Shown here: positions 1-48,564 of the stretch, one piece after another
Numbering within the stretch: the stretch's first letter is position 1
How the letters are laid out: the number at the start of each line of letters is the position of its first letter
Assembly (NCBI GenBank): GCA_003176165.1
Contig: PSRQ01000022.1
Coordinates: 1 to 48,564, forward strand
Length of the DNA stretch: 48,564 bases
Source of the DNA: Candidatus Cerribacteria bacterium 'Amazon FNV 2010 28 9'
Lineage (GTDB): Bacteria; Patescibacteriota; Microgenomatia; UBA1400; UBA12028
Direction: 5' to 3'
Notes under the pieces: model-generated
Databases searched by the model: none
Told to the model about the DNA's origin: nothing
Seen by the model: the letters and a program-made list of their open reading frames with translations, nothing else
Program-made: the position numbers and the translations under genes

Positions 1-1
1 G

Positions 2-472
2 GTACCAAACGCAACGATCATCACTCGTGATTCACCTTCGTGGGTGAATGTCGCAGATGACAAAAATGCCGGTGAAGCCGATTATTCCATGCATGTTACT
101 ATGGATTATGAATCCAATGATTCATATCGGATTCGAACCGTTGCGATCAGTGGCGAAGTTTGGCATTACTTGTCGTCATTGGCCTGTGATGCGTACACGA
201 CAATTACACTGAAAAATGCACAAGGAAACGTCATTTTTCAACAAAAGTCGTCTTATGTTTGGTCTGGACCTGATCTGGCAAGTGGAAGTGTGGATATTGA
301 CTTTGCTGTTGTCCCCAACGTGGTAGTCAGTGGGAAAACAACGGTGGAAGGTTTTGTTAATTGGTATTGTATTGATCGCAGTACTATTACCGATCTAAGC
401 CATCCAAATAATTCGATTCCAAACCTACCATATGTTGGGAATACATTCACAAATTCGTTTGACATTCAATAG
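2..472 (+). CDS. hypothetical protein, C-terminal fragment (ORF open to the left window edge)
   Basis: Frame 2 has no stop from nt 2 to TAG 470-472. The track ORF 44..472 starts at an internal GTG. A terminator hairpin follows. Confidence 0.45.
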   Translation, partial: VPNATIITRDSPSWVNVADDKNAGEADYSMHVTMDYESNDSYRIRTVAISGEVWHYLSSLACDAYTTITLKNAQGNVIFQQKSSYVWSGPDLASGSVDIDFAVVPNVVVSGKTTVEGFVNWYCIDRSTITDLSHPNNSIPNLPYVGNTFTNSFDIQ

Positions 473-496
473 CATACAATCGTCTTCACAATACGT

Positions 497-531
497 TCTT
501 CCCCTCCTAATAAAAGGAGGGGAAGAATTTT
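497..531 (+). terminator. intrinsic terminator
   Basis: TTCTTCCCCTCCT / AGGAGGGGAAGAA stem with a 6-nt loop, followed by TTTT. TGCTATAAT (extended -10) lies directly after it. Confidence 0.6.
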
Positions 532-553
532 GCTATAATCTAGACATATTCTT

Positions 554-982
554 ATGAATGCAATAACCTTTGCCAAAGCTATAAAAATATTTACCTCGTT
601 ATTTTTTTTATACAAAGCGGTAACATCTCTAATCGTTATCTTTAATGCCTCACGGATAATGTTAGTAGCAACTGAAAACTATTTCTCAATTGGGATTGTT
701 TATGTCATTATAATCCCATTTGTTGTTCTCTTTTTGCCCAACCTAATAACTTCAATACTCATTTGGAAAGAAAAACAAATAGGCTATATATTAGGCTTGA
801 CTATTAGCCTTCTTGCTGTATTCGTTTTCATCTTGGGGGTAGAAAGCATAGTTTCACATGGTATTGATACAACCTTCTTAAGCTTGGTAGGGACAAACTT
901 AATAGACATAATCGGAATAATCCTCTGCTTGTTTGGTTTCTTTCCAAAACTCAACAAAAATAGACCCAGTTTAAATCAATAA
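554..982 (+). CDS. small polytopic membrane protein
   Basis: 142-aa ORF with about 4 hydrophobic spans in an AT-rich stretch. Its WKEKQIGYILG motif resembles FKGKSWGYRLG in the next ORF. Confidence 0.55.
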   Translation: MNAITFAKAIKIFTSLFFLYKAVTSLIVIFNASRIMLVATENYFSIGIVYVIIIPFVVLFLPNLITSILIWKEKQIGYILGLTISLLAVFVFILGVESIVSHGIDTTFLSLVGTNLIDIIGIILCLFGFFPKLNKNRPSLNQ

Positions 983-1006
983 CTTGTTTTCAAAGAGAAT
1001 GTTTCT

Positions 1007-1420
1007 ATGCAACAATTCAAACGTTTTATCTCTAGTAAGGAAACGATCACTTTTTTGACCTATTTTTGTATTGTATATCTCCTGTTTTCTGCCTCCATAT
1101 TTTTGGAGGCTCTTTTCGGTGCTTTTTTAGGACTATCTACTCATTGTGGAATGCGGATCTACATCTTTGGTCTCACCGCTCTTATCTTTATTGGTATTTT
1201 TTTAGGCTTTCCTAGCTTACTTGCTGCGTATGGTGTTTTTAAAGGAAAATCTTGGGGATACAGACTTGGAATAATTATGATGGGAGTCAATGTCCTAAGT
1301 ACCATTGTGAGTGTGAGTAAAAATCCTCACAGTATTTTCAATGGATCATTCATCACCCATCTTTTGGAGATATTGACACTTGTTTCGCTCATTTATTTGA
1401 AAAAGATAAAAGCTAAGTAG
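1007..1420 (+). CDS. small polytopic membrane protein (tandem paralogue of 554..982)
   Basis: 137-aa ORF with about 4 hydrophobic spans and the motif shared with the preceding ORF. Confidence 0.55.
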   Translation: MQQFKRFISSKETITFLTYFCIVYLLFSASIFLEALFGAFLGLSTHCGMRIYIFGLTALIFIGIFLGFPSLLAAYGVFKGKSWGYRLGIIMMGVNVLSTIVSVSKNPHSIFNGSFITHLLEILTLVSLIYLKKIKAK

Positions 1421-1456
1421 GGAAAGATAAGCCCTCTTGTACCTCTTCTTGTAATT

Positions 1457-2089
1457 TTGTACACTTTTGGTGTGAAGAGGTTCCAAATTTTTGCTATTCT
1501 TTTTTTGCTGTTCTTTATCCTTATCGTCGCAGGAGCGGTCTTCTATCTGCGCACCCGTCCGCTTCCCGCATCACTTTCGACACTTCCTTTTATCGGAACG
1601 CCAGCACAAATGACCATCAATGGAGTGGGTATAAACGTGCGTTCTGATCAAAGCGCAGGGAAAGTACAACTTGCTTCCCAAAAGAAAATGACGGAGTTCC
1701 TCAACCTCATGAAGCCATCCTTTGATAAAAATCAGATTAAAACATTAACAGTTCACATCGTAAATACAGAACCATCTGGGGCGAGTGAATATGCATGGAA
1801 CACTAATAGTGGTGGAACTACTGTATACGGCGCATACGCAACTTCTATCAATAATGGGGAGCTAGTCGTTTCGTTGTTTGTAAATAAAGATGTGCTCCAC
1901 ACCGCCAAATGGAGTGATGACTCAATTGTTCGCTTATATGAATTTGAACTGTATGATGCCGTTGCATCCCTACAGAATTTTCCCGTACTGAAGAGTCAGT
2001 ATGCAAGTTCGAGCGCAATACCAGCGCAAGATATGAGCAAGTCATTGGATAGTATTGTCCCAGGGGCCATGTTCACACTAGATAAGTGA
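1457..2089 (+). CDS. membrane-anchored or secreted hypothetical protein
   Basis: 210-aa ORF with a TTG start (alternative GTG at 1472) and one N-terminal hydrophobic helix. Its stop lies 3 nt before the next ATG. Confidence 0.5.
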   Translation: MYTFGVKRFQIFAILFLLFFILIVAGAVFYLRTRPLPASLSTLPFIGTPAQMTINGVGINVRSDQSAGKVQLASQKKMTEFLNLMKPSFDKNQIKTLTVHIVNTEPSGASEYAWNTNSGGTTVYGAYATSINNGELVVSLFVNKDVLHTAKWSDDSIVRLYEFELYDAVASLQNFPVLKSQYASSSAIPAQDMSKSLDSIVPGAMFTLDK

Positions 2090-2092
2090 TGT

Positions 2093-4756
2093 ATGAAAAA
2101 ACAAAAGCAGAGTATTTCATTATTTTTTGTACGAGCATTTCTGGGTGTGTGTTTTATTGTGATTTTTCTTATTTCTACGAGGAATGTTTTCGCGCAATCG
2201 TGTAGTAATTTACGATGCTGTACTGCCTATGTAACTGTGTATGATCCCTTTGGATGTGATAGTAGTGGTTGTCCTCCCAAAACTCTTCCCAACGGAGATC
2301 CAAATCCAGATTATAATCCATCCTGCTATAACTGCACAAGCAATCATCAAGCTTGTGGACTTTATCAAAACTTTACATGCAATCCTCCATCTGGCCAGTG
2401 CGACCCATTCATTCCTCAGGCGTGCCAAGGAGAAGTGAGTGGATGTAGTCAACTTGGACCTCCCCCAAGCAGTGGACCTACTCCTACCCCTGGAGGTGGC
2501 GGAGGTGGTGGGGTCACCTGTGGAGGTGGCAGTAACCCTGCGTGTTATTCCGTAGGCAACTGTGGAGTCGTGGGAAAAACACCAGGATCGGGAAGTTGTA
2601 GTGCGGGACAGATTTGCTGTATCGATAAATCGGGAGGAGGTGCGACGTCTACCAATCAAGGTGTGTTCGTGTATTGCCAGGATGGCAGTGGTCCGCAATA
2701 TCCACTCCCCGGAATCCGTGTGCTTTCTGTTGGAACGCATAGCAACAATGACTGTAGTGGAAATTGTCGTCAATCATATCCGGATGTGACCACTGACTCT
2801 AATGGACGGGCTATGTTTGGATTGCTTTCCACGTTCCCCGCAGAGTATTTTGAGTTTGCTCTCGATGTGCCAGGATGGGAGTCGGGGGGAAGTTGGATTT
2901 TGCATACCAATCCACTGACTCAGTATGCAGGAACAAAGATCGCGGCGACGGGGCAAGATTATGCAAACCTGACGTTGGGTGATACGCACAACTCCGTACT
3001 CGAAAACTGTGCAAATGGTGGAGGTGTGTGGGGATGTCCGATCATTGGGGGTACTTCATCACAGTGTGGAGGATGGTACTGTAGTGCTGGAGGAGGAAGC
3101 TGGGGAACGTCCACTCCAATTTTGTACCAAGTACAGGAAAATAACAATTCAGATAATGGTGGAGGTGGGTATCAAGCTCATTTCCACTTTAGTAACTGTA
3201 GTTGTTCAGCACCCTTGGCTCCCAATCCGACCAACCCGCTCGATGGAGGGACACTTACCTTGAATGGCAGTAATCAAGTGACCGTCTCCTGGACCGCTCT
3301 CTCTGGAATCACCCAATATGACCTTGAGCTCTACCCGACTGGAACAGATTGCAACAATTCAAACTCGCACTGTACGTATGTGGGTGGAGTAGGAGGAGGG
3401 ATTACCGGCACTTCGTATACCTTTACTCCTGCAGCGGGGGTGAGCTCGTATTACTTCCATGTTCGAGGGGTCAATACGAGCTGTACAGGAAACCTTACCG
3501 GTGCATGGTCCAGTGATGCAAACTTTACTATTTCGGGAACATTGTCTGGAACGGTATACAATGATCCATCTGGAGTAGGGCAACTATCTGGCACATTGTG
3601 CCAAAATCTTTCTGGACAAACACTCTCTCCAATTGGAAGTGGAACGGTGAATGTACAACCAAATACAGGAGTGGGAAGCTCGCAAGGATTTGTACAATCC
3701 AATGGGACATGGAGCGCTACAGCTCAATTTGGACCACTCAATACTGTGTCCATCTCACCTAGCGATCCCTCATATTTTTGTACTTGTCCACTGGGGTGTG
3801 GATATGGAGGAATAACACCAAACAAAACAGGTGTTGATTTCTATCTGAGTAAAATTGGCACGGCATGGTATCAAGTCAAAGGAGGAGATGCGATCGCTGG
3901 CATTGTGAGTTCAAGTCGATTTACGGACCCGATCACCTCCCAGTGTACGACTCCAAGTTGTTCTCCATACGTGATCTTGCCATTTGACAATAGTGGTGTC
4001 AGTGAAGGATCGCTGACTGTGGGCCCTGGTACGACCATTGATGATTCTGATCAATCAGGTAATCAATCGACCAATATTGGAGCTCCAGGATCAAACTACG
4101 TTGCGACGATGAATAGCTCGCTTGCATGTAAAGAAAATTACGAGTACTTTTATCGCCTCTACAGTATGGGGACGAGTCCGCAGGATGATTTCACTGCGCC
4201 CGCAAATCCACCGACCAATGCCGCGTTGCCGTCGGTTGCGCCGCTCAATAAAAACGTGGATGGATCAAGTAAAAATTCCTACTATCACAATGGCGACCTC
4301 ACGATTGGACAAAACTGGACGGTGCCTGCAGCAGGATCGTACGTTATTTTCGTCAACGGCAATTTAAATATCACCAATAATGCACAGATTACTGTGCCGC
4401 AGGGAGCGTTCTTGTCATTTTTCGTCAGCGGTAATATCACGATTGATCCGACTGTTGGAAGTATAATTCCAAGTTCCACTACCGGTGTGGTACAAGGGAT
4501 CTATATTGCCGATGGATCGCTCACCGTCCAATCTGCAGGCTCTGGAAATACTGAGAAGAAATTTATTGGCGAAGGGACATTTGCAGCCTGCCAGGGGGTG
4601 TCACTGCCTCGTGATTATCGCAATGGAGGTGATCAAGCGGGACTCAATAACAATACGTATCCAACCTCACTCTTTGTATTCCGTCCTGACTTTATGATGA
4701 ATACCCCAGCGACGATGAAGGTAGCCCCATTCAATTGGAAGCAGGTGGCACCATAA
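2093..4756 (+). CDS. large secreted Cys-rich surface protein (FN3-like and beta-helix-like segments)
   Basis: 887-aa ORF. It has an N-terminal signal/anchor ending VFAQS, dense Cys modules, poly-Gly and Pro/Thr linkers, and a VTVSWTALSGITQYDLELYP FN3-like stretch. C-terminal NGNLNITNN / SGNITIDP repeats look beta-helix-like. Confidence 0.7.
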   Translation: MKKQKQSISLFFVRAFLGVCFIVIFLISTRNVFAQSCSNLRCCTAYVTVYDPFGCDSSGCPPKTLPNGDPNPDYNPSCYNCTSNHQACGLYQNFTCNPPSGQCDPFIPQACQGEVSGCSQLGPPPSSGPTPTPGGGGGGGVTCGGGSNPACYSVGNCGVVGKTPGSGSCSAGQICCIDKSGGGATSTNQGVFVYCQDGSGPQYPLPGIRVLSVGTHSNNDCSGNCRQSYPDVTTDSNGRAMFGLLSTFPAEYFEFALDVPGWESGGSWILHTNPLTQYAGTKIAATGQDYANLTLGDTHNSVLENCANGGGVWGCPIIGGTSSQCGGWYCSAGGGSWGTSTPILYQVQENNNSDNGGGGYQAHFHFSNCSCSAPLAPNPTNPLDGGTLTLNGSNQVTVSWTALSGITQYDLELYPTGTDCNNSNSHCTYVGGVGGGITGTSYTFTPAAGVSSYYFHVRGVNTSCTGNLTGAWSSDANFTISGTLSGTVYNDPSGVGQLSGTLCQNLSGQTLSPIGSGTVNVQPNTGVGSSQGFVQSNGTWSATAQFGPLNTVSISPSDPSYFCTCPLGCGYGGITPNKTGVDFYLSKIGTAWYQVKGGDAIAGIVSSSRFTDPITSQCTTPSCSPYVILPFDNSGVSEGSLTVGPGTTIDDSDQSGNQSTNIGAPGSNYVATMNSSLACKENYEYFYRLYSMGTSPQDDFTAPANPPTNAALPSVAPLNKNVDGSSKNSYYHNGDLTIGQNWTVPAAGSYVIFVNGNLNITNNAQITVPQGAFLSFFVSGNITIDPTVGSIIPSSTTGVVQGIYIADGSLTVQSAGSGNTEKKFIGEGTFAACQGVSLPRDYRNGGDQAGLNNNTYPTSLFVFRPDFMMNTPATMKVAPFNWKQVAP

Positions 4757-4792
4757 AACATACTTCGCACAACAATTTTTTTAAATTTTTCC

Positions 4793-4820
4793 AAAAAAAC
4801 CCTCGGGTTGCCCCGAGGGT
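4793..4820 (-). terminator. intrinsic terminator (T-run on minus strand, possibly bidirectional)
   Basis: CCCTCGGG ttg CCCCGAGGG hairpin with an A7 run on the plus side, which is a T-run for the minus gene ending at 4826. Confidence 0.6.
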
Positions 4821-4825
4821 AGAGT

Positions 4826-6103
4826 TTATGGAGTGAGAGAAAAGGTGCTGCTTTGTATGGTTGTGTCCCGTATCGTTAGCAAACATCCTCCCATGAGGAG
4901 GAGGAGAGCCAGAGGGATGATCGGGATCGCGTTGGTAATTCCAGTTGGTAAAAAATAGGCAACACCACTCGTAAACGCAAACGCTGGTAAAGTGATCCAA
5001 CGGATCGTTGTATTTCCCATGGTTTGCACCACCGCCAGGATCAGACCACACAGTGATGCCTCCAACAGTTCCGTCAGTGATCCCTGAATGGCGATATACA
5101 CGAGGAACACTCCTAGCAGGAGGAGCAGATGTGTGTCGATGTGTTTCTGACGCCGCACCCACCCGATTCCACAGACTGCTGTGAGTGCAAGCAACCCCTT
5201 TTGAAAGGTAGCCATGCTGCTCGCGAAGGGTGTAAATCCCAAGAATCGGTAACTATATGCTTCAAATGAAGCATTCGTTCCCTTGGGGACGATCCACCAG
5301 GGATAATTGATGTGGGCACTCAAGAGAAACTGTACATAGGAGGCACACAATGTCCCGAGCTGGGGTCCAGCAAAGAACACGATAGGGAGTGACGCCACCC
5401 CCAGAGCAATGCTACTGCCGCGTACGAACGCGCCTCGTTTGGAGGTGAGCAGGAGGATTGCTAGCCATACAAATATAAATTGAGGCTTGATACAAGCACT
5501 CACTATGCCTGCAGCTCCGGCCAACTGGTACTTGCCTTTTGATGTGGCAAACACCTGAAGAACCATGAGGAAAATCAATGGGCAAGCCATGTTTCCCGTA
5601 TGGATATTCATAAGATAATTGGTTGAAACGAATGCCAGACCAAAAAAAATCCGTGCATTCCATGTCCGTCGCTTTTCCTCTGGAATCATAGACCAGATCA
5701 TGATCCAGGAGGCGAGATAGCACATTGCGCTCACTATCCCTAGACCAAGCTGTATTTCCTTGTCAGAAAAGAAGCGAACCAAGACCGTCATCCATCCCAA
5801 AAATTGAGGCGGATATTGGAAAATGAGTTGATCCGGCCACGGACTCATAAAGTACTGAAACGTCCCAGTCGATAATTGGTGTGCTGCTGTCAGATACACC
5901 CGTAAATCGACATCTGGGTCAAACAGACTATTCATCTGGAAGGAGGGCGGTTTGGTGAATTTCAAATACATGACCATACACCAAAAAATTCCTCCTACGA
6001 AACCCAAGAGGAGGAGAGGAGACCAGAATTTGAATATCCCCCAGAAAGAGGAGGGCGTGTGCTCGTTTGGCTTGCCTTTGAGAGGCAGCGAAATGGTTGA
6101 CAT
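4826..6103 (-). CDS. polytopic membrane protein, GT-C / DUF2029-like glycosyltransferase (tentative)
   Basis: 425-aa ORF with more than 10 hydrophobic spans. The architecture resembles GT87/DUF2029 mannosyltransferase-like proteins, recalled from memory and not searched. Confidence 0.45.
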   Translation of the reverse strand: MSTISLPLKGKPNEHTPSSFWGIFKFWSPLLLLGFVGGIFWCMVMYLKFTKPPSFQMNSLFDPDVDLRVYLTAAHQLSTGTFQYFMSPWPDQLIFQYPPQFLGWMTVLVRFFSDKEIQLGLGIVSAMCYLASWIMIWSMIPEEKRRTWNARIFFGLAFVSTNYLMNIHTGNMACPLIFLMVLQVFATSKGKYQLAGAAGIVSACIKPQFIFVWLAILLLTSKRGAFVRGSSIALGVASLPIVFFAGPQLGTLCASYVQFLLSAHINYPWWIVPKGTNASFEAYSYRFLGFTPFASSMATFQKGLLALTAVCGIGWVRRQKHIDTHLLLLLGVFLVYIAIQGSLTELLEASLCGLILAVVQTMGNTTIRWITLPAFAFTSGVAYFLPTGITNAIPIIPLALLLLMGGCLLTIRDTTIQSSTFSLTP

Positions 6104-6271
6104 GTGCGATTTCCTTTTACTTGTTTATGAAAAAAGACGGATGAAAAGCACCTTTTTCTTCACTTTTTACAGATCATCTCTGCTGAACAGAGAATCTATC
6201 CAGAGAGAAAAAGGCGTTCTTTTACGTTTCCGCCTCGAGTAATTATACCTTATTCCAGAGGTAATATTTAC

Positions 6272-6300
6272 TTGATTCTTTCAAAACGTTCATATATAAT
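6272..6300 (+). promoter_or_regulatory. sigma70-like promoter
   Basis: TTGATT (6272-6277), a 17-nt spacer, then TATAAT (6295-6300). Confidence 0.55.
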
Positions 6301-6304
6301 ATAT

Positions 6305-6423
6305 AAAAGTGGTTTGAAGCACCAGAAGTGCACCCACTTTTGATCCAAGTAACAACACCCGCCTCCTCGGCGGGGGAAACCAAGATATCAAAAGGAGGGT
6401 GATTTTTTTTACCCTCAAACCAT
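6305..6423 (+). promoter_or_regulatory. structured 5' leader with SD-sequestering hairpin
   Basis: Nested hairpin AAAAGTGG..GCAC cagaa GTGC..CCACTTTT (6305-6341), then CCCGCC tcctc GGCGGG. GGAGGGT (6394-6400) pairs with ACCCTC (6411-16) just before ATG 6424. Confidence 0.4.
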
Positions 6424-7170
6424 ATGGCAAAACAAAAAGAAGAACTTCACCTTCTTGCCACAAGTAAAGAATCAGCAGTCTCTATTTATCAAGAGATTCA
6501 CGGAATTCCTGCCGTGAACGCATCTCCCGAAAAATTATCAGGTCTCACCGAGCCTCGTAGCAACCATCCATTGCGGCCAGCTATGTGGAAAGACCATCAA
6601 GTTGTTCATAACTATGGCGCAAAAGATGGGCAACGCTTGGTTGTGACGGCTTCAGATGTGGTTTTTAAATTGAACGGCAAGAACAACCATAAGCCTGGTC
6701 GTGAAGATAATGCCATTCTTACCCCAGAAGGAAATATGCATGAGGGATATATCGCGGAAGCTCAAGAATGGTATAAAGATCCATTCATTGCATTGTGGTC
6801 CGTGGCTTTTGTGTTTCACAATGTGAATAAATTAAATCGCGTTGCTGTTGTTTCGATCGAGGCGAACTTTCCACAAGGTATACCTCAGGATATTGTCCGT
6901 AAGCAATATAATTCTGCCATGAATACGCGTTTACCCCTGATAGAACTTGCTCCTGAGTACGGGGCGACGGTTTCTATTTCTAATGATGGAAAGACTGAAC
7001 AAGTTCCTTTGGATCCTCTGATAGCCGTGCAACTTATTCGTGATCGGGTGTTGACCAAAGAATGGCAGGATCAGATGCAGACTATTACCCCGTCTCGTGT
7101 GGTAAGAGACGAGTGGGGAACACGTCGGGGATTAGTTACATTAGGGCTTACGCGTACCCCAAGAGAATAA
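6424..7170 (+). CDS. hypothetical protein
   Basis: 248-aa ORF with ordinary globular composition. I recognise no motif. Confidence 0.6.
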   Translation: MAKQKEELHLLATSKESAVSIYQEIHGIPAVNASPEKLSGLTEPRSNHPLRPAMWKDHQVVHNYGAKDGQRLVVTASDVVFKLNGKNNHKPGREDNAILTPEGNMHEGYIAEAQEWYKDPFIALWSVAFVFHNVNKLNRVAVVSIEANFPQGIPQDIVRKQYNSAMNTRLPLIELAPEYGATVSISNDGKTEQVPLDPLIAVQLIRDRVLTKEWQDQMQTITPSRVVRDEWGTRRGLVTLGLTRTPRE

Positions 7171-7174
7171 TCGG

Positions 7175-7432
7175 GTGTATACTATAGGTATGGAAAAACC
7201 AAAAGTTATCACATTACCAGATGGAAGAAAAGCCGTGGATGTGTCTCAAGATTATTATCTGACCACAATCAAAGGCAGAACGGGCCTTTTTCCCAAGAAT
7301 GATTTATCTGGTGAAAACACACCACTCTCAGTTCCAGAGGCGATGGCGGCTTCGGTGTTACCTGGACTTTTGGGAATGGCAATGAAAATGAGAGATGAAA
7401 CAGCAACAGCTCTCATCGTTGAAATTCTATAA
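7175..7432 (+). CDS. hypothetical small protein
   Basis: 85-aa ORF with a GTG start (alternative ATG at 7193), 4 nt after the previous stop. A terminator follows. Confidence 0.45.
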   Translation: MYTIGMEKPKVITLPDGRKAVDVSQDYYLTTIKGRTGLFPKNDLSGENTPLSVPEAMAASVLPGLLGMAMKMRDETATALIVEIL

Positions 7433-7528
7433 CTTCCTATGATCAAATCTCTTTTCTCCTACACTATTTGCTTTTCAACTGCTTCTGTTCTTCTCTCATA
7501 AGAGAATGAGGAGTTTTGATTGTTTTTT

Positions 7529-7552
7529 AGCCTCCTCCGTGGAGGTTTTTTT
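7529..7552 (+). terminator. intrinsic terminator
   Basis: AGCCTCC tccgt GGAGGT hairpin followed by a T-run. Confidence 0.55.
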
Positions 7553-7572
7553 ATAGAAATGGATGATACACT

Positions 7573-8892
7573 ATGAACATGACTGATGAGATTTTTTCGC
7601 TTATCGATGCAGAAGCGGCGCGACAACTTGATACGCTCATGTTAATTCCTTCGGAAAATTATGCGAGCCGTGCTGTGCGCGAAGCCGCCGGGTCGATTCT
7701 GTGTAACAAATACTCGGAAGGGTATCCAGGACGACGATATTATGAAGGCAATGAGATCATTGACCAGATAGAAACAGAAACGACTGAACGTGCCAAAAAA
7801 ATATTTGGTGTTCCGTATGCAAATGTCCAACCGTACTCGGGAAGTCCAGCCAATAGCGAAATTTTATTTGCACTTGCTGTTCCAGGGAGCACGATCATGG
7901 GGTTGAAGCTCGCAAGTGGAGGCCATCTAACGCACGGACATCCAAATGTCACATTTTCAGGGAAATATTATCGCTCTGTGCAGTTTGGGTTAACAGTTGA
8001 TGGGCAGATTGATTATGAGGAGATGCGCGAAAAAGCGCTGCTTGAGAAGCCGAGTGTCATTATTCTCGGAACTACCGCACACCCATTTATGCTCGATTGG
8101 CAAAAAGCACGCGAAATTGCGGATGAAGTGGGTGCGTACTTAGTTGCCGACATTTCTCATATCGCGGGACTTATCATCGCAGGAGTTCACCCATCTCCAG
8201 TTTCATATGCACACGTGATCATGACGACGACGCACAAGACACTGCGCGGTCCGCGCGGTGCGATGATTTTGGTGACAGATGCGGGGTTGAAAAAGGATAG
8301 CGAGTTACCAAAAAAGATTGATATGGCAGTGATCCCGGGGATGCAGGGTGGACCACACAATCATACGACGGCTGCGATTGGTATCGCATTGGGTGAAGCA
8401 GCAACTGCAGAGTTCACCGCATATGGGAAACAAATTGTTGCGAATGCGAGAGCACTTGCGAACGCGTTGAAAAAGAAGGGTATTCAGCTCGTTGGAGGTG
8501 GGACGCAAAATCATTTGATAGTCATGGATTTTGCCTCCACAGGTGAAGGGCAAGGTGTACTCGTTGCCAAAGCTATGAATGCCGCAGGACTTGTCGCTAA
8601 CTTCAATACCGTGCCTTCTGATACAAGTCCTTTTTACCCATCTGGCGTGCGCATTGGGACACCTGCGGTGACAACGCGAGGGATGAAAGAAACAGAAATG
8701 GAGCAGATTGCGGATTGGATTGCACAAGTTGTGAATCATGTGAAACATATCCATGTGCCAACTGAGAAAAAAGAACGCGCGGCGTTTGTTCAACAGTTTG
8801 CATGGGATGTAAAAATGGATGCGTTTTTGTTAAACATTGCGAAAGAAGTACGCGCGCTTTGTGCACAATTTCCAGTAGAAAGGGAAGTATGA
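7573..8892 (+). CDS. glyA: serine hydroxymethyltransferase
   Basis: SENYASRAV, YSEGYPGRRYYEG and TTTHKTLRGPRG (PLP-lysine) motifs over the full length. Confidence 0.95.
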   Translation: MNMTDEIFSLIDAEAARQLDTLMLIPSENYASRAVREAAGSILCNKYSEGYPGRRYYEGNEIIDQIETETTERAKKIFGVPYANVQPYSGSPANSEILFALAVPGSTIMGLKLASGGHLTHGHPNVTFSGKYYRSVQFGLTVDGQIDYEEMREKALLEKPSVIILGTTAHPFMLDWQKAREIADEVGAYLVADISHIAGLIIAGVHPSPVSYAHVIMTTTHKTLRGPRGAMILVTDAGLKKDSELPKKIDMAVIPGMQGGPHNHTTAAIGIALGEAATAEFTAYGKQIVANARALANALKKKGIQLVGGGTQNHLIVMDFASTGEGQGVLVAKAMNAAGLVANFNTVPSDTSPFYPSGVRIGTPAVTTRGMKETEMEQIADWIAQVVNHVKHIHVPTEKKERAAFVQQFAWDVKMDAFLLNIAKEVRALCAQFPVEREV

Positions 8893-9260
8893 CTGAACAG
8901 ATAGAACTCCATTCTGATGAGGAGATGACTCCGGAAGAAGTAGAGGCAGCTGTGGATGCGTTAGAGCAAGAAGAGTTTGATGCATTAGCACGAGAAGGCG
9001 CTGCATTCATCATGCACTTTTTTCATGATTTTTCTGCCTCTGAACAGGAATACATGACTATTAGAGACAGTGCGAGTATTGGAGAAACAATGGAAGGAGT
9101 TCCTCATCTTGAAGATCCTTCGAGGTCTATTGAGGCTGATTACACGCGGCTGCACCGTGAGAATGTTCTTTCTCCTGACAAACGTATCAAGAGGCAAACG
9201 CATTATCAGAGAGTACGGATGAACATTGCGTATTGGGTCTATGGTATGAAAGAGGAATAA
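8889..9260 (+). CDS. acidic hypothetical protein
   Basis: ATG 8889 overlaps the glyA TGA (ATGA coupling). The track ORF 8802 start is an upstream extension inside glyA. Confidence 0.5.
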   Translation: MTEQIELHSDEEMTPEEVEAAVDALEQEEFDALAREGAAFIMHFFHDFSASEQEYMTIRDSASIGETMEGVPHLEDPSRSIEADYTRLHRENVLSPDKRIKRQTHYQRVRMNIAYWVYGMKEE

Positions 9261-9278
9261 TATACAACAAGGAGCTTT

Positions 9279-10169
9279 ATGTTTATTGGGGGACATGTTA
9301 GCGCAGCGGGTGGAATTAGCTTGGCGTATGGACGAGCCAAAGAGATTGGGGGCAATGCCGTCCAAATTTTTTCTGCAAGTCCTCGTGTGTGGACACGTAA
9401 AGATATAGCACAAAGCGAAATTGATCGCTGCCTGCAATTTCAAAAAGAGTTGGGTATTACAAAAACAGTTATTCACGCCATTTATTTAGTCAATCTTGCC
9501 TCGGATAACAAAGAGTTGGTTGAAAAATCACGCAACTGTATTGAATTTGATTTACGTGTGGATGCGGCACTACATGGGAGTGGTGTTGTGGTGCATGTGG
9601 GCAGTCATCAAGGAAAAGGATTTGAGGCGGTCTTTGATCAGCTCGTACATGAGATTAAAATCATTCTTTCCAATACTCCTGAAAATTCCACCTTTCTCAT
9701 CGAAAATAGTGCAGGACAAAATGGAAAAATTGCGTCGGATTTGAGTGAAATTCGCCGTCTCATCGACGCAGTGGGTTCGCCTCGATTGGGGTGGTGCTTG
9801 GATACGTGTCATGCATTTTGCGCAGGATACGAGCTAGAGAACTCATTAAATTCTCCCCTTTCGCACCAACCACCCCTAACCCCTCCTTCGGAAGGAGGGG
9901 AATCAAAAAATGTAATTGAAGAAATTGATCGATTACAGTTGTGGGATACCCTGAAGGTCGTACATGTGAATGACTCGCGTGACTCGTTTGATAGTGGTCG
10001 TGATCGTCACGAAAATATTGGTGAGGGAAGCATCGGAGATGATGTGTTTCGTTCCTTTTTCTCGCATGAAAAGATCCGCACACTTCCGCTCATTATAGAA
10101 GTACCTGGGATTGATCACAAGAGTGGGCCGGATAAAGAGAACATAGAACGAGTGAAAAGGTTGATGTAA
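9279..10169 (+). CDS. nfo: endonuclease IV (AP endonuclease family 2)
   Basis: MFIGGHVSAAGG, IENSAGQ, LDTCHAFCAGY and HVNDS..RDRHENIGEG motifs. Confidence 0.9.
   Translation: MFIGGHVSAAGGISLAYGRAKEIGGNAVQIFSASPRVWTRKDIAQSEIDRCLQFQKELGITKTVIHAIYLVNLASDNKELVEKSRNCIEFDLRVDAALHGSGVVVHVGSHQGKGFEAVFDQLVHEIKIILSNTPENSTFLIENSAGQNGKIASDLSEIRRLIDAVGSPRLGWCLDTCHAFCAGYELENSLNSPLSHQPPLTPPSEGGESKNVIEEIDRLQLWDTLKVVHVNDSRDSFDSGRDRHENIGEGSIGDDVFRSFFSHEKIRTLPLIIEVPGIDHKSGPDKENIERVKRLM
9853..9903. repeat. CCCCTCC-type hairpin element inserted in frame in nfo
   Basis: TTCTCCCCTTTCG..CCACCCCTAA then CCCCTCCTT cgg AAGGAGGGG (9880-9900). The segment CCACCCC..GGAGGGG (about 9869-9901) matches 28/33 with 45874-45906. 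It encodes SPLSHQPPLTPPSEGGE. Confidence 0.7.
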
Positions 10170-10177
10170 TACTCAAC

Positions 10178-10283
10178 TTTGTCATCTCGACCGTGCCAAG
10201 TAATCTTGGCAGTGGAGAGATCCCTTTCAGATCCATCCGAAAGCGATTCCTCATCTGCGCTTCGCTCCGTTCGGAATGACAAG
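10178..10283 (+). repeat. MITE-like element about 100 bp long (GTCATC..GAATGAC termini)
   Basis: About 66 of the first 75 positions are identical to the reverse complement of 33281-33375. Lies in the nfo-folD spacer. Confidence 0.75.
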
Positions 10284-10324
10284 AAAATTGTGATGAACGT
10301 TATAAAAAGAATGAGATTGTTGAT

Positions 10325-11311
10325 ATGAGTATTATTTTCGACGGAAAAGCATTCGCACACAAAAAAGAACTCCAACTCAAAAAAGAAGTTGATGATTTGC
10401 GTTCGAGGGGCATTGTTTTACGTGTCAAAACGTTCACGTTCAAAGAAGATGCGGGAAGTATGTTGTACACGCGACTCAAAAAAGAAGCAGCGGCACGCAT
10501 TGGCATCATGTACGAACCAGTTGAATATTCTCTTCACGACGATATTGAACAAATTGCTGAGGCTATTAAAACAGCAAGCGAAGAGAAGGGCATTACGGGG
10601 GTGATGGTGCAAAAACCGGCAAAAGCAGTGTTTAACCAGGAGAGCATTGTCAACAGAAATTTTGAGGATTGGTGGTCAACTTTGACCGCAGCGATCGATT
10701 CCAACAAAGATGTGGATTGTTTGACCAAAGAAAATCTGGAAAGAATCTACAATCTTTCTCCCCTTTCGAAGGGGAGAATACAAGAGGAGTTGGTGGATGG
10801 AGGGGAATACGTGATTCCTGCTACTGTACGAGCTTGTCTTGCAATTTTGGAAGAGGCAAAGCGTGTGTTGAGCATTTCAAACGAAGAATGGAAAAAGAAA
10901 AAAACGCTTGTTATTGGACGATCAGATATTGTGGGGAAACCGTTGGCAGCGTTGTTGAAACAGCGATGTGCAACAGTTGAGAACTGGGGAAGAAAAGAGT
11001 TGGAGAAAAGTATAAAGAAATTTTCAATTTTCAATTTTCAATTTTCAAAAAACATACATAAGAGAGATCATTTTTTAACAACTGACTTCGACATCATTAT
11101 TTCTGCCGTTGGGAAACCAAATTTAATCACAGGAACAAGGGTGAAAGAAGGGGCGATCGTCATCGACGTCGGTGCTCCAAAAGGTGATGTGGAGCGCGAA
11201 AGCGTGGAGTCTACAGCTTCTTTTCTTACTCCTGTTCCCGGTGGAGTTGGTCCCATGACTGTGATATGTTTAATGGAGAGTATTGTAGAGATTGGTAAGA
11301 ATTTTCTCTAA
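10325..11311 (+). CDS. folD: bifunctional methylenetetrahydrofolate dehydrogenase/cyclohydrolase
   Basis: VIGRSDIVGKPLAALL, ISAVGKP, VIDVG and LTPVPGGVGPMT motifs. At 328 aa it carries two extra segments. Confidence 0.9.
   Translation: MSIIFDGKAFAHKKELQLKKEVDDLRSRGIVLRVKTFTFKEDAGSMLYTRLKKEAAARIGIMYEPVEYSLHDDIEQIAEAIKTASEEKGITGVMVQKPAKAVFNQESIVNRNFEDWWSTLTAAIDSNKDVDCLTKENLERIYNLSPLSKGRIQEELVDGGEYVIPATVRACLAILEEAKRVLSISNEEWKKKKTLVIGRSDIVGKPLAALLKQRCATVENWGRKELEKSIKKFSIFNFQFSKNIHKRDHFLTTDFDIIISAVGKPNLITGTRVKEGAIVIDVGAPKGDVERESVESTASFLTPVPGGVGPMTVICLMESIVEIGKNFL
10753..10810. repeat. hairpin element in frame in folD
   Basis: TCTCCCCTT tcg AAGGGGAGA (10757-10777, 9-bp arms) plus a G-rich tail. 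It shares the 13-mer TTCTCCCCTTTCG with the nfo insert. Confidence 0.65.
11018..11051. repeat. tandem heptamer array AATTTTC x4 in frame in folD
   Basis: Copies at 11019-25, 11026-32, 11033-39 and 11040-46. It encodes FSIFNFQFS. Confidence 0.85.
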
Positions 11312-11320
11312 AGGAGGAAT

Positions 11321-11782
11321 ATGTCAGAAGATATGCAGGGACCCACGGAACAAGGTCAGTATCTCATGGATAGAAAGCAACAAATTGAAAATGAGCAACC
11401 TCGCGCCGTCAAAGAAGATGCGCAGCAACGTAAAGAAAGGATGGGTCTTCTGCGGCGTTTATTCCATTCGTTTGGAAGACGCAACGATACAGGGTGGCTT
11501 AAAAAGGAAGTTGAGGATAGGGGAGGGACCCTCTCACCAGAGGAAGATAACATAAATCTGGAGCATGAATTACCTCCAGTTGATGCTATTGAGGCAGAAG
11601 AGCAGAACCTGCCTCCTCTTCGTCCAGTTAAATATGTAGAGCCTTATAAGCCAAGTGATCTTCATATGACTGCCAGAAGTAAGGCTAAAGAAGTTTTGCA
11701 CGCAGCTGTTGATGAAAATGATTACTCCAAGGCTTCCCGAGTAAGTGCTAATTTAAATAATCTGCGCAATCCTCAACAATAA
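11321..11782 (+). CDS. charged hypothetical protein
   Basis: 153-aa ORF with RBS AAAGGAGGA directly upstream. Confidence 0.5.
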   Translation: MSEDMQGPTEQGQYLMDRKQQIENEQPRAVKEDAQQRKERMGLLRRLFHSFGRRNDTGWLKKEVEDRGGTLSPEEDNINLEHELPPVDAIEAEEQNLPPLRPVKYVEPYKPSDLHMTARSKAKEVLHAAVDENDYSKASRVSANLNNLRNPQQ

Positions 11783-11792
11783 AAGAGGAGTG

Positions 11793-11801
11793 TGGTATAA
11801 T
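11793..11801 (+). promoter_or_regulatory. extended -10 promoter (TGGTATAAT) for the rpsB leader
   Basis: TGG at 11793-95 and TATAAT at 11796-11801, with about 190 nt of leader before the rpsB ATG. Confidence 0.4.
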
Positions 11802-11991
11802 ACCCCAAGTAATCAATAGTTATCTCACACTATTCTCGTAGTACTCCTTGATAAGGGGTTGTTCATAGAAGATACTTTCTCTCAAGAAAGATCCTGAAAC
11901 AAGTTCAGGATGACAAGGAGAAACGTAGTACTCTTGAAAACAATACTTCTTACATCTTCTCGAGAATAGGCGGAACAAAGGAGGAAAAAGT

Positions 11992-12726
11992 ATGTCAGAT
12001 GCAACTTTTTCAGTGGATTTGGAAGCCTTACTTGAGGCAGGCTGTCATTTTGGTCACCAAGCACGTCGCTGGAACCCAAAAATGGCTCAATATATTTATG
12101 GTGAACGCGATGGCGTTCATATCTTTGACTTGGCCAAGACAGCCCAAGGCTTGGAAGCAGCTAGTCAAAAGATCGCTGAAGCAGCCAAACAAGGGCGAAG
12201 TGTCGTGTTTATCGGTACCAAACGCCAATCTCAAGATATCGTTCGCGAGGAAGTCGTGAATGCTGGAGCGATGTATATCACCAACCGTTGGCCAGGTGGA
12301 CTCATTACCAACTGGGAACAGGTCGGAAAATCCATTAAACGCTTGAATTCCCTCAAGAAAGACAAAGCCGAAGGCAAGTTCAACGTCTATACAAAGAAAG
12401 AAAACGTCCTCATTGATCGTGAAATTGCACGCCTTGAGCGTTTCTTTGGAGGTGTGTCTACACTCACAGGTATCCCCGATATTTTGGTCATTACCGATGT
12501 CAATAAAGATATCGTGGCTGTCAAAGAGGCACACATGCGCGGCGTCTTTATCATCGCCATTTGCGATAGTAACGTGAATCCAGACTTGGTAGACTTGGTT
12601 ATCCCTGCCAACGACGATGCGATTGGAAGTCTGAAGATCATCATCGCCACACTTGCAAAAGCCTTCAAAGAAGGAAAGGCAATGAACCAAAGTGCAAAAG
12701 AGAAACAGCCAGTTGAAACGAAATAA
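11992..12726 (+). CDS. rpsB: 30S ribosomal protein S2
   Basis: Full-length S2 similarity, including GCHFGHQARRWNPKM. Confidence 0.95.
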   Translation: MSDATFSVDLEALLEAGCHFGHQARRWNPKMAQYIYGERDGVHIFDLAKTAQGLEAASQKIAEAAKQGRSVVFIGTKRQSQDIVREEVVNAGAMYITNRWPGGLITNWEQVGKSIKRLNSLKKDKAEGKFNVYTKKENVLIDREIARLERFFGGVSTLTGIPDILVITDVNKDIVAVKEAHMRGVFIIAICDSNVNPDLVDLVIPANDDAIGSLKIIIATLAKAFKEGKAMNQSAKEKQPVETK

Positions 12727-12736
12727 AGGAGTCGGT

Positions 12737-13189
12737 ATGGCAATTGATTTAACACAATTAAAAGCTCTCCGTGAAGAGACTGGTGCTGGGGTTATGGATG
12801 TACGCCGTGCACTTGAGTCTTCAAATGGAGATGTAGAAAAAGCACGTGCATGGATCAGAGAAAACGCGATCAAAACTGCTGAGAAAAAGGCAGATCGCGA
12901 GACCAAAGAAGGTGCTATCGTGACCTACATTCATAACACGGGAAAAGTTGGGGCAGTCGTGGCATTGACTTGTGAGACAGACTTTGTGGCACGCACCGAT
13001 GACTTCAAAACATTGGGTCGAGAAGTAGCCATGCAAGTCGCAAGTATGGATCCACAGTCTGTGGATGAGCTCTTGGCGCAACCATATATTCGTGATGCGA
13101 AAACCTCCATTAAAGATCTCATCAAGCAAACCAGTGGAAAAGTGGGTGAAAATATTGTCGTCAAAGAGTTTAAACGCTTGACGATATAA
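12737..13189 (+). CDS. tsf: elongation factor Ts (short form, 150 aa)
   Basis: LKALREETGAGVMDVRRALESSNGDVEKARAWIRE N-terminal domain. AAGGAG lies upstream of ATG 12737. Confidence 0.85.
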   Translation: MAIDLTQLKALREETGAGVMDVRRALESSNGDVEKARAWIRENAIKTAEKKADRETKEGAIVTYIHNTGKVGAVVALTCETDFVARTDDFKTLGREVAMQVASMDPQSVDELLAQPYIRDAKTSIKDLIKQTSGKVGENIVVKEFKRLTI

Positions 13190-13276
13190 AAATTTGTTTT
13201 TTCCCATTGTTTCTGTCATTCCCACGAGTCTAAAGATTTTCTGAGCTATAAGTTTGGCCGAGACTTATTTCTAGTT

Positions 13277-13354
13277 TTGTCATCCTGAGTTCCAACGACC
13301 TTTAAGAAGATCCTTCGCTTTTCTCTGCTCCGCAGAGAAGTCTCAGGATGACAG
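13277..13354. repeat. GTCATCC..GGATGAC palindromic element
   Basis: TGTCATCCTGAG ... CTCAGGATGACA termini. A second GATCCGCC gt GGCGGATC hairpin ending in GGGATGAC lies at 13385-13437. Confidence 0.65.
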
Positions 13355-13465
13355 AGAAAGTGCAACCCCTTCACCGTTGAAAGATCCCGGATATTCGATA
13401 CGATCCGCCGTGGCGGATCTTTCTCATCTGGGATGACGAGAAGAGGTGTTTGAATGTTAAAAGCC

Positions 13466-14635
13466 TTAGTTAGAACTCGGTTGGGGCGTTAATCCTGGTT
13501 CCTCGGCGAGAAGAGGAGTTTGTGCTGGCTGTATCGAAGGCACAGCAGGGATGTTTTCCGCGGGAGACGCAATTGGGGATGGTTGTGGTGCCATCTCTTG
13601 AATGGGCATGACCGGAACTTGAGGTATTTGTTGAGAAACTTCCATTGGAGTTGCGACAACTGTTGGTTGTGCTGTTGGAAGTTGAGTGGGAGGAACTTCT
13701 ATAGGAAGAGGAGAGGGTGTTGTTAGTGGTTGAACTTCAACGGGTGGTGTGACGGGTTGAGTTGGTTGGGGTGCTGGGACAGATGAAGTAATCTCTGAAA
13801 CTTGGGGCCCTACTTGTGGTTGTTGAACTGTTTGGTCGAAGACCATATTTTGTCCCGCTTGTGCCATCAACTGATCCACGACTTGAACGTGTGCATCTGT
13901 TGTTGTTGGGGCTTCATTTTTTGCTGTTGTTTCCAACAGTTTTTGTGTCAAGAAATCAAGGACTTCGATACATGAGGGTGTAGTGACGATGATTTTGGCG
14001 TCACTGCCAATCTGAGCTATAACTTGGCGTAAAAACGCAGGAATATCATCATGTTTTTTCCCACCGCGTTCGACGAAAGTGAAAAATGAAATAGAACGTC
14101 CACTCATGTGTTGGTGGTAGTCATACACGAGTGCATTTGTGAGGATAATAGCTTTGATGGTTGCGATGATCTCGATAAGGTTAAGATTGTGTTCACTTTC
14201 AAATAGATGCATGAGGAACAAGTGATCAAAGATGGTCGCTTCGTAGTACAAAAGCGTCTCTTCCATTGTGAAGTCATGTGCCTCGCGCACCATTCGTTCC
14301 ATCATTGGTAAATAATGCTGATACATGGGGACCAAATGAGTAAATGTGACGGTTCCTGTATATCCAAGGGTGGGCATCTTTTCCAAGAGGGGGCCGATCG
14401 ATGGCAGCATCGCTGTGATCATTTCTTTTGGTGATTCATGCTTGTGTTCATCCAAAAGATTTAAAAGATCGATGAGACCCTTGAGAGATACTTTTTGATC
14501 TTCAGAGAGTTCACGTCCTGTCACCGCTTCCCACAAAACATTCATGAAAAAACGTAATTTACTCACCGGAAAATCTTGGTCATCAGGCCGTTGATATGTT
14601 GGAACAAGTTTTGTATAGATGTCAGCGACAGGCAT
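13466..14635 (-). CDS. hypothetical protein with Pro/Gln/Thr/Val-rich C-terminal tail
   Basis: 389-aa ORF with a globular N-terminal part of about 270 aa and a low-complexity tail of about 120 aa. Confidence 0.55.
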   Translation of the reverse strand: MPVADIYTKLVPTYQRPDDQDFPVSKLRFFMNVLWEAVTGRELSEDQKVSLKGLIDLLNLLDEHKHESPKEMITAMLPSIGPLLEKMPTLGYTGTVTFTHLVPMYQHYLPMMERMVREAHDFTMEETLLYYEATIFDHLFLMHLFESEHNLNLIEIIATIKAIILTNALVYDYHQHMSGRSISFFTFVERGGKKHDDIPAFLRQVIAQIGSDAKIIVTTPSCIEVLDFLTQKLLETTAKNEAPTTTDAHVQVVDQLMAQAGQNMVFDQTVQQPQVGPQVSEITSSVPAPQPTQPVTPPVEVQPLTTPSPLPIEVPPTQLPTAQPTVVATPMEVSQQIPQVPVMPIQEMAPQPSPIASPAENIPAVPSIQPAQTPLLAEEPGLTPQPSSN

Positions 14636-14737
14636 AAAAATCCTTATTATTATTCATACCAATTCCTGAATAAGGAACCATAGTCATTGTAGCACGTGAA
14701 GGGAGAGCATACAGAATAGAGAGTAGGGAATGTTCCC

Positions 14738-15571
14738 CTAGTGTTTCTGGGGTTGTTTGGAGCGAATTGAGAAAAATGCAAGAAGCATGATCCCAATATA
14801 TGCTGGCCCAGTCAATGAAATCGATGTGTGAACTCCAAAGAGTTGAGGTACAAGATCGATAAGAATTCCGATACTCATTGCATGCAAACCCAACTGAATC
14901 AGTTTGATAAATGGAAGTTTTATCCCTAATACCCATGCCAACAGACTTGCAAAAAAGGTAAAGAAAAAGAGGATAAATCCGGTTACAAGGAGTTGGATAA
15001 TAAAAAGAAATGGTGAAAAGACGAGGAGCGCTGCTGTACTGCTTTGGCGTACCTGCTCAATATTTTGGTTAACAAACCATGGTAAATCAGATTTCTTCGC
15101 ACTCCAATTGGAGTCAAAAATTGTATCGTATGTCATTTTTTCAGTGTCATCACCATCGGCATATATGGCATGCGGAGTGATCGTGAAGAGTGCGCTACTT
15201 TGAGCATGATCTTCACTTGTAATAACGGCGATATTTTTAGGAGCTCCAAGGTTTGTTAACTCTGATGGTGACGTAAATGTAAAGGGGAGGGTGAGCCCTT
15301 GGGTTGTGAGCGTATTGTTGGTATAGGAAAAAAAAGTTGTGTCTGGTAGCTGCGCAATAATATCAGAGGCACTTGTTTTCGTTGTTGAAAGCATCATGGG
15401 AACGTCATAGAGACGCAGGACGATGATGAGTCCAATCGTAGCCAATACCACACTGACGAGAAAAAATTGAACGGAAAACCACACTTTTGCTTGGAGAACC
15501 TCGCGATAGTACGAAGGTTCAGAAGCACTTTTAATCAGTGTACGAATGTAGGTGCGCAGTTTGCGAATCAT
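14738..15571 (-). CDS. membrane protein, DUF1189-like (tentative)
   Basis: 277-aa ORF with N- and C-terminal hydrophobic spans. The N-terminus resembles DUF1189 proteins, from memory. Confidence 0.45.
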   Translation of the reverse strand: MIRKLRTYIRTLIKSASEPSYYREVLQAKVWFSVQFFLVSVVLATIGLIIVLRLYDVPMMLSTTKTSASDIIAQLPDTTFFSYTNNTLTTQGLTLPFTFTSPSELTNLGAPKNIAVITSEDHAQSSALFTITPHAIYADGDDTEKMTYDTIFDSNWSAKKSDLPWFVNQNIEQVRQSSTAALLVFSPFLFIIQLLVTGFILFFFTFFASLLAWVLGIKLPFIKLIQLGLHAMSIGILIDLVPQLFGVHTSISLTGPAYIGIMLLAFFSIRSKQPQKH

Positions 15572-15648
15572 ATGCGTATAGTAGCATACTCACGCATGCT
15601 TGTATGGTAAAATGAACAGATTACAACAAGACGACTTAAGGAGTATCT

Positions 15649-16200
15649 ATGTTTTCTTTTGATCCCATGAAAAGTGATGTAGCGAAGCTGATCGAAGTGT
15701 TTGGCAGTGATGTGGCGACCATCCGCACGGGAAGGGCAAAGCCATCCTTGGTCGAAAATGTCATGGTCGATGCATATGGTGGCAAGATGCGCATGATGGA
15801 GGTTGCAAACATTAGTGCCCCTGATTCGACAATGATTGTCATCAAGCCTTGGGATCAATCACTCCTATCCACAGTTGAAAAGGCGATTCAGATCAGCGAT
15901 CTTCATATCAACCCCATCATTGATGGGCAGCAAGTGCGTATTAGTATTCCTCCTCTGACTGGTGAGCGACGTGAAGAACTTGTAAAGTTGCTCAATCAAA
16001 AATTACACGCGCATGAAGATATGGCACGAGATATTCGGATAAAATATAAAAAGCAAATTGACGCACAAAAGGGACAACCAGGTGTAAGTGAAGATGATAT
16101 TAAACGAGATCTTGAAACGCTTCAAAAAGTGACGGATGATGCAATTGCCAAACTTGGTGAAGTTGCCAATGGCAAAGAAAAAGAACTACGAGAACTATAA
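15649..16200 (+). CDS. frr: ribosome recycling factor
   Basis: Full-length RRF similarity, including RTGRAKPSLVENV and PPLTGERREELVK. Confidence 0.92.
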   Translation: MFSFDPMKSDVAKLIEVFGSDVATIRTGRAKPSLVENVMVDAYGGKMRMMEVANISAPDSTMIVIKPWDQSLLSTVEKAIQISDLHINPIIDGQQVRISIPPLTGERREELVKLLNQKLHAHEDMARDIRIKYKKQIDAQKGQPGVSEDDIKRDLETLQKVTDDAIAKLGEVANGKEKELREL

Positions 16201-16224
16201 TTGTAGGAGAATGGTAGATTAGGA

Positions 16225-16276
16225 GACTAGAGGATTAGAAAAGTTATTTCTAGTCACCTTATCGTCTAATCCTCTA
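16225..16276. repeat. low-complexity inverted arm pair (no gene between the arms)
   Basis: TAGAGGATTAG (16228-38) and CTAATCCTCTA (16266-76) form a perfect 11-bp inverted repeat. An overlapping alternative is GACTAGA (16225-31) with TCTAGTC (16249-55). Confidence 0.6.
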
Positions 16277-16282
16277 ATACAC

Positions 16283-17446
16283 ATGATCTTTTCCATCCTT
16301 ATTTTCCTACTTGTTCTTTCCTTCCTGGTTCTGATTCATGAACTCGGTCATTTTCTGATGGCCAGGCGATTTGGGATCAAGGTGGAAGAGTTTGGATTTG
16401 GCTATCCGCCTCGAGTATTGACGCTTTTCACGTGGAAGGGAATTCCGTTCACGCTCAACGCGCTGCCATTTGGTGGATTCGTGAGGATGGAAGGAGAAGA
16501 TGGTTCCGCACGAAGAGAAGAACCCCACTCCGCCAAGGCTTCGCGGAGCAAGGGAAAAGAAACAATGCGAGTTGCAAGCCATATTGAGGTTGATCATTCT
16601 CCTTTTTATACAAAAACAAAACTTCAACGTCTCATTGTTATCTTAGCCGGTGCCACGGTTAATTTTTTGTTTGGCGTGCTTGCCTTTATTGTTCTTTTTT
16701 ACTGCATTGGGATTCCCGTCTCAAAGACACCACCAGTTGTGGAACAAGTCTTTGATGGGCCAGCGAAAACGGCTGGAGTACAAGTGGGAGATGTTATTGA
16801 GGAAGTAGGAAAACAGGGGAGTGTATTGAAGCCAGCGGGGGAGTTGGAATCTTTTATTCGTTTCGTCGCACATGAACCAAATACTATTCTGATTCTTCAT
16901 ATCCAACGGGGAACGCAAACACTGGATATCCCCGTTCATACTCGCAGTGCACGCGACATTGCGCTGGGACAAGGAGCCCTTGGTGTGAGTTTGGACCAAC
17001 CAGTCGATTTTGTTCATTATGCTTGGTATGAGATGCCGTTTCGTTCCATTGTCGTGGGGGTGCAAAAATCGGTCGATTTTAGTTTCACGATTGTGGATAC
17101 ATTGGAAAGCATGATTAAAAACTTAGTAACTTTTGGGATGGTACCAAAAGATGTGGCTGGTCCAGTTGGCATTGTAAAAGAGGTGAATGATCAACACATT
17201 TTTGATGGAGGAGTATTAGCGATCTTGAACTTTACTGCCATTCTTTCGATCAATTTGGCAATTATGAATGTATTACCATTTCCAGCTCTGGATGGAGGAC
17301 GTGCTGTGCTTATTATCTTGGAAGCGATTGTTGGTAGAAAAAGAGTTGCAAAAGTTGAGGGGCTTGTGAATACCGCAGGGTTTGCACTTTTGTTGACTCT
17401 TATTGTAGCGATCACAGCTAAGGATATCTGGACTATTTTTCATTAA
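16283..17446 (+). CDS. rseP: site-2 (M50/RseP-type) zinc metalloprotease
   Basis: HELGH motif, a PDZ-like middle region, and a C-terminal LPFPALDGG motif. Confidence 0.85.
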   Translation: MIFSILIFLLVLSFLVLIHELGHFLMARRFGIKVEEFGFGYPPRVLTLFTWKGIPFTLNALPFGGFVRMEGEDGSARREEPHSAKASRSKGKETMRVASHIEVDHSPFYTKTKLQRLIVILAGATVNFLFGVLAFIVLFYCIGIPVSKTPPVVEQVFDGPAKTAGVQVGDVIEEVGKQGSVLKPAGELESFIRFVAHEPNTILILHIQRGTQTLDIPVHTRSARDIALGQGALGVSLDQPVDFVHYAWYEMPFRSIVVGVQKSVDFSFTIVDTLESMIKNLVTFGMVPKDVAGPVGIVKEVNDQHIFDGGVLAILNFTAILSINLAIMNVLPFPALDGGRAVLIILEAIVGRKRVAKVEGLVNTAGFALLLTLIVAITAKDIWTIFH

Positions 17447-17494
17447 AAAGATCTCCACTTGCTCTCCGTGAATGAATGGTTTACCCTTGCATAT

Positions 17495-18499
17495 ATGGCA
17501 TTCAAACGTCCATCTTCCCATACCAAAAAACAAGAAGAACCTCTCGTTGATAATATCCCCGATGTGTTTGATGAGGATGGTCAAGAAAAAACATCCAGGC
17601 GTCCCGTGGTAGTGGAAGTAGAAAATGCAGATATCACGATCAATAAATTCCCAGAAAAAATTGAAACAGTAGTAAGTACACCCTCCACTGAAGAACCAGA
17701 TGCTGATGAAGAGATTGAAGCTGCTGATTTACCTCGTCCCAGCATGGGAAGTGACCAAACATCTTTGGAAACCAGAATTCCTGTGACACAAGTGATCAAT
17801 GATGATGGGGATGTTCCTCCTTCCAGTGCCATGTCGGATCAAAAAGGAGAAGAACCTTCTCTTCCATCATTTCTCACCAGTTCAAAACCAGAGGGAAATC
17901 CGTTGCGCTCCATGCCTGAACCAAAAACAATTGATATGTCTGCACCACAAACACCACAAGAAAAAGTGTTGGAACAAGTAGTGCCACAAGCGTTTGTGGG
18001 AGAAGTGAGTGCTGTAGCTGATCAGCAGAAGAGTGAGAAAAAAGGAATGCTCGTGAGCATCTTTATTATTTTGGGCATGGTCCTCGTTGCTGCGGGGATT
18101 GTCGGCCTCTACGTCATGACCAAAAAATCATCCGATCAACCGATCGCTACTCCCGCTCCTCAAGCTACACCTGTCCCGACACCAACAGTAGTGGTTGCGA
18201 CACCCACCCCGACACCTGATCCTGCTTTACTCAAATCAGTCAAAGTGAATGTGTTAAATGGCACGACGACAAAAGGATTGGCTGCCAAAGAGGCGGCTGT
18301 ATTGAAGTCTGCAGGTTTTACACTTGGAACTGTTGGAAATGGTTCTCCATCCGATGCAGGAACGATCTCTGTTCCAACAGGCAAAACAGCGATTGCTGAC
18401 GCGATCAAAGCAGCGTTGACTGGATTCACATTTACTGTCACTGAAGATGCGAAAGCCACGCAAGTCACCGTGACACTTGGAGCTCCAAGTAGTCAGTAA
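17495..18499 (+). CDS. LytR_C domain membrane protein
   Basis: Acidic N-terminal region, one TM helix, a Pro/Thr linker, then VNVLNGTTTKGLAAKEAAVLKSAGF. ATG 17495 is preferred over the track's TTG start at 17459. Confidence 0.65.
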   Translation: MAFKRPSSHTKKQEEPLVDNIPDVFDEDGQEKTSRRPVVVEVENADITINKFPEKIETVVSTPSTEEPDADEEIEAADLPRPSMGSDQTSLETRIPVTQVINDDGDVPPSSAMSDQKGEEPSLPSFLTSSKPEGNPLRSMPEPKTIDMSAPQTPQEKVLEQVVPQAFVGEVSAVADQQKSEKKGMLVSIFIILGMVLVAAGIVGLYVMTKKSSDQPIATPAPQATPVPTPTVVVATPTPTPDPALLKSVKVNVLNGTTTKGLAAKEAAVLKSAGFTLGTVGNGSPSDAGTISVPTGKTAIADAIKAALTGFTFTVTEDAKATQVTVTLGAPSSQ

Positions 18500-18503
18500 A
18501 ACT

Positions 18504-18821
18504 ATGCCATTTCCAGAGCGTCAAACTAGAGAAATTCCATTATGCATATGGATTATTGAGGATTCTCTCTATTCTCCAGAAGAGAGAAAGATTGTCCTAG
18601 AAAAACTTGTTCGGCTTGAAGATACCACAATGGAAGATTTACAAAAATCTTTGCAGTATGTCGTGGGTGAAGAACGAACCCTTATCCAAGTTGAGATCCA
18701 GCGGCGAACAGCAATGCCCGAAGGAGTTTTTGTTCCCTACCCATATCTGCCTATGGGTCCAGATACCCGTTTAGAAGAACTTCTCAATGAATATGATGAT
18801 ACTGTAGATGAATTGCCTTAA
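18504..18821 (+). CDS. hypothetical protein
   Basis: 105-aa ORF from ATG 18504, just after the previous stop. Confidence 0.45.
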   Translation: MPFPERQTREIPLCIWIIEDSLYSPEERKIVLEKLVRLEDTTMEDLQKSLQYVVGEERTLIQVEIQRRTAMPEGVFVPYPYLPMGPDTRLEELLNEYDDTVDELP

Positions 18822-18874
18822 GAATGACTTTCCTTCAGAATCATCCAAGTTTCCCATGATATAGTGCGGTGTGT

Positions 18875-19780
18875 ATGAGTAAGCATAGCAAGTGGTTGTT
18901 GGGTCTGACATTTCTATACATGTGTGGTGTTTCCGCGTACATGTTGTCGCATCGCATGTGGTTTTCTCCTGACCAATTTTTTCTGGTTGCACTCCTGGGC
19001 ATGATTTTCATTGGACGGGCGAAGATGTTTATCGTCGATTGGTTGCCATTTTTGCTATCATACTTTAGTTACGAGTTTTTACGCGGACTTGTTCCATTTG
19101 TTTCAAATCATGTGCACATTTGGACAATGATTCGTTTCGATACGTGGATGTTTGGTGCGATTCCCACAATTGTTTTACAACGTCTTTTTTACACACCGTC
19201 AAATCTGCATTGGTATGACTATGTTGCGGTCATCCTCTATATTTGTCATTTTGTGACGCCCATGATCGTGGGGTTTTATTTTTGGCTTACAGATCGAAAA
19301 CTCTTCAAAGAATTTTCTTGGGCATTTGTGACCTTATCGTATTGTGCTCTTGCAATTTATATTTTGTTTCCAGCAATGCCCCCATGGATGGCCAGTGGAA
19401 AAGGATATTTACCGCCGATTCAGGAAGTGACGGGTGTGGTCATGTCCCATTTCCTTCCTGCTCCAGGAGCAGTGCCGACGATCTATGCCATTATGGATGG
19501 GAATCCAGTCGCAGCCATGCCATCGCTTCATTTTGCATTGCCGATGCTTGTGTTCCTTTTCTTGTTGAAAAAGTTTAAATGGAAAGGTGTACTCTTCGCT
19601 CCGTATGTGTTTGGAGTAGGGTTTGCAGTGATATATTTGGGAGAGCATTACTTTATGGATGTGTTGGCGGGGGGCGTATTGGCTTGTCTCGTCTTTCTGG
19701 GTGTCCAGCGGCGCACAGCAATTGGAGCATTGGCTTCGAAATTTTGGAAACGAAGAGTCGTCGTTCTTCCTGCGGTTTAA
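18875..19780 (+). CDS. PAP2-superfamily membrane protein (IPC/sphingomyelin-synthase-like PAP2_C type)
   Basis: Polytopic protein with AMPSLH and GEHYFMDVLAG motifs. Confidence 0.6.
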   Translation: MSKHSKWLLGLTFLYMCGVSAYMLSHRMWFSPDQFFLVALLGMIFIGRAKMFIVDWLPFLLSYFSYEFLRGLVPFVSNHVHIWTMIRFDTWMFGAIPTIVLQRLFYTPSNLHWYDYVAVILYICHFVTPMIVGFYFWLTDRKLFKEFSWAFVTLSYCALAIYILFPAMPPWMASGKGYLPPIQEVTGVVMSHFLPAPGAVPTIYAIMDGNPVAAMPSLHFALPMLVFLFLLKKFKWKGVLFAPYVFGVGFAVIYLGEHYFMDVLAGGVLACLVFLGVQRRTAIGALASKFWKRRVVVLPAV

Positions 19781-20482
19781 TTATTGTTGTGTCGTAACAC
19801 CTCTTTTTTGACAGTATTTTTCAATGGGACATGTAGAGCATTTGGGTATTTTTGGAAAACAGATCGTTTGGCCGTGTGCAACAAAGACACGATTGACGAT
19901 CGAGTGAAATCGTTTGGGGATGAGTGTGGTGAGTTGACGCTCTGTTTCTTCGACGGTTGGCATCTCATCTTGTTGAGGACTCCCTCTGTGTCTCCCTCTT
20001 TTTAAGAGGGAAAGTTTCGTATGTGTCCATCCGAGTCGGTACGTGATGCGATGCACATGCGTATCGACCGCGATTTGTGGAGTGTTAAAAAATGTCGTGA
20101 GGATGATGTTGGCAGTTTTTCTCCCAACGCGTGGAAGAGCGAGCAGTTGTTCTTCTGTTTGAGGAACTTTTCCTTGGTATTGGGTGACCAATATGTGGGC
20201 GAGCTCTTTGAGTGCTTTGGCTTTTTGTTGATAAAAGGTGCTGGGGCGGATACGGTCTGTTAACTCTTCCAATGGCATTCGATCAAGATCAGCTGCAGTT
20301 ATGATGTGTTCAAAAAGTTGAGCGGCCAGTGGTACCGTGACACTATCGCGAGAACGTTGCGACAAGATGACCGCAACGAGCATTCGAAACGGATCACCTC
20401 CATGGACTTCATGCATGGCAAGCGTTGGATAGGTTGTGTTGAGAATGTTCAATACTGCTTCAACTTCTGTTTGGGAAGGCAT
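19781..20482 (-). CDS. nth: endonuclease III
   Basis: HhH-GPD motif LPRVGRKTANIIL and a C-terminal CX6CX2CX5C cluster (CFPKIPKCSTCPIEKYC). Confidence 0.88.
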   Translation of the reverse strand: MPSQTEVEAVLNILNTTYPTLAMHEVHGGDPFRMLVAVILSQRSRDSVTVPLAAQLFEHIITAADLDRMPLEELTDRIRPSTFYQQKAKALKELAHILVTQYQGKVPQTEEQLLALPRVGRKTANIILTTFFNTPQIAVDTHVHRITYRLGWTHTKLSLLKRGRHRGSPQQDEMPTVEETERQLTTLIPKRFHSIVNRVFVAHGQTICFPKIPKCSTCPIEKYCQKRGVTTQQ

Positions 20483-20490
20483 ATGATGTT

Positions 20491-20640
20491 AAAAATTTTC
20501 AATTCTCAATTTCCAGTACATATTTAAATGATGTAATGAATAGTTTGAATTATTGTAACATTGAAAATTCAATGCAAATTAAACATTGCATAATTGTAAA
20601 TTGCTCTTGACGCTTTTCGCTTCACGCTTTACGCTGTCAC
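20491..20640. repeat. block of degenerate tandem heptamer arrays in the nth-rdgB spacer
   Basis: TTCAATT CTCAATT (20491-20519). AACATTG AAAATTC AATGCAA ATTAAAC ATTGCAT AATTGTA AATTGCT (20557-20605). CTTGACG CTTTTCG CTTCACG CTTTACG CTGTCAC (20606-20640). Confidence 0.75.
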
Positions 20641-20642
20641 TC

Positions 20643-21254
20643 ATGACAGAACTTCTTTTGGCAACCAACAATGGCGGAAAAGCACGGGAGATCCAAACTA
20701 TTTTGCATCACCTAGGGATTGAAGATATCAAAATCCTTACTCTTTCAGATGTTCACTTAAGCGGATTTGCAGTCGAAGAAACAGGTCACACGTATGAGGA
20801 CAACGCTACGCTTAAAGCGAAAACGCTTGCGGATAAAACCAGGCATCTGACAATTGCGGATGATAGTGGCATTGAAGTCACCGCGTTGGGTCATAAACCG
20901 GGCGTCTATTCAGCGCGCTATGCGAAGGGGAGTGATACTGATCGTTGTCACAAATTGCTCAAAGAATTGGAAGGGAAAGAAGACCGCAGTGCGAAGTTTG
21001 TCTGTGTGATCGTGTACATTGATCCACATGGGAACGAGCGTCATGTTTTCCACGGAGAATGCAAAGGATTGATTGCTCCTGCTTTGCAAGGAACGCATGG
21101 GTTTGGATATGATCCACTTTTTGTGCCAGAAGGATATCATCAAACCATGGCAGAGCTTGGCAGTGACGTGAAGGATCAGATCAGTCATCGTGCAAAAGCA
21201 TTGCAAGCGTTTGCAACTTGGTGGAAAGGACACAAAAAGGTACATGAAACATAA
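20643..21254 (+). CDS. rdgB: non-canonical purine NTP pyrophosphatase (RdgB/HAM1)
   Basis: LLLATNNGGKAREI, IADDSGIEV and FGYDPLF motifs. ATG 20643 is preferred because the track start reads through the heptamer arrays. Confidence 0.88.
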   Translation: MTELLLATNNGGKAREIQTILHHLGIEDIKILTLSDVHLSGFAVEETGHTYEDNATLKAKTLADKTRHLTIADDSGIEVTALGHKPGVYSARYAKGSDTDRCHKLLKELEGKEDRSAKFVCVIVYIDPHGNERHVFHGECKGLIAPALQGTHGFGYDPLFVPEGYHQTMAELGSDVKDQISHRAKALQAFATWWKGHKKVHET

Positions 21255-21290
21255 AAAATGGGTGACCTGAATAATTCAAGTCACCCGTGA
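21253..21290. terminator. bidirectional hairpin terminator
   Basis: GGGTGAC (21260-66) and GTCACCC (21280-86) with an A-run on the left, between convergent genes. Confidence 0.6.
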
Positions 21291-21293
21291 TTG

Positions 21294-21545
21294 TTAGCTA
21301 AAGATGAGTTCTGTTTTGCCTTCGAGATATTTTACCTCGATATCCCATCCTGGATATCTTTCTCTGAGCGCTTCCATCACATCATCTCCGTCAAGCCAAA
21401 TGGCTTGAAAGTGGTCGGTATCAGAGAAAATACTGACGCTATCTCCGATTTTTTTCCAACCGCGCAAAAGTTTTTCATCGATGATGGATTCAAGAAGACC
21501 CATGATCTTTTGAACTTCAAGAAGACGTTGTTTTGTGACAGCCAT
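21294..21545 (-). CDS. hypothetical small protein
   Basis: 83-aa ORF with a GAGGA RBS 8 nt upstream. Preferred over the overlapping plus-strand ORF 21291..21548, whose translation is low-complexity. Confidence 0.5.
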   Translation of the reverse strand: MAVTKQRLLEVQKIMGLLESIIDEKLLRGWKKIGDSVSIFSDTDHFQAIWLDGDDVMEALRERYPGWDIEVKYLEGKTELIFS

Positions 21546-21606
21546 TGATCACATCCTCATTTTGCCAACGATGTGAATATCATAGTACGGAAGAAAGAGA
21601 GATCAA

Positions 21607-21825
21607 CTAGTGCAACTTCCACCACAAAAAGGCAATGAGCCCCAACAAAAGAAGAGCAACCATGATTGTTTTTATAATATCTTGTTTGAGAGTTGGTGAG
21701 GTTGTTTGCTCTTCAACCCTCGGAGTGGGTGGAGCTGATTTGGGTAATCGATATGTCGTACTTTTTTGCACCAGTGTACGCTGAAGATTTCCTTGTGTTT
21801 GCGGTTTTTCCAGTTTGTAGGCCAT
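21607..21825 (-). CDS. small C-terminally anchored membrane protein
   Basis: ATG 21825 is preferred to the TTG at 21867 inside a heptamer array. C-terminal helix IMVALLLLGLIAFLWW. No clear SD. Confidence 0.35.
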   Translation of the reverse strand: MAYKLEKPQTQGNLQRTLVQKSTTYRLPKSAPPTPRVEEQTTSPTLKQDIIKTIMVALLLLGLIAFLWWKLH

Positions 21826-21850
21826 GAGGGTAGGGTACAAGGAGAACATC

Positions 21851-21878
21851 CAATTTTCAATATTCAATGTTCAACTTA
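21851..21878. repeat. tandem heptamer array CAANNTT x4
   Basis: CAATTTT CAATATT CAATGTT CAACTTA. Its reverse complement matches AACATTGAAAATT at 20557-20570 (about 13/14). Confidence 0.65.
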
Positions 21879-21948
21879 GTATATCGATGCAGTTGCAGCT
21901 CACTTGACTTTATGAGTACAATGATCATCTTTTCGAAAGGAGAAACCT

Positions 21949-22248
21949 ATGATGGTTCCACAAGAAAGAGTCATGCGAATTGAACAGCAAGCTTCGATCC
22001 CGCTCAATGAGCGCACGGTCTTGTCATATGCGCGAGCACTTGCGGAATTTATTGATCAATATGAGAGTAAAGGGTACGTTTTTGATTCAGCGCTGAGTAC
22101 CGTGGCTATTTGGGTGTTTTTGTTTGATGCAGAAACGCAGCTTTCTCCAAGTGAGTATGCAGTTGATACTCCAATCTCACCTGAAGCTGTTGCAACTGCT
22201 TTTGTGAACGAGATGAGAGCGCAACAACATTCTTATATTCAAGAATGA
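21949..22248 (+). CDS. hypothetical protein
   Basis: 99-aa ORF with RBS AAAGGAGA upstream. Confidence 0.5.
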   Translation: MMVPQERVMRIEQQASIPLNERTVLSYARALAEFIDQYESKGYVFDSALSTVAIWVFLFDAETQLSPSEYAVDTPISPEAVATAFVNEMRAQQHSYIQE

Positions 22249-22335
22249 AGTGCAACTTTTCTTTTGTGGGAGTGATATGGTACGATTAAACTCTGTTGGA
22301 ACAATGGAAGACTTCGTTATCTTGAAAGGCAATGT

Positions 22336-23556
22336 ATGCAAGCAAAACAGTTGGGAATCCTCATCGGTACCTATGCAGTGACTGCCATTGTCGCGTTCGT
22401 GGGATTTAAAATGGCGTTCAATAGCGGAGCACTGACTCCTTCACTTCCAGGAAATAGTGGACTTGCCGGACTCATTTCTCCAGTTGTTCCTGGTGCGAGT
22501 GGCAGTTTGGCTGTGAATACACAAGCTCCAAAGACCGAAGTCTGTCCAATCAATGGTGAAAAGTACACAGCGGCAGAAAAAGATGCGTGGAGTAAGCAAC
22601 GCCCTCTCATGGTCATGATTGAAAATCATCCCGATGCGCGTCCTCAATCAGGTCTGGATTTTACAGATGTTGTATATGAGACTGTTGCCGAGGGAGGGAT
22701 CACTCGTTTTATGGGTGTCTTCTACTGTGCAGCTCAAGCCAAAGATGAAATTGTCGCTCCAGTGCGTAGTGCTCGCCAAGCATTTATTGATTATGCAAGT
22801 GAGTACAACTTCCCACTCTATGCGCATGTCGGAGGTGCTAACAACTTCCCACCCCAAACAGATGGAGGAACAGATCCTCGCGTTCAAGCGCTTGAGCACC
22901 TTCAACAGTATGGATGGACACTTTCTAATGATATTGATGGAATGTCAGCGGGTTACCCAACCTTTGTGCGTAACTACAATCGTATTCCTGGAAAGCAAAT
23001 TGCAACCGAACATACAATGGAATCCTCCACGTATCGACTTTGGGATTTGGGTGCAAAGCGCGGCTTAACTGATATTGGGAAAGATGGCAAAGATTGGCAA
23101 ACAGGATTTGTCCCATGGCAGTTCCAAGACGATGCCGATGCGGGTGCACGTCCTCAATCACAAGTGGTCAAATATGACTTTTGGTCAGGAATTCCAGGGT
23201 TTGACGTGCAATGGAACTATGATCCAAGTACCAATGAGTACAAGCGAACTATGGCTGGTGCTCCTCATATCGATCAGGATGACAATCAGCAATTGACTGC
23301 GAAAAATGTCGTTGTTCTTTATACAAAAGAGTATCCCTCAGTTGATATGCACAAACACGTGTATTACCAAACTATAGGAAATGGCAATGCTGTTGTCTTC
23401 CAAGATGGTGTGCGTATTGATGCGACTTGGGTTAAGAAAGACCGCTTATCTCGCTTAACCTTCCTTGATAGCAAGGGACATGAGATTAAGTTTGTCCGGG
23501 GTCGCATCTGGATTACGATCTTGGGGACGGGGAATACATCTCTGTCTGTGCAGTAA
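22336..23556 (+). CDS. DUF3048 (YerB-like) secreted protein
   Basis: N-terminal TM helix and MIENHPDARPQSGLDFTDVVYETVAEGGITRFMGVFY, typical of DUF3048. Confidence 0.75.
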   Translation: MQAKQLGILIGTYAVTAIVAFVGFKMAFNSGALTPSLPGNSGLAGLISPVVPGASGSLAVNTQAPKTEVCPINGEKYTAAEKDAWSKQRPLMVMIENHPDARPQSGLDFTDVVYETVAEGGITRFMGVFYCAAQAKDEIVAPVRSARQAFIDYASEYNFPLYAHVGGANNFPPQTDGGTDPRVQALEHLQQYGWTLSNDIDGMSAGYPTFVRNYNRIPGKQIATEHTMESSTYRLWDLGAKRGLTDIGKDGKDWQTGFVPWQFQDDADAGARPQSQVVKYDFWSGIPGFDVQWNYDPSTNEYKRTMAGAPHIDQDDNQQLTAKNVVVLYTKEYPSVDMHKHVYYQTIGNGNAVVFQDGVRIDATWVKKDRLSRLTFLDSKGHEIKFVRGRIWITILGTGNTSLSVQ

Positions 23557-23657
23557 TGTTTACTGATCCCTGAGAATGTTTGTGCTTGCATTTTGTCTGC
23601 CGTTTGCTAGTATGGGGTCACGCAATGAGGGCAAATTGTCCTCAGTTCAGTGAACAT

Positions 23658-24260
23658 ATGGCAGAACTTTCCGATTTCATGGTGAGTAAAGTACGTGCAA
23701 AACTCATTGAGTTGTTTTTTCGCAACCCCAGTGAGATGTGGTATGTGCGTGAACTGACGCGTTTGACTGGTGAGGAAATCAACGCAGTTCGTCGTGAGCT
23801 AGCGCGTATGACTGAGAGTGGAATGGTCAAGAGTGAAGAGCGTGGGAATAGGCTCTATTACATGCTAAATCATCACTACGAATTTTTTCCCGAGCTTCTC
23901 ACGGCAGTTGCAAAGACATCTGGTCTTGGCAAAGACATGAAGCGCAATAGGAAAAAATTGGGTGACATTGACTTTATTATGTTTTCAGGAAAATTTGCGC
24001 GATTTGGATCTCACTCAAATACGGATGTAGATATTTTGATTGTAGGAAATGTAGTATTACCTGAGTTGTCAGTCCTTGTGAAAAAAGAAGAGGAGAAGCG
24101 CGGCTACGAGATCAACTATACGGTGATTTCGAAAGAAGAATTTGAGTTTCGTAAAGAACGCCGTGATCCATTCCTGCGAGAAATTTTAGCGGGAAGTCGT
24201 GTTATGATTATTGGATCTGAAGATGAAATGTTGGAAACCAAACCACAATTGAGTACGTAA
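23658..24260 (+). CDS. winged-helix transcriptional regulator with nucleotidyltransferase-like C-terminal domain
   Basis: ArsR-like wHTH (YVRELTRLTGEEINAVRRELARMTESGMV). The C-terminal part has GS..DVDILIV. Confidence 0.6.
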   Translation: MAELSDFMVSKVRAKLIELFFRNPSEMWYVRELTRLTGEEINAVRRELARMTESGMVKSEERGNRLYYMLNHHYEFFPELLTAVAKTSGLGKDMKRNRKKLGDIDFIMFSGKFARFGSHSNTDVDILIVGNVVLPELSVLVKKEEEKRGYEINYTVISKEEFEFRKERRDPFLREILAGSRVMIIGSEDEMLETKPQLST

Positions 24261-24272
24261 TACCTTTCCTGT

Positions 24273-25769
24273 ATGTCAAAGCGCTTCGCTCTTATCCTTT
24301 ATTTTCTTTTGCTTGTGGTTGCTATTTGTACAGTCGTTGTCGATATTCCGGCAACAGTGACCATTTCACTTGGAAAAGATAAAGTGTGTGCATCACTGCC
24401 GCATTCTGTGTGTTCACTTCTGCCACTCCCAAAAACAAAAGACATTCTGTTGACTCGTCCTCAGTTCAATGTAAACGTTGCTGGAATAAAGCTTTCACGC
24501 GACTTGGAAGTGAAACAAGGATTGGATATTGCGGGTGGAACGCAGGTTACACTTGCTGCAGATATGAGTCAAATTGCTCCGCCAGATCGAGATAAAGCAT
24601 TACAAACCGCCCAGCAAATCATTGAACGACGTATTAACTTGTATGGAGTGAGTGAGGCGACAGTGCAAACTGCCAAATCGACCAATGAGTACCGTCTCGT
24701 TGCAGAAATCCCAGGAATATCAGATAGCTCACAAGCTGTTCAACTTATTGGTTCGACCGCCCAACTTGATTTTCGCGAGTACAAGCCGACATCTGGATCG
24801 GGGAAGATTGCCAGTACTTCAGGAGTATTGGTCAGCGATTTTAAACCGACCGATCTTTCGGGAAAAGATTTAGCCAATGCCTCGGTTGCTTTCGATTCTC
24901 AAACAGGGAAGCCATATATTTCTCTCCAATTTACACCTGACGGAACCAAAAAATTCGCTGAGATTACCTCGCGCAATGTGGGAAAGCCATTGGCGATTTT
25001 TATTGATGACTACCCAATCACTATCCCAGTGGTTTCGCAGGCAATCACGACTGGTCAAGCACAAATTTCTGGTGACTTTAGCACAGATGATGCAAATAAC
25101 ATGAGTATTGCGTTAAATGCTGGCGCTCTTCCAGTTCCCATCTCAGTCATCGGACAACAGACCGTGGATGCAACGTTAGGGAACCAAGCAGTGCAACGAT
25201 CTGTGCAGGCAATTTTGATTGGTATCGGCATTATTTTCCTCTTTATGATCTTGCTCTATGATCTCAAAGGCTTGATTGCTGTCGCGTCGCTCTTACTGTA
25301 TGGATTGATCACGCTTGCACTGTATAAATTGATCCCGATCACACTCTCGCTTGCGGGAATTGCCGGTTTCCTCCTTTCGATGGGCATGGCTGTAGATACC
25401 AACATTTTGGTATTTGAGCGATTGAAGGAAGAGGAGCGAAAATCAATCAAGCGCACACGCGAACAATTGTTAAACCAAGCCTTTTCACGAGCTTGGAATT
25501 CAATTCGTGATGCTAACTTCACGACACTCATCACGTGTTTTGTGTTGTACAACCCGTTTGAGTGGGAGTTCTTAAACAGATCAGGGATGGTGCGGGGATT
25601 TGCACTCACACTGGCGCTTGGAATTTTCTTGAACATTCTCTGTGGGATGGGTGTGACGCGTGTGTTGATGACGATGTTTTACTCTCCTTTGTCATCCCGT
25701 AGGAGGCAGTCCGCCGATGAGGCGGCGAGCCTGCATACGGGATCCAGGCAAAAGAGCAACGAGAGATGA
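24273..25769 (+). CDS. secD: protein translocase subunit SecD (with repeat-encoded C-terminal tail)
   Basis: GLDIAGGTQVTL and the 6-TM C-terminal domain. The last roughly 26 aa are encoded by a palindromic element. Confidence 0.88.
   Translation: MSKRFALILYFLLLVVAICTVVVDIPATVTISLGKDKVCASLPHSVCSLLPLPKTKDILLTRPQFNVNVAGIKLSRDLEVKQGLDIAGGTQVTLAADMSQIAPPDRDKALQTAQQIIERRINLYGVSEATVQTAKSTNEYRLVAEIPGISDSSQAVQLIGSTAQLDFREYKPTSGSGKIASTSGVLVSDFKPTDLSGKDLANASVAFDSQTGKPYISLQFTPDGTKKFAEITSRNVGKPLAIFIDDYPITIPVVSQAITTGQAQISGDFSTDDANNMSIALNAGALPVPISVIGQQTVDATLGNQAVQRSVQAILIGIGIIFLFMILLYDLKGLIAVASLLLYGLITLALYKLIPITLSLAGIAGFLLSMGMAVDTNILVFERLKEEERKSIKRTREQLLNQAFSRAWNSIRDANFTTLITCFVLYNPFEWEFLNRSGMVRGFALTLALGIFLNILCGMGVTRVLMTMFYSPLSSRRRQSADEAASLHTGSRQKSNER
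25689..25750. repeat. GTCATCCCGTAGGAGGCAG..GCCTGCATACGGGATCC element at the secD 3' end
   Basis: Same element type as 41738-41783 in dnaX. Stems are CCCGTA/TACGGG and CCGCC/GGCGG. Confidence 0.7.
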
Positions 25770-25806
25770 AATATACACTAGGATAGTAAGGAAATACCTT
25801 TTAACT

Positions 25807-26685
25807 ATGCACACTTCCTTTATTGCACGCAATACCAAGTACTTTATCCTCATCTCAGCACTCTTTTTGGTGCCTGGTATATATTCGCTCATTCGCTTTG
25901 GGTTAAAGCCCAGTATTGATTTCACGGGTGGCGCGACTCTGACGTTACAATTGAGTAAACCAGTCGGTGATCTTTCTTCGATTCGGAAAGTGGTAGAGTC
26001 GAAAGTGCATGTGAGCTCATTGGTTCATAGTGGAGCTCAAGACATTGTGGTGCGTACAGCGCCAATGGATGTGACGACCAAGGATACGGTGGAAGCTTCA
26101 TTGAAAACAATCGATCCAAATATACGAGAGCTCTCGTATGAGACGATTGGGCCTACACTGGGGAAAGAGCTCTTGGTTAAAACTGGTATTGGCGTAGTGG
26201 CAGCTATTTCACTCATCATTATTTACTTGGCGATGCGATTTCCATCGCCAGCGTTTGGTGTGAGTGCAGCACTTGCCGGTGTGCACGATGTACTCATTAT
26301 CCTTGGGACATTTAGTTTGCTTGGGCATTTTTATGGAGTAGAAGTGGATGTGCTGTTTGTCACGGCTATTTTGACAGTTCTCTCATTTTCACTCCACGAC
26401 ACGCTCATCGTCTACGACCGCATCCGTGAGCGGATGAAGAAGGCGGCGAGTGGGCAGTTTGGAAAGATTGTAGATGAAGCGGTATTAGAAACGATTAATC
26501 GGAGTTTGCGCAACTCACTGGCAGTTATACTTATGCTATTGGTTGGAGTATTGCTTGGGGGAGAAACATTGCGTTGGTTTTTGTTTGCACTTCTCGTAGG
26601 TACCATTACGGGGACATACTCGAGTATTTGTGTCGCACTTCCCATTCTTGTAGCCTGGAAACGGGTGACTTCGAAAGAAAAATAG
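25807..26685 (+). CDS. secF: protein translocase subunit SecF
   Basis: IDFTGGATLTLQ and the 6-TM domain. ATG 25807 is preferred to the track start inside the secD tail. Confidence 0.88.
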   Translation: MHTSFIARNTKYFILISALFLVPGIYSLIRFGLKPSIDFTGGATLTLQLSKPVGDLSSIRKVVESKVHVSSLVHSGAQDIVVRTAPMDVTTKDTVEASLKTIDPNIRELSYETIGPTLGKELLVKTGIGVVAAISLIIIYLAMRFPSPAFGVSAALAGVHDVLIILGTFSLLGHFYGVEVDVLFVTAILTVLSFSLHDTLIVYDRIRERMKKAASGQFGKIVDEAVLETINRSLRNSLAVILMLLVGVLLGGETLRWFLFALLVGTITGTYSSICVALPILVAWKRVTSKEK

Positions 26686-26707
26686 ATGTTCATTCTAAGC
26701 CTATAAC

Positions 26708-26736
26708 TTGATTTTTCCTTACCTTTTTGATACAAT
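26708..26736 (+). promoter_or_regulatory. sigma70-like promoter
   Basis: TTGATT, a 17-nt spacer, then TACAAT. Confidence 0.45.
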
Positions 26737-26866
26737 TCTCTCAAGCGGTTAGAAATAGCTCTTTGACATGTGTTTCCAAAGGCTTCAGGATGTGACGATG
26801 TCCATTATTTTTCTTGCATTCCGCAGGAATGGATATCGACAACATCCTGATTCAAAGGAAAAAATC

Positions 26867-27109
26867 ATGGCAAGCCGAATCGTCACCAAAACGCGTAAGA
26901 GTCCATTTTTCCCTGGACAAAAAGTTCAGGTTTCGGATTCTTTGCGGCATCTTGAGCTTGAATATCATTCCAATTTGATTGATTTTCGTTGCCCAGGGGC
27001 AATGGGAAAAATGATCGGGCGCTCCACGGTTACTCCCGGAGCGGTGTTGATTCAACACATGGATGCCACTGTCGCCCTGTATATGCCGGGCGAAGTTGTT
27101 TCTTTATAA
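26867..27109 (+). CDS. hypothetical small protein (80 aa)
   Basis: ATG after AAAGGAA. The stop lies 17 nt before a strong terminator. Confidence 0.45.
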   Translation: MASRIVTKTRKSPFFPGQKVQVSDSLRHLELEYHSNLIDFRCPGAMGKMIGRSTVTPGAVLIQHMDATVALYMPGEVVSL

Positions 27110-27125
27110 GCCTTTTGGCCGCCTC

Positions 27126-27164
27126 AAGCCGTATGTCTGTTTTGTCAGATGTACGGCTTTTTTT
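27126..27164 (+). terminator. intrinsic terminator
   Basis: AAGCCGTA..TACGGCTT stem followed by T7. Confidence 0.7.
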
Positions 27165-27183
27165 GCCCCTAATCTGTCCTTAC

Positions 27184-27212
27184 TTGATTTTTACGAAGAT
27201 TTGATCTATATT
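27184..27212 (+). promoter_or_regulatory. sigma70-like promoter
   Basis: TTGATT, a 17-nt spacer, then TATATT. Same CTTGATTTTT -35 context as 26708. Confidence 0.45.
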
Positions 27213-27251
27213 ATAGGGTGTTCTTAAATCAAAAGAGTGAGGAATTGAGCC

Positions 27252-27449
27252 GTGAGCTATTCGTCGAGGTATGGTTGGGTGTTTGGCAATCCGCCAACCA
27301 ACCAATCCATGCAGACCCAAGAGATTGTAATTAAGCCCGCGCCTATGCCAGACCAGAAGCGCAAAACCTGTGCCGAACTTTTGGCAAGTCCGACGGTCTA
27401 CCATTTGACTGTCGCGGCGTCGCACAGCGGCAATTGCAACGGTTTTTAA
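27252..27449 (+). CDS. hypothetical small protein (65 aa) or non-coding transcript
   Basis: GTG start 8 nt after GAGGA, with a terminator 28 nt after the stop. Coding status is uncertain. Confidence 0.3.
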   Translation: MSYSSRYGWVFGNPPTNQSMQTQEIVIKPAPMPDQKRKTCAELLASPTVYHLTVAASHSGNCNGF

Positions 27450-27476
27450 CCATTGCACTGCCTAAATATATTTTGA

Positions 27477-27507
27477 CCCCCGGGGAAACCTGGGGGCTTT
27501 TTTTGTC
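27477..27507 (+). terminator. intrinsic terminator
   Basis: CCCCCGGG gaaa CCTGGGGG hairpin followed by T7. Confidence 0.65.
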
Positions 27508-27646
27508 TTTTTATAAGTATATCACTTTCGGCTTATAGCTCACCAGACTTGAATTATGTAAGGGGAGTGTAATACTTATCTTTTCTTATTCTATAGATGA
27601 ACCAATTCATAAGAAACGGTTCACTATGTAGTTGGGGGGCAATACT

Positions 27647-27856
27647 ATGTTGTCATCCGAAATGTTGCGGCGTGAACCAACTTTTGATGGACTAGCGGCC
27701 CAGTTGGCTGCTTCCATCGCAAGGTTAAACGCGCCTTTGTGTGTGGTCGCAGAGTCGAGGCCTCGCGAGCGAGTAACGGCGAGTGAGTTACTTGGTCGCT
27801 TGAGTCCTATGAACGTCATTCATCATACGCAACATGAAACAGTTAAGATGTCGTAA
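27647..27856 (+). CDS. hypothetical small protein (69 aa)
   Basis: ATG 27647 after a G-run. The stop lies 8 nt before a terminator. Confidence 0.35.
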   Translation: MLSSEMLRREPTFDGLAAQLAASIARLNAPLCVVAESRPRERVTASELLGRLSPMNVIHHTQHETVKMS

Positions 27857-27863
27857 TGTTTTT

Positions 27864-27889
27864 AAAACCCCCGCGCTGCGGGGGTTTTT
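27864..27889 (+). terminator. intrinsic terminator
   Basis: CCCCCGC gct GCGGGGG hairpin followed by T5. Confidence 0.7.
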
Positions 27890-27953
27890 GTATCTTCTTG
27901 TTGGAAGTGTATACTTTGAATAGTATTCGTAGGCTTCTATTGAAAATGAACGT

Positions 27954-28853
27954 ATGATTTTACTTTCTGGCTCATCAAATCAACCACTTGCAGAAAAGAT
28001 TGCCCAAGAACTTGGGATGTCCCTCGGCGCACTTGAATGTTCCACGTTTGTAAATGGTGAGCGGCGCGTGTATGTAAAAGAAAAAGTAAAAGGGCAAGAT
28101 GTGGCTATCATCCAATCTTTTTCTGATCCCGTGGATAGTCATATCATTGAATTTGCACTCATTACCGACGCGCTGTTCCGACAGGGAGCACGACGTGTCT
28201 TTGCCGTGATTCCATGGTTTGGATATAGCTTGCAAGATAAAGTGCATCGCCCCGGTGAACCGATCGCTGCCAAGGTAATCGCAAGCATGTTATCATCCCA
28301 ATCTGTTTATCGATTTGTGCTCATGAACCTACACAATAGTAGTACGACAGGGTTTTTTAGCGTCCCATCTTCGCACTTATCCTCCGATGAGGTGTTCGCA
28401 AAGGAGATGAAAAAAATCCAAGGTGATATTGTCCTCGTTTCATCTGATTTTGGTGGATTAAAGCGTGTTGGAAGATTTGCCTCTGAATACCTTAATGTGC
28501 CAATTGCCAACATAGATAAACACCGTGATTTACAAACAGGGGCAGTAACTGCTCGGTCTGTCATGGGCGATGTGAAAGGGAAAACGTGCATTATTTTAGA
28601 TGACATGATCAATGGGGGAGGGACTGTGATCGAAGCAGCGCATATCCTCAAAGAAGAAGGGGCCGTTGATGTCCAGTGCTTTGCGACACATGCGATTTTT
28701 GCAGGGGAAGCTAGTGCCAAGTTGCAAGCAAGTGAAGTATCCCGTGTAGTTGTGAGCGATACCATTGATACTTGCGCGAAATCATTTCCAAAATTGCATG
28801 TAGTGTCTGTGGCAAGTGTGTTTGCTCAGGAGTTGAAGGATTGGATTTCGTAG
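27954..28853 (+). CDS. prs: ribose-phosphate pyrophosphokinase
   Basis: Full-length PRPP synthetase similarity, including the ILDDMINGGGT PRPP loop. Confidence 0.9.
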   Translation: MILLSGSSNQPLAEKIAQELGMSLGALECSTFVNGERRVYVKEKVKGQDVAIIQSFSDPVDSHIIEFALITDALFRQGARRVFAVIPWFGYSLQDKVHRPGEPIAAKVIASMLSSQSVYRFVLMNLHNSSTTGFFSVPSSHLSSDEVFAKEMKKIQGDIVLVSSDFGGLKRVGRFASEYLNVPIANIDKHRDLQTGAVTARSVMGDVKGKTCIILDDMINGGGTVIEAAHILKEEGAVDVQCFATHAIFAGEASAKLQASEVSRVVVSDTIDTCAKSFPKLHVVSVASVFAQELKDWIS

Positions 28854-29085
28854 AATACACAGCGACCTTGCGTAGAAAATCTTCTTTTTCCTTGGGTTCA
28901 ATTAACTCATACCAAAATTCTTTCCACGGTTGAGGCATCCGCTGAAAGCTGACAATATCATCACTATTCGTATGAATAAAATGAAGCCACGCCATGATTT
29001 CGACAGGATCCAGATCTTTATGGTCGTGTGACCATTCGCTTAAAATGTATAACTCATGGGGGGTAAACGCCTTTTCATTCTTCAT
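28711..29085 (-). CDS. hypothetical protein, 3' end overlapping prs convergently
   Basis: 124-aa ORF. The first 75 aa or so look protein-like. The last 48 aa or so lie antisense to the prs 3' end. Confidence 0.35.
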   Translation of the reverse strand: MKNEKAFTPHELYILSEWSHDHKDLDPVEIMAWLHFIHTNSDDIVSFQRMPQPWKEFWYELIEPKEKEDFLRKVAVYSTKSNPSTPEQTHLPQTLHAILEMISRKYQWYRSQLHGILHLLATWH

Positions 29086-29103
29086 ATATGGTATACTAGC
29101 ATA

Positions 29104-29340
29104 CAGGCTATGGAAGAGTTCCTACCTCTTTACTCTTCGCTCGAGAGAAGCCGATGTGGACAACTCCGCCATGGCGGGGCCTAACACATCCGAGTGACAA
29201 CCGTCAGTTTGTCAAAATGAAGTTAAACAAACGGTGGTACCGTGCCGCCTCACCCCGACCCTCTCCTCGTAGAGGCGAGGGAGAGAATGCACCCGTTTAT
29301 TCACAAGGTTTTTTGTGAGTAAGCGGGTGTTTTTTTATAC
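29104..29340 (+). promoter_or_regulatory. T-box leader (tRNA-sensing riboswitch) controlling proS
   Basis: T-box core AAACGGTGGTACCGTG (GGTGGTACCG at 29233-42). Terminator CACCCG..CGGGTG plus T7 (29289-29336), whose 5' arm can instead pair with the T-box sequence. Upstream AGAGAAG. Candidate CCU specifier at 29180-82. Extended -10 TGGTATACT at 29089-97. Confidence 0.7.
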
Positions 29341-29365
29341 GCATTTGATTACAATGAAAGGAAGT

Positions 29366-31039
29366 ATGAAATACTCAAAACTGTATGGCAAGACCTCAAA
29401 AGGAGAACTTGGAGGTTCACAATTTACCAGTCATCAATTGCTCACTCGTGGTGGATTTATCCAAGAATCCACTGCTGGTCGTTATTACTTTTTGCCACTT
29501 GGATGGCGCGTGCATCAAAAAATTCGCGAGATTATCAAACAAGAGATGGATGCAATTGGGGCGCAGGAAATGATTACACCCACCCTTCATCCACTTGAAC
29601 TTTGGGAAGAAACTAATCGCACCAACTCTGTCGGATTTGAGCTCATGAAGATCCAAGATGGGCGAGGAAGTTGGTTTGCTCTAGGGGGAACAGCGGAAGA
29701 AATGTTTGTGGATAGTGTACGCACATTGCACTTGTCCTACAAAGATTTGCCATTCAATATTTATCAATTTTCCAATAAATTCCGTGATGAAAAACGCGCT
29801 CGTGGAGGATTGCTTCGTGTCCGTGAATTTATCATGAAGGATGCGTACTCATTTGATCGCGATGAAACAGCGTTTGTGGATACCTATGCACAAATGGCTG
29901 ATGTCTATACGCGAATTTTCAAACGACTTGGATTGAACACGTTAAAGGTCGAAGCCGATGGAGGGTACATTGGTGGTGACTACTGTCACGAATACCAAGT
30001 GGAATCACCGATTGGGGAAGGGCGATTTTTTGTGAGTGAAGATGGTTTGTACGTCGCACATGAGGATGTGGCGAAGTTCAAACTCGCACCAATGAATGCG
30101 GATGAAACAGTTGAGAAACTTAAAGAAGTTGATGCCGTGCGTGGAAATACCATGGAAGATGGAGTTGCATTTCACCATTTGCCACTGTGGAAACAAATGA
30201 AAGACTTCATGGTGGTTAATGAACGGAATGAATTGATCCTTGCTGTCATTCGGGGTGATTTGGATGTGAATGAAACGAAGCTCAAAAAAGTAACGGGCTC
30301 ATATCAGCTGCGCCATGCCACCGAAGAGGAGATTCGTTCAATTGGTTCAGAACCAGGATTTATCTCACCAGTTGGATTGCACGGAAAAGTGAAGATTGTT
30401 GGTGATACATCACTTCGTACCGTGATCAATTTTTATGGTGGTGCGAACGCGAAGCATCGTGATGCACTCAACATCAATATTGATCGAGATTTTAGTTGTG
30501 ACATCGAAGCTGATATTGCGATGTGTCAGGATGGATGTATTGCCGAAAATGGAAGTGTCTTGCATGAGAAACGAGGTATTGAAGTAGGCAATATTTTCCA
30601 GCTTGGGTATCACTACACATCCAAGATGAAGGGCGCAACATTTGTCGATGTAGATGGAAAAGAGAAGCCATATTACATGGGTTGTTATGGCATTGGACTC
30701 GGACGTACGATGGCTGCGATCGTGGAAAAATATGCCGATGCGCGAGGGATCATGTGGCCAAAGACGGTCGCTCCATTTGCTGTTCACCTCATTGATATTC
30801 AATCAAGTGAGCGAGGACAAGAGGTTCACAACATGTTACAAAAAGAGGGAATTGAAGTGTTGTGGGATGATCGTGATGAACGTGCTGGTGCTAAATTTGC
30901 AGATGCAGATTTGATTGGAATTCCCGTGCGCTTAGTAGTCTCTGTCAAAACAGGAGAAAAGATTGAGTACAAAGAGCGGACCAGCGGAGAGGCGCAATTA
31001 CTCACGGTTGAAGAAGTGGTCAGAAAATTGAAAGAATAA
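29366..31039 (+). CDS. proS: prolyl-tRNA synthetase (bacterial type with editing domain)
   Basis: FTSHQLLTRGGFIQ..AGRYYFLPLG and class II motifs. The start is ATG 29366 or 29354. The track start at 29315 lies inside the T-box terminator. Confidence 0.9.
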   Translation: MKYSKLYGKTSKGELGGSQFTSHQLLTRGGFIQESTAGRYYFLPLGWRVHQKIREIIKQEMDAIGAQEMITPTLHPLELWEETNRTNSVGFELMKIQDGRGSWFALGGTAEEMFVDSVRTLHLSYKDLPFNIYQFSNKFRDEKRARGGLLRVREFIMKDAYSFDRDETAFVDTYAQMADVYTRIFKRLGLNTLKVEADGGYIGGDYCHEYQVESPIGEGRFFVSEDGLYVAHEDVAKFKLAPMNADETVEKLKEVDAVRGNTMEDGVAFHHLPLWKQMKDFMVVNERNELILAVIRGDLDVNETKLKKVTGSYQLRHATEEEIRSIGSEPGFISPVGLHGKVKIVGDTSLRTVINFYGGANAKHRDALNINIDRDFSCDIEADIAMCQDGCIAENGSVLHEKRGIEVGNIFQLGYHYTSKMKGATFVDVDGKEKPYYMGCYGIGLGRTMAAIVEKYADARGIMWPKTVAPFAVHLIDIQSSERGQEVHNMLQKEGIEVLWDDRDERAGAKFADADLIGIPVRLVVSVKTGEKIEYKERTSGEAQLLTVEEVVRKLKE

Positions 31040-31194
31040 TTTTTGTACCATACCTTTTCTCAAAATCCATACTAGATTTTTGGTAACGGCGATCTATACT
31101 CATGCTCAATCCCGGTGAGGATTCCCACAACACGTGGGAAAAAACCTGCCACCACGACTCACTGTAGTTGTCGGTGGTAGGTGTGGTTACAACA

Positions 31195-31308
31195 TTGTCA
31201 TCCTCATGAAAATGAGGATCATGAAACGCTTGGATTGATCCGTTCGTTTCGGTTTGATCAGAACCTTTCTCACAAAGGGATGATCCTCGCCTGCGCGAGG
31301 ATGACAAA
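31195..31308. repeat. GTCATCC..GGATGAC MITE-like element with two internal hairpins
   Basis: TTGTCATCCTCAT gaaa ATGAGGAT ... ATCCTCGC ctgc GCGAGGATGACAA. Confidence 0.7.
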
Positions 31309-31381
31309 GAATTATGAAGCTCTTCTTTTGGACTTGCCTTTGTCTTCTCCTATACACGACGTTTTTACTTCATACCTACGT

Positions 31382-32536
31382 ATGGAAATGATAAAAAAAA
31401 TTCTTTTGGTTGGATTTATTTTTGTAGCGATTTTTCATGCGATTGGTATCCTCCTTCCCGAAACAGGATTTGATGCCCTGTGGTATCACTTACCAATCGT
31501 TAAAGACATGGCGGTTTCACGTGAAATACGCATAGTTCCAGATGTGCCTCAGTCTGATGAACCGCGCTTGGGCGAAGTCATGTTTTTGCCTTTTTTTGTT
31601 GTCGGCGGTGTCGTTGGAATAAAAATCTTCACGTTTATCGTCACGCTCGCGCTCATGTATTGGACATATCGATTGTGCCAACTATATTTACCAGATTCCT
31701 GGTCCTTGCTAACAACACTTCTTATCTTCACATTTCACACCATTGCGTGGGAAGCCACATCGGCATACGTGGATCAAATTCGCGCATTGATGGAGGTCGG
31801 GTTGCTAGTGTTTCTTCTTTCCAAATCAAAGTTGAGTTTTGCTCAACAATTGATCGCGTGTGTGTTGCTTACCGCCTCACTGCTCACAAAATCGGTGAGT
31901 GTATTATTTATTCCTGCATGGTTTGTGTTACTGTGGCAACAGTTCAACTGGAAGGTGAGTGTGACAATCGTTGGCCTTAGTTTATTTGCGCTCTTTGTAA
32001 CCCATCCATCATTTTCAATTTTTGGCTCCGCATCAAATCAGTTGATTGTTCAAACAGGAATTATTCACTACGTGACGACCCAATTGTTCTCATTCCTTGT
32101 GTTGCCACTGACACTTTCATTTCACGCTGAAAGTTATATGAGTGTCATTTTTTTGTTCGCAGTTCCATTTGTGTGGATCAATAGGAAATGGCTGTTGCAA
32201 ATATATCGCCCAGAACTCTTGTTCATCGCAGTTTCTCTGTTCACTTGGGTTTGGATTGTGCCTGTGTCGGTTCGCTACGATCTGAGTGGACTCATATTGT
32301 TGACGATTCTCTGTGTTGCAGTTGTTGTTCATTCATTTCCAAAAAATAAAAATTTGAAACAGCTATTTGCGCTGTTACTTGTTGGCAATATAACACTCAA
32401 CATGGTGATCCGCGTTGGGGCTGTAGTGAAAGCGTTGCCGTTTTTATTGGGACGGGAATCAGAAGTTGAATACATCAAACAGTATGATCAGGGGATTGAA
32501 AAGGGGCCGATTGAAAAGTGGTATGGAATTCATTAA
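31382..32536 (+). CDS. polytopic membrane protein, GT-C (ArnT/PMT-like) glycosyltransferase (tentative)
   Basis: More than 10 hydrophobic spans. ATG 31382 is preferred because the track start reads through the repeat element. Confidence 0.45.
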   Translation: MEMIKKILLVGFIFVAIFHAIGILLPETGFDALWYHLPIVKDMAVSREIRIVPDVPQSDEPRLGEVMFLPFFVVGGVVGIKIFTFIVTLALMYWTYRLCQLYLPDSWSLLTTLLIFTFHTIAWEATSAYVDQIRALMEVGLLVFLLSKSKLSFAQQLIACVLLTASLLTKSVSVLFIPAWFVLLWQQFNWKVSVTIVGLSLFALFVTHPSFSIFGSASNQLIVQTGIIHYVTTQLFSFLVLPLTLSFHAESYMSVIFLFAVPFVWINRKWLLQIYRPELLFIAVSLFTWVWIVPVSVRYDLSGLILLTILCVAVVVHSFPKNKNLKQLFALLLVGNITLNMVIRVGAVVKALPFLLGRESEVEYIKQYDQGIEKGPIEKWYGIH

Positions 32537-32580
32537 GGGTATACAATGCGAATTTATATAACTTAATAGAGGGCCCGTAT

Positions 32581-32922
32581 ATGTCGGAAATACAAACAAA
32601 AATTCATGCATATGAAGATGTTATTACAGCTTTTGAGTGGATGAGATATTACTTACCGTTGCCAAATAAATTAGAAGCGCAATTTTATGGTTCTGCTATG
32701 TGGTTTGCACTTGATTTTGCAAAAGCAGCTGGATTGACTGAAGATGAAATCGAGAATGCAAAACTCATTGGGCAATATAAAGGATTAGAACGCCAAAATG
32801 CAGACAAAGCAATAACGAATGTACCCAACGATCAATTGCAGGTTATAGTATCACCGTGGCAGTCAGAAGAAAAAGCTACGAAACCAGGAAATTTCTTAAA
32901 AAGAATATTAAGGCGAGAGTAA
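32581..32922 (+). CDS. hypothetical protein
   Basis: 113-aa ORF from ATG 32581. Confidence 0.45.
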   Translation: MSEIQTKIHAYEDVITAFEWMRYYLPLPNKLEAQFYGSAMWFALDFAKAAGLTEDEIENAKLIGQYKGLERQNADKAITNVPNDQLQVIVSPWQSEEKATKPGNFLKRILRRE

Positions 32923-32925
32923 CCA

Positions 32926-33267
32926 CTACTGTCCATCTTCCACGTTTTTCCATCCGCCCATGACATGCATGTGAATGTGGTGGACGAGTTGGACTCCTTT
33001 TCCCACATTCATGACAAGTTTGTAGTTGTCAGCGATTCCCATTTTTTGAGCGACTTTGCGCGCGATTAACAACAACTTCGCATGAAAGTGTTCATCGCTC
33101 ATGTCCACTTGCTCCAATGTCTCGTATGGTTTTTTAGGAATGACCAATACATGGACAGGAGCACTGGGATGAATATCATTGATAGCGATAAACTCATCGT
33201 CTTCGTACTGAATGGTCGAAGGAAGTTCGCGGTTGATGATTTTGGTAAAAATGGAGTCGTTTGGCAT
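32926..33267 (-). CDS. HIT family (histidine triad) hydrolase
   Basis: HHIHMHVMGG histidine triad. ATG 33267 is preferred to the track start inside the MITE-like repeat. Confidence 0.85.
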   Translation of the reverse strand: MPNDSIFTKIINRELPSTIQYEDDEFIAINDIHPSAPVHVLVIPKKPYETLEQVDMSDEHFHAKLLLIARKVAQKMGIADNYKLVMNVGKGVQLVHHIHMHVMGGWKNVEDGQ

Positions 33268-33280
33268 AACTTCTTTTTCT

Positions 33281-33375
33281 TTGTCATTTCGAGCGAAGTC
33301 GAGAAATCGCTTTCGGATTTTTCCTGAAAGTGATCTCTCCACTGCCAAGATTACTTGGCGCGGTCAAGATGACAA
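33281..33375 (-). repeat. MITE-like element, inverted copy of 10178-10283
   Basis: Its reverse complement aligns with 10178-10283, sharing TTGTCATCT.GACCG.GCCAAGTAATCTTGGCAGTGGAGAGATC. Confidence 0.75.
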
Positions 33376-33382
33376 TGCTATT

Positions 33383-34252
33383 TTATTCTTTGTTTAAATC
33401 TTTTATCATATCCACGATCCGATCGAGCGAAAGTGGGGAAGGGACATCCACTTTTGATTTGCTGCTGCCGTTGAGCAGCATCGTTTTACTGGGGTGAAAA
33501 TACCATGTCCCGATCGTGTCTTCTCGCTTAATCTGCTCATATAGAGGTGTTAAATCAATCTGTTTCCCAGGAATTGCTTTGATGCGGACATTACCATGCT
33601 CCGCGTTTTTACGAACAACTACTATGAATCCTTGCTTTTGTGCAAGTTTAATCGTCTCATCATTTTTACTTTCGATTGCTAATGCTTTGCCCCAGGGACT
33701 TTTGAACGGTCGCCCCTTTTGTTCGAGTTCGTGATAGGCTTCGACTTGTTGGGTTAGGACTGCATAGGCGCTATCCAGGCAAGTAAACCCGAAGTTCAAT
33801 TGCGCTAGATCATCGCTTGCGCCTGATAACCGCACTCCTTCGATGAGGTTTTGAAGAAGTAGTTGATACTTCATGTCATCCGCCTTGTCCCAAAAAACTT
33901 CTTCGAAGTGGTCAATGGTATTGACGTAATCGGCCAAAAAGAAGAGAGCCTCATCTTTAGCTAATTCAGGATGAAGCGTACACACATAATCGTATGCGAG
34001 TGTCGTCGCGCAGACACGTTGAAGACCTCGCTCTGGTTGATGGTGGTCAAAGGGACCAAGACCTGTATCCACATGGGTGATATCTTCGCGGGCGAATCCT
34101 AGGTCAGCCGCAGTACGTAGGTCAATCGTTTCGCCTGGGTTAACAAAGTCGATCTTCGCATCTGCATACGTTTCTGCATCAAAACGCTTGAGCATCCAGC
34201 AACTACCAATAGCGTCTAGATCTGGAGAATGGTGAGTGACGAGAAGTTTCAT
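33383..34252 (-). CDS. DHH-superfamily-like phosphoesterase (tentative)
   Basis: HHSPDLDAIGS, VDTG and FDHHQ motifs in DHH order. Confidence 0.55.
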   Translation of the reverse strand: MKLLVTHHSPDLDAIGSCWMLKRFDAETYADAKIDFVNPGETIDLRTAADLGFAREDITHVDTGLGPFDHHQPERGLQRVCATTLAYDYVCTLHPELAKDEALFFLADYVNTIDHFEEVFWDKADDMKYQLLLQNLIEGVRLSGASDDLAQLNFGFTCLDSAYAVLTQQVEAYHELEQKGRPFKSPWGKALAIESKNDETIKLAQKQGFIVVVRKNAEHGNVRIKAIPGKQIDLTPLYEQIKREDTIGTWYFHPSKTMLLNGSSKSKVDVPSPLSLDRIVDMIKDLNKE

Positions 34253-34297
34253 GGTAGTTCTATGGTACTACAAGACAAAGGATGATTCCAGAGGTTG

Positions 34298-34367
34298 AAG
34301 AAACACAGAACAAGAGTTAAGAGGTAGGAAGTAAGAATCTTAACTCATAACTCTTATCTCTTAAATC
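34298..34367. repeat. ten tandem heptamers forming a self-complementary arm pair
   Basis: AAGAAAC ACAGAAC AAGAGTT AAGAGGT AGGAAGT AAGAATC TTAACTC ATAACTC TTATCTC TTAAATC. GAGTTAAGA / TCTTAACTC form a 9-bp stem. Confidence 0.7.
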
Positions 34368-34505
34368 AGTAGTGGGTCAGTTTGAAAGTCGTTTGCTGTG
34401 CTCTCAAAAGAAGTATACACTAAATGTGATACAATTCTGTTTTCTTGCTCATTAAAAAGTCACATACTGGGTCGGCGAAGAAATATCATTTCTCCAAGTA
34501 AAACA

Positions 34506-34646
34506 CTACTTGGAAACTGGTTTGTTAATTTTAATACGTTCTGTTTCTGTTGTACGTTGATGCTTAGCTGCATAAGATTCCGTTACGAATCTACCAGTGA
34601 CAGCACTTCGATTTACAACAATTGTTATTTTTTTTGTTGTTGCCAT
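34506..34646 (-). CDS. small basic protein (46 aa), not in the ORF track
   Basis: MATTKKITIVVNRSAVTGRFVTESYAAKHQRTTETERIKINKPVSK. RBS GGAAAGGAGA lies 8 nt upstream. Confidence 0.5.
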   Translation of the reverse strand: MATTKKITIVVNRSAVTGRFVTESYAAKHQRTTETERIKINKPVSK

Positions 34647-34747
34647 AATTATTCTCCTTTCCATAAGATTTCCGAAGAAAGACGGATAGAAGAAGATAAT
34701 GCCAACCCAGCGTGTAACTTTTCAATGTAATTTCCTTTGTTCTATAC

Positions 34748-34773
34748 AAAAAAGCCACCTTCGGTTTGGTGGC
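34748..34773 (-). terminator. hairpin terminator downstream of the transposase
   Basis: GCCACC ttcggttt GGTGGC hairpin with an A6 run on the plus side, which is a T-run on the minus strand. Confidence 0.5.
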
Positions 34774-34990
34774 GTTGTTTCTTTTCTCCCTGTCTCACGG
34801 CAAAAATAAAGGTCACGGCACATATCCGATGTCTTGGCTAAAAATGTTTACTTGTTAAAGATCTATAAAAAAACTCCCTTCAGGTGGTGCCGTGCCGTGC
34901 ATTGGTAGCAGCGACACCTGAAGAGAGTCTTCAACGCACATTCAAACCTGGTTCATTTTCATGAACAACTCAATCTACCACGAAAACAAT

Positions 34991-35866
34991 TCATGAGTCA
35001 ATCATGAGCTTGATAATCTCCTCTATCATCCATTGATGATCCGCAATCCCAGCAACCATTGCAGGAGTAATACCCAACGATCGTTTTGGATTGAGGGATT
35101 GATGTGGTCTGCAGAAGTTGTAATACATGAAATGCAGTGCAACCGCAGCTTCTAGGTTTTCGACTTTCTTGGAAAAGCCATTCGTAAGACGAGTAAATCT
35201 GCGCATACTCATGCGCATCGTGAGATTCTGACGTTCAACAAAGCTTGTGGAGATAAATTTCTTCTTTGGTCTACCACTGATTTTCTTTTTCTCCATGCCG
35301 ATACATTCATGTGGCGAGTAACGACGTTCATGTTCCTCCGTTTCAAAGAAAATGCGACCATACTGCTTCTCAACCATCCCGTAGTGCACGCGCTTCCCGA
35401 AAGTACCTTGAACAGCGTTCTCGTAAGCACGTAGACCATCGGTGCTGAGCTGCACCTTATTCTTCAGTCTTGGTTCCAGATCTTCCATGAAAGTGTACGC
35501 AGACTCCTCATCTCGATGACCGATGAACCATGAAATTACGAGTTTTGAATCACTATCCAGTGCTACCCAGGTCCATATGGTTCCATATCCTTCCTTTCCT
35601 TGAAGGTCTTCAGGAAGGTTCTTTTGTTTGGCGTAACAAAATGACCAGATCTCATCACATTCAATCCGAGAGCAATGAAGGTTTACCAATACTTCATCTT
35701 GATATGCTGAACACGCCTTTCCAACCCGCACCAAAAGCCTCGTAACTGTTCCTTTGGCTGTTCCCGTCATTCGACAGGTGGCACGAATGGAATTGCCTTC
35801 TACAAGGCAAGAAAGGATCTGACATTGCTTCTCTTTACTCAAGACGTTCATCCCTATATTATACAT
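34991..35866 (-). CDS. IS1 family DDE transposase
   Basis: HTH NSIRATCRMTGTAKGTV. ECDEIWSF, LSTDGLRAY and FVERQNLTMRMSMRRFTRLTNGFSKKVENL match the IS1 InsB-type catalytic core. Alternative start ATG 35851. Confidence 0.8.
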   Translation of the reverse strand: MYNIGMNVLSKEKQCQILSCLVEGNSIRATCRMTGTAKGTVTRLLVRVGKACSAYQDEVLVNLHCSRIECDEIWSFCYAKQKNLPEDLQGKEGYGTIWTWVALDSDSKLVISWFIGHRDEESAYTFMEDLEPRLKNKVQLSTDGLRAYENAVQGTFGKRVHYGMVEKQYGRIFFETEEHERRYSPHECIGMEKKKISGRPKKKFISTSFVERQNLTMRMSMRRFTRLTNGFSKKVENLEAAVALHFMYYNFCRPHQSLNPKRSLGITPAMVAGIADHQWMIEEIIKLMIDS

Positions 35867-36018
35867 GAGCGGTCAAGCACAAACTGTGGTCAATTACCAC
35901 TTTCTTTCACAAACAATGGAACGATTTAATATAGTTTGTTATAATAAGATATTGAAACAGCTAGGTAGATCAAGCGGTTCAAAATCTTTATACTGATTTT
36001 AATTAGTTGCTATCTTAT

Positions 36019-36381
36019 ATGACAGATTCTTCTTCTTTTAAAGCAATCGAGTTGACTAGAGCTTTTTTCGAATTAGTTAACGGAGAGGTTGGGCTTTTAA
36101 AGTTCAACATTGATGAATTAACAGAACTTCCAAAAGCCACAGAAAGTGATCCTGAAAAATGGGAAGTTGTTTGTAGCTTTATAGAATCTTTAGGAAGTAG
36201 TGTTCGCTCTAAATATAAGGTAACTGTTAATATCAACAACAATACTTTAATAGTAAAAAAGATTTCCCCTTTAACAGAGGCTCAAAGTCGTGCAGAGGGA
36301 GCTTGGCAATTAACACCTAAAAACCATGGAGATAATGGAGCAAGAACAGATGATTCTGGATCTAAGAAAGCACAAGAGTGA
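36019..36381 (+). CDS. hypothetical acidic protein (possible partner of the PIN-like protein)
   Basis: 120-aa ORF in AT-rich DNA. Its 3' end overlaps the next ORF. Confidence 0.45.
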   Translation: MTDSSSFKAIELTRAFFELVNGEVGLLKFNIDELTELPKATESDPEKWEVVCSFIESLGSSVRSKYKVTVNINNNTLIVKKISPLTEAQSRAEGAWQLTPKNHGDNGARTDDSGSKKAQE

Positions 36382-36895
36382 TTACTTTGGTCAATTCACA
36401 AAGAATGGTGTGATAATCGACACGTGTGTTTTACGAGTGTTAATAGATGGAACAATCCAGTCACAGTTTAGGAAAAAAACTCCCAATGACTTCAACTATC
36501 TTCTAGATTTTCTTGAACTGATAAAAATGAAAAACCAATGGAGTAAGTTTTTCATAACACCTCACATTTTAACCGAAACATGTAGGTATTTCAGAGACGA
36601 ATATAAGGATTGGGCTAATTTCCATGAACTAGTGGCCTTAATAATTCCAATCTTGGATTCAATGGGTGAGTCAAATGAAATTAAAAAAGCAGAAGTTCTT
36701 AATTCTATCGACTTTGTAAAGCCAATTATAGAAATTGGAGATATATCAATCTGCCTAATGGCAAATGATTTCGTAAAAAATAATAAAAAGATAGCATTTC
36801 TCTCGATTGACGGTGGTTTAAACGGGAAATACGCAGCAGACAAAAATGTCCTGGCAATGGACTTCAGACAAAATATTTTTAACTATATTGGTTGA
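36326..36895 (+). CDS. PIN-like domain protein (putative nuclease/toxin)
   Basis: Acidic residues in PIN-like order: VIIDTCVL, ILTET, IGDISI, SIDGG. The start is ambiguous (36326 or 36350). Confidence 0.45.
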   Translation: MEIMEQEQMILDLRKHKSDYFGQFTKNGVIIDTCVLRVLIDGTIQSQFRKKTPNDFNYLLDFLELIKMKNQWSKFFITPHILTETCRYFRDEYKDWANFHELVALIIPILDSMGESNEIKKAEVLNSIDFVKPIIEIGDISICLMANDFVKNNKKIAFLSIDGGLNGKYAADKNVLAMDFRQNIFNYIG

Positions 36896-36897
36896 TT

Positions 36898-37083
36898 TTA
36901 TTTCTTCCACCTTTTTTGAGCCGCCTTCTTCGCAATAGCTCTTCTTTTCTCTGCACTTAATTTAGCCGCTCTTGCTTTTCCACCCTTTAATCCACCTAAT
37001 CGTCCAAGAGCGACTGCAGCAGGATTCTTCTCTTTTGTCGCTCTTTCTGTTACTGACTTTGCAAGTCTATTGATATCCATCAT
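36898..37083 (-). CDS. small Lys/Ala-rich basic protein
   Basis: 61-aa ORF: KNPAAVALGRLGGLKGGKARAAKLSAEKRRAIAKKAAQKRWKK. The upstream motif is shared with the transposase gene. Confidence 0.5.
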   Translation of the reverse strand: MMDINRLAKSVTERATKEKNPAAVALGRLGGLKGGKARAAKLSAEKRRAIAKKAAQKRWKK

Positions 37084-37255
37084 CCCCCTATTTTATTCTA
37101 GTCATACATGACCGGTCAAGTACCTAACTAGAATAAATTCCAATTTGACCCACTACCCTTAAATCTTGCCCGTTTAACTTCGAACCATCTTGAGGTATAA
37201 TGCGATACGGTTAAACAAAACACTGTTTGACCAACAGGGAAGGGGGTGTTCCCTC

Positions 37256-37462
37256 ATGGCAACTATTGTTAAAGCAAAAAAAGACGAAAATACCGATAGC
37301 GTGATCCGCCGTTTTAAGAAACGTATCTTGATTGATGACGTGTTAAATTTGGTGAAGCGCAAAGAGTTTTATTTAAAGCCTGCCTTGCAACGCAAAGAAG
37401 CAAAGAAAGAGCTTGAAAAGAAACTCAACCGAGAACGCCGCCTGCAAAGACGGATGGGCTAA
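37256..37462 (+). CDS. rpsU: 30S ribosomal protein S21
   Basis: MATIVKAKKDENTDSVIRRFKKR..FYLKPALQRKEAKK is typical S21. ATG 37256 is preferred to the track start. Confidence 0.88.
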   Translation: MATIVKAKKDENTDSVIRRFKKRILIDDVLNLVKRKEFYLKPALQRKEAKKELEKKLNRERRLQRRMG

Positions 37463-37508
37463 GTTAGTTTATAGTGCGTAGCGCACAGTTTATAGAAAAT
37501 AAATCACT

Positions 37509-37540
37509 GACGCAGCAGACTAAACACCTGCTGCGTTTTT
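37509..37540 (+). terminator. intrinsic terminator after rpsU
   Basis: GACGCAGCAG .. CTGCTGCGT hairpin followed by T5. Confidence 0.65.
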
Positions 37541-37565
37541 GGATAAAAACGTGTAGGATGGAGCA

Positions 37566-39695
37566 ATGGATAGGATCCCAGGAGACATAAAGGATATAGG
37601 AAAAAGAACAACGGGTGTCATTCCTGAATCATTGCTTCCAGGTGGAAAGGTAGAAGTACGAACGGATGTGCCAGAAGATGTGGTTGTGTCGGAAAAAGCG
37701 AGATTGATGAAAACATTGTTGGAACATAGAGGGAGAGAAGGGATCTCACGCCTTGAGGAAAAACCAAGTCGGCAAGAAGAAAGAAGAACCTCTGAAGGGG
37801 AAAAAACAAAAGAGCACAGAGATCGTACAGAAAAGAGGCGATCCCTTACTCCAAAAACGAAACGGCGATCGTTATCGATCGATCAAACAGTTCATGACAT
37901 AAAAGAAAATTATCGTTTGTCGAGGACTGATCCTGTGGTTCATACAATTCGCGATACATATGCTACTTGGACTCGGACACTGCCGGTACATCGCCGAGTA
38001 TTTCATATGATTCCTCGAGCTTCCGCATTCATATTTGATGGTCCAAATAAATTATTAATTTTTACCAACGCAGCGGCTTCGGGTTCGCTCGAGATACGTA
38101 AAGAGGGTGAGACAGACAAAAAACGTCTTCCTTCGTGGATCTATGAGGTAGGTCGTGCCGTGGTTCCCAGGCAAAATGAAGATGGGACAGTCACGCTTGT
38201 TGATACCTGGAGAAAAGGAAATCCTGGGTTACGAAAAACGGAAGCCGTGTACCCTCTGGTCCAACAATTGGAAATCCCTCAGGAAGTAGAACAGCTCAAT
38301 GTCCAGGATTTATGGGCGCTCATGCTTTCTGCCGTAGCAAGCGAGTATCAGCGTACGGATGTATTACATCATGAGCGGCATGGTGTGCGCGCAGCCGTTC
38401 TCTATGGAGAGCCAGGAAAAAAGGGAAAAGGGGAGCGCAAACTGCTAGTTACCCAAGAGATTCCGTTTGATATTGCGAGTGACTCACAAAAGACAATGGA
38501 GTTTTTGCGTGAAGAAGGAAATATGATTGAGCTTCCGGCTTCTGCTGTTGATGACTTTATTGAGCTTGGACACAAAGGGAACTTACGCATGGGGGATGAA
38601 TTAGGGAAAAGTGACGTTCGTAGATTAACTGAGCCGCAAAGAAAAGCACTGCAAAGCATTGATGTGTGTCTGAGCGTGCGTACAGATGGAGAGTATACAG
38701 AGTTTTCTCAGGCAACTGGTGGTGTGTTAGCTCGTCAACAAATTGAAATGGTATTTCATGAGCAAGAGAAAAACAAGCAAACATACACAATTGATTTTAC
38801 GGTACATTATTCACACCCGTACGTAGATGGAAAAGATGCACTTCCCGCCTTTCGACGCACAAAAAAGAATTTTATTGACAAGGTAAATGAGGTACTCCCT
38901 GGAAAACATGATGAAATACGAGAATTGCGCAGTATGCCAGAAAAAGTGGGAAATGATATCCGTATGTTGGAAGTTTTTTCGAGAGAAGAATGGACTGCTC
39001 TGTATCAAGACATACAGCAGATTCGAAACTTCTTGATGCAGCACGCCACAGAGTTTAACCTGAATGAAAAGGCACTTCTGGCCCAGATGAGTCCTTCGCG
39101 CTTCATTGCAGATCTGATTGATGAATATTTTGGCATTGAAGTGTCTCATTTTCTAGATGCAGAAAGTGGTACCGGTGCTGTAGCACCAACACCATCCTTT
39201 TCCACCCATCTTGTGGAGCGATTAAAAAGTAAAAATCCTCGTCAAATAGAGAAAGCGGGGAAGCTTTTAGCCATTAATGCAACACTGAAAGATCTTTCTC
39301 AAAATCGGGAAGGTCTAGTCCTGGAAACAGCACTCAACACCAGTGGGGCTGCGCGCCCTGGGTTGGAAGTATTGTCGGGCTTTACTCTTCCTCAAGCCCA
39401 GAAGATGCTGACTCGAGTAAAAGCTATGCACTCAGTCGTTATTCAGGATGGAAATATATCCGGGTTTGGATCAGCTCAGGGGTTTTATGATCGCGGTATT
39501 GTTTTTGGATACGCATTTGCCAATCCCAGAGAAAAGGGAGATAATTCTGACCCAGGTCTTATTCTTTCTTTACGGCTTGGTAACAAAATGGGTAGAAAAT
39601 TGCGAAGTTTAGGAAATGCTGTGACCGCTGAAGATATACGTAAGCATATACAAGAAAAAGTGAAAAGTCTGAAAGAAGCATATTCTATCCAGTAA
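37566..39695 (+). CDS. large orphan cytoplasmic protein (709 aa)
   Basis: Long ORF with no TM segment, an Arg/Lys/Glu-rich N-terminal region, and no motif I recognise. Confidence 0.7.
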   Translation: MDRIPGDIKDIGKRTTGVIPESLLPGGKVEVRTDVPEDVVVSEKARLMKTLLEHRGREGISRLEEKPSRQEERRTSEGEKTKEHRDRTEKRRSLTPKTKRRSLSIDQTVHDIKENYRLSRTDPVVHTIRDTYATWTRTLPVHRRVFHMIPRASAFIFDGPNKLLIFTNAAASGSLEIRKEGETDKKRLPSWIYEVGRAVVPRQNEDGTVTLVDTWRKGNPGLRKTEAVYPLVQQLEIPQEVEQLNVQDLWALMLSAVASEYQRTDVLHHERHGVRAAVLYGEPGKKGKGERKLLVTQEIPFDIASDSQKTMEFLREEGNMIELPASAVDDFIELGHKGNLRMGDELGKSDVRRLTEPQRKALQSIDVCLSVRTDGEYTEFSQATGGVLARQQIEMVFHEQEKNKQTYTIDFTVHYSHPYVDGKDALPAFRRTKKNFIDKVNEVLPGKHDEIRELRSMPEKVGNDIRMLEVFSREEWTALYQDIQQIRNFLMQHATEFNLNEKALLAQMSPSRFIADLIDEYFGIEVSHFLDAESGTGAVAPTPSFSTHLVERLKSKNPRQIEKAGKLLAINATLKDLSQNREGLVLETALNTSGAARPGLEVLSGFTLPQAQKMLTRVKAMHSVVIQDGNISGFGSAQGFYDRGIVFGYAFANPREKGDNSDPGLILSLRLGNKMGRKLRSLGNAVTAEDIRKHIQEKVKSLKEAYSIQ

Positions 39696-39708
39696 GAAAG
39701 GAATAAAT

Positions 39709-40101
39709 ATGGATAACATAGATAGACAACGATATTCAACATTGCAACTCACAGAGGATGAAAAAAACGAATTGAGCAACAACATTAAGACGGGCCTCAT
39801 TGATTGGCTTCAAAAATTTCCTCCAGAGAAACTTGGGAAAAAAATAAATGTACACTATGGAGGAGCACAGTACGCAATAACGGTAAATAAGACATCGTCC
39901 AATGGCTTTATCGTCGATATTGATGGCGCAAATTCTCCAATTAGTTCTTTCTCTGTTCTTAAAGAAAAGGATAATTGGGATGTAGCGGTTGTGGATACTG
40001 GTGATTTTGATACAAGGAAGATGGATGATCTTAACACCTCGAGCTTTAGAGAGACTTTGTTGATTCTTTTTATGACAGATAAAAGGGATACTCGTTCATG
40101 A
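39709..40101 (+). CDS. hypothetical protein (130 aa)
   Basis: RBS GAAAGGA upstream. Its TGA overlaps the ybeY ATG (ATGA). Confidence 0.55.
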   Translation: MDNIDRQRYSTLQLTEDEKNELSNNIKTGLIDWLQKFPPEKLGKKINVHYGGAQYAITVNKTSSNGFIVDIDGANSPISSFSVLKEKDNWDVAVVDTGDFDTRKMDDLNTSSFRETLLILFMTDKRDTRS

Positions 40102-40535
40102 CTACCGTTTTTCTTACTGCTGGCTCTCGCTATCCTGTGGATCGCAAAAAAATCCGTTCATTTGTCCAGGAATTTTTGCACTCGCACGGAGTAGACGATG
40201 CTGTGATCAATATCTCTATTGTTGGTGAGCGTAAAATAACAGAATTAAATGAAAAATATTTACATCATGAAGGAGTCACGGATGTCCTTTCCTTTCCCCA
40301 ATATGAGAAGGGAAGTGACGTGGATTATGAGTCCACACTCGATCCTATTCCACAAAAAAATGACGAACAACCCTTTGTGAATGCTTCTGACTCTCCTCGT
40401 CATCTGGGGGATGTTGTTGTCTGTTTTCCTGAAGTAGTGCGCCAAGCGATGAAGCGGGGAAAAATGGTGGATGATCACATCTGTTTTTTGATAGAACACA
40501 GCTTGCAGCACTTACTGGGCATTCATCATGAGTAA
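40098..40535 (+). CDS. ybeY: endoribonuclease YbeY
   Basis: HSLQHLLGIHH zinc-binding H-x3-H-x5-H motif. Confidence 0.85.
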   Translation: MTTVFLTAGSRYPVDRKKIRSFVQEFLHSHGVDDAVINISIVGERKITELNEKYLHHEGVTDVLSFPQYEKGSDVDYESTLDPIPQKNDEQPFVNASDSPRHLGDVVVCFPEVVRQAMKRGKMVDDHICFLIEHSLQHLLGIHHE

Positions 40536-40544
40536 CTTTTCGTT

Positions 40545-40573
40545 TTGACAATTTTCCCTAAACTTCGTATTGT
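40545..40573 (+). promoter_or_regulatory. sigma70-like promoter upstream of dnaX
   Basis: TTGACA, a 17-nt spacer, then TATTGT. Confidence 0.5.
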
Positions 40574-40604
40574 GCATTCTAGTGGCTAGTTTTCCTTGTT
40601 GTTT

Positions 40605-40633
40605 GAAAATTAAAAATTTGTAAATTGAAAATT
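40605..40633. repeat. left inverted heptamer arm flanking dnaX
   Basis: GAAAATT AAAAATT T GTAAATT GAAAATT, 27/29 identical to the reverse complement of 42317-42345. Confidence 0.85.
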
Positions 40634-40640
40634 GATTTGT

Positions 40641-42314
40641 ATGTCTTGGTATCGTCAATATCGACCACAAACTGTAGCTGGTCTTCACATCACTCCCGTG
40701 CGGGAGAATTTTTTACATATCTTGGAAAGTGGATCCTTTGCGCATGCGTACCTTCTCTGTGGTCCCAAAGGAACGGGGAAGACAAGCGGTGCACGGATAT
40801 TGGCAAAAGTGTTGAACTGTGAAAAAAATAGGGAAACAATACAGAGGGGATGGGTTGGGGATCAGGGGTTAGAAAAGAAAGCGGAAAGTGGAAAGGGGAA
40901 AACGCTTGACGCTAAACGCTTCACTCTCTGTGAGCCATGCAATGTATGTCCAACGTGTATCGCCATCACCAATGGAACGAGTATGTGTGTGACAGAAATG
41001 GATGCGGCGAGCAATCGTGGGATTGATGATATTCGAGAGTTGACCACGAGGGTGGGGCTTTCTCCAGCAGATGGAGTAGTCAGTGTGTACATTATTGATG
41101 AAGTGCATATGCTCACAACTGAGGCATTTAATGCCCTGTTGAAAGTGTTGGAAGAGCCACCACAGCACGTTGTCTTTATTTTAGCGACAACAGAGCGTCA
41201 CAAAGTTCCTGAGACGATTTTGTCCCGTTGTCAGCTGATCGCGTATCGCAAAGCCACTATTGATGAGGTATGGGTGGCCCTGCGCGCGATTGCAACGGCC
41301 GAAAGAATTGAGGCAAGTGATGAAGTGTTGCGACGGATCGCCACTCTTGCAGATGGGAGTTTACGTGATGGAGTGAAGTTGTTTGAGCAGGTTGGAAAAG
41401 GGAAAACGAGTGTCACCTTGGACGAAGTGAATAGCTCACTTGGAGAGGGAAATAGTGAGATTGTGGAACAATTCATCACTGCGTTAGCAAAAAAAGATAT
41501 CGAGCGCATCCTTACACTTTGTTCTACCCTTGAACAGGGAAGCATCAATGGAGCTCAGTTTCAAAAAGATGTTCTTTCGTCACTGCATGCACGACTCATT
41601 GGAGCCCCTGCAAAAAAGAATCCCCATTTTCCAACCTATGTGGCACTGTTACAAAAGTTAAACGTTGCTATTTCTCCCAATCTTCCCATTCCTTGGCTTC
41701 CATTTGAACTCGCAGCAATGGAGTGGTGTCTCTCCTCTTGTCATTCCGTAGGAGGCAGCGAAGCGTGCCTGCATACGGAATCCACTAAAACTGAACTCAA
41801 TTCGTTGTCTGAGCGAAAAAAGTCAAGCGATAAACCAGATGCAACATTCAAAAATGAGGAGCAAGCAAGTTCTACTCTTGATTCTTTACCCTTAACCCTT
41901 CCAAAAGAAAAAGAAGTTGTTGATGTAAAAAAAAAGAATGAAGAGCCTCTTGAGTTAGAAAGTATCCCCATTGATTTTCAAACATTTCTCTCCTCCTGGC
42001 ATAGTGTATTGCAGTTACTCAAAAGTAAAAACTCTTCACTGGAGGCATTATTACGCTCGACAAAGCCCACAGGTATTGCCGGAAAATATGTTGAAGTCAG
42101 TGTGTCATACAAATTTCACAAAGAGCAACTGGAATTGGATCGCAATTTACTTGTCATCGAAGATGTGTTGTTTGCGATTTATAAATTGAAAATGACGCTA
42201 CGTTTTTCACTCGTTGAAAAAGCAAAGCAAGCTGCCATTTCTCCTGACAGTAATTTGTCGGGAGTGGTACACGATGTATCGCTCGTCAAAGCTGCCGAAG
42301 ATGCATTCCTGTGA
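40641..42314 (+). CDS. dnaX: DNA polymerase III subunit gamma/tau
   Basis: WYRQYRPQT, GPKGTGKTS Walker A, the CEPCNVCPTC zinc module, and the SRC motif (ILSRCQ). Confidence 0.9.
   Translation: MSWYRQYRPQTVAGLHITPVRENFLHILESGSFAHAYLLCGPKGTGKTSGARILAKVLNCEKNRETIQRGWVGDQGLEKKAESGKGKTLDAKRFTLCEPCNVCPTCIAITNGTSMCVTEMDAASNRGIDDIRELTTRVGLSPADGVVSVYIIDEVHMLTTEAFNALLKVLEEPPQHVVFILATTERHKVPETILSRCQLIAYRKATIDEVWVALRAIATAERIEASDEVLRRIATLADGSLRDGVKLFEQVGKGKTSVTLDEVNSSLGEGNSEIVEQFITALAKKDIERILTLCSTLEQGSINGAQFQKDVLSSLHARLIGAPAKKNPHFPTYVALLQKLNVAISPNLPIPWLPFELAAMEWCLSSCHSVGGSEACLHTESTKTELNSLSERKKSSDKPDATFKNEEQASSTLDSLPLTLPKEKEVVDVKKKNEEPLELESIPIDFQTFLSSWHSVLQLLKSKNSSLEALLRSTKPTGIAGKYVEVSVSYKFHKEQLELDRNLLVIEDVLFAIYKLKMTLRFSLVEKAKQAAISPDSNLSGVVHDVSLVKAAEDAFL
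40881..40929. repeat. seven tandem heptamers in frame in the dnaX zinc-module loop
   Basis: GCGGAAA GTGGAAA GGGGAAA ACGCTTG ACGCTAA ACGCTTC ACTCTCT. CTTGACGCT..CGCTTCAC also occurs at 20606-20626. Confidence 0.65.
41738..41783. repeat. GTCATTCCGTAGGAGGCAG..GCCTGCATACGGAATCC element in frame in dnaX
   Basis: Same element type as the secD tail copy (25689-25750). It encodes CHSVGGSEACLHTES. Confidence 0.7.
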
Positions 42315-42316
42315 AA

Positions 42317-42345
42317 AATTTTCAATTTACGAATTTTCAATTTTC
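42317..42345. repeat. right inverted heptamer arm flanking dnaX
   Basis: AATTTTC AATTTAC G AATTTTC AATTTTC, starting 2 nt after the dnaX stop. Confidence 0.85.
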
Positions 42346-42389
42346 ATTCGTCGTGTTACCATAGCGCTGTTAAAAGAAAAAGGAGTCGT

Positions 42390-48564: not shown

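Follow-up and report, generated by a model that had tools for sequence, protein, structure and literature searches.

A short multi-copy repeat of probable BoxC/PIT type, in frame in nfo of a candidate-phyla-radiation bacterium and flanking most DUF559 genes examined in other genomes

The nfo (endonuclease IV) gene of Candidatus Cerribacteria bacterium 'Amazon FNV 2010 28 9', at 9279–10169 on the forward strand of the 48,564 nt stretch analysed here (the window), includes a run of codons that raises two questions: where did it come from, and does it do anything for the enzyme? A preliminary description attributed about 15 extra residues to a small palindromic element and placed sibling copies upstream of dnaB and in the leader of proS, and all three sequences are indeed in place. 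The nfo reading frame matches Pfam AP_endonuc_2 (E = 4.8e-41), and the SHMT-x-nfo-folD gene order is conserved in relatives.

The extra peptide is real and is slightly longer than first described. Codon alignment with the orthologues L240 and L241, where it is absent, revealed an in-frame segment of 51 nt (9852–9902, forward strand) that makes up codons 192–208 (S P L S H Q P P L T P P S E G G E) and encodes SPLSHQPPLTPPSEGGE. The nearest syntenic Nfo orthologues, which are 70% and 68% identical, have 13–17 codons fewer at this site, and the 20 kb loci of the orthologues contain neither the insert nor any other such element. As the nearest orthologues are only approximately 70% identical, the exact boundary of the insert is approximate. 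Orthologues that shared the peptide without the nucleotide palindrome would have pointed to ordinary sequence; instead, the syntenic orthologues lack the peptide altogether. When the sequences of solved Nfo structures were aligned, a 19-residue gap fell exactly at SPLSHQPPLTPPSEGGESK, in a loop whose length varies among homologues anyway, from 0 to approximately 30 residues. The longer loops of homologues P0004, P0006, P0008, P0011, P0013 and P0016 were considered as further copies and, judged at the peptide level, rejected, as they share an ..LF.. pattern that suggests a native loop.

The suggestion that the insert might form a surface loop away from the metal site is consistent with an AlphaFold model, in which the blocks covering residues 191–210 are low-confidence coil (pLDDT 53/59) with no secondary structure, and with the Nfo alignment, in which all metal-ligand positions (9/9) fall in invariant columns. 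The copy in nfo most likely does nothing for Nfo, adding a 17-residue loop that is probably disordered and leaves all nine metal ligands intact; a role is improbable because the element would survive in genes only in permissive surface loops.

The extra bases end in AACCACCCC-TAA-CCCCTCCTT-CGG-AAGGAGGGG, the core of which, CCACCCCTAACCCCTCCTTCGGAAGGAGGGG, occupies 9870–9900. On the forward strand, this consists of a 5' tag, AACCACCCC (9868–9876), a TAA linker (9877–9879) and a hairpin, CCCCTCCTT-CGG-AAGGAGGGG (9880–9900), with a 9 bp stem that was recovered by an exact palindrome search and has a predicted RNA fold of −15.9 kcal/mol (z = −2.2). The linker, TTA on the G-rich strand, corresponds to the second loop of 'type A' in the Escherichia coli triplex motif (PMC4666352). 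The complement of the tag, GGGGTGGTT, is a predicted third triplex strand: read from the sequence, this strand pairs antiparallel to the purine arm AAGGAGGGG with six G.G-C and three T.A-T triplets and no mismatches, and a 7 nt version of it was found by the triplex search. That search used published criteria (PMC4666352), namely a pyrimidine stem, a loop of 1–6 nt, a purine stem, a second loop of 1–6 nt and a mirror purine stem, with stems of 6–15 nt and at most one mismatch.

The copy upstream of dnaB, A-CCACCCC-AAA-CCCCTCCT-CAGGC-AGGAGGGG (45873–45904, forward strand), was found by repeat, mismatch and palindrome searches between an MBL-fold gene, whose stop codon ends at 45862, and dnaB (45915–47243, forward strand; Pfam DnaB and DnaB_C), whose ATG at 45915 is 10 nt past the AGGAGGGG arm. 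A hand count reproduced the reported 28/33 identity between 45874–45906 and 9870–9902 in nfo, and the repeat search gave 83% over 40 nt. This copy has a perfect 7–8 nt triplex layout on the minus strand and an 8 bp hairpin (−15.6 kcal/mol). It is an 'A variant', a form accompanied in other genomes by GGGGC following the arm.

The third copy described earlier, CCTCACCCC-GA-CCCTCTCC(TCG)-TAGAGG-(CGA)GGGAGAG (29248–29285, forward strand) in the proS leader, is a relative of the element and not a diverged copy of the same form. It belongs to a sister subfamily, CCCTCACCCC..CCCTCTCC, for which a consensus was built from 145 instances in 120 viral loci. Its 5' half agrees exactly with that consensus, CTCACCCC-NN-CCCTCTCC, and includes an exact match to CTCACCCCNNCCCTCTCC (0.01 expected), while the 3' arm has degenerated and the predicted fold scores no better than those of shuffled sequences (z = −0.88). 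An intrinsic terminator, a 19-pair stem followed by a T run (29289–29330, forward strand), lies directly 3' of this copy and outside the element. The label of T-box given to the leader could not be upheld: Rfam scans gave no T-box match, whether the gathering threshold was applied or the limit was relaxed to E ≤ 1 and then to E ≤ 10, and all that is seen in the leader is a GGTGGTACCG motif and the strong terminator.

Two further sites in the window had been overlooked. A third triplex-type motif, TTCTCCCCTT-TCG-AAGGGGAGAA-TAC-AAGAGGAGTT (10755–10790, G-rich strand on the forward strand), was found by the triplex search in frame in folD. It falls inside 16 extra residues, YNLSPLSKGRIQEELV, that relatives lack, and the first 12 nt of the nfo insert, TCTCCCCTTTCG, are found again at this folD insert. 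The other is a fourth CCCCTCCT hairpin, TTCTTCCCCTCCT-AATAAA-AGGAGGGGAAGAA followed by TTTT (500–523), between two small ORFs. It folds strongly (−25.1 kcal/mol, z = −6.0), has the CCACCCC tag on neither side and is terminator-like; its membership of the family is uncertain.

Matches to CCACCCCWAACCCCTCC with up to three mismatches number two in the window against 0.13 expected, and those to CCCTCC-N3-9-GGAGGG number three against 0.00 expected. The three-block triplex search returned three sites, against none in 100 dinucleotide shuffles, and the triplets satisfied were 9/9 for nfo (CCCCTCCTT-CCG-AAGGAGGGG-TTA-GGGGTGGTT), 8/8 for dnaB and 9/10 for folD.

Further copies, the lack of which would have counted against an element, are numerous: when an exact 18-mer was used to query other sequences, at least 239 loci (at least 120 from metagenomes and at least 119 from genomes) and 12 viral contigs were returned, with coding and non-coding copies among them. 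The 3' arm AGGAGGGG, which was not part of the query, is also present in 223 of 262 exact matches (85%). Matches came from more than 10 phyla, among them Bacteroidota, Cyanobacteria, Patescibacteria, Proteobacteria, Terriglobia and Armatimonadota, with Ignavibacteria, Nitrospinota, Nitrospirota, Chloroflexota, Desulfobacterota and viral contigs as further sources; a BLAST search of plasmids gave only three weak matches. Approximately 12% of external copies (23/187) lie deep inside long open frames, 12 in the sense and 11 in the antisense orientation. Ten host frames were checked by Pfam, and the confirmed genes encode a class I tRNA synthetase, a UvrD-type helicase, SNF2, Wzy_C, CarB, UxuA, MmeI and Type ISP proteins. 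Tandem arrays exist, for example in L046, and raised the idea of a toxin–antitoxin-like RNA repeat, which was dropped as the majority of copies are solitary. An origin from rRNA or tRNA fragments was also rejected, as no tRNA was found in the window and there are no conserved flanks.

The unit common to these copies is A-CCACCCC-(T/A)AA-CCCCTCCT-loop-AGGAGGGG-AA. Its G-rich strand, CCCCTCC-loop-GGAGGGG-TTA-GGGGTGG, has the three-block layout of the BoxC/PIT/"TM" triplex repeats (PMC4666352). Judged from its sequence, the element is a short, sharply bounded, multi-copy and A+T-richer variant of these intrastrand-triplex repeats, and membership of this family would explain the conserved CCACCCC tag. 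The earlier view that a coding region, a spacer and a leader all hold one small repeated element stands, and the element is more than a hairpin, namely a three-block mirror and palindrome unit. Among family members, 92% have A as the tag base at −1. At −2, the tag base is A in 70/85 copies with A as the ninth base of the purine arm and C in 11/14 copies with G (Fisher p = 2e-10, with each copy counted singly and ancestry shared among copies), as predicted by G.G-C and T.A-T triplex pairing. This three-strand covariation in natural sequences suggests that triplex geometry matters.

Just outside A...AA, the information content of the flank profile of external copies falls to approximately zero. 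The profile shows A/AA on the two sides, which may be a duplication or element sequence; the copies yielded neither a target-site duplication nor a clean filled/empty pair, and no transposase was found for the element. Rfam scans, of the window at the gathering threshold and relaxed for three sites and ten external loci, returned no family for it. Searching the literature for the exact sequence of the element or for its peptides turned up nothing relevant, and the triplex papers were reached via the sister-family sequence only.

A gene was repeatedly found beside external copies. In loci selected for the element, 13 of 14 DUF559 ORFs have an element no further than approximately 500 nt away, and inverted copies usually stand on both sides of the gene, as do the 53 nt inverted repeats in L121. 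The bracketed gene encodes a Vsr-fold nuclease (PF04480, E = 1e-26 to 1e-33). When six loci were picked by DUF559 protein similarity alone, all six had elements or remnants at the gene ends, in genomic contexts that differ. The adjacency was also seen in the sister family and in the viral locus L255; a reciprocal test among viral contigs comprised three distinct loci only, of which one, a close relative, is element-flanked and two distant ones are not. In E. coli, a degenerate copy lies at the stop codon of ycjD, with a full BoxC approximately 170 nt downstream, and a search for the empty site showed that in other strains the whole ycjD–BoxC block is replaced. Element-encoded peptides occur in 14 of 120 DUF559 homologues, mostly at a terminus. 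A DUF559-plus-element module lies in frame within MmeI and Type ISP genes, and such cassettes are found in differing neighbourhoods of related Pontibacter genomes. Solo elements are far more numerous than those linked to DUF559, and there is no DUF559 gene in the 48.5 kb window. DUF559 homologues are often on very short contigs, which suggests that the repeats may break assemblies.

The literature on DUF559, Vsr-like nucleases and palindromic elements yielded no paper that links them, and the link between DUF559 and triplex repeats is apparently undescribed. The adjacency suggests, by analogy, a partnership like that of REP and RAYT. One could go further and propose that DUF559/YcjD-like Vsr-fold nucleases are the missing partner enzymes of BoxC/PIT, which would act on single-stranded DNA folded into the three-strand or hairpin form, recognising it and cutting or mobilising the element, in a cross-phylum system of nuclease plus nano-element analogous to RAYT/REP with a different fold; this is a tentative proposal, and we hold it to be possible rather than probable. 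Vsr-fold nucleases nick DNA, and we know of no strand-transfer activity for them.

Overall, we favour an explanation, to which we assign a probability of roughly 0.6, in which a selfish, non-autonomous element of triplex type gave rise to the nfo segment and its siblings. The G-rich strand, when single-stranded, would fold twice: CCCCTCC would pair with GGAGGGG, and GGGGTGG would then fold back onto the purine arm, forming G.G-C and T.A-T triplets. Such a triplex or hairpin would form on single-stranded DNA in vivo, and we infer that the element is mobile and has inserted into unrelated sites across many phyla. Within genes, copies would persist only where a permissive surface loop can take up one of the four open frames of the element. 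The dnaB copy sits in the 5' untranslated region, and the copy in the proS leader is decaying. The putative trans-acting partner would be the DUF559 (YcjD-like, Vsr-fold) nuclease, cutting or mobilising the element as RAYT serves REP.

Chance or low complexity among C-rich and G-rich stretches is already refuted as the source of the similarity by the external copies, 85% of which carry the unqueried arm; the units are short, only two good tagged copies are in the window and 1 of 100 shuffles also gave two matches to the degenerate 17-mer, but no shuffle produced the three-block motif, and practically no weight is left for this reading. That the copies act as RNA, with the dnaB hairpin hiding or presenting a Shine-Dalgarno sequence and others serving as terminators or mRNA stabilisers, draws on AGGAGG, the sole such motif upstream of dnaB and part of the −15.6 kcal/mol hairpin, on several external copies with an ATG 5–15 nt past the arm and on the resemblance of the 500–523 hairpin to a terminator. 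However, AGGAGG ends 12 nt before the dnaB ATG, and any Shine-Dalgarno-like motif precedes just 7/31 long ORFs in the window; because of this spacing and rarity, we downgraded such a role for the dnaB copy. Coding copies show no strand bias, a hairpin alone leaves the conserved, covarying 5' tag unexplained, and PIT elements acted neither as promoters nor as terminators when studied in E. coli (PMC4666352), all of which makes a function as RNA very unlikely.

The same covariation would reflect selection on triplex geometry if the elements were immobile, host-selected non-B DNA signals, such as replication pause sites or hotspots of recombination or variation, that arose and are maintained locally and are processed by DUF559 proteins as repair-type nucleases. 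E. coli copies are tied to local instability with transposases absent nearby (PMC4666352), and the failure to see a target-site duplication also fits. Near-identical, sharp-ended units of 35–40 nt in unrelated contexts in more than 10 phyla do not, nor do tandem arrays or the differing positions of the Pontibacter cassettes, and in-frame copies within conserved enzymes are hard to justify as signals, so we regard this as unlikely. We are similarly doubtful that DUF559 is a selfish gene for a nuclease of homing type, one that lands on pre-existing elements, abundant and conserved as they are, without mobilising them, the elements having spread otherwise. Gene and element are arranged variously (with inverted copies facing inward or outward, with direct copies, or with doublets on both sides), the modules in MmeI and Type ISP genes could have arisen in this way, and a family of Vsr-like homing endonucleases is known (PMC3239194). 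But simple homing should leave split half-elements beside DUF559, of which none was seen, the flanking copies being complete, and the spread of the solo copies, which outnumber those linked to DUF559, would have no explanation.

The window shows that a variant of the BoxC/PIT-type repeat extends to candidate-phyla-radiation bacteria and can be carried in frame in housekeeping enzymes, Nfo and FolD here and CarB, UxuA, a class I tRNA synthetase and UvrD elsewhere. To our knowledge, BoxC/PIT repeats, known in E. coli since the 1990s, have no accepted origin, mobility mechanism or function, and we know of no role for the very common DUF559 family. With DUF559 genes bracketed almost constantly by the repeat, E. 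coli ycjD included, these two questions merge into one that can be tested in E. coli. A system of DUF559 nuclease and element, if it exists, could insert 35–50 nt units and whole DUF559 cassettes in frame in essential genes, and would account for some of the additional loops that candidate-phyla-radiation proteins typically have. The units also seed spurious small ORFs and add peptide motifs (PPLTPP, TTPNPS, EGLGVV and GGVRGG) to annotated proteins.

Several known repeats share some of these properties. The Rickettsia palindromic elements (Ogata et al. 2000, cited in PMC1779305) are reportedly selfish palindromic repeats found in frame in housekeeping genes, where they add surface peptides and function is kept. 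The likeness is confined to in-frame insertion, as those repeats are 100–150 bp, occur in Rickettsia and relatives and have no triplex layout or known partner gene, while the element described here is approximately 35–40 nt and unrelated in sequence. The very small dispersed repeats of cyanobacteria, from Elhai et al. in 2008, are said to be tiny, non-autonomous, nested or tandem, and both intergenic and intragenic, and our element resembles them and MITEs (reviews PMC2229807 and PMC10969869) in these respects; it is far smaller than typical MITEs, which have terminal inverted repeats with a target-site duplication and a cognate transposase. REP sequences and the REPINs associated with RAYTs (PMC3733652) are also short palindromes with a conserved 5' tag and many dispersed copies, and in both systems a single small nuclease-type gene lies between inverted copies. 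However, the flank profile shows the element to begin with A-CCACCCC (5') and to finish with AA (3'), and a GTAG or CGTC tag is absent; its tag mirrors the stem whereas the REP tag is a guide sequence, and its sequence is common to many phyla whereas REPs are species-specific. The candidate partner is a Vsr-fold PD-(D/E)XK nuclease (DUF559) and not a Y1/HUH (IS200/IS605-like) transposase.

[quoted passage not shown] 2015, PMC4666352). For E. coli BoxC, a stable triplex is reported in vitro only; no footprint was found in vivo, and genes for mobility were absent nearby (PMC4666352). Like these, the element has three blocks, a 3 nt loop (TTA or CCG) and a length of approximately 35–40 nt, and is conserved, multi-copy and of unexplained origin: a script search found the three blocks in the nfo, dnaB and folD copies, and conservation in many copies is evident from the at least 239 loci and 12 viral contigs. 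The TMECO consensus is CCCTCNCCC-N3-6-GGGNGAGGG-N3-GGGNGAGGG (PMC4666352). E. coli-type stems (CCCTCNCCC/GGGNGAGGG) are matched by the family in viral contigs and by the third copy in the window, the decayed one at 29248–29285, which alone has the CCCTCACCCC..CCCTCTCC form. The good copies in the window have 7–9 nt stems, GGAGGGG/GGGGTGG and not GGGNGAGGG, and therefore appear to represent a variant subfamily rather than TMECO itself. The hosts here are A+T-richer and include candidate-phyla-radiation bacteria, and genic copies occur (in frame in nfo and folD, and deep inside open frames for 23/187 external copies), whereas E. coli copies are reported to be always intergenic. Finally, the element is associated with DUF559, in contrast to the absence of associated mobility functions reported for the E. 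coli repeats (PMC4666352).

The nfo ORF (9279..10169, forward strand; Pfam AP_endonuc_2) includes an in-frame segment at 9852-9902 on the same strand that encodes SPLSHQPPLTPPSEGGE, with the element core CCACCCCTAACCCCTCCTTCGGAAGGAGGGG at 9870-9900. The preliminary description had reported extra Nfo residues here, and both the residues and the positions given for its sequences were borne out. The named homologues of Nfo place the window in Patescibacteria (candidate-phyla-radiation bacteria). Two syntenic relatives, whose Nfo proteins are 70% and 68% identical to that of the window and which keep the SHMT-x-nfo-folD-...-rpsB-tsf-frr gene order, are 13-17 codons shorter precisely here and lack the peptide at the same point of the orthologue alignment. 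No such elements were found in the 20-kb loci of these two relatives. Alignment with solved Nfo structures leaves a 19-residue gap at SPLSHQPPLTPPSEGGESK. In L389, a locus from another candidate-phyla-radiation genome (Microgenomatia UBA1400) encoding the Nfo homologue P0071, the same loop holds two different in-frame palindromes (3577-3626 and 3651-3677, with arms of 23 and 12 nt), so that insertions seem to land here repeatedly. An AlphaFold model of Nfo is confident overall (mean pLDDT 89.6, pTM 0.89), the blocks over residues 191-210 have pLDDT of 53 and 59 and no secondary structure, and the alignment shows no variation at any of the nine metal-ligand positions. In our reading the nfo copy gives the protein a surface loop that is probably disordered. 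Homologues have anywhere from 0 to about 30 residues in this loop, which makes the position permissive anyway.

The intergenic sibling copy (45874-45906) has an MBL-fold gene on one side and dnaB (ATG at 45915, forward strand; Pfam DnaB) on the other. Its identity to the nfo core was confirmed as 28/33 by direct count, and a repeat search aligned the two copies at 83% identity over 40 nt. Within the window, a 17-mer with up to three mismatches returned 2 matches (0.13 expected) and the palindrome CCCTCC-N3-9-GGAGGG returned 3 (0.00 expected); these matches are not due to chance. A fourth, previously overlooked hairpin came out of the palindrome search at 500-523, between two small ORFs. This perfect 13-14 bp hairpin, TTCTTCCCCTCCT-AATAAA-AGGAGGGGAAGAA, has the arm sequence of the element and no tag; TTTT and a TATAAT-like box come after it, and it is probably a terminator. 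In folD (10325..11311, forward strand), 16 extra residues, YNLSPLSKGRIQEELV, that are absent from syntenic relatives (10748-10795) are encoded in frame by a triplex-type unit, TTCTCCCCTT-TCG-AAGGGGAGAA-TAC-AAGAGGAGTT. The folD insert opens with the same 12 nt, TCTCCCCTTTCG, as the nfo insert (9852-9863).

The copy near proS belongs to a sister form, CCCT-CACCCC-NN-CCCTCTCC(C)-loop-GGAGAGGG-RG, the 5' half of which is matched exactly at 29249-29266, while the 3' arm has decayed. The proS leader had been called a T-box, but Rfam gave no such match even at E <= 10, and the leader (29085-29345) holds only a GGTGGTACCG T-box-like motif and a strong 19-pair terminator. The decayed element lies precisely between the two, and its presence there may be why the T-box covariance model fails. 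The proposal that one element occurs in a coding region, a spacer and a regulatory RNA thus holds for nfo, the dnaB spacer and, in decayed form, the proS leader; the T-box label was not confirmed.

A literature search with the sister-form sequence pointed to the paper of Holder et al. 2015 (PMC4666352), where BoxC, PIT (potential intrastrand triplex) elements and 'TMECO' are three names of one family. The published pattern is CCCTCNCCC-N3-6-GGGNGAGGG-N3-GGGNGAGGG, with TTA or CCG as the second loop; CD and NMR demonstrated the triplex in vitro, and it was not seen in vivo (PMC4666352). The G-rich strand of the nfo copy reads CCCCTCCTT-CCG-AAGGAGGGG-TTA-GGGGTGGTT, with nine predicted triplets, all perfect G.G-C or T.A-T; eight are predicted in the dnaB-upstream copy. 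A three-block search of the window returned the nfo, dnaB-upstream and folD sites, and none in 100 dinucleotide shuffles. This layout explains the conserved CCACCCC tag, which is complementary to the predicted third strand, and the triplex model predicts that the variable tag base -2 tracks the ninth base of the purine arm. As predicted, base -2 is A in 70 of 85 copies with arm base A and C in 11 of 14 with arm base G (Fisher p = 2e-10, from counts that ignore relatedness among copies). Judged on its sequence, the element has the structure that defines an intrastrand triplex motif.

Further copies beyond the window were found when the exact 18-mer CCACCCCWAACCCCTCCT was used as a query: at least 120 loci in metagenomes, at least 119 in genomes (one per GTDB species) and 12 matches in viral contigs. 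Although the AGGAGGGG arm was left out of the query, the 18-mer is directly followed by a short loop and then by AGGAGGGG, exact or with one mismatch, in 223 of the 262 metagenome and genome matches. Across 160 non-redundant instances, conservation is limited to A-(18-mer)-loop-AGGAGGGG-AA and is zero just outside. The hosts include Bacteroidota (Pontibacter, Hymenobacter, Prevotella), Cyanobacteria, several Patescibacteria classes, Proteobacteria, Terriglobia, Abditibacterium, Armatimonadota, Ignavibacteria, Nitrospinota, Nitrospirota, Chloroflexota and Desulfobacterota. An Rfam search with the element matched no family. The sister form is even more common, found in at least 120 viral contigs, and also has sharp ends. 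Tandem arrays were seen in two external loci, L046 and L137. In L046, two units with a 41-nt period (1960-2060) follow the stop codon of a DUF559 (Vsr-fold nuclease) ORF, and the arms of a third (about 1810-1960) are split by ~140 nt of unrelated sequence.

Among 187 external copies, 23 (about 12%) are embedded 60 codons or more within long open frames, 12 in sense and 11 in antisense. The usable frames of the element yield four recurring peptides (PPLTPP, TTPNPS, EGLGV(V) and GGVRGG), and the remaining two are interrupted by stop codons. Pfam identified the host frames as real genes, encoding a class I tRNA synthetase, a UvrD/AddA-type helicase (element within the helicase domain), an SNF2 helicase, an O-antigen ligase in a Patescibacteria genome, CarB (within the oligomerisation domain), UxuA (within the domain), and MmeI and Type ISP restriction enzymes. 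In-frame carriage is thus a recurrent property of the family.

In loci selected by the element, 13 of 14 DUF559 ORFs, recognised by the motif FRRQ..DF..ExDG..H (six confirmed as PF04480, E = 1e-26 to 1e-33), were no more than about 500 nt away from an element, usually enclosed by a pair of inverted copies. In Pontibacter cellulosilyticus, a 372-nt DUF559 gene lies between 53-nt inverted repeats that each contain a whole unit. A complete DUF559 domain with flanking elements is found in frame inside MmeI-type and Type ISP genes in an uncultured cyanobacterium (L131) and a member of the Bacteroidetes (L128); this module looks intein-like and has no visible splicing domain. Reciprocally, six loci were picked solely for DUF559 protein similarity; their neighbourhoods are unrelated (Band_7/NuoC, UvrA, ProRS/zeta toxin, GH31/fucosidase, Era), and all six had elements, or termini derived from them, at one gene end or both. 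Element-encoded peptides were present in 14 of 120 DUF559 homologues, in 11 as a C-terminal TTPNPS before the stop, and many homologues were on contigs of 500-2000 nt, typical of repeats. The link extends to the sister family and to one viral locus. No DUF559 gene was found in the window.

The DUF559 gene of E. coli K-12, ycjD, carries a degenerate unit at the stop codon, and a full BoxC lies ~170 nt downstream. The ycjD to fabI spacer (L388 5163-5761) contains a duplicated fragment of the ycjD 3' end and the full BoxC after the degenerate unit. The site of the ycjD-BoxC block is occupied by eefRABCD in other phylogroups (strain comparison; bioRxiv 10.1101/2024.08.01.606150), and the homology of these strains with K-12 is common only from about 40 nt beyond BoxC. 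The triplex paper states that its authors found no mobility functions near the motifs (PMC4666352), and the DUF559 link is unmentioned there or in other literature found, though it may be described elsewhere. Neither a target duplication nor a clean empty site was found for the element.

The window contains other repeats. A second extra FolD segment, KKFSIFNFQFSKNIHKRDHFLT, is encoded by an (AATTTTC)n repeat (11015-11056), with 22 residues absent in the relative L240 and 15 in L241. Other (AATTTTC)n copies (20483-20515, 21841-21873, 42314-42346 and, inverted, 40597-40641) are intergenic and adjoin gene ends. A MITE-like element of about 100 nt with ends TTGTCAT...ATGACAA is at 10179-10280, inverted at 33280-33375 and possibly at 31195-31307; the first two share 94% complementarity across 52 nt. 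One of them occupies the spacer between nfo and folD, 155 nt long here against 1-4 nt in relatives.

We consider it probable (about 0.6) that a selfish, non-autonomous triplex/hairpin element left solo copies in nfo, upstream of dnaB, in the proS leader and in folD. Copies would persist where they are harmless, and the DUF559 nuclease, proposed purely from gene adjacency, may be the partner that acts on the folded single strand. The same adjacency could reflect DUF559 homing onto pre-existing elements, and the elements could be non-B DNA signals selected by the host; both appear unlikely, and to a similar degree. RNA-level roles for the copies are more improbable still, as the lack of strand bias argues that the element acts at the DNA level. 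There is a weak case that the dnaB copy might supply a ribosome-binding site, but the spacing is 12 nt and such a motif is present in only 7 of the 31 long ORFs of the window.

The element is a real feature and a variant of a known yet unexplained repeat family. It is not demonstrably a MITE. It is not a REP, as no GTAG/CGTC tag or RAYT was seen, and identity with the Rickettsia palindromic elements was rejected, although in-frame carriage in genes is shared with them. Because it lacks the specific TMECO consensus and does not keep to the reported intergenic habit, we assign it to a variant subfamily; BoxC in E. coli K-12 is described as 'always intergenic' (PMC4666352), whereas the present family has in-frame copies. 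In-frame coding copies and the DUF559 association are two properties not found in the literature searched, and the proposed action of DUF559 on the folded element would resemble that of RAYT on REPs.

Follow-up and report, generated by a model that had tools for sequence, protein, structure and literature searches.

Two unrelated pieces of repetitive DNA lie in frame within an apparently functional folD gene of a Candidatus Cerribacteria bacterium

The folD gene of Candidatus Cerribacteria bacterium 'Amazon FNV 2010 28 9', read here from a single stretch of 48,564 nt (the window), is in our judgement probably a working gene that holds two unrelated pieces of the genome's own repetitive DNA, each in a surface loop tolerant of length change, where both would simply be translated and likely have no function of their own (Table 1). 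A first-pass annotation of the window had described two in-frame repeat-element insertions, and this description stands for the upstream piece (segment a), a dispersed palindromic repeat, but is not supported for the downstream piece (segment b), which is best read as a slippage-prone heptanucleotide microsatellite of an abundant type and not as a mobile element. On the simplest account, the two insertions would have been independent of each other.

Table 1. Coordinates of folD, its two in-frame segments and related repeats in the window.
Feature	Position	Strand	Basis
folD CDS, intact, 328 aa	10325–11311	+	ORF, Pfam, PDB matches, AlphaFold, Foldseek, alignment
Segment (a), 54-nt palindromic element A in frame in folD, encodes (L)SPLSKGRIQEELVDGGE	10755–10808	+	sequence, hairpin, shared termini, nhmmer
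Element A copy in frame in nfo (CDS 9279–10169), encodes (N)SPLSHQPPLTPPSEGGE, hairpin 9880–9900	9850–9903	+	sequence, nfo alignment
Element A, nfo type, intergenic, between ORF end 45862 and dnaB start 45916	45865–45911	+	alignment, nhmmer
Segment (b), AT-rich stretch of ~66 nt, encodes roughly SIKKFSIFNFQFSKNIHKRDHF	~11004–11069	+	alignment, GC, frames, pLDDT
Perfect (AATTTTC) x4.3 within segment (b)	11019–11048	+	TRF: period 7, 100% matches, score 60
AATTTTC-type array, intergenic, just upstream of dnaX start (ATG 40641)	40603–40635	-	word counts, inverted repeat, TRF
AATTTTC-type array, intergenic, just past dnaX stop; inverted partner of 40604–40633	42317–42346	+	word counts, TRF
AATTTTC-type array, intergenic, beside start of minus-strand HhH-GPD gene	20494–20515	+	word counts
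Degenerate AATTTTC-type array, intergenic	21851–21874	+	word counts, TRF
Degenerate array GAAAGNG x3.6, in frame in dnaX, encodes KKAESGKGK	40877–40901	+	TRF, alignment

With respect to the gene itself, the 328-aa FolD with both segments open in frame that the annotation had reported was recovered by ORF, sequence and Pfam analyses, its 328 codons running uninterrupted through LSPLSKGRIQEELVDGGE (residues 144–161, nt 10754–10807, directly ahead of P165-A166-T167) and KKFSIFNFQFSKNIHKRDHF (residues 231–250). Pfam domains PF00763 (THF_DHG_CYH; 6e-15, 55.9 bits, curated cut-off 32.8) and PF02882 (THF_DHG_CYH_C; 4e-34, 117.6 bits, curated cut-off 27) were both found, the second match being broken into two stretches, and solved FolD/MTHFD structures in the PDB were matched with E-values down to 4e-24. 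In an alignment of 29 FolDs from the clade (the window protein and 28 others), the window protein kept 44 of the 44 family-invariant columns, among them the motifs YxxxK, QxP (QKP), DVD, GRSxxVGxP (GRSxxVGKP) and PVPGGVGP, with Y48/K52, Q96 and D129 intact. An AlphaFold model built with this alignment reached a mean pLDDT of 90.8 and a pTM of 0.90, and Foldseek matched it to human MTHFD1 and other FolD structures with TM-scores of 0.78 (query-normalised) and 0.90 (target-normalised). From these sequence and model comparisons, folD looks functional, encoding a FolD with fold and invariant residues intact and with predicted activity.

Comparison with relatives indicated that the two segments are extra. 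The closest FolDs were 50–57% identical to the window protein (search of 5.8 billion proteins, BLAST identity ~50% at best), and the best GTDB match, at 37% identity to a Candidatus Paceibacterota MAG, came from a profile scan dominated by hits to the universal TPVPGGVGP motif; on this match the lineage was placed, tentatively, in the candidate phyla radiation (CPR). In the 29-sequence alignment both segments were missing from the 28 other FolDs, all closest homologues included. Compared with its nearest relatives, the window protein is longer by ~16 residues ahead of the P-A-T motif and by ~22 residues in the interval from the V-x-N-x-G strand to the ISAVGKP strand. Length at the two sites also differs among the other clade members, and unrelated long inserts occur in some of them at site (b) and at a third site, so the window protein is not alone in this group in being a 'long FolD'. 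The model places its sole low-confidence parts at the same two segments, with pLDDT means of 72 and 52 over the residue blocks of 141–160 (segment a) and 68 and 58 over those of 231–250 (segment b), the lowest block means (52–72) of a protein in which all other blocks stand at 83 or above. The alignment and the model thus bear out the earlier suggestion of lineage-specific segments at variable loops, and we consider this reading of both as in-frame additions supported, although, with the nearest FolD only 50–57% identical, some of the sequence in each insert could date from an older loop. Translation across the insert junctions would yield the predicted peptides IYNLSPLSK, IQEELVDGGEYVIPATVR and FSIFNFQFSK.

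The surroundings of folD are conserved as well. Besides SHMT, nfo, folD, rpsB and tsf, the window encodes a Peptidase_M50 (RseP-type) protease, secD/secF, a Prs-type ribose-phosphate pyrophosphokinase, a class II aminoacyl-tRNA synthetase (ProRS-like domains), dnaX and dnaB, while searches of the window for tRNA genes and Rfam families returned none of either. The SHMT-nfo-folD(-rpsB-tsf) order is kept in relatives, from which we take the window folD locus to be the ancestral one; in these syntenic relatives nfo encodes 284–285 aa and folD 293 aa (L002 and L003) or 326 aa (L001), the latter solely via an N-terminal extension. Between folD and rpsB lies a 153-aa ORF (11321–11782, plus strand) that has no Pfam match, at a site that is empty or occupied by another small ORF in relatives. 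This ancestral synteny, together with 328 open codons and intact invariant residues and fold, weighs against a reading in which folD is not expressed as read, whether as a pseudogene with an intact copy elsewhere, as a gene whose inserts are bypassed or removed, or as a product of assembly artefacts. Such a reading gains something from the four insertions that fall within 1.3 kb (nfo, the nfo–folD spacer and two in folD) and from the room for an intact paralogue beyond the one 48.6-kb contig. Sequencing reads are longer than any of these repeats, however, the flanks are colinear with homologues, and there is neither a stop codon nor a take-off/landing pair for translational bypassing, so that we regard this reading as highly improbable.

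For segment (a), the palindrome that had been described ahead of P-A-T (TCTCCCCTT-tcg-AAGGGGAGA, 10757–10777, followed by a G-rich tail) is present exactly, with a perfect stem that extends even further, to 10 bp (10756–10778). The 13-mer TTCTCCCCTTTCG, which the annotation had noted as common to the folD and nfo inserts, occurs at 9851 (nfo) and 10756 (folD) only, against an expectation of 0.07 and with two or more occurrences in 0 of 100 shuffles. Beyond this, both copies end in the 10-mer GGAGGGGAAT at the same spacing and phase, giving TTCTCCCCTTTCG-N30-GGAGGGGAAT at 9851–9903 and 10756–10808, read in one codon phase as SPLS-(10 aa)-GGE; a looser pattern, TTCTCCCCTTTCG-N{20,40}-GGAGGGGAA, has these 2 matches in the window, both with the 30-nt interior in the same phase, and none in 100 shuffles. 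The nfo product, encoded 905 nt upstream of the folD copy, has ~17 extra residues compared with two syntenic relatives, and taking the 18 codons out of nfo restores the loop length of those relatives. A third copy, intergenic and of nfo type, is identical to the nfo copy at 35 of 40 positions (score 52 vs 17.8 +/- 3.6, 0 of 1000 shuffles), and an nhmmer profile of the three recovered exactly three full copies in the window (folD E=3e-11; intergenic E=6e-8), along with a hairpin-only, terminator-like relative at 496–527. We therefore interpret segment (a) as a member of a small dispersed palindromic family (element A), in frame in nfo and folD and present at one intergenic site, a reading that the sequence comparisons support.

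The composition and folding of element A were less telling than its architecture. Its GC content is 0.51–0.64 against 0.44 for the window, and since nearly every reading frame through it is open, its freedom from stops says little; the informative features are its constant length of 54 nt and the ends and codon phase that its copies have in common. The hairpins have folding energies of about -15 kcal/mol, and the folD hairpin context is no stabler than shuffled sequence (z = +0.24), an unremarkable score because shuffling leaves the C-rich and G-rich halves just as able to pair. The hairpins were rejected as terminators since no T-tail follows them, and no terminator-like sites were found inside folD. 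The two genic copies also differ in construction, with the perfect nfo hairpin (CCCCTCCTT/AAGGAGGGG) built with the 3' terminus of the element and the folD hairpin (TTCTCCCCTT/AAGGGGAGAA) with the 5' terminus. Their 30-nt interiors are unlike, and the folD interior aligns best to the reverse-complemented nfo interior (score 34 vs 19.1 +/- 3.7, reached in 2 of 1000 shuffles).

Evidence for mobility was sought at several levels. Inspection of the flanks of the three copies revealed no direct repeat that would mark a target-site duplication, complementarity between the ends TTCTCCCC / GGAGGGGAA is no more than loose, and the window shows no enrichment of the end word ATTCYCCCY and no transposase with element-A-like ends. 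The only transposase-like ORF, at 34991–35866 (minus strand), gives a weak and partial match to an IS1-type DDE transposase (E = 9e-8), and inverted repeats of the element A kind are missing from the sequence around it. Beyond the contig, the two-termini pattern gave no convincing copies in JGI metagenomes; 9 matches were judged to be chance given their unrelated contexts and GC of 47–66% (e.g., a conserved ferredoxin-like ORF). On the relatives' loci, the element A profile gave one weak hairpin-like match only (E = 0.3). These results bear on the alternative that both segments were made in place with no mobile element, segment (b) by slippage and segment (a) by quasi-palindrome template switching, with the nfo–folD likeness arising through gene conversion between sites 905 nt apart. 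The searches for a target-site duplication, a transposase and copies outside the contig, all of which came back empty, fit this alternative, as does the use of different termini for the hairpins in nfo and folD, which implies that the interior was not simply copied. What counts against it is the nfo-type third copy, intergenic and 35 kb off at 35/40 identity, together with the equal 54-nt length, termini and phase in two genes, which better fit a discrete unit than independent local events. We regard this in-place origin of both segments as unlikely.

We instead favor element A as a discrete unit that, given its presence in nfo, in folD and at an intergenic site 35 kb away, would have spread through some copy-and-insert or recombination process. 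The surviving insertions would be those that are a multiple of three in length, stop-free and placed in tolerant loops. This view draws on a small sample, as three copies are visible in one 48.6-kb contig and the folD interior is unlike the other two.

Segment (b) differs from segment (a) in kind. The AATTTTC x4 that had been noted within it is a perfect tract, the top-scoring period-7 array in the window by TRF, and it sits in a stretch with a GC content of 0.20 that is open in 1 of 6 frames. Because 7 and 3 have no common factor, all forward frames of (AATTTTC)n yield one and the same stop-free peptide, and the reverse orientation gives TGA stops; segment (b) lies in the sole orientation and frame that are free of stops. 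Since a 7-nt unit is not divisible by three, a change in copy number shifts the folD frame, such that one or two units gained or lost (+/-7, +/-14 nt) bring in a TAA just downstream, and three units (21 nt) gained or lost keep the frame. Segment (b) most likely grew in place via replication slippage. The perfect tract is a liability, as a gain or loss of one or two units would place a stop right after it and turn folD off.

The wider set of heptamer arrays makes this slippage origin the simpler one for segment (b). Period-7 arrays number 11 in the window, compared with a mean of 1.23 and a maximum of 4 in 40 first-order Markov simulations (~9-fold), and tandem AATTTTC pairs with at most 1 mismatch number 9 against 0.15 expected. 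Their units are diverse (AATTTTC, CGCTTTA, AGGGNAC, GAAAGNG), most arrays lie directly upstream of start codons, and the intergenic arrays are 77–88% perfect by TRF compared with the fully perfect folD tract. As the annotation had proposed, the AATTTTC word forms arms around dnaX, which is bracketed by a 30-nt inverted repeat (40604–40633 / 42317–42346) that is 93% complementary; nucleotide-level repeat counterparts elsewhere in the window are present for both folD segments, as it had also proposed. Within dnaX, KKAESGKGK falls among 13 in-frame residues that are missing from the closest DnaX (72% identity), so heptamer arrays in coding sequence are not unique to folD.

Arrays at 20606–20640, 47983–48018, 47627–47660 and 47242–47264, together with those at 40603–40635 and 20494–20515 listed in Table 1, lie within ~5–10 nt upstream of starts, at the expected Shine-Dalgarno position, with units of CGCTTTA, AGGGNAC and TTGAAAA type, and two CGCTTTA-type arrays are 78% complementary to one another. 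[quoted passage not shown] Among syntenic relatives, L084 carries arrays plus a CCCCT hairpin around tsf (5804–5836, 6316–6347 and 6359–6379; heptamers ATTTGAA and AATTATA, with CCTCCCCTTTTACAGGGGAGG), and L001 carries arrays of the 9-mer GAYTAGTAG, with ATTCCCATNTTCATGGGAAT, plus a hairpin in both spacers flanking nfo (4897–4969 and 5919–5992). Such an 'array plus hairpin' intergenic punctuation may therefore be a clade-wide trait.

Separately, the window holds three intergenic elements of ~95–113 nt (10179–10283, plus; 33282–33375, minus; 31195–31307, plus) that have TTGTCATC at the start and GATGACAA at the end; between two of them a 52-nt core is 94% identical. The nfo–folD spacer, which is short or missing in relatives, is taken up by one of the three. 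A 28-mer of the 94%-identical repeat gave 0 matches in genome and metagenome contig collections, and these elements, which match no Rfam family, may be MITE-like or an undescribed small RNA.

A further alternative is that the embedded repeats act as nucleic-acid signals, with the hairpin serving RNA processing, stability or ribosome pausing and the tract serving protein binding or a promoter, or working as a phase-variation switch for folD. This would agree with the period-7 arrays being mostly right ahead of starts, as are TAACTGA repeats (PMC4679880), with hairpins of about -15 kcal/mol, with the truncation of FolD by a one- or two-unit change, and with a sigma-70-like match antisense to the tract (11048–11020, minus strand; TTGAAA, 17 nt, GAAAAT), which is a consensus match only. 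Against it, the hairpin contexts are not stabler than shuffles and have no terminator tail, and AATTTTC arrays show no consistent orientation towards the genes beside them. As for a switch, the folD tract resembles simple-sequence contingency loci in being perfect, within an ORF and built of a unit that is not a multiple of 3, so that copy change means frameshift, but such loci are typically surface or restriction genes, unlike folD, and the benefit is not obvious for a core C1-metabolism enzyme. On balance we find a signalling role quite improbable, and we return to folD as a working gene whose inserts, we infer, are translated and neutral.

Set against known systems, the folD inserts are a well-supported, small-sample example of known phenomena. 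In-frame insertions of Rickettsia palindromic elements (RPEs) and of MITEs into genes are documented (PMC10969869, PMC5896051), and RPEs themselves are ~100–150 bp with a long palindromic structure, form defined families with dozens of copies, and reside in an obligate intracellular alphaproteobacterium (Ogata et al. 2000/2002 in PMC10969869). The likeness to RPEs that the annotation had drawn holds for behaviour but not for family membership. Like RPEs, element A is a short palindrome found both between genes and in frame in unrelated housekeeping genes, encodes a fold-compatible peptide and keeps a shared frame, its nfo and folD copies reading SPLS...GGE in one phase as is characteristic of in-frame RPEs. 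Unlike RPEs, it is 54 nt long with a 9–10-bp hairpin, was seen in three copies in an unrelated uncultured lineage and has genic interiors that are not conserved, such that length and host set it apart, with no sequence relationship known. Bacterial MITEs and small repeats (Coxiella QMITE1/2, ERIC, BOX, Correia; PMC5896051, PMC10969869, PMC3184786) likewise form hairpins, are non-autonomous and occasionally yield in-frame fusions, whereas element A falls at or below the small end of their size range, shows no target-site duplication and no partner insertion sequence in the window, and has ends that form a loose inverted repeat.

The heptamer arrays have counterparts of their own, in the TAACTGA repeats of Beggiatoaceae and cyanobacteria (PMC4679880) and the GGGAATC / GGGGAYT repeats of Xanthomonas and Nostoc (PMC4692102). 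Heptamer repeats are over-represented between genes and occasionally occur in ORFs, with slippage proposed as their origin, and these two classes, like the window arrays, are period-7, of 2–6 copies, mostly intergenic and often right ahead of starts, being tolerated in ORFs only in the stop-free orientation and changing in 7-nt steps (PMC4679880, PMC4692102). The window departs from both classes in having other units, several of which coexist, and in placing a perfect tract midway through an enzyme of core metabolism. The perfect in-ORF tandem repeats of Borgs, which give rise to new disordered protein regions (PMC9879509), resemble the folD tract in creating a new low-complexity, low-confidence protein segment, although their units are multiples of three and the folD unit is 7.

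A broader and more speculative reading, which we hold to be rather unlikely, is that this lineage is under genome-wide, RPE-like colonisation of its housekeeping proteins by its own intergenic repeats, through a one-frame 18-codon palindromic cassette and start-codon heptamer arrays, with the tract making core genes such as folD heritably switchable. If confirmed genome-wide, the observations would carry the idea of selfish DNA in protein genes, for which Rickettsia has so far been the best-documented case, over to an uncultured, free-standing lineage whose cassette, at 18 codons, is much smaller, and would show cleanly how repeats can drive the growth of loops in conserved enzymes. At the level of single genes, such inserts inflate protein length and break profile alignments, as in the split Pfam C-terminal match in FolD, and the heptamer tract gives folD a built-in frameshift hotspot that is relevant to annotators and to metabolic reconstruction.

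What the first reader, a model, noticed from the sequence alone, without database searches (positions are those of the whole stretch)
34368..37157. 2.79 kb IS1-family transposon with 8-bp target duplication and cargo genes
The outer ends are AGTAGTGGGTCAGTTTGAA and, reverse-complemented, GGTAGTGGGTCAAATTGGA (15/19 matching; GGTA.TG-type ends as I recall for IS1). They are flanked by the direct repeat CTTAAATC (34360-67 and 37158-65). Inside are an IS1-like single-ORF DDE transposase, a 46-aa basic ORF, an AT-rich pair (a 120-aa acidic protein plus a PIN-like protein), and a 61-aa Lys/Ala-rich protein. An IS1-like end candidate (reverse complement GGTAATTGACCAC, 35886-35900) lies just upstream of the transposase. 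The unit may therefore be an IS of about 1.5 kb that has captured 1.25 kb of neighbouring DNA by using a second right end. IS elements are reported to be rare in very small genomes, and cargo-carrying IS1 derivatives are uncommon.
Basis: partly seen in the sequence, partly recalled or inferred. Interest (0 to 1): 0.62.

Follow-up and report, generated by a model that had tools for sequence, protein, structure and literature searches.

The report
Cargo-carrying IS1-family transposon in CPR genome
This is a real 2.79-kb jumping gene of the IS1 family carrying a toxin-antitoxin-like gene pair; it is a typical member of a large cross-phylum group built the same way, not an insertion sequence that grabbed neighbouring DNA.

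Summary
Window 34368-37157 is bounded by 19-nt inverted repeats (15/19 identical) and an exact 8-bp duplication, CTTAAATC.

The same ends (GGTAGTGGGTCAGTTTGAA) with exact 8-bp (one 9-bp) duplications bound 62 of 80 related loci from many phyla. Two cultured-strain plasmids show the same ends and 8-bp duplications. These elements are 1.9-4.5 kb long, so all carry extra genes.

- The 61-aa Lys/Ala-rich gene beside the outer end is a conserved core gene, here called "orfA". It is present in 61/63 elements (62 plus the window's) and is co-oriented and upstream of tnp in 57.
- The 20-nt repeat upstream of both orfA and tnp is a family-wide palindromic promoter motif.
- The proposed internal end matches the inverted repeat no better than shuffled sequence.

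The layout is IRL, orfA, cargo slot 1, tnp, cargo slot 2, IRR. Slot 1 here holds a rare two-gene module: a 120-aa protein plus a 181-aa PIN-fold (VapC-like) protein. Slot 2 holds a 46-aa protein and hairpins.

The element is single-copy in this 1.06-Mb genome and absent from 40 relatives. It is the only one of 63 whose terminal dinucleotide is not GG, so it may be crippled.

No empty site was found.

The parts
34360..34367 (.). Target-site duplication, left copy (CTTAAATC)
34368..34386 (+). Terminal inverted repeat at the transposase-distal end (IRR), AGTAGTGGGTCAGTTTGAA. The terminal base is A instead of the family's G.
   Evidence: It is the only non-GG terminus among 63 elements.
34491..34516 (-). 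Terminator-like hairpin after the 46-aa ORF
34506..34646 (-). Cargo slot 2: 46-aa basic protein (MATTKKITIVVNRSAVTGRFVT...). It belongs to a small-protein family whose members occur as single or tandem-duplicated units. Function unknown.
   Evidence: 87 representatives at E<=1e-3. Weak DUF7699 match.
34754..34773 (.). Bidirectional intrinsic-terminator-like hairpin downstream of tnp
34870..34931 (-). Long hairpin in the spacer after the tnp stop. The 256-nt spacer folds with z = -2.9. No Rfam or tRNA match.
   Evidence: (I11)
34991..35851 (-). IS1-family single-ORF DDE transposase, 286 aa from the family-consensus start MNVLSKEK (the open frame extends to 35866). N-terminal HTH; D71, D143 and E211 in 291-aa numbering.
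   Evidence: 8000 hits, capped; collinear with E. coli InsA HTH and the InsB TDG and ERxNL blocks.
35861..35880 (-). Copy 1 of the palindromic promoter/operator motif (GTGCTTGACCGCTCATGTAT followed by TATAAT) just upstream of tnp
   Evidence: (D6)
35886..35900 (.). It lies between the divergent tnp and cargo promoters and is not an IS end.
35906..35935 (+). Promoter-like site for the cargo pair (TTCACA, 18 nt, TATAGT)
36019..36381 (+). Cargo slot 1, gene 1: 120-aa acidic protein. It is the conserved upstream partner of the PIN-like protein and a putative antitoxin. No known family.
   Evidence: 41-45 % identity to the partners in other loci; no family or PDB hit.
36350..36895 (+). Cargo slot 1, gene 2: 181-aa PIN-fold (VapC-like) protein and putative toxin/RNase. 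D24, E76, D131 and D154 are invariant.
   Evidence: pLDDT 83.9, pTM 0.82; PAE2754, PAE0151, VapC, FitB; probability 1.0.
36898..37083 (-). orfA: 61-aa Lys/Ala-rich, four-helix basic protein. It is a conserved core gene of this IS1 branch. Public records label it 'hypothetical' or 'histone H1'.
37090..37123 (-). orfA promoter (TTGACC, 18 nt, TAAAAT) overlapping copy 2 of the palindromic motif (ACTTGACCGGTCATGT; the 10-bp palindrome is TGACCGGTCA)
   Evidence: (D6)
37139..37157 (-). Terminal inverted repeat next to orfA (IRL), GGTAGTGGGTCAAATTGGA
37158..37165 (.). Target-site duplication, right copy (CTTAAATC). It lies 9 bp upstream of the rpsU promoter-like site at 37174-37201.

Best explanation
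Window 34368-37157 is one transposable element. It is a 'transporter IS' (an IS carrying passenger genes) from a distant single-ORF branch of the IS1 family.

Shown:
- A DDE transposase with an N-terminal HTH sits inside terminal inverted repeats of the GGTAGTGGGTCAGTTTGAA type.
- Insertion duplicated 8 bp of the target, in the intergenic region just upstream of the rpsU promoter.
- The element follows a family-wide plan: IRL, small basic protein OrfA, cargo slot 1, transposase, cargo slot 2 (empty in many relatives), IRR.
- orfA and tnp each have their own promoter, and both promoters carry the same palindrome (CTTGA-N4-TCAAG).
- Slot 1 here holds a two-gene module, a 120-aa partner plus a PIN-fold protein. 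The same module is found elsewhere only in mobile contexts.
- Slot 2 holds a 46-aa protein and hairpins.

Inferred:
- The transposase binds the repeats and moves the whole 2.79 kb by the IS1-type DDE route (simple insertion or cointegrate).
- OrfA, or the transposase HTH acting as a dimer, binds the shared palindrome and co-regulates the two promoters. This would be functionally analogous to InsA repression in IS1.
- The PIN pair acts as a VapBC-like addiction or defence module that helps the element persist.
- This copy was acquired laterally and may be impaired, because one terminus reads AG instead of GG and the repeats have diverged.
For: Ends and duplication:
- IR and TSD in the window.
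- Identical architecture in 62/80 loci from many phyla, with 8-bp TSDs and lengths of 1862-4545 bp.
- The same architecture on plasmids of Mesorhizobium loti (3370 bp, TSD CGCTGGTG) and Acidiphilium multivorum (2634 bp, TSD AAGCCGAG).

Transposase family:
- Pfam DDE_Tnp_IS1 scores 33.1 bits against a cut-off of 24.1.
- The best NCBIfam match is IS1, at 59 bits.
- The family profile aligns collinearly with the E. coli InsA HTH and with the InsB TDG and ERHNLNLR...FSK blocks.
- D71, D143 and E211 are at least 97 % conserved.

orfA:
- Present in 61/63 elements, co-oriented and upstream of tnp in 57, ending within 450 nt of IRL in 44.
- G30, K33, G34, G35, R38, R58 and W59 are invariant.
- The AlphaFold2 model is a confident four-helix protein.

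Operator motif:
- Within 4 mismatches of a 16-mer, it occurs at the tnp promoter in 28/63 elements and at the orfA promoter in 26/63. Shuffled elements give 0.1 hits each.

Cargo:
- The PIN fold is supported.
- The partner gene is conserved alongside it.
- The module's other occurrences are mobile contexts.
- Across the family, cargo is dominated by TA- and defence-like genes: HTH/Peptidase_M78, SDH protease, P63C, NYN, Panacea, RelA_SpoT, AbiEii-type AAA_21, Phd/YefM.

Copy number:
- One copy in the genome.
- Absent from 40 relatives.
Against: - No empty site or second copy of this particular element was found. The genome's relatives have a different gene order at this spot. The 31-mer empty-site junction is absent from JGI metagenome contigs.
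- Similarity to canonical IS1 is detectable only at profile level. The NCBIfam IS1 score is below its cut-off. tblastn found no enterobacterial IS1 among its plasmid hits.
- The N-terminal zinc finger of InsA and the programmed frameshift are absent.
- The functions of OrfA, the palindrome and the PIN pair are untested. OrfA has no PDB hit by sequence or fold.
- The palindrome arms resemble a -35 box, so the motif could be purely a promoter feature.
- The AG terminus and the 15/19 repeats may mean this copy no longer transposes.
Confidence: 0.85

Rival explanations
1. A ~1.5-kb minimal IS (34368-35900) mobilised 1.25 kb of adjacent host DNA (35901-37157) by using a second, more distant right end.
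For: A sequence with GGTA...CAGTTTG lies at 35880-35900 just upstream of tnp. A 20-nt repeat links the regions upstream of tnp and of the 61-aa gene (D6).
Against: - The outer end plus the 61-aa gene is the conserved family arm: orfA occurs in 61/63 elements, in 44 as the first gene inside IRL.
- All 62 relatives carry cargo between orfA and tnp or after tnp.
- The best interior match to the inverted repeat is no better than shuffles, 61-95 % of which reach it.
- 35886-35900 is a palindrome.
- The 20-nt repeat is the family promoter motif.
- The cargo's homologues travel as a module in other mobile contexts.
Confidence: 0.04
2. The element is an immobilised relic. It was a genuine IS1-branch transporter IS when it inserted, but it can no longer transpose and persists only through its intact genes, for example the addiction module.
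For: - It is the only one of 63 elements with a non-GG terminus (AG at 34368), and its repeats are among the four most diverged (15/19; 57/63 have at least 17/19).
- It is single-copy, and the genome holds no solo ends or MITEs.
- The transposase differs from the consensus at three columns that are at least 90 % conserved, including D161H.
- G1 and G2 are essential in the IS26 ends, which share GGnnnTG (PMC6807381).
Against: - All ORFs are intact.
- The DDE residues and 94/97 conserved columns are kept.
- The target duplication is still perfect, which argues for a fairly recent insertion.
- The effect of G1A has not been tested for this family.
Confidence: 0.35
3. The element is a nested or composite structure. 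On this view two independent elements, an orfA-bearing one and a tnp-bearing one, fused, or one inserted into the other.
For: Some relatives have IR-like words (TCAGTTTGAA with at most 1 mismatch) near the tnp start: 26 interior hits against 13.7 expected.
Against: - There is no internal target duplication and no complete internal repeat in the window.
- Most interior hits are the recurrent GGTCAGTATGAA word that overlaps the tnp start codon.
- The arrangement is constant across phyla.
Confidence: 0.03

Closest known systems
IS1 of Escherichia coli (IS1A, insA/insB; IS1 family as defined in ISfinder)
   Same: - DDE chemistry.
- Ends of the GGnnnTG type: IS1A has GGTAATG and GGTGATG, this element has GGTAGTG.
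- An 8-9-bp target duplication (PMC10425158 Table 8).
- A collinear HTH, then the D, TDG and ERxNL...FSK blocks.
- A small separate DNA-binding-type protein encoded next to the left end.
   Different: - 2790 bp against 768 bp.
- The transposase is a single ORF with no -1 frameshift and no InsA zinc finger.
- The small protein OrfA is unrelated to InsA. It is a separate gene with its own promoter.
- The element has two cargo slots.
- Similarity is seen only at profile level.
Transporter IS (tIS), that is, IS with passenger genes (Siguier et al. 2009, as cited in PMC3129680, PMC7986276 and PMC9330008)
   Same: A single transposase, terminal repeats and passenger genes unrelated to transposition all lie inside the repeats and move as one unit.
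   Different: - In this branch cargo is the rule, seen in 62/62 relatives, rather than an occasional feature.
- Cargo sits in two defined slots.
- A conserved second gene (orfA) and a shared operator-like palindrome accompany the transposase.
- I found no open-access description of this branch: 'ISMhu11' gave 0 papers. From memory only, the ISfinder IS1 subgroup with sizes up to 4.6 kb may correspond to it.
Tn3-family transposons carrying toxin-antitoxin passengers (cited in PMC9330008)
   Same: A transposon carries a TA-type module, plausibly for its own maintenance.
   Different: The transposase family differs (Tn3 TnpA plus a resolvase, with a 5-bp duplication). Tn3-family elements are much larger, and their TA genes lie next to the res site.
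VapBC (PIN-domain) type II toxin-antitoxin systems
   Same: - Two-gene operon with a small upstream partner.
- The downstream protein has a PIN fold and the four conserved acidic residues.
   Different: - The PIN protein is larger (181 aa against ~130) and matches no Pfam PIN model.
- The 120-aa partner shows no RHH, AbrB or HTH family match.
- The family is tiny: 9 clusters among 5.8 billion proteins.
- Toxicity and neutralisation are untested.

Membership tests
IS1 family (ISfinder definition) | DDE transposase homologous to IS1 InsAB' | tested here: met
   - PF03400 scores 33.1 bits, above the gathering cut-off of 24.1.
- NCBIfam IS1 is the best family at 59 bits, but below its 100-bit cut-off.
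- The family HMM aligns collinearly to the InsA HTH and to the InsB TDG and ERHNL-FSK blocks.
- PGAP names relatives 'IS1 family transposase'.
IS1 family (ISfinder definition) | Terminal inverted repeats beginning GGnnnTG | tested here: met
   IRL is GGTAGTG. IRR is AGTAGTG, with the first base changed. The family consensus is GGTAGTG at 95-100 % per position. The definition comes from PMC10425158 and PMC6807381.
IS1 family (ISfinder definition) | Target duplication of 8-9 bp | tested here: met
   8 bp here. 8 bp in 61 relatives and 9 bp in one.
IS1 family (ISfinder definition) | Two overlapping ORFs (insA, insB') joined by a -1 frameshift; length 740-1180 bp | tested here: not met
   The transposase is a single 286-aa ORF and the element is 2790 bp long. 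From memory, ISfinder recognises single-ORF IS1 subgroups, so this does not exclude family membership. It does exclude the canonical subgroup.
Transporter IS (tIS) | Passenger genes unrelated to transposition lie inside the IRs of an element with a single transposase | tested here: met
   The PIN-like pair and the 46-aa gene lie inside the IR/TSD boundaries.
VapBC-like type II toxin-antitoxin module (cargo) | PIN fold with four conserved acidic residues | tested here: met
   The AlphaFold2 model has pTM 0.82. Foldseek top hits are PIN/VapC structures at probability 1.0, with TM 0.52 by query and 0.67 by target. D24, E76, D131 and D154 are invariant in 9 sequences.
VapBC-like type II toxin-antitoxin module (cargo) | Upstream antitoxin with a DNA-binding domain that neutralises the toxin | tested here: inconclusive
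   A conserved upstream 100-120-aa partner is always present. It has no recognisable antitoxin or DNA-binding family.
VapBC-like type II toxin-antitoxin module (cargo) | Toxicity of the PIN protein and its rescue by the partner | not testable with these tools
   This needs expression assays.

The most novel reading that the evidence does not exclude
This branch of the IS1 family may be an undescribed, cross-phylum class of two-slot gene shuttles. Its defining features would be the ends GGTAGTGGGTCAGTTTGAA, 8-bp duplications, an obligatory second protein OrfA (the ~60-90-aa 'histone H1'-labelled protein with the motif GRLGGLKGGKARA..L..E.R..IAKKAA..RW), and a shared palindromic operator on the orfA and tnp promoters. 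OrfA would be a new kind of transposition regulator or accessory factor. The slots would preferentially carry toxin-antitoxin and anti-phage genes. If so, uncharacterised passengers such as the window's 120-aa/PIN-like pair and its 46-aa protein would be candidate new addiction or defence genes, here delivered into a reduced CPR genome.
Probability: 0.35. Interest if true: 0.55.

Novelty: new member of a known kind. Interest (0 to 1): 0.3.

Why it matters
For this genome it is an ordinary event. A single, laterally acquired transposon sits upstream of rpsU in a 1-Mb CPR genome whose 40 sampled relatives lack it.

The wider value is at family level.
- Public annotation labels only the transposase and calls the conserved partner gene 'hypothetical' or 'histone H1'.
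- Recognising the full IR-to-IR unit defines what is cargo.
- It flags uncharacterised passengers as candidate toxin-antitoxin or defence genes.
- It points to an untested regulatory protein and operator pair in a very widespread IS group.

This result also corrects the idea that this element arose by ad hoc capture of neighbouring DNA.

Tried and rejected
- Second copy, solo ends or MITEs in the same genome: none. A DNA search and an IR pattern with up to 3 mismatches found only the two ends plus one chance hit.
- Empty site in relatives: not obtainable. 12 of 13 family relatives have DHH, HIT and rpsU co-directional, whereas the window has the DHH-HIT pair inverted. The DHH-start/rpsU junction therefore does not exist in them.
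- Empty-site 31-mer in JGI metagenome contigs: 0 matches.
- Internal IS end at 35886-35900: rejected as chance plus a palindrome.
- IR-mediated inversion as the cause of the DHH-HIT inversion: rejected. The direct 8-bp duplication is intact and there is no second copy or IR remnant.
- RNA cargo in the slot-2 spacer: no Rfam match near any gathering score and no tRNA. The fold z-score of -2.9 is unremarkable for a spacer containing terminators.
- OrfA identity: no Pfam, NCBIfam or PADLOC family, only a weak PHROG of unknown function; no PDB sequence hit and no Foldseek hit.
- The RES-Xre pair next to the Acidiphilium copy looked like slot-2 cargo at first. It lies outside the IRR.
- Literature: 'ISMhu11' returned no paper. 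The key reviews (PMID 26104715 and 19286454) are not held.
Full report
**Observation**

The + strand at 34368-34386 reads AGTAGTGGGTCAGTTTGAA. The reverse complement of 37139-37157 reads GGTAGTGGGTCAAATTGGA, so 15/19 positions agree. CTTAAATC flanks both ends directly, at 34360-67 and 37158-65.

**Transposase**

The 34991-35866 (-) ORF matches Pfam DDE_Tnp_IS1 above its gathering score (33.1 against 24.1 bits). Its best NCBIfam match is IS1, at 59 bits. That is below the curated cut-off of 100; IS1595 and IS6 score about 28.

I built an HMM from 60 family members. It aligns collinearly with E. coli K-12 IS1A proteins:
- its N-terminal HTH aligns with the InsA HTH ([37 protein letters not shown]);
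- its TDG block aligns with InsB WMTDGWPLY;
- its VERQNLTMR...FSKKVE block aligns with InsB IERHNLNLR...FSKSVE.

D71, D143 and E211 are at least 97 % conserved. The InsA zinc finger and the frameshift are absent. tblastn against 72,556 plasmids found no enterobacterial IS1, only relatives of this branch and Deinococcus IS1-type genes. The protein therefore belongs to a distant single-ORF branch of IS1.

The family start consensus (MNKLS.EK) places the likely start at ATG 35851, giving 286 aa.

**Relatives reproduce the ends**

I fetched 80 loci from species-representative genomes. Transposase identity to the window's was 54-65 %. The hosts include Levybacteria, Chloroflexota, Acidobacteriota, Planctomycetota, Nitrospirota, Desulfobacterota-type MAGs and others.

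A script searched each locus for an exact 8/9-bp direct repeat bracketing inverted repeats. It found a complete element in 62 of 80 loci, most with 16/16 identical ends.
- The pooled end consensus is GGTAGTGGGTCAGTTTGAA.
- The duplication is 8 bp in 61 loci and 9 bp in one.
- Lengths run from 1862 to 4545 bp.

The closest metagenomic relatives (70-73 % identity) behave the same way. L004 is 3067 bp with TSD CGAATTTC, and L006 is 3128 bp with TSD AAAATGTG.

So do plasmids of cultured bacteria. The Mesorhizobium loti copy is 3370 bp with TSD CGCTGGTG. The Acidiphilium multivorum copy is 2634 bp with TSD AAGCCGAG.

The transposase gene is only ~0.86 kb, so every one of these elements carries extra genes.

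**Architecture**

I clustered all ORFs of the 63 elements (the 62 plus the window's). The 61-aa Lys/Ala-rich protein turned out to be a core gene.

An HMM search of six-frame translations gave these counts:
- the domain is present in 61/63 elements;
- it is co-oriented with and upstream of tnp in 57;
- it ends within 450 nt of the left end in 44.

G30, K33, G34, G35, R38, A51, R58 and W59 are invariant among 54 aligned sequences. AlphaFold2 gives a confident four-helix model with pLDDT 84.8. There is no PDB hit by sequence or fold and no Pfam or NCBIfam family. Public records call it 'hypothetical' or 'histone H1'.

The common plan is IRL, orfA, cargo slot 1, tnp, then one of two endings. Either IRR follows 9 nt after the stop codon, or a second cargo slot comes before IRR.

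The window follows this plan:
- orfA at 37083-36898;
- slot 1, holding the 120-aa and 181-aa pair on the opposite strand;
- tnp;
- a 623-bp slot 2, holding hairpins and the 46-aa ORF.

**Shared promoter motif**

Upstream of tnp, most relatives have TTGACAaTGCTTGAGCGGTCAAGTATAAT. A near-copy lies between IRL and orfA.

Within 4 mismatches of the 16-mer GCTTGAGCGGTCAAGC, the motif occurs at the tnp promoter in 28/63 elements and at the orfA promoter in 26/63. Shuffled elements give 0.1 hits each.

The arms CTTGA and TCAAG are constant, while the central 4 nt vary (CCGG, GCGC, GCGG). This pattern is typical of a dimeric-repressor operator.

The window's two copies are at 35861-35880 and 37104-37123, 18/20 identical (D6).

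That OrfA or the transposase HTH binds the palindrome is my inference. It would be analogous to InsA repression in IS1.

**Internal 'end'**

GTGGTCAATTACCAC at 35886-35900 is a 5-bp-stem palindrome between the divergent tnp and cargo promoters. A gapped local alignment of the IRs against the element's interior gives a best score of 8-9. Between 61 % and 95 % of shuffles reach that score, and the best hit is not this site. No equivalent is conserved in relatives. The capture-by-second-end model is therefore not supported.

**Cargo**

- The 181-aa protein has only 8 other clusters among 5.8 billion proteins, including Patescibacteria and metagenome records.
- D24, E76, D131 and D154 are invariant.
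- Its AlphaFold2 model has pLDDT 83.9 and pTM 0.82.
- The model hits PIN/VapC structures (PAE2754, PAE0151, AF0591, Shigella and M. tuberculosis VapC, FitB) at probability 1.0.
- In every other locus it is preceded by a 100-110-aa homologue of the window's 120-aa protein, at 41-45 % identity.
- Those loci are mobile-looking neighbourhoods with a serine recombinase, HTH genes and methyltransferases.

This is a VapBC-like organisation, with an unclassified partner.

The 46-aa ORF belongs to a real small-protein family. It has 87 representatives, often as tandem two-unit proteins.

Across the family, 131 cargo ORFs match mainly these Pfam families:

| Pfam family | ORFs |
|---|---|
| HTH_3 | 12 |
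| SDH_protease | 9 |
| P63C | 8 |
| Peptidase_M78 | 5 |
| NYN | 2 |
| SocA_Panacea | 2 |

Single ORFs match RelA_SpoT, AbiEii-type AAA_21, a dCTP-deaminase-like family, Phd/YefM and a methylase. Overall this is a TA- and defence-flavoured set.

The core genes have host-like GC (tnp 44.6 %, orfA 41.9 %, window 43.6 %). The cargo is at 33-36 %.

**State and history of this copy**

- It is the only copy in the 1.06-Mb assembly, which holds no solo ends.
- The transposase is absent from 40 relatives of the same family and order.
- It is the only one of 63 elements whose terminus is not GG (AG at 34368).
- Its IR pair is among the four most diverged.
- 94 of 97 strongly conserved transposase columns are kept, and the duplication is perfect.

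It may be a recently inserted copy with an impaired end. That needs an assay.

**Empty site**

None was found. In 12 of 13 family relatives the order is DHH, HIT, rpsU on one strand. In the window the DHH-HIT pair is inverted, and the element lies at its right boundary. The intact direct duplication and the lack of a second copy argue against IS-mediated inversion. The rebuilt 31-mer empty junction is absent from JGI metagenome contigs.

**Comparison with what is known**

ISfinder's IS1 definition, as reproduced in PMC10425158, is 740-1180 bp, an 8-9-bp DR, GGnnnTG ends, two CDS and DDE chemistry. PMC6807381 also notes GGnnnTG for IS1. The element meets the ends, the duplication and the chemistry. 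It does not meet the size or the two-ORF frameshift layout.

IS with passenger genes ('transporter IS') are an established category (PMC3129680, PMC7986276, PMC9330008). I found no open paper describing this branch, its orfA or its operator. The key reviews are not held, so I cannot exclude that ISfinder already lists such elements.

Earlier AI notes from this scan describe the same family in other genomes. I treated them as leads and re-derived every point here.

**Verdict**

This is a real, well-delimited IS1-branch transporter IS and a new member of a known kind. Interest is modest. It lies mainly in the family-level architecture and in the uncharacterised passengers.

Noticed in passing
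window 32926-34252 (HIT and DHH-family genes, - strand) and flanks: The DHH-HIT gene pair is inverted compared with 12 of 13 same-family genomes, which have DHH, HIT and rpsU co-directional. The transposon lies at the right boundary of the inverted block. The intact 8-bp direct duplication and the absence of a second copy argue against IS-mediated inversion.
   Followed up: partly
window 31181-32922 (+) and 37566-40101 (+): Two blocks are absent from the four close relatives compared and have no Pfam family: a 451-aa plus 134-aa pair left of HIT, and a 709-aa plus 130-aa pair between rpsU and ybeY. The rpsU neighbourhood looks like a hotspot for lineage-specific insertions.
   Followed up: partly
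related loci, e.g. L011:3867-4871(-), L085:3836-4894(-), L066:3847-4893(-), L031:3815-4957(+): The OrfA Lys/Ala-rich motif also occurs in ~335-380-aa P63C-domain proteins (the P63C domain itself lies C-terminal, at residues ~203-332). These proteins are recurrent cargo of the same elements. phrog_2384 (338 aa) matches the window's OrfA motif at its profile positions 8-38. The motif is therefore a reusable module, not confined to the IS.
   Followed up: partly
related elements, e.g. L013, L016, L024, L029, L047, L050, L051, L065: In many elements the first slot-1 cargo gene is convergent with orfA, and the two genes end within a few nucleotides of each other or overlap by about 4 nt. In the window the two stop codons are 2 nt apart (36895 and 36898). 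This suggests a precise cargo boundary at the orfA stop.
   Followed up: no
related elements, tnp start region: About a dozen elements have GGTCAGTATGAA overlapping the tnp start codon. It differs by one base from the inner IR word GGTCAGTTTGAA. This could be a transposase-binding site for autoregulation, or a coincidence.
   Followed up: no
L066 and L080 (same Terriglobia MAG): Two family elements in one genome share 88.5 % DNA identity over the 844-bp transposase segment only. They differ in cargo and length (3121 and 3522 bp), which is consistent with cargo exchange between conserved arms.
   Followed up: partly
L112 (Acidiphilium multivorum plasmid NZ_CP041717.1), locus 4883-5721: An annotated RES-domain toxin / MbcA-ParS-Xre antitoxin pair lies immediately outside the IRR of the family element. 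It is adjacent to the element, not cargo.
   Followed up: yes
window 34298-34367: The insertion target is the end of a short self-complementary region (inverted repeats at 34312-34329/34338-34355 and 34314-34336/34345-34367). It lies upstream of the DHH-family gene. I did not analyse it further.
   Followed up: no

Follow-up and report, generated by a model that had tools for sequence, protein, structure and literature searches.

The dnaX gene of Candidatus Cerribacteria bacterium 'Amazon FNV 2010 28 9' lies between two inverted 29-nt arms built of tandem heptamers, and these arms are members of a repeat family rather than a unique pair. They were analysed in a stretch of 48,564 nt, here called the window, from a genome that belongs to the Candidate Phyla Radiation (CPR). 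It is probable, in our judgement, that the two arms are solo copies of the terminal inverted repeat that bounds a dispersed palindromic element, built of heptamers and of the type of the 23S rRNA intervening sequences (IVS), and that the bracket around dnaX is a by-product of two neighbouring copies. The family has its sites in intergenic spacers, in 23S rRNA genes and, in frame and in reverse orientation, in protein loops, with some copies carrying a 23S_rRNA_IVP gene in their loop; dnaX would have been caught between two copies, and the bracket would be neither a cassette nor a device dedicated to dnaX.

The Arms around dnaX

The gene, which encodes DNA polymerase III gamma/tau (557 aa, Pfam DNA_pol3_delta2, AAA and DnaX_C), occupies positions 40641..42314 of the plus strand, with its ATG at 40641 and its TGA at 42312-42314. 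The left arm, 40605-40633, reads GAAAATTAAAAATTTGTAAATTGAAAATT directly in the window, and the reverse complement of the right arm, 42317-42345, reads GAAAATTGAAAATTCGTAAATTGAAAATT. The two agree at 27 of 29 positions, and as RNA they form 28 pairs, because the two differences amount to one G.U wobble and one A.C mismatch; a repeat finder extended the inverted match to 30 nt (pair I5, 40604-40633 and 42317-42346, 93%). Seven nucleotides separate the left arm from the ATG and two separate the TGA from the right arm, so that the arm sequences, the match and the gaps given in the original prediction were all reproduced.

Measured against the family described below, the left arm has one mismatch to the consensus and is directly preceded by the family-typical TTGTTT at 40599-40604 (together 40599..40633, plus strand), and its outer end, GAAAATT-3′, is turned toward the dnaX ATG. 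The right arm (42317..42345, minus strand) has no mismatch to the consensus and lacks the TTGwTT box; the position of its outer end just past the TGA is the commonest placement in the family. The outer ends thus face dnaX on both sides, and the gene therefore lies outside both half-elements. The positions of the two arms, one at a start and one at a stop codon, are the two most frequent in the family. No local partner was found for either arm, and the folding of the spacer at the left arm was no better than that of shuffled sequences (z +1.0).

The similarity of the arms, and the abundance of heptamer arrays around them, are far above chance. The window contains five arrays of at least three GAAAATT-like units, compared to 0.03 expected from Markov-1 simulated sequences, eleven matches with at most two mismatches to the 14-mer GTAAATTGAAAATT, compared to 1.45 expected, and 13 period-7 tandem arrays of any sequence, compared to 0.5 expected; tandem arrays of periods 5, 6 and 8-11 are at background.

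Other Heptamer Arrays in the Window

An array of four GAAAATT units at 11019..11046 (minus strand) lies in frame within folD, in reverse orientation relative to the gene, an orientation that contains no stop codons. It falls inside an insertion of ~20 aa in FolD, which corresponds to residues ~220-251 by comparison with solved FolD structures. Two degenerate family arrays on the minus strand lie before genes: GGAAATTGAGAATTGAAAATT at 20494..20514 is 11 nt 5′ of the ATG of an HhH-GPD glycosylase gene (19781-20482, minus strand), and GAACATTGAATATTGAAAATT at 21852..21872 is 2 nt 5′ of a small membrane-anchored ORF that begins with the ATG at 21849. In all, three forward arrays of the window end 2-11 nt 5′ of an ATG. 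DnaX of the window itself carries a heptamer-periodic insert, and in L003 an identical array is present in both dnaX and thyA.

Two functions were considered for such arrays. Two C-rich arrays do fit a sigma-70 promoter (TTGACG/TTGACC-17-TACGCT, with an ATG 7-8 nt further), but there is no such fit for the GAAAATT arrays that precede the small ORF and the glycosylase gene, and half of the family copies are turned toward stop codons; a promoter function was therefore kept only as a rival explanation. A role of the forward arrays as Shine-Dalgarno substitutes was dropped, as ~67-75% of the genes in the window are without a Shine-Dalgarno sequence anyway.

A Dispersed Repeat Family and Its Complete Element

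The exact 29-mer GAAAATTRAAAATTNGTAAATTGAAAATT was found in at least 120 copies in public metagenome contigs from ~60 sample identifiers, with several copies on each large contig, and its hosts share only 30-47% protein identity with the window (DnaB, DnaX and other proteins). A complete copy consists of a reverse 29-mer, an AT-rich heptamer-like body and a forward 29-mer, and measures 81-216 nt. In about 30 distinct cases, a reverse and a forward 29-mer are paired less than 600 nt apart with their outer ends outward, when up to five mismatches per arm are allowed, a few of these cases being register-shifted matches within arrays. The 29-mer is made of direct heptamers and is not self-complementary, i.e., the palindromy exists only between the two arms, and the complete element folds into a long AU-rich hairpin (-33 to -54 kcal/mol, z -7 to -11); two folded copies with exact arms have basal stems of 32-36 bp and z of about -11. 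The boundary of the element is sharp: conservation ends at GAAAATT-3′, and the information content immediately beyond is about zero. The box TTGTTT or TTGATT stands 5′ of 66 of 113 family copies.

No consistent direct repeat that would mark a target-site duplication flanks the listed paired copies, and none is present at the dnaX arms. In some listed copies, the palindrome extends further into the flanks. The spacing has no CRISPR-like regularity, the copies being 0.1-6 kb apart. Viral contigs do not contain the canonical 29-mer, and an abbreviated form of the pattern matched there only unrelated coding sequence of low-GC phages; (GAAAATT)3 was seen at 39 viral loci, where the arrays lie close to the starts of genes, take either orientation and are for the most part tandem. 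No relevant paper on the motif itself came up in a literature search.

Presence in 23S rRNA Genes and Association with the IVP Gene

The two window copies of the 29-mer are themselves intergenic, and the link to rRNA comes from the family. The 29-mer occurs in or beside the large-subunit (LSU) rRNA gene at ~10 loci. The L103 copy sits in the hairpin loop at position 583/584 of the Rfam LSU model, which is the tip of helix 25 of the 23S rRNA gene and a classic IVS site; this is the one copy whose helix was mapped, the remaining loci being about nine. In Coxiella, the IVS has a 28-bp stem with one mismatch that is cut by RNase III, and IVSs have been described whose 28-bp stems contain tandem heptamers and which carry an S23p ORF, RNase III being known to excise other IVSs with no subsequent ligation (PMC4990558). 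From CPR rRNA genes, short insertions that are not introns have likewise been described, as have ORFs for IVP (PMC11270868). The likeness of the dnaX arms to RNase III-cut stalks, which had been drawn from their geometry, was apt in the sense that this 29-mer makes up the base of the stem in palindromic 23S rRNA insertions of other metagenomic bacteria, including that in helix 25.

Between arms less than 600 nt apart with outward outer ends, the only gene found was that for IVP, and the only long forms of the element seen are those that carry it. In L119, a 130-aa ORF between the arms matches PF05635 (23S_rRNA_IVP) with 53 bits, and the arms in L164 enclose a homologous ORF. The window contains a second heptamer-armed element of the complete, cargo-carrying type at 47240..47661 on the minus strand, with inverted arrays around a 23S_rRNA_IVP gene (47268-47627, minus strand, Pfam PF05635, 139 bits): in the reading direction of this gene, the heptamer array immediately before its ATG is G-rich (47628-47661) and the inverse array immediately after its TAA is C-rich (47240-47267), the duplex of the two flanks amounting to -42.4 kcal/mol. 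We know of no catalytic role for the IVP protein.

Placement at the Boundaries of Open Reading Frames

Of the 105 family copies, 51 have the outer end of the element abutting the stop codon of a convergent ORF, for the most part within -2 to +4 nt, and the outer end lies at the start codon of a same-strand ORF in a further 24; an ORF with an ATG begins within 15 nt (0-14) of 22 of 106 forward copies as against 4 of 100 reverse controls. Single ORFs with an array at each end, one at the start codon and one at the stop codon, are not enriched (odds ratio 0.49, p 0.35), and consecutive 29-mers that are far apart form 12 tandem, 3 convergent and no divergent pairs, i.e., convergent pairs make up 3 of 15.

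The bracket around dnaX has a parallel in the grpE-dnaK operon of L084. Across its 48.5 kb, the window has no canonical 29-mers other than the two dnaX arms, which stand on either side of one gene and turn their outer ends toward it. By our own estimate, the chance of such a bracketing of dnaX under random placement is roughly 1%, a figure that applies to a finding selected post hoc.

The dnaX Locus and Its Relatives

The left half-element occupies the ybeY-dnaX spacer and the right one the dnaX-ybaB spacer. The order ybeY-dnaX-ybaB is retained in L008, L010 and L011, all of which are without arms, and at nine related dnaX loci the complementarity of the 5′ and 3′ flanks is at the level of shuffled sequences. 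The nearest available relative has a DnaX of 56% identity, and a lookup of the exact DnaX protein of the window gave no other contig; at this distance, the use of flank pairing may be recent and specific to the lineage.

Just past the ybeY stop, a consensus scan gave a promoter-like TTGACA-17-TATTGT (40545..40573, plus strand, 10 of 12 matches), which, if active, would place the left arm within a ~60-nt dnaX leader. An Rfam scan of the window found no known RNA family and no rRNA gene, and no tRNA is present. No RNase III signature was seen in the window, which is uninformative either way.

Alternative Explanations for the Bracket

For the hypothesis that the arms pair across 1.7 kb into a long AU duplex, the computed duplex (28 pairs, -29.2 kcal/mol) agrees with the capacity that had been predicted, and its size equals that of the RNase III-cut IVS stem of Coxiella (PMC4990558). 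Pairing across dnaX, in a transcript covering ybeY-dnaX-ybaB or in one started at the 40545 promoter, is possible and would give RNase III the same 28-bp AU-rich duplex as the base of the family's IVS hairpins; the cut could release a monocistronic dnaX RNA, or the leader could be removed or occluded, either of which would tune dnaX expression. The arms are indeed paired in the minimum-energy fold of the 1.8-kb dnaX RNA, and neither has a local partner, but they are unpaired in this fold once ybaB is included. The identical duplex is found in 23S rRNA insertions, for which processing is presumably required, and the Coxiella stem with its one mismatch is a known RNase III substrate (PMC4990558). 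The promoter-like site 5′ of the left arm, the same geometry in L084 and the fact that the gene-proximal halves are those kept intact also speak for a stalk. The complementarity, however, follows automatically because both arms are copies of one repeat; the bracketing of single ORFs is not enriched, the nine related dnaX loci have no flank complementarity, and long-range pairing would have to compete with ribosomes on a translated mRNA. On balance we regard a stalk across dnaX as rather unlikely. An extended form of it, to which we also give little credence, would have the gene-proximal halves kept to pair across dnaX, and in L084 across grpE-dnaK, in a re-use of the logic of rRNA and IVS processing, with RNase III trimming a monocistronic mRNA from longer transcripts or gating translation, and would more broadly see in the 29-mer an actively spreading IVS-type mobile element partnered with the IVP four-helix-bundle protein.

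A regulatory co-option at the DNA level, with the outward end of the element serving as a promoter for dnaX, is a minority possibility. The candidate hexamers are TTGTTT (-35, 40599-40604) and TAAATT (-10, 40621-40626) with a 16-nt spacer, which would leave a dnaX leader of ~7 nt, and on the right the arm might provide AT-rich upstream DNA for a ybaB promoter (-10 TACCAT near 42357) or act as an antisense promoter. The excess of ATGs 0-14 nt after a forward copy, the TTGTTT or TTGATT box before more than half of the copies, the leaderless-type promoters directly 5′ of the ATG in the dnaX genes of relatives and the presence of a Shine-Dalgarno sequence in only ~25-33% of the window genes would all fit, as would tRNA-like sequences 8-11 nt downstream in L127 and L169, recognized by eye only. 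Yet the outer end meets a stop codon in half of the copies, and transcription from an outward promoter would there run antisense, the same sequence occurs within rRNA genes, an exact conservation of spacer and discriminator across distant hosts is atypical of sigma-70, the right arm is missing the TTGwTT box, and the hexamers are weak matches. Far less probable are the two remaining explanations. That dnaX is the cargo of a composite or cassette-like mobile unit, or that the arms are footprints of its mobilisation, is suggested by inverted 29-bp repeats set tight against an ORF, and the gene had on this ground been described as framed like a cassette; the description does not hold, as the sharp outer ends point outward in complete elements and inward around dnaX, the order ybeY-dnaX-ybaB is ancestral, there is no target-site duplication, and the sole cargo in close outward pairs of the family is the IVP gene, so that we scarcely credit it. 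An independent expansion in situ of AT-rich heptamers by replication slippage, with a chance likeness of the two arms, would agree with the enrichment of period-7 arrays of several unrelated sequences in the window and with the over-representation of heptamer simple-sequence repeats in bacteria (PMC4692102). It is contradicted by the recurrence of the exact 29-mer at least 120 times in other organisms and by an irregular structure common to both arms, a 1-nt spacer followed by GTAAATT, and is very improbable.

The reading of the arms as solo ends of two neighbouring elements has its own difficulties. The arms are near-perfect while their distal halves are wholly gone, and this could reflect selection on the gene-proximal halves; moreover, the two canonical 29-mers of the window flank the same gene, and the L084 operon is bracketed likewise. 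The half-elements would have arisen by loss of the distal arm or by half-insertion, and any effect of them on dnaX would be incidental. On the left, a leader could have been added, or the promoter-like TTGTTT-16-TAAATT could act outward; on the right, AT-rich DNA could have come to cover the promoter region of ybaB. A selfish or mobile nature of the element is our inference, as neither a target-site duplication nor a transposase nor an empty site was detected.

Significance

For dnaX the outcome is deflationary, i.e., an essential replication gene has not been mobilised and no new framing system is required. The interest shifts to a 29-nt non-coding sequence that does not differ by a single letter between bacteria with housekeeping proteins of only 30-47% identity. 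This sequence forms the foot of the stem in 23S rRNA insertions, lies between genes as a repeat close against start and stop codons, and encloses 23S_rRNA_IVP genes. The family joins three topics that are usually separate, namely rRNA IVSs, dispersed MITE/REP-like repeats and heptamer tandem arrays, and gives a sequence handle on the spread of IVSs and on the function of the IVP protein. It also calls for caution in the annotation of such reduced genomes, where repeat ends can provide leaders, stop codons and in-frame peptide insertions.

Comparison with Known Systems

The statement that no described system frames ORFs in this way was too strong, since dispersed palindromic repeats commonly end at ORF boundaries. 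The Correia/NEMIS elements of Neisseria, REP/BIME and ERIC are short, multi-copy, intergenic sequences with inverted ends, often located beside genes; their transcripts form hairpins, some of which are cut by RNase III, and some of the elements give outward promoters or stop codons. Like a MITE, the 29-mer element is short and multi-copy, with terminal inverted repeats and a sharp boundary; unlike a MITE, it has no target-site duplication and no partner transposase was found for it. It differs from MITE- and REP-type repeats in that its arms are built of tandem heptamers and in that the same element also occurs in rRNA genes, and, whereas a REP unit is an imperfect palindrome of 20-40 nt, the 29-mer is itself not palindromic. 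Rickettsia palindromic elements (RPE) lie in frame within protein-coding genes and are tolerated as an extra surface peptide. The FolD array, the heptamer-periodic insert of DnaX and the dnaX and thyA arrays of L003 likewise lie within ORFs, but the sequences are unrelated, and here only portions of arrays, not whole palindromes, are inside ORFs. In rRNA stalks and in the pairing of 5′ and 3′ UTRs, as in icaR of S. aureus, RNase III cuts a duplex of complementary flanks that lie more than 1 kb apart. The dnaX arms, if paired, would have this geometry, with 28 possible pairs where a stalk needs at least ~20 bp; unlike in those systems, the pairing is predicted only, and related dnaX loci do not share the arrangement.

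Heptamer direct repeats are known as TAACTGA in Beggiatoaceae, as the STRR of cyanobacteria and as GGGAATC in Xanthomonas; they are tandem 7-nt units, mostly intergenic, which in forward orientation lie a few nucleotides from start codons without a Shine-Dalgarno sequence and in reverse orientation are tolerated inside ORFs because they contain no stop codons (PMC4679880, PMC4692102). The arrays of the window resemble them in their enriched period of 7 and in the closeness of forward arrays to ATGs, but these families have been described as plain direct arrays, not as a fixed 29-nt terminal repeat belonging to a palindromic element that is shared with rRNA insertions.

The closest resemblance is to the 23S rRNA IVSs of Coxiella, Leptospira, Salmonella and others. 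Most copies of the family differ from these IVSs in being intergenic, against ORF boundaries and outside rRNA, and the dnaX arms differ in being solo halves separated by ~1.7 kb, whose flank side, and not their loop side, is where the gene lies. The features in common are a stem of ~28 bp formed by terminal inverted repeats, tandem heptamers in the part of the stem that immediately precedes the start codon of S23p/IVP, a loop that may contain a 23S_rRNA_IVP ORF, insertion at the tips of helix 25 or helix 45, with a family copy at helix 25, and a sporadic, apparently horizontal distribution (PMC4990558, PMC11270868).

Heptamer arms on either side of dnaX

The dnaX gene (+ strand, ATG at 40641, TGA at 42312-42314), whose identity is supported by Pfam, lies between two 29-bp arms of tandem heptamers, the left one at 40605-40633 (+) reading GAAAATTAAAAATTTGTAAATTGAAAATT and the right one at 42317-42345 (-) having the reverse complement GAAAATTGAAAATTCGTAAATTGAAAATT. 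The original prediction that these arms are inverted and 27/29 identical was borne out, and a repeat finder extended the match to 30 nt at 93%; read as RNA, the two mismatches are one G.U wobble and one A.C mismatch. The arms are far beyond chance, as arrays with at least three GAAAATT-like units occur five times in the window against 0.03 expected, and period-7 tandem arrays of any sequence 13 times against 0.5, with periods 5, 6 and 8-11 at background. Within dnaX itself, a heptamer-periodic stretch of ~90 nt (40838-40929) lies in the loop that separates the Walker A motif from the zinc module, and another heptamer array lies in the linker (41871-41903). In contig L003, one and the same array, GGGGACAGGGGACAGGGAACAGGGGACAG, is inserted in frame in two genes, dnaX and thyA (6185-6216 and 8839-8869), where it encodes GQGTG(N/D)RGQL.

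A widely shared palindromic element

Both arms are fitted by one 29-mer, GAAAATTRAAAATTNGTAAATTGAAAATT, including its odd 1-nt spacer and GTAAATT unit. At least 120 exact matches were found in metagenome contigs, coming, among the matches listed, from ~60 sample identifiers, and since the hosts are distant (best tblastn identity to window proteins 30-47%), the arms are copies of a widely shared element and not a local duplication. The usual 5′ neighbour of the 29-mer is TTGTTT or TTGATT plus further heptamer-like AT-rich sequence, and a reverse array lies within 110 nt upstream in 64 of 105 copies. About 30 distinct pairs consist of a reverse 29-mer, a body and a forward 29-mer (up to five mismatches per arm) and measure 81-216 nt in total, the exceptions being two long forms (440 and 458 nt) that carry an IVP gene (see below). 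When folded, such pairs give hairpins in which the two 29-mers form the basal 32-36 bp (-48 and -54 kcal/mol, z ~ -11). Sequence conservation drops abruptly at the GAAAATT-3′ end, which thereby defines the outer end of the element. Neither window arm has a local partner, each being a solo half, and because both outer ends point toward dnaX, the gene sits between two elements and not within one.

Among 105 non-redundant copies scored at the outer end, 51 abut the stop codon of a convergent ORF (48 stop only; mostly -2 to +4 nt) and 24 the start of a same-strand ORF (21 start only), with 3 at both and 33 at neither; the right arm is a placement of the former kind and the left arm one of the latter. 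In 22/106 forward cases vs 4/100 in the reverse control, an ATG-ORF begins no more than 15 nt from the outer end. These copies would be tolerated because forward ones lie outside ORFs and reverse ones have no stop codon. Viral contigs (L013-L051, mid- to high-GC) contain no canonical 29-mer; they carry (GAAAATT)n arrays several times each, often exactly four units after AATT, which adjoin gene starts in either orientation and at times stand beside arrays of other heptamers.

Origin of the frame

The original prediction also held that dnaX might be framed as a cassette or mobilised gene, a reading rejected in view of the inward outer ends and the ancestral-type gene order. The nearest genomes bear Microgenomates or Patescibacteria names, and the closest DnaX among 5.8 billion proteins is 56% identical. 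The order ybeY-dnaX-ybaB is kept in three relatives (L008, L010 and L011; DnaX 53-55% identical), none of which has the arms or GAAAATT arrays; dnaX has thus stayed where it was, and the arms are a gain at this locus. The ybeY-dnaX spacer is ~55 nt longer in the window, and each of the three relatives has, as read from the sequence, a leaderless-type promoter immediately 5′ of the dnaX ATG. The gain may have had side effects: a good promoter-like site (40545-40573) now lies ~60 nt 5′ of the dnaX ATG, the left arm might offer a weak outward TTGTTT-16-TAAATT, and the right arm would overlie the region of the ybaB -35 box in relatives.

In a less likely rival reading, both arms, if present on one RNA, would pair across dnaX into a duplex that is a candidate RNase III substrate. 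The predicted duplex is the same as the IVS (intervening sequence of 23S rRNA) stem base of the family, each arm is the other's best partner on one RNA, and the arms are paired in the predicted minimum-energy fold of a dnaX-only transcript, but not once ybaB is included. In favour of this reading, the halves kept intact are the gene-proximal ones, and a pair of canonical copies with both ends turned toward the gene between them is, by our own estimate, a ~1% arrangement. The window flanks alone stand out in complementarity (-29.2 vs -10.2 +/- 2.8 kcal/mol), nine related dnaX loci being at shuffle level, so that the pairing is not conserved. Where one copy follows another at a distance above 500 nt, the two are tandem in 12 cases and convergent in three, namely dnaX, grpE-dnaK and a looser case in contig L114. 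Around the grpE-dnaK operon (contig L084), two complete elements (905-980 and 3357-3430) have exact 29-mers on the gene side, and an HNH endonuclease gene adjoins. Against the RNase III reading, the proposed enrichment of inverted pairs bracketing start and stop did not materialize: in a set of 866 ORFs, forward arrays at the start were no more frequent where the stop had a reverse array (3/59 ORFs with one vs 79/807 without; odds ratio 0.49, p 0.35), and bracketing is not a habit of the family. On the best-supported reading, a selfish palindromic repeat of the IVS type left the arms behind as remnants, and the frame around dnaX is incidental.

Other repeats and genes in the window

A reverse-oriented (GAAAATT)x4 array of four perfect units (11019-11046) is read through in frame in folD (10325-11311). 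Compared with solved FolD structures, the protein has an insertion of ~20 aa here (10985-11080), whose (AATTTTC)x4 is translated as KKFSIFNFQFSK, similar to the repeat insertions in Rickettsia genes. GAAAATT-related arrays lie 11 nt 5′ of a glycosylase ATG (20494-20514) and 2 nt 5′ of the ATG of a small ORF (21852-21872). Two C-rich arrays (CGCTTTx/CCCTTTx), 5′ of the rdgB ATG at 20643 (20601-20636, +) and of a membrane protein ATG at 47975 (47983-48018, -), are 78% mutually complementary and coincide with promoter-like TTGACG/TTGACC-17-TACGCT, 7-8 nt 5′ of these ATGs; from its sequence, each resembles a leaderless-mRNA promoter made up of four heptamers. Shine-Dalgarno matches precede only 13-18 of 55 ORFs, and many ORFs have a -10-like box 6-9 nt 5′ of the ATG (e.g., TACTAT-6-ATG at 15571, TATAAT-6-ATG at 35851), which suggests that leaderless mRNAs are common here. 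Between two divergent genes, a purine-rich heptamer array and, immediately after it, its inverse (GTTAAGAGGTAGGAAGTAAGAATC / TTAACTCATAACTCTTATCTCTTAA; 34309-34371) may together form a small palindromic element with yet another, third type of sequence.

A dispersed repeat of ~85 nt (10179-10261 and 33292-33375, inverted, 23 kb apart) starts TTGTCATC... and comprises a 52-nt block of 94% and a 27-nt block of 85% identity; hairpins of a related kind, TTGTCATCCTC...GAGGATGACAA, occur at 31194-31307 and 23259-23286, and a similar ...GGGATGACAA motif comes 3′ of the 29-mer in four contigs (L077, L129, L150 and L177). The GC-rich hairpin CCACCACCCC(T/A)AACCCCTCCT..AGGAGGGG, in two copies 83% identical (9866-9905 and 45870-45909), one just 5′ of dnaB, may represent a terminator or a further family of repeats. 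YbaB is usually a homodimer; ybaB (42390-42929) encodes two YbaB/EbfC domains fused in tandem (42412-42667 and 42670-42925; DNA 75% identical). No tRNA and no Rfam family was found in the 48.5-kb window.

Relation to 23S rRNA intervening sequences

Several family copies lie within LSU rRNA genes (Rfam), and ~10 loci in total have a copy in or beside such a gene when blastn is included. One element (L103) fills the hairpin loop at Rfam LSU model position 583/584, i.e., helix 25, a classic IVS site, and a 23S rRNA gene in L133 (3077-7614, 4.5 kb long) contains three copies and a group I intron. In the two long forms (L119 and L164), an ORF for the 23S_rRNA_IVP protein (IVP; PF05635, S23p) lies between the arms. 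The window has its own IVP gene (47268-47627), not within any rRNA gene, with a G-rich array directly 5′ of the ATG and an inverse C-rich array directly 3′ of the TAA, the latter overlapping the dnaB stop at 47243; the whole (47240-47661, -) looks, by its layout, like a complete IVS-type element with arms of other sequence.

The literature search found no description of the GAAAATT element or of its intergenic dispersal. In the IVS of Coxiella, the terminal stem measures 28 bp, includes one mismatch and is cut by RNase III, and tandem heptamer repeats stand just 5′ of the S23p start codon (PMC4990558). In bacteria of the Candidate Phyla Radiation (CPR), to which the window genome belongs, IVS sites in rRNA genes have taken up many short insertions that are not introns, and the rRNA genes also hold IVP ORFs (PMC11270868). 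The analogy with IVS stalks cut by RNase III, drawn in the original prediction, is thus well founded at the level of the sequence family: the element is an IVS-type repeat also dispersed intergenically, which left two solo ends around dnaX, and it agrees with the published IVSs of Coxiella and CPR bacteria in stem, heptamers, rRNA sites and IVP ORF.

Follow-up and report, generated by a model that had tools for sequence, protein, structure and literature searches.

Cyanobacterial STRR sequences are heptanucleotide simple-sequence repeats, and dnaX is subject to programmed −1 frameshifting in Escherichia coli and to transcriptional slippage in Thermus. Arrays of the heptamer TAACTGA are present in Beggiatoaceae, Cyanobacteria and Bacteroidetes (MacGregor, 2015; PMC4679880), and heptanucleotides are the commonest of the 5–11-nt repeats, often lying just 5′ of start codons (PMC4679880); an excess of 7-nt repeats was also noted by Mrazek et al., as cited in that paper. 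The RPEs of Rickettsia are portrayed, in those parts of the literature that deal with them, as small palindromes of about 100–150 bp with a conserved peptide, located both between genes and in frame within unrelated housekeeping genes (Ogata et al., 2000; PMC10969869; PMC3733652). Intragenic REPs are known from replication and repair genes (PMC3733652), in-frame RPEs have likewise been described (PMC3733652; PMC10969869), and the GTAG-tagged REPs, in which a G+C-rich stem-loop of 20–40 nt lies beside GTAG, are reported from genes of DNA synthesis and repair, C-termini included, where they have been argued to lie in linkers and loops (Di Nocera et al., 2013; PMC3733652).

The dnaX gene considered here (40641–42314, + strand) lies in a window of 48,564 nt, this being the whole stretch of Patescibacteria DNA that was analysed, and is an intact reading frame encoding a DNA polymerase III gamma/tau subunit of 557 aa. 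It is of the Patescibacteria/Microgenomates-like type; the closest homologue is 56% identical, the homologues are DNA polymerase III gamma/tau subunits from Woesebacteria and the Patescibacteria group, and E. coli gamma/tau aligns with E=9e-48. Repeats of an intergenic type are read in frame inside this essential gene, as they also are in folD, nfo and secD. This central claim rests on the match between one arm of the DnaX loop repeat and an array upstream of rdgB, on the copies of a palindrome, and on an insert in FolD. The repeats in dnaX are confined to the zinc-module loop and the linker following domain III, segments predicted to be exposed or disordered: in the AlphaFold model, loop residues 71–90 have pLDDT values of 61–67 between flanks above 90, and linker residues 368–437 fall below 50. 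Peptides predicted from the in-frame repeats are AESGKGKTLDAKRFTL, CHSVGGSEACLHTES, AESGKGKTLDAKR, STLDSLPLTLP and FSIFNFQFSK. The first-pass annotation had counted four repeat features on dnaX, all of which are present, but the count was too low, as neither the G-quadruplex motif nor the linker heptamers were included; the features comprise the loop arms, the G-quadruplex motif, the linker palindrome, the linker heptamer array and two flanking arrays.

Period-7 arrays are a trait of this genome. Head-to-tail 7-nt units occur beyond chance, as seen in the period-7 rows reported by TRF and in the 13 regions of the window with a lag-7 identity of at least 15/21, against 0–2 regions at other lags from 2 to 13, five at the harmonic lag of 14, and a mean of 0.34 (maximum 3) at lag 7 in 200 dinucleotide shuffles. 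Since 7 is not divisible by 3, heptamer arrays are expected mainly between genes, and most are indeed intergenic or at gene ends, the exceptions being the array in folD and three tracts in dnaX. The AATTTTC family has five loci, including the one in folD.

In an alignment with E. coli gamma, the zinc-module loop spans codons Cys60 to Cys100 (40818–40940, + strand), with 39 residues between Cys60 (40818) and Cys100 (40938). Residues 63–96 replace E. coli gamma/tau residues 67–69, a net excess of approximately 31 aa, and the earlier estimate of some 30 aa over expectation is thus sound in relation to E. coli, although the excess is not a single insertion, since long loops are found throughout the clade. 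The loop measures 16–45 aa in the alignment of DnaX orthologues and is long in 36/36 clade members, and in a neighbour-joining tree the window loop is the longest of its clade, the others having 21–31 aa. The nearest relatives have 25 and 28 aa, so that the window loop is longer by 11–14 aa, or 33–42 nt, which is equivalent to roughly five to six 7-nt units. Array-free relatives have shorter loops; the nearest two for which DNA was available (L124 and L125, with loops of 28 and 26 aa) contain no lag-7 arrays in 12–22 kb, and the loop of L126 is of 16 aa.

The heptamers of the loop fill positions 40877–40932. Seven consecutive units had been annotated at 40881–40929; heptamers are certainly present, yet as eight 7-nt units of two types, a GAAANNG arm and a CTNNACG arm, and not as a single array of seven. 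Over 40881–40929 the lag-7 identity is 27/42, and in the first half it is 17/21. Arm 1 (GAAAGCG GAAAGTG GAAAGGG GAAAACG; 40877–40904, + strand) encodes KAESGKGKT, its lag-7 score of 17/21 is one of the four highest in the window, and it contains the only tract that TRF reports in the loop (40877–40901, score 36). Arm 2 (CTTGACG CTAAACG CTTCACT CTCTGTG; 40905–40932, + strand) encodes LDAKRFTLC and is the part that matches the rdgB array; its final units overlap the codons of the conserved L-x-EPC, and arm 2 may in part be ancestral coding sequence from which an array grew in place. The two arms pair, AGCG/AGUG with CGCU (fold z=−2.2). Preceding the heptamers is a G-quadruplex-type motif, GGGGATGGGTTGGGGATCAGGGG (40846–40868, + strand), which encodes GWVGDQG and had not been listed previously. 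Motifs of the form G3+N1-7 ×4 number three in the window against 0.22 in shuffles, and the remaining two are heptamer arrays (47636–47659 and 47992–48016).

Other lineages have independent arrays in the same DnaX loop. Three relatives (L120, L121 and L122) carry their own pairs of purine-arm and pyrimidine-arm heptamers there, the arrays differing in sequence between lineages, and the loop unit of L120, GGCTACA, recurs in the dnaX linker of the same genome. All five array-bearing loops terminate in similar CT-rich codons. The fold z-scores of the four loop pairs are modest (−1.2 to −3.7); nevertheless, the presence of hairpin-forming heptamer pairs in one loop of four lineages could mean that nucleic-acid structure is under selection and that the repeats are not neutral.

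The array upstream of rdgB (CTTGACG CTTTTCG CTTCACG CTTTACG CTGTCAC; 20606–20640) stops 3 nt short of the probable rdgB start codon (ATG at 20644), the Ham1 domain beginning at residue 23 of the listed ORF. The proposed resemblance of the second half of the loop array to this array was confirmed: CTTGACGCTNNNCGCTTCAC is found exactly at 20606 (20606–20625) and 40905 and nowhere else in the window with two or fewer mismatches, it is matched in 0/100 shuffles, and all 17 specified bases of the 20-nt pattern agree between arm 2 and the rdgB array, in a test that is post hoc because the pattern was derived from the pair. Period-7 CGCT likewise occurs at these two loci only (rdgB 5′ region and dnaX loop), against 0.1 expected. 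Both matches exceed the shuffle expectation.

The linker carries a palindromic element (41730–41784, + strand; TTGTCAT at 41738, hairpin at 41743–41781) that is read as SSCHSVGGSEACLHTES and begins directly after the conserved EWCL at the end of domain III, within the disordered segment 368–437 (predicted RNA fold −20.6 kcal/mol, z=−2.7). A second copy (25682–25746, + strand; −35.8 kcal/mol, z=−4.3) starts exactly where the conserved ...MFY of SecD stops and supplies a 27-aa C-terminal tail and the stop codon; SecD of a syntenic relative (L123) ends 12 aa past the conserved ...FY. The linker element is, as first suggested, of the type seen at the secD 3′ end: CATTCCGTAGGAGGCAG with three or fewer mismatches has two matches (41742 and 25693) against 0.05 expected, and self-BLAST aligns 41730–41758 with 25682–25709 (93%) and 41763–41784 with 25725–25746 (91%). 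The further suggestion that the two copies are read in different frames applies to the left arms (CHSVGGS in dnaX, SSRRRQ in secD) but not to the right arms, which share a frame (LHTES and LHTGS) owing to an 11-nt difference between the centres. These are the only two copies in the window, each single, and their terminal repeats are of 8–9 bp, ending ...GGRATCCA. A canonical copy, TTGTCATTCCGTAGG...CCTACGGAATGACAA, lies between convergent genes on an unrelated metagenome contig (L131), where the ends TTGTCATTCCGTAGG/CCTACGGAATGACAA form a perfect 15-bp repeat. The copies inspected are 45–65 nt long and none is flanked by direct repeats. A 75-nt repeat (33301–33375 and 10179–10252) is another TTGTCAT-type element; as Rfam gave no family and ARAGORN no tRNA, a tRNA was rejected.

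Farther along the same predicted disordered linker is a heptamer array missed in the first-pass annotation (CTCTTGA TTCTTTA CCCTTAA CCCTTCC; 41871–41903, + strand), which is in frame, encodes STLDSLPLTLP and has a lag-7 score of 15/21. It is followed by an A9G run (41927–41936, + strand) with an in-phase A_AAA_AAG, from which the −1 frame reads K K E and then UGA. This run is possibly a gamma/tau slippage site, separate from the repeats; neither a stable downstream hairpin nor an upstream SD-like element was found, and a site of this type is present in 2/8 relatives examined.

The gene is also enclosed by arrays. A TTGAAAA/GAAAATT-type array (40603–40636, + strand; TRF period 7, 4.6 copies; lag-7 16/21) ends 5 nt before the dnaX ATG, and an AATTTTC array detected by TRF (42317–42346, + strand) follows the gene. 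The external arms are inverted copies, as had been claimed, with 42317–42346 matching 40604–40633 at 93% over 30 nt in self-BLAST and complementarity at 22/24 positions. A PF05635 gene in the window is bracketed by arms in the same manner; the dnaX flanks of L120 do not look complementary by inspection. Tracts with 7-nt periodicity just 5′ of the dnaX ATG are also found, with other units, in L120–L123 (lag-7 of at least 15/21 in L120–L122, by eye in L123), so that five dnaX genes have such a tract, as do rdgB and nth in the window. This position, common to relatives, hints at a function for the flanking arrays. The idea that heptamer leaders substitute for Shine–Dalgarno sequences was dropped, because many genes of the window have no SD in any case.

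FolD shows the same in-frame repeat process unambiguously. A perfect AATTTTC ×4 array in folD (11015–11054, + strand; 100% matches in TRF) is in frame and encodes KKFSIFNFQFSKN; the 20-aa insert splits the Pfam match to the FolD C-terminal domain, constitutes a net excess of 20 aa over FolD of known structure (PDB) and is missing in 17/17 relatives. With four perfect units and a GC content of 0.20, compared with 0.42 for the gene, the array is probably young. A second insert specific to the window contains a perfect 10-bp hairpin, TTCTCCCCTT-TCG-AAGGGGAGAA (10756–10778, + strand; in frame, fold z=−2.3), and both FolD inserts are unique among 18 sequences. Self-BLAST also revealed an in-frame hairpin repeat, CCACCCCTAACCCCTCCTTCGGAAGGAGGGG, in an nfo-like AP endonuclease gene (9869–9900, + strand), with a copy in the dnaB 5′ UTR (45873–45904; 87.5% over 32 nt); the Pfam matches AP_endonuc_2 and DnaB support the two gene names.

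No copy of the elements was found by blastn-short in relatives L120–L126, and as far as seen the element subfamily is therefore specific to this genome; Rfam has no family matching the window elements. A scan of genome contigs (596 Gb) with the 16-mer ATYCCGTAGGAGGCAG, a pattern that proved too short, gave 119 single chance matches with no right arm. A metagenome scan requiring both palindrome arms exactly gave 0 matches, and one with the 19-mer left end gave 12, of which 11 were chance or coding matches and one was a true element, that on L131. Literature searches by element sequence retrieved unrelated primers only, and one on heptanucleotide repeats in Patescibacteria retrieved nothing. Among 50 of the 59 candidate ORFs of the window, Pfam searches detected neither a RAYT nor an IS200-type (Y1) transposase. 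The one transposase that they did detect, an IS1-like DDE enzyme (34991–35866), was rejected as a mobilizer, its candidate ends being unlike the repeats.

Our working hypothesis, which we hold with moderate confidence, is that small repeats are tolerated in disordered segments and translated as passenger peptides, much as with the RPEs of Rickettsia and with REPs inside genes. This genome would have been colonized by several kinds of tiny non-coding repeat: short degenerate 7-nt arrays, often in inverted pairs with hairpin potential; a palindromic element of 45–65 nt of the TTGTCAT...ATGACAA type; and a CCCCTCC/GGAGGGG hairpin. The majority of copies would be intergenic, often right beside gene starts or ends, and those within genes would persist only where the net length keeps the frame, the frame used is free of stops and the site tolerates extra residues, sites that in dnaX would be the exposed zinc-module loop and the disordered post-domain III linker. 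An identical filter would account for the copies in folD, the nfo-like gene and the SecD tail. Coding and intergenic copies do share repeat identity. That the copies arrived by insertion or copying and not by growth in place is a reading of the sequence, and insertion is something we infer because there is no empty-site allele and the closest DnaX is so distant; growth of heptamers in place by slippage is also conceivable. The repeats are presumably neutral passengers, the heptamers probably having spread by polymerase slippage together with copying between loci, and the palindrome probably by a transposase acting in trans, although no candidate enzyme is linked to it here.

An alternative that we consider unlikely is that the heptamer tracts grew in place by 7-nt slippage and were then blurred by point mutation, the likeness between loci being due to mutational bias and the palindrome alone having been inserted. 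The degeneracy of the units, their divergence between lineages, the overlap of arm 2 with L-x-EPC codons and the CT-rich ends of the five array-bearing loops are all consistent with this, and 7-nt slippage has been proposed as the source of the general heptanucleotide excess (Mrazek, as cited in PMC4679880). However, particular units turn up in more than one place (AATTTTC at five sites, including folD, CTTGACGCT...CGCTTCAC at two and GGCTACA twice in L120 dnaX), and simple slippage does not produce inverted-pair arms. Nor is it sufficient to suppose that Lys/Glu/Gly-rich low-complexity coding segments merely look periodic: TRF scores are low (36) and every relative has a skewed composition in its loop and linker, but chance, to which we give almost no weight, is refuted by the shuffle and other-lag controls, the array-free relatives and the exact second copy of the palindrome.

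It is also conceivable, though improbable in our judgement, that the repeats are selected nucleic-acid signals, the loop hairpins and G-quadruplex pausing translation or marking mRNA processing, and the flanking arms bracketing the dnaX transcript for RNase III-type processing or serving as translation leaders. Four lineages have a hairpin-forming pair in this loop, each with its own sequence, the flanking arms are complementary, the PF05635 gene is bracketed alike, the loop has its G-quadruplex motif, pre-ATG tracts are shared by five dnaX genes and by rdgB and nth, and a translational role has been proposed for TAACTGA repeats (PMC4679880). Against this, the closest relatives keep dnaX without any arrays, fold z-scores are modest in the four loop pairs and in the window loop, the L120 flanks do not appear complementary, the same elements occur in unrelated genes and tails, and Rfam matches number zero. 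A related proposal, to which we attach an equally low probability, is that an active process in some Patescibacteria lineages makes or copies hairpin-forming 7-nt array pairs, which would be kept ahead of start codons, on either side of genes and in the dnaX zinc-module loop of independent lineages as DNA- or RNA-level signals (for example in transcript processing, translation pausing or cold-shock-protein loading), the clamp-loader peptide being a by-product. Lastly, the palindrome might stimulate a gamma/tau frameshift in the way known from E. coli dnaX, since it lies at the boundary of domain III and the linker, with a TAG of the +1 frame inside it and −1 frame stops just after it, and the gene has an in-phase A_AAA_AAG with a −1 stop. 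We rejected this as highly improbable, because no slippery heptamer lies beside the hairpin and this element also supplies the SecD tail; moreover, the A9G site is 150 nt downstream of the palindrome with no hairpin after it.

If small repeats are indeed carried as passengers, selfish DNA inside protein-coding genes, a pattern of Rickettsia and a handful of REP-rich bacteria, would also be represented in the candidate phyla radiation, whose genomes are small and usually described as streamlined, and genome-specific repeats could make up those loops and linkers of an essential replication protein that vary. Annotation would be affected, in that ORFs may be extended spuriously, low-complexity segments may look odd and linkers may be misaligned, as would the use of indels as phylogenetic markers, and there is a bearing on the origin of new peptide segments. 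Lineages with heptamer pairs in this one loop and sister lineages free of arrays offer a natural comparison for distinguishing neutral from functional repeats.

Compared with the described systems, dnaX of the window resembles that of E. coli and Thermus in having an in-phase A_AAA_AAG in an A9 run of the post-domain III linker, and E. coli gamma in its −1 frame ending, Lys-Lys-Glu-stop; it differs from E. coli dnaX in that the site has no upstream SD-like element or downstream hairpin, and we regard it as a side observation that does not account for the repeats. Like STRR and TAACTGA repeats, the heptamers are 7-nt tandems, mostly intergenic, often directly before start codons and of several unit types per genome; unlike them, they comprise 3–5 units, are degenerate at 2–3 positions per unit, often form inverted pairs and are in frame within essential genes, from which 7-nt units are normally excluded. 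MITEs are of 70–300 bp with target-site duplications, whereas the palindrome is of 45–65 nt without flanking direct repeats. MITEs have terminal inverted repeats of 15–30 bp; those of the palindrome are of 15 bp in the L131 copy and 8–9 bp in the window. GTAG-tagged REPs are small palindromes (stem of 5–13 bp, loop of 2–20) with an unpaired GTAG at one end, present in tens to thousands of copies per genome, often as head-to-head dimers, and associated with a RAYT (Y1) transposase gene. In both window copies CC-GTAG-GAGGCAG... leads into a stem of some 7 bp (GGCAGCG/CG-GCC), but GTAG is partly paired within a longer outer stem, CATTCCGTA/TACGGAAT, the predicted fold joining CCGUA with UACGG, and the ends resemble TTGTCAT...ATGACAA terminal repeats. 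A sequence relationship with RPEs is not expected; the palindrome is shorter (45–65 nt, the shared stretch being 55 nt in dnaX and 65 nt in secD), its host is a Patescibacterium, and its left arms are translated differently between copies, whereas an RPE has a family-specific conserved sequence and peptide. The likeness to RPEs lies in small palindromic repeats of a small-genome bacterium that occupy intergenic sites and also in-frame sites of unrelated housekeeping genes, where the protein fold allows for them, the palindrome itself having two copies in ORFs (dnaX linker and secD tail) and a canonical relative that is intergenic.

The dnaX product, the DNA polymerase III gamma/tau subunit (557 aa; E=9e-48 against the E. 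coli protein), starts within the ORF 40632..42314 at the ATG at 40641, as in relatives (MSWYR...). Its top homologues belong to Woesebacteria and the 'Patescibacteria group', and even the nearest shares only 56% identity. One relative's contig (L123) shows synteny over the neighbourhood, which runs ybeY-dnaX-ybaB...dnaB and has secD-secF and a HIT-family gene upstream. The window yielded no tRNA and no Rfam match. The YbaB/EbfC gene 3' of dnaX (42390-42929) consists of an internal tandem duplication, with 92% identity between 42498-42608 and 42756-42866; its product has 179 aa in the window and in the relatives' contigs L121, L123 and L126, and 93 aa in L125.

The zinc-module loop of DnaX, with 39 residues between Cys60 and Cys100, had been described as about 30 aa longer than expected, and indeed window residues 63-96 stand for three residues in the E. 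coli alignment. Loops among 36 aligned relatives measure 16-45 aa, typically 25-28, and most of the extra length is shared across the clade. By neighbour joining, the window DnaX clusters with two proteins whose loops have 25 and 28 aa (P0002 and P0005); its own loop is the longest within the clade, the window-specific excess being 11-14 aa. AlphaFold pLDDT for loop residues 71-90 is 61-67. This DnaX alone has an extra cysteine just before the zinc ligands, Cys97 (TLCEPC; 40929-40931), a position occupied by S, V, L, Q or K in relatives; its codon is part of the last heptamer unit of the loop.

The first-pass annotation had read seven consecutive heptamers in this loop. The periodicity is upheld (27/42 identities at lag 7 over that span), but the tract consists of two arrays of different type, in best register GAAAGCG GAAAGTG GAAAGGG GAAAACG / CTTGACG CTAAACG CTTCACT CTCTGTG (40877-40932), the final units overlapping the conserved L-x-EPC codons. 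Lag-7 identity in the first arm is 17/21. Thirteen regions of the window reach at least 15/21 at lag 7, compared with a mean of 0.34 in 200 dinucleotide shuffles, while control lags of 2-13 give 0-2 regions and the harmonic lag 14 gives five; the loop periodicity is no local accident. The second arm is, as proposed, an array of the type upstream of rdgB: CTTGACGCTNNNCGCTTCAC occurs exactly at 20606 and 40905 and nowhere else in the window, even at two mismatches, and CGCT at period 7 is confined within the window to these two loci. The rdgB-upstream array stops 3 nt 5' of the likely rdgB start. The loop arms can pair (AGCG/AGUG with CGCU) in a modest hairpin (z=-2.2). Adjoining inverted heptamer arrays in an intergenic region at 34309-34371 (AAGAGTT AAGAGGT... 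/ ...TAACTC ATAACTC TTATCTC; hairpin z=-2.9) look like a free-standing version of this pair. Just upstream of the loop heptamers, and still within the zinc-module loop, lies a sense-strand G-quadruplex-type motif, GGGGATGGGTTGGGGATCAGGGG (40846-40868); the window holds three such motifs against 0.22 expected.

Comparison of dnaX DNA from seven relatives showed that the loops of L120, L121 and L122 (39-45 aa) each have their own purine-rich and pyrimidine-rich arms, in L120 GGCTACA GGCTACA GACCACA GACTACA ... CTGTTGC CTCTAGC CTGTCAC, the arms being separated by an A-rich spacer in L120 and L121, with hairpin z-scores as low as -3.7; the GGCTACA unit is reused in the L120 dnaX linker. The relatives with DNA nearest to the window, L124 and L125, have loops of 28 and 26 aa and no lag-7 arrays across 12-22 kb, and the L126 loop has 16 aa. 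Since the lineages with arrays do not form one clade, heptamer pairs have enlarged this one permissive loop on several occasions.

In the disordered linker after domain III, a palindrome at 41730-41784 aligns with one in secD (25682-25746). Each starts at the exact end of conserved protein, after EWCL in DnaX and after ...MFY in SecD, where it accounts for a tail of 27 aa plus the stop codon (the tail of the syntenic relative has 12 aa). The predicted hairpins are stable in both copies, at -20.6 kcal/mol (z=-2.7) in dnaX and -35.8 kcal/mol (z=-4.3) in secD. The earlier claim that the two copies are read in different frames is true of the left arms only; the right arms share a frame, owing to centres of unequal length, 8 and 19 nt. 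One of the palindrome's three sense frames contains TAG. Metagenomes scanned with a 19-mer yielded a single true relative, on an unrelated contig (L131), with perfect 15-bp ends TTGTCATTCCGTAGG...CCTACGGAATGACAA, between convergent genes and adjoining rho. Three larger intergenic palindromic elements in the window share the TTGTCAT start of the linker palindrome, opening with TTTGTCATYYC (10179-10252, 13278-13353 and 33281-33378); two also terminate in GATGACA, and two, lying in inverted orientation, share 89-94% identity. The HIT ORF as listed (32926..33348) probably reaches too far, into one of these elements.

In dnaX there is also a third in-frame heptamer array, at 41871-41903, and the gene is flanked by inverted copies, 93% identical, at 40604-40633 and 42317-42346, which belong to an AATTTTC family that occupies five loci of the window. 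DnaX residues 368-437, which hold the palindrome, the third array and an A-run, have pLDDT <50. The run, A9G at 41927-41936 with an in-phase A_AAA_AAG, leads in the -1 frame to Lys-Lys-Glu-UGA, ending as E. coli gamma does, and may possibly be a gamma/tau slippage site. No hairpin was found 3' of it. A similar run in L125 is CGU AAA AAA AAA GUU with a -1 stop nearby; the linkers of the other six relatives lack a slippage-type run.

Other genes of the window also carry repeats in frame. FolD (10325-11311) has two inserts missing from 17 relatives, one a 20-aa segment around a perfect AATTTTC x4 array (11015-11054; GC 0.20), the other containing a perfect 10-bp hairpin, TTCTCCCCTT-TCG-AAGGGGAGAA (10756-10778). 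A 32-nt repeat with the hairpin CCCCTCCT...AGGAGGGG lies in frame in an nfo-like AP endonuclease gene (9869-9900) and again in the dnaB 5' UTR (45873-45904), where its GGAGGGG arm is likely the Shine-Dalgarno site, 11 nt 5' of the ATG at 45915; the segment 496-527 contains a related hairpin. After dnaB, as in L123, comes a PF05635 gene (23S rRNA intervening-sequence protein/bAvd-like; 47268..47636, minus strand); within 47231-48028, inverted GGGNNNN/CCCNNNN heptamer arrays bracket this gene and, likewise, an ORF of 104 aa, and two of the arrays are G-quadruplex-type motifs. An IS1-like DDE transposase ORF (34991-35866; 291 aa, weak Pfam matches) lies between candidate inverted ends, imperfect and 18 nt long, at 34962 and 35964; it bears no relation to the small repeats.

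The most economical interpretation is that small repeats, plentiful in intergenic DNA, are tolerated in frame at disordered or exposed sites of proteins. Hairpin pairs recurring at one dnaX loop and 7-nt-periodic tracts 5' of the ATG in five dnaX genes leave some room for a functional role, which seems rather improbable to us. As 7 and 3 are coprime, a heptamer array passes through every reading phase, and persistence is limited to stop-free units in frame-keeping lengths; the sense strand of AATTTTC has no stop, while its complement GAAAATT gives TGA. What we infer is arrival of the tracts by insertion rather than growth in place, their neutrality and the mode of repeat movement; no transposase matching the small repeats was found in the window. 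The same pattern of in-frame small repeats is known from the Rickettsia RPEs, and intragenic REPs are reported from replication and repair genes (PMC3733652; PMC10969869); heptanucleotide arrays, frequently just 5' of start codons, occur in cyanobacteria and Beggiatoaceae (PMC4679880).
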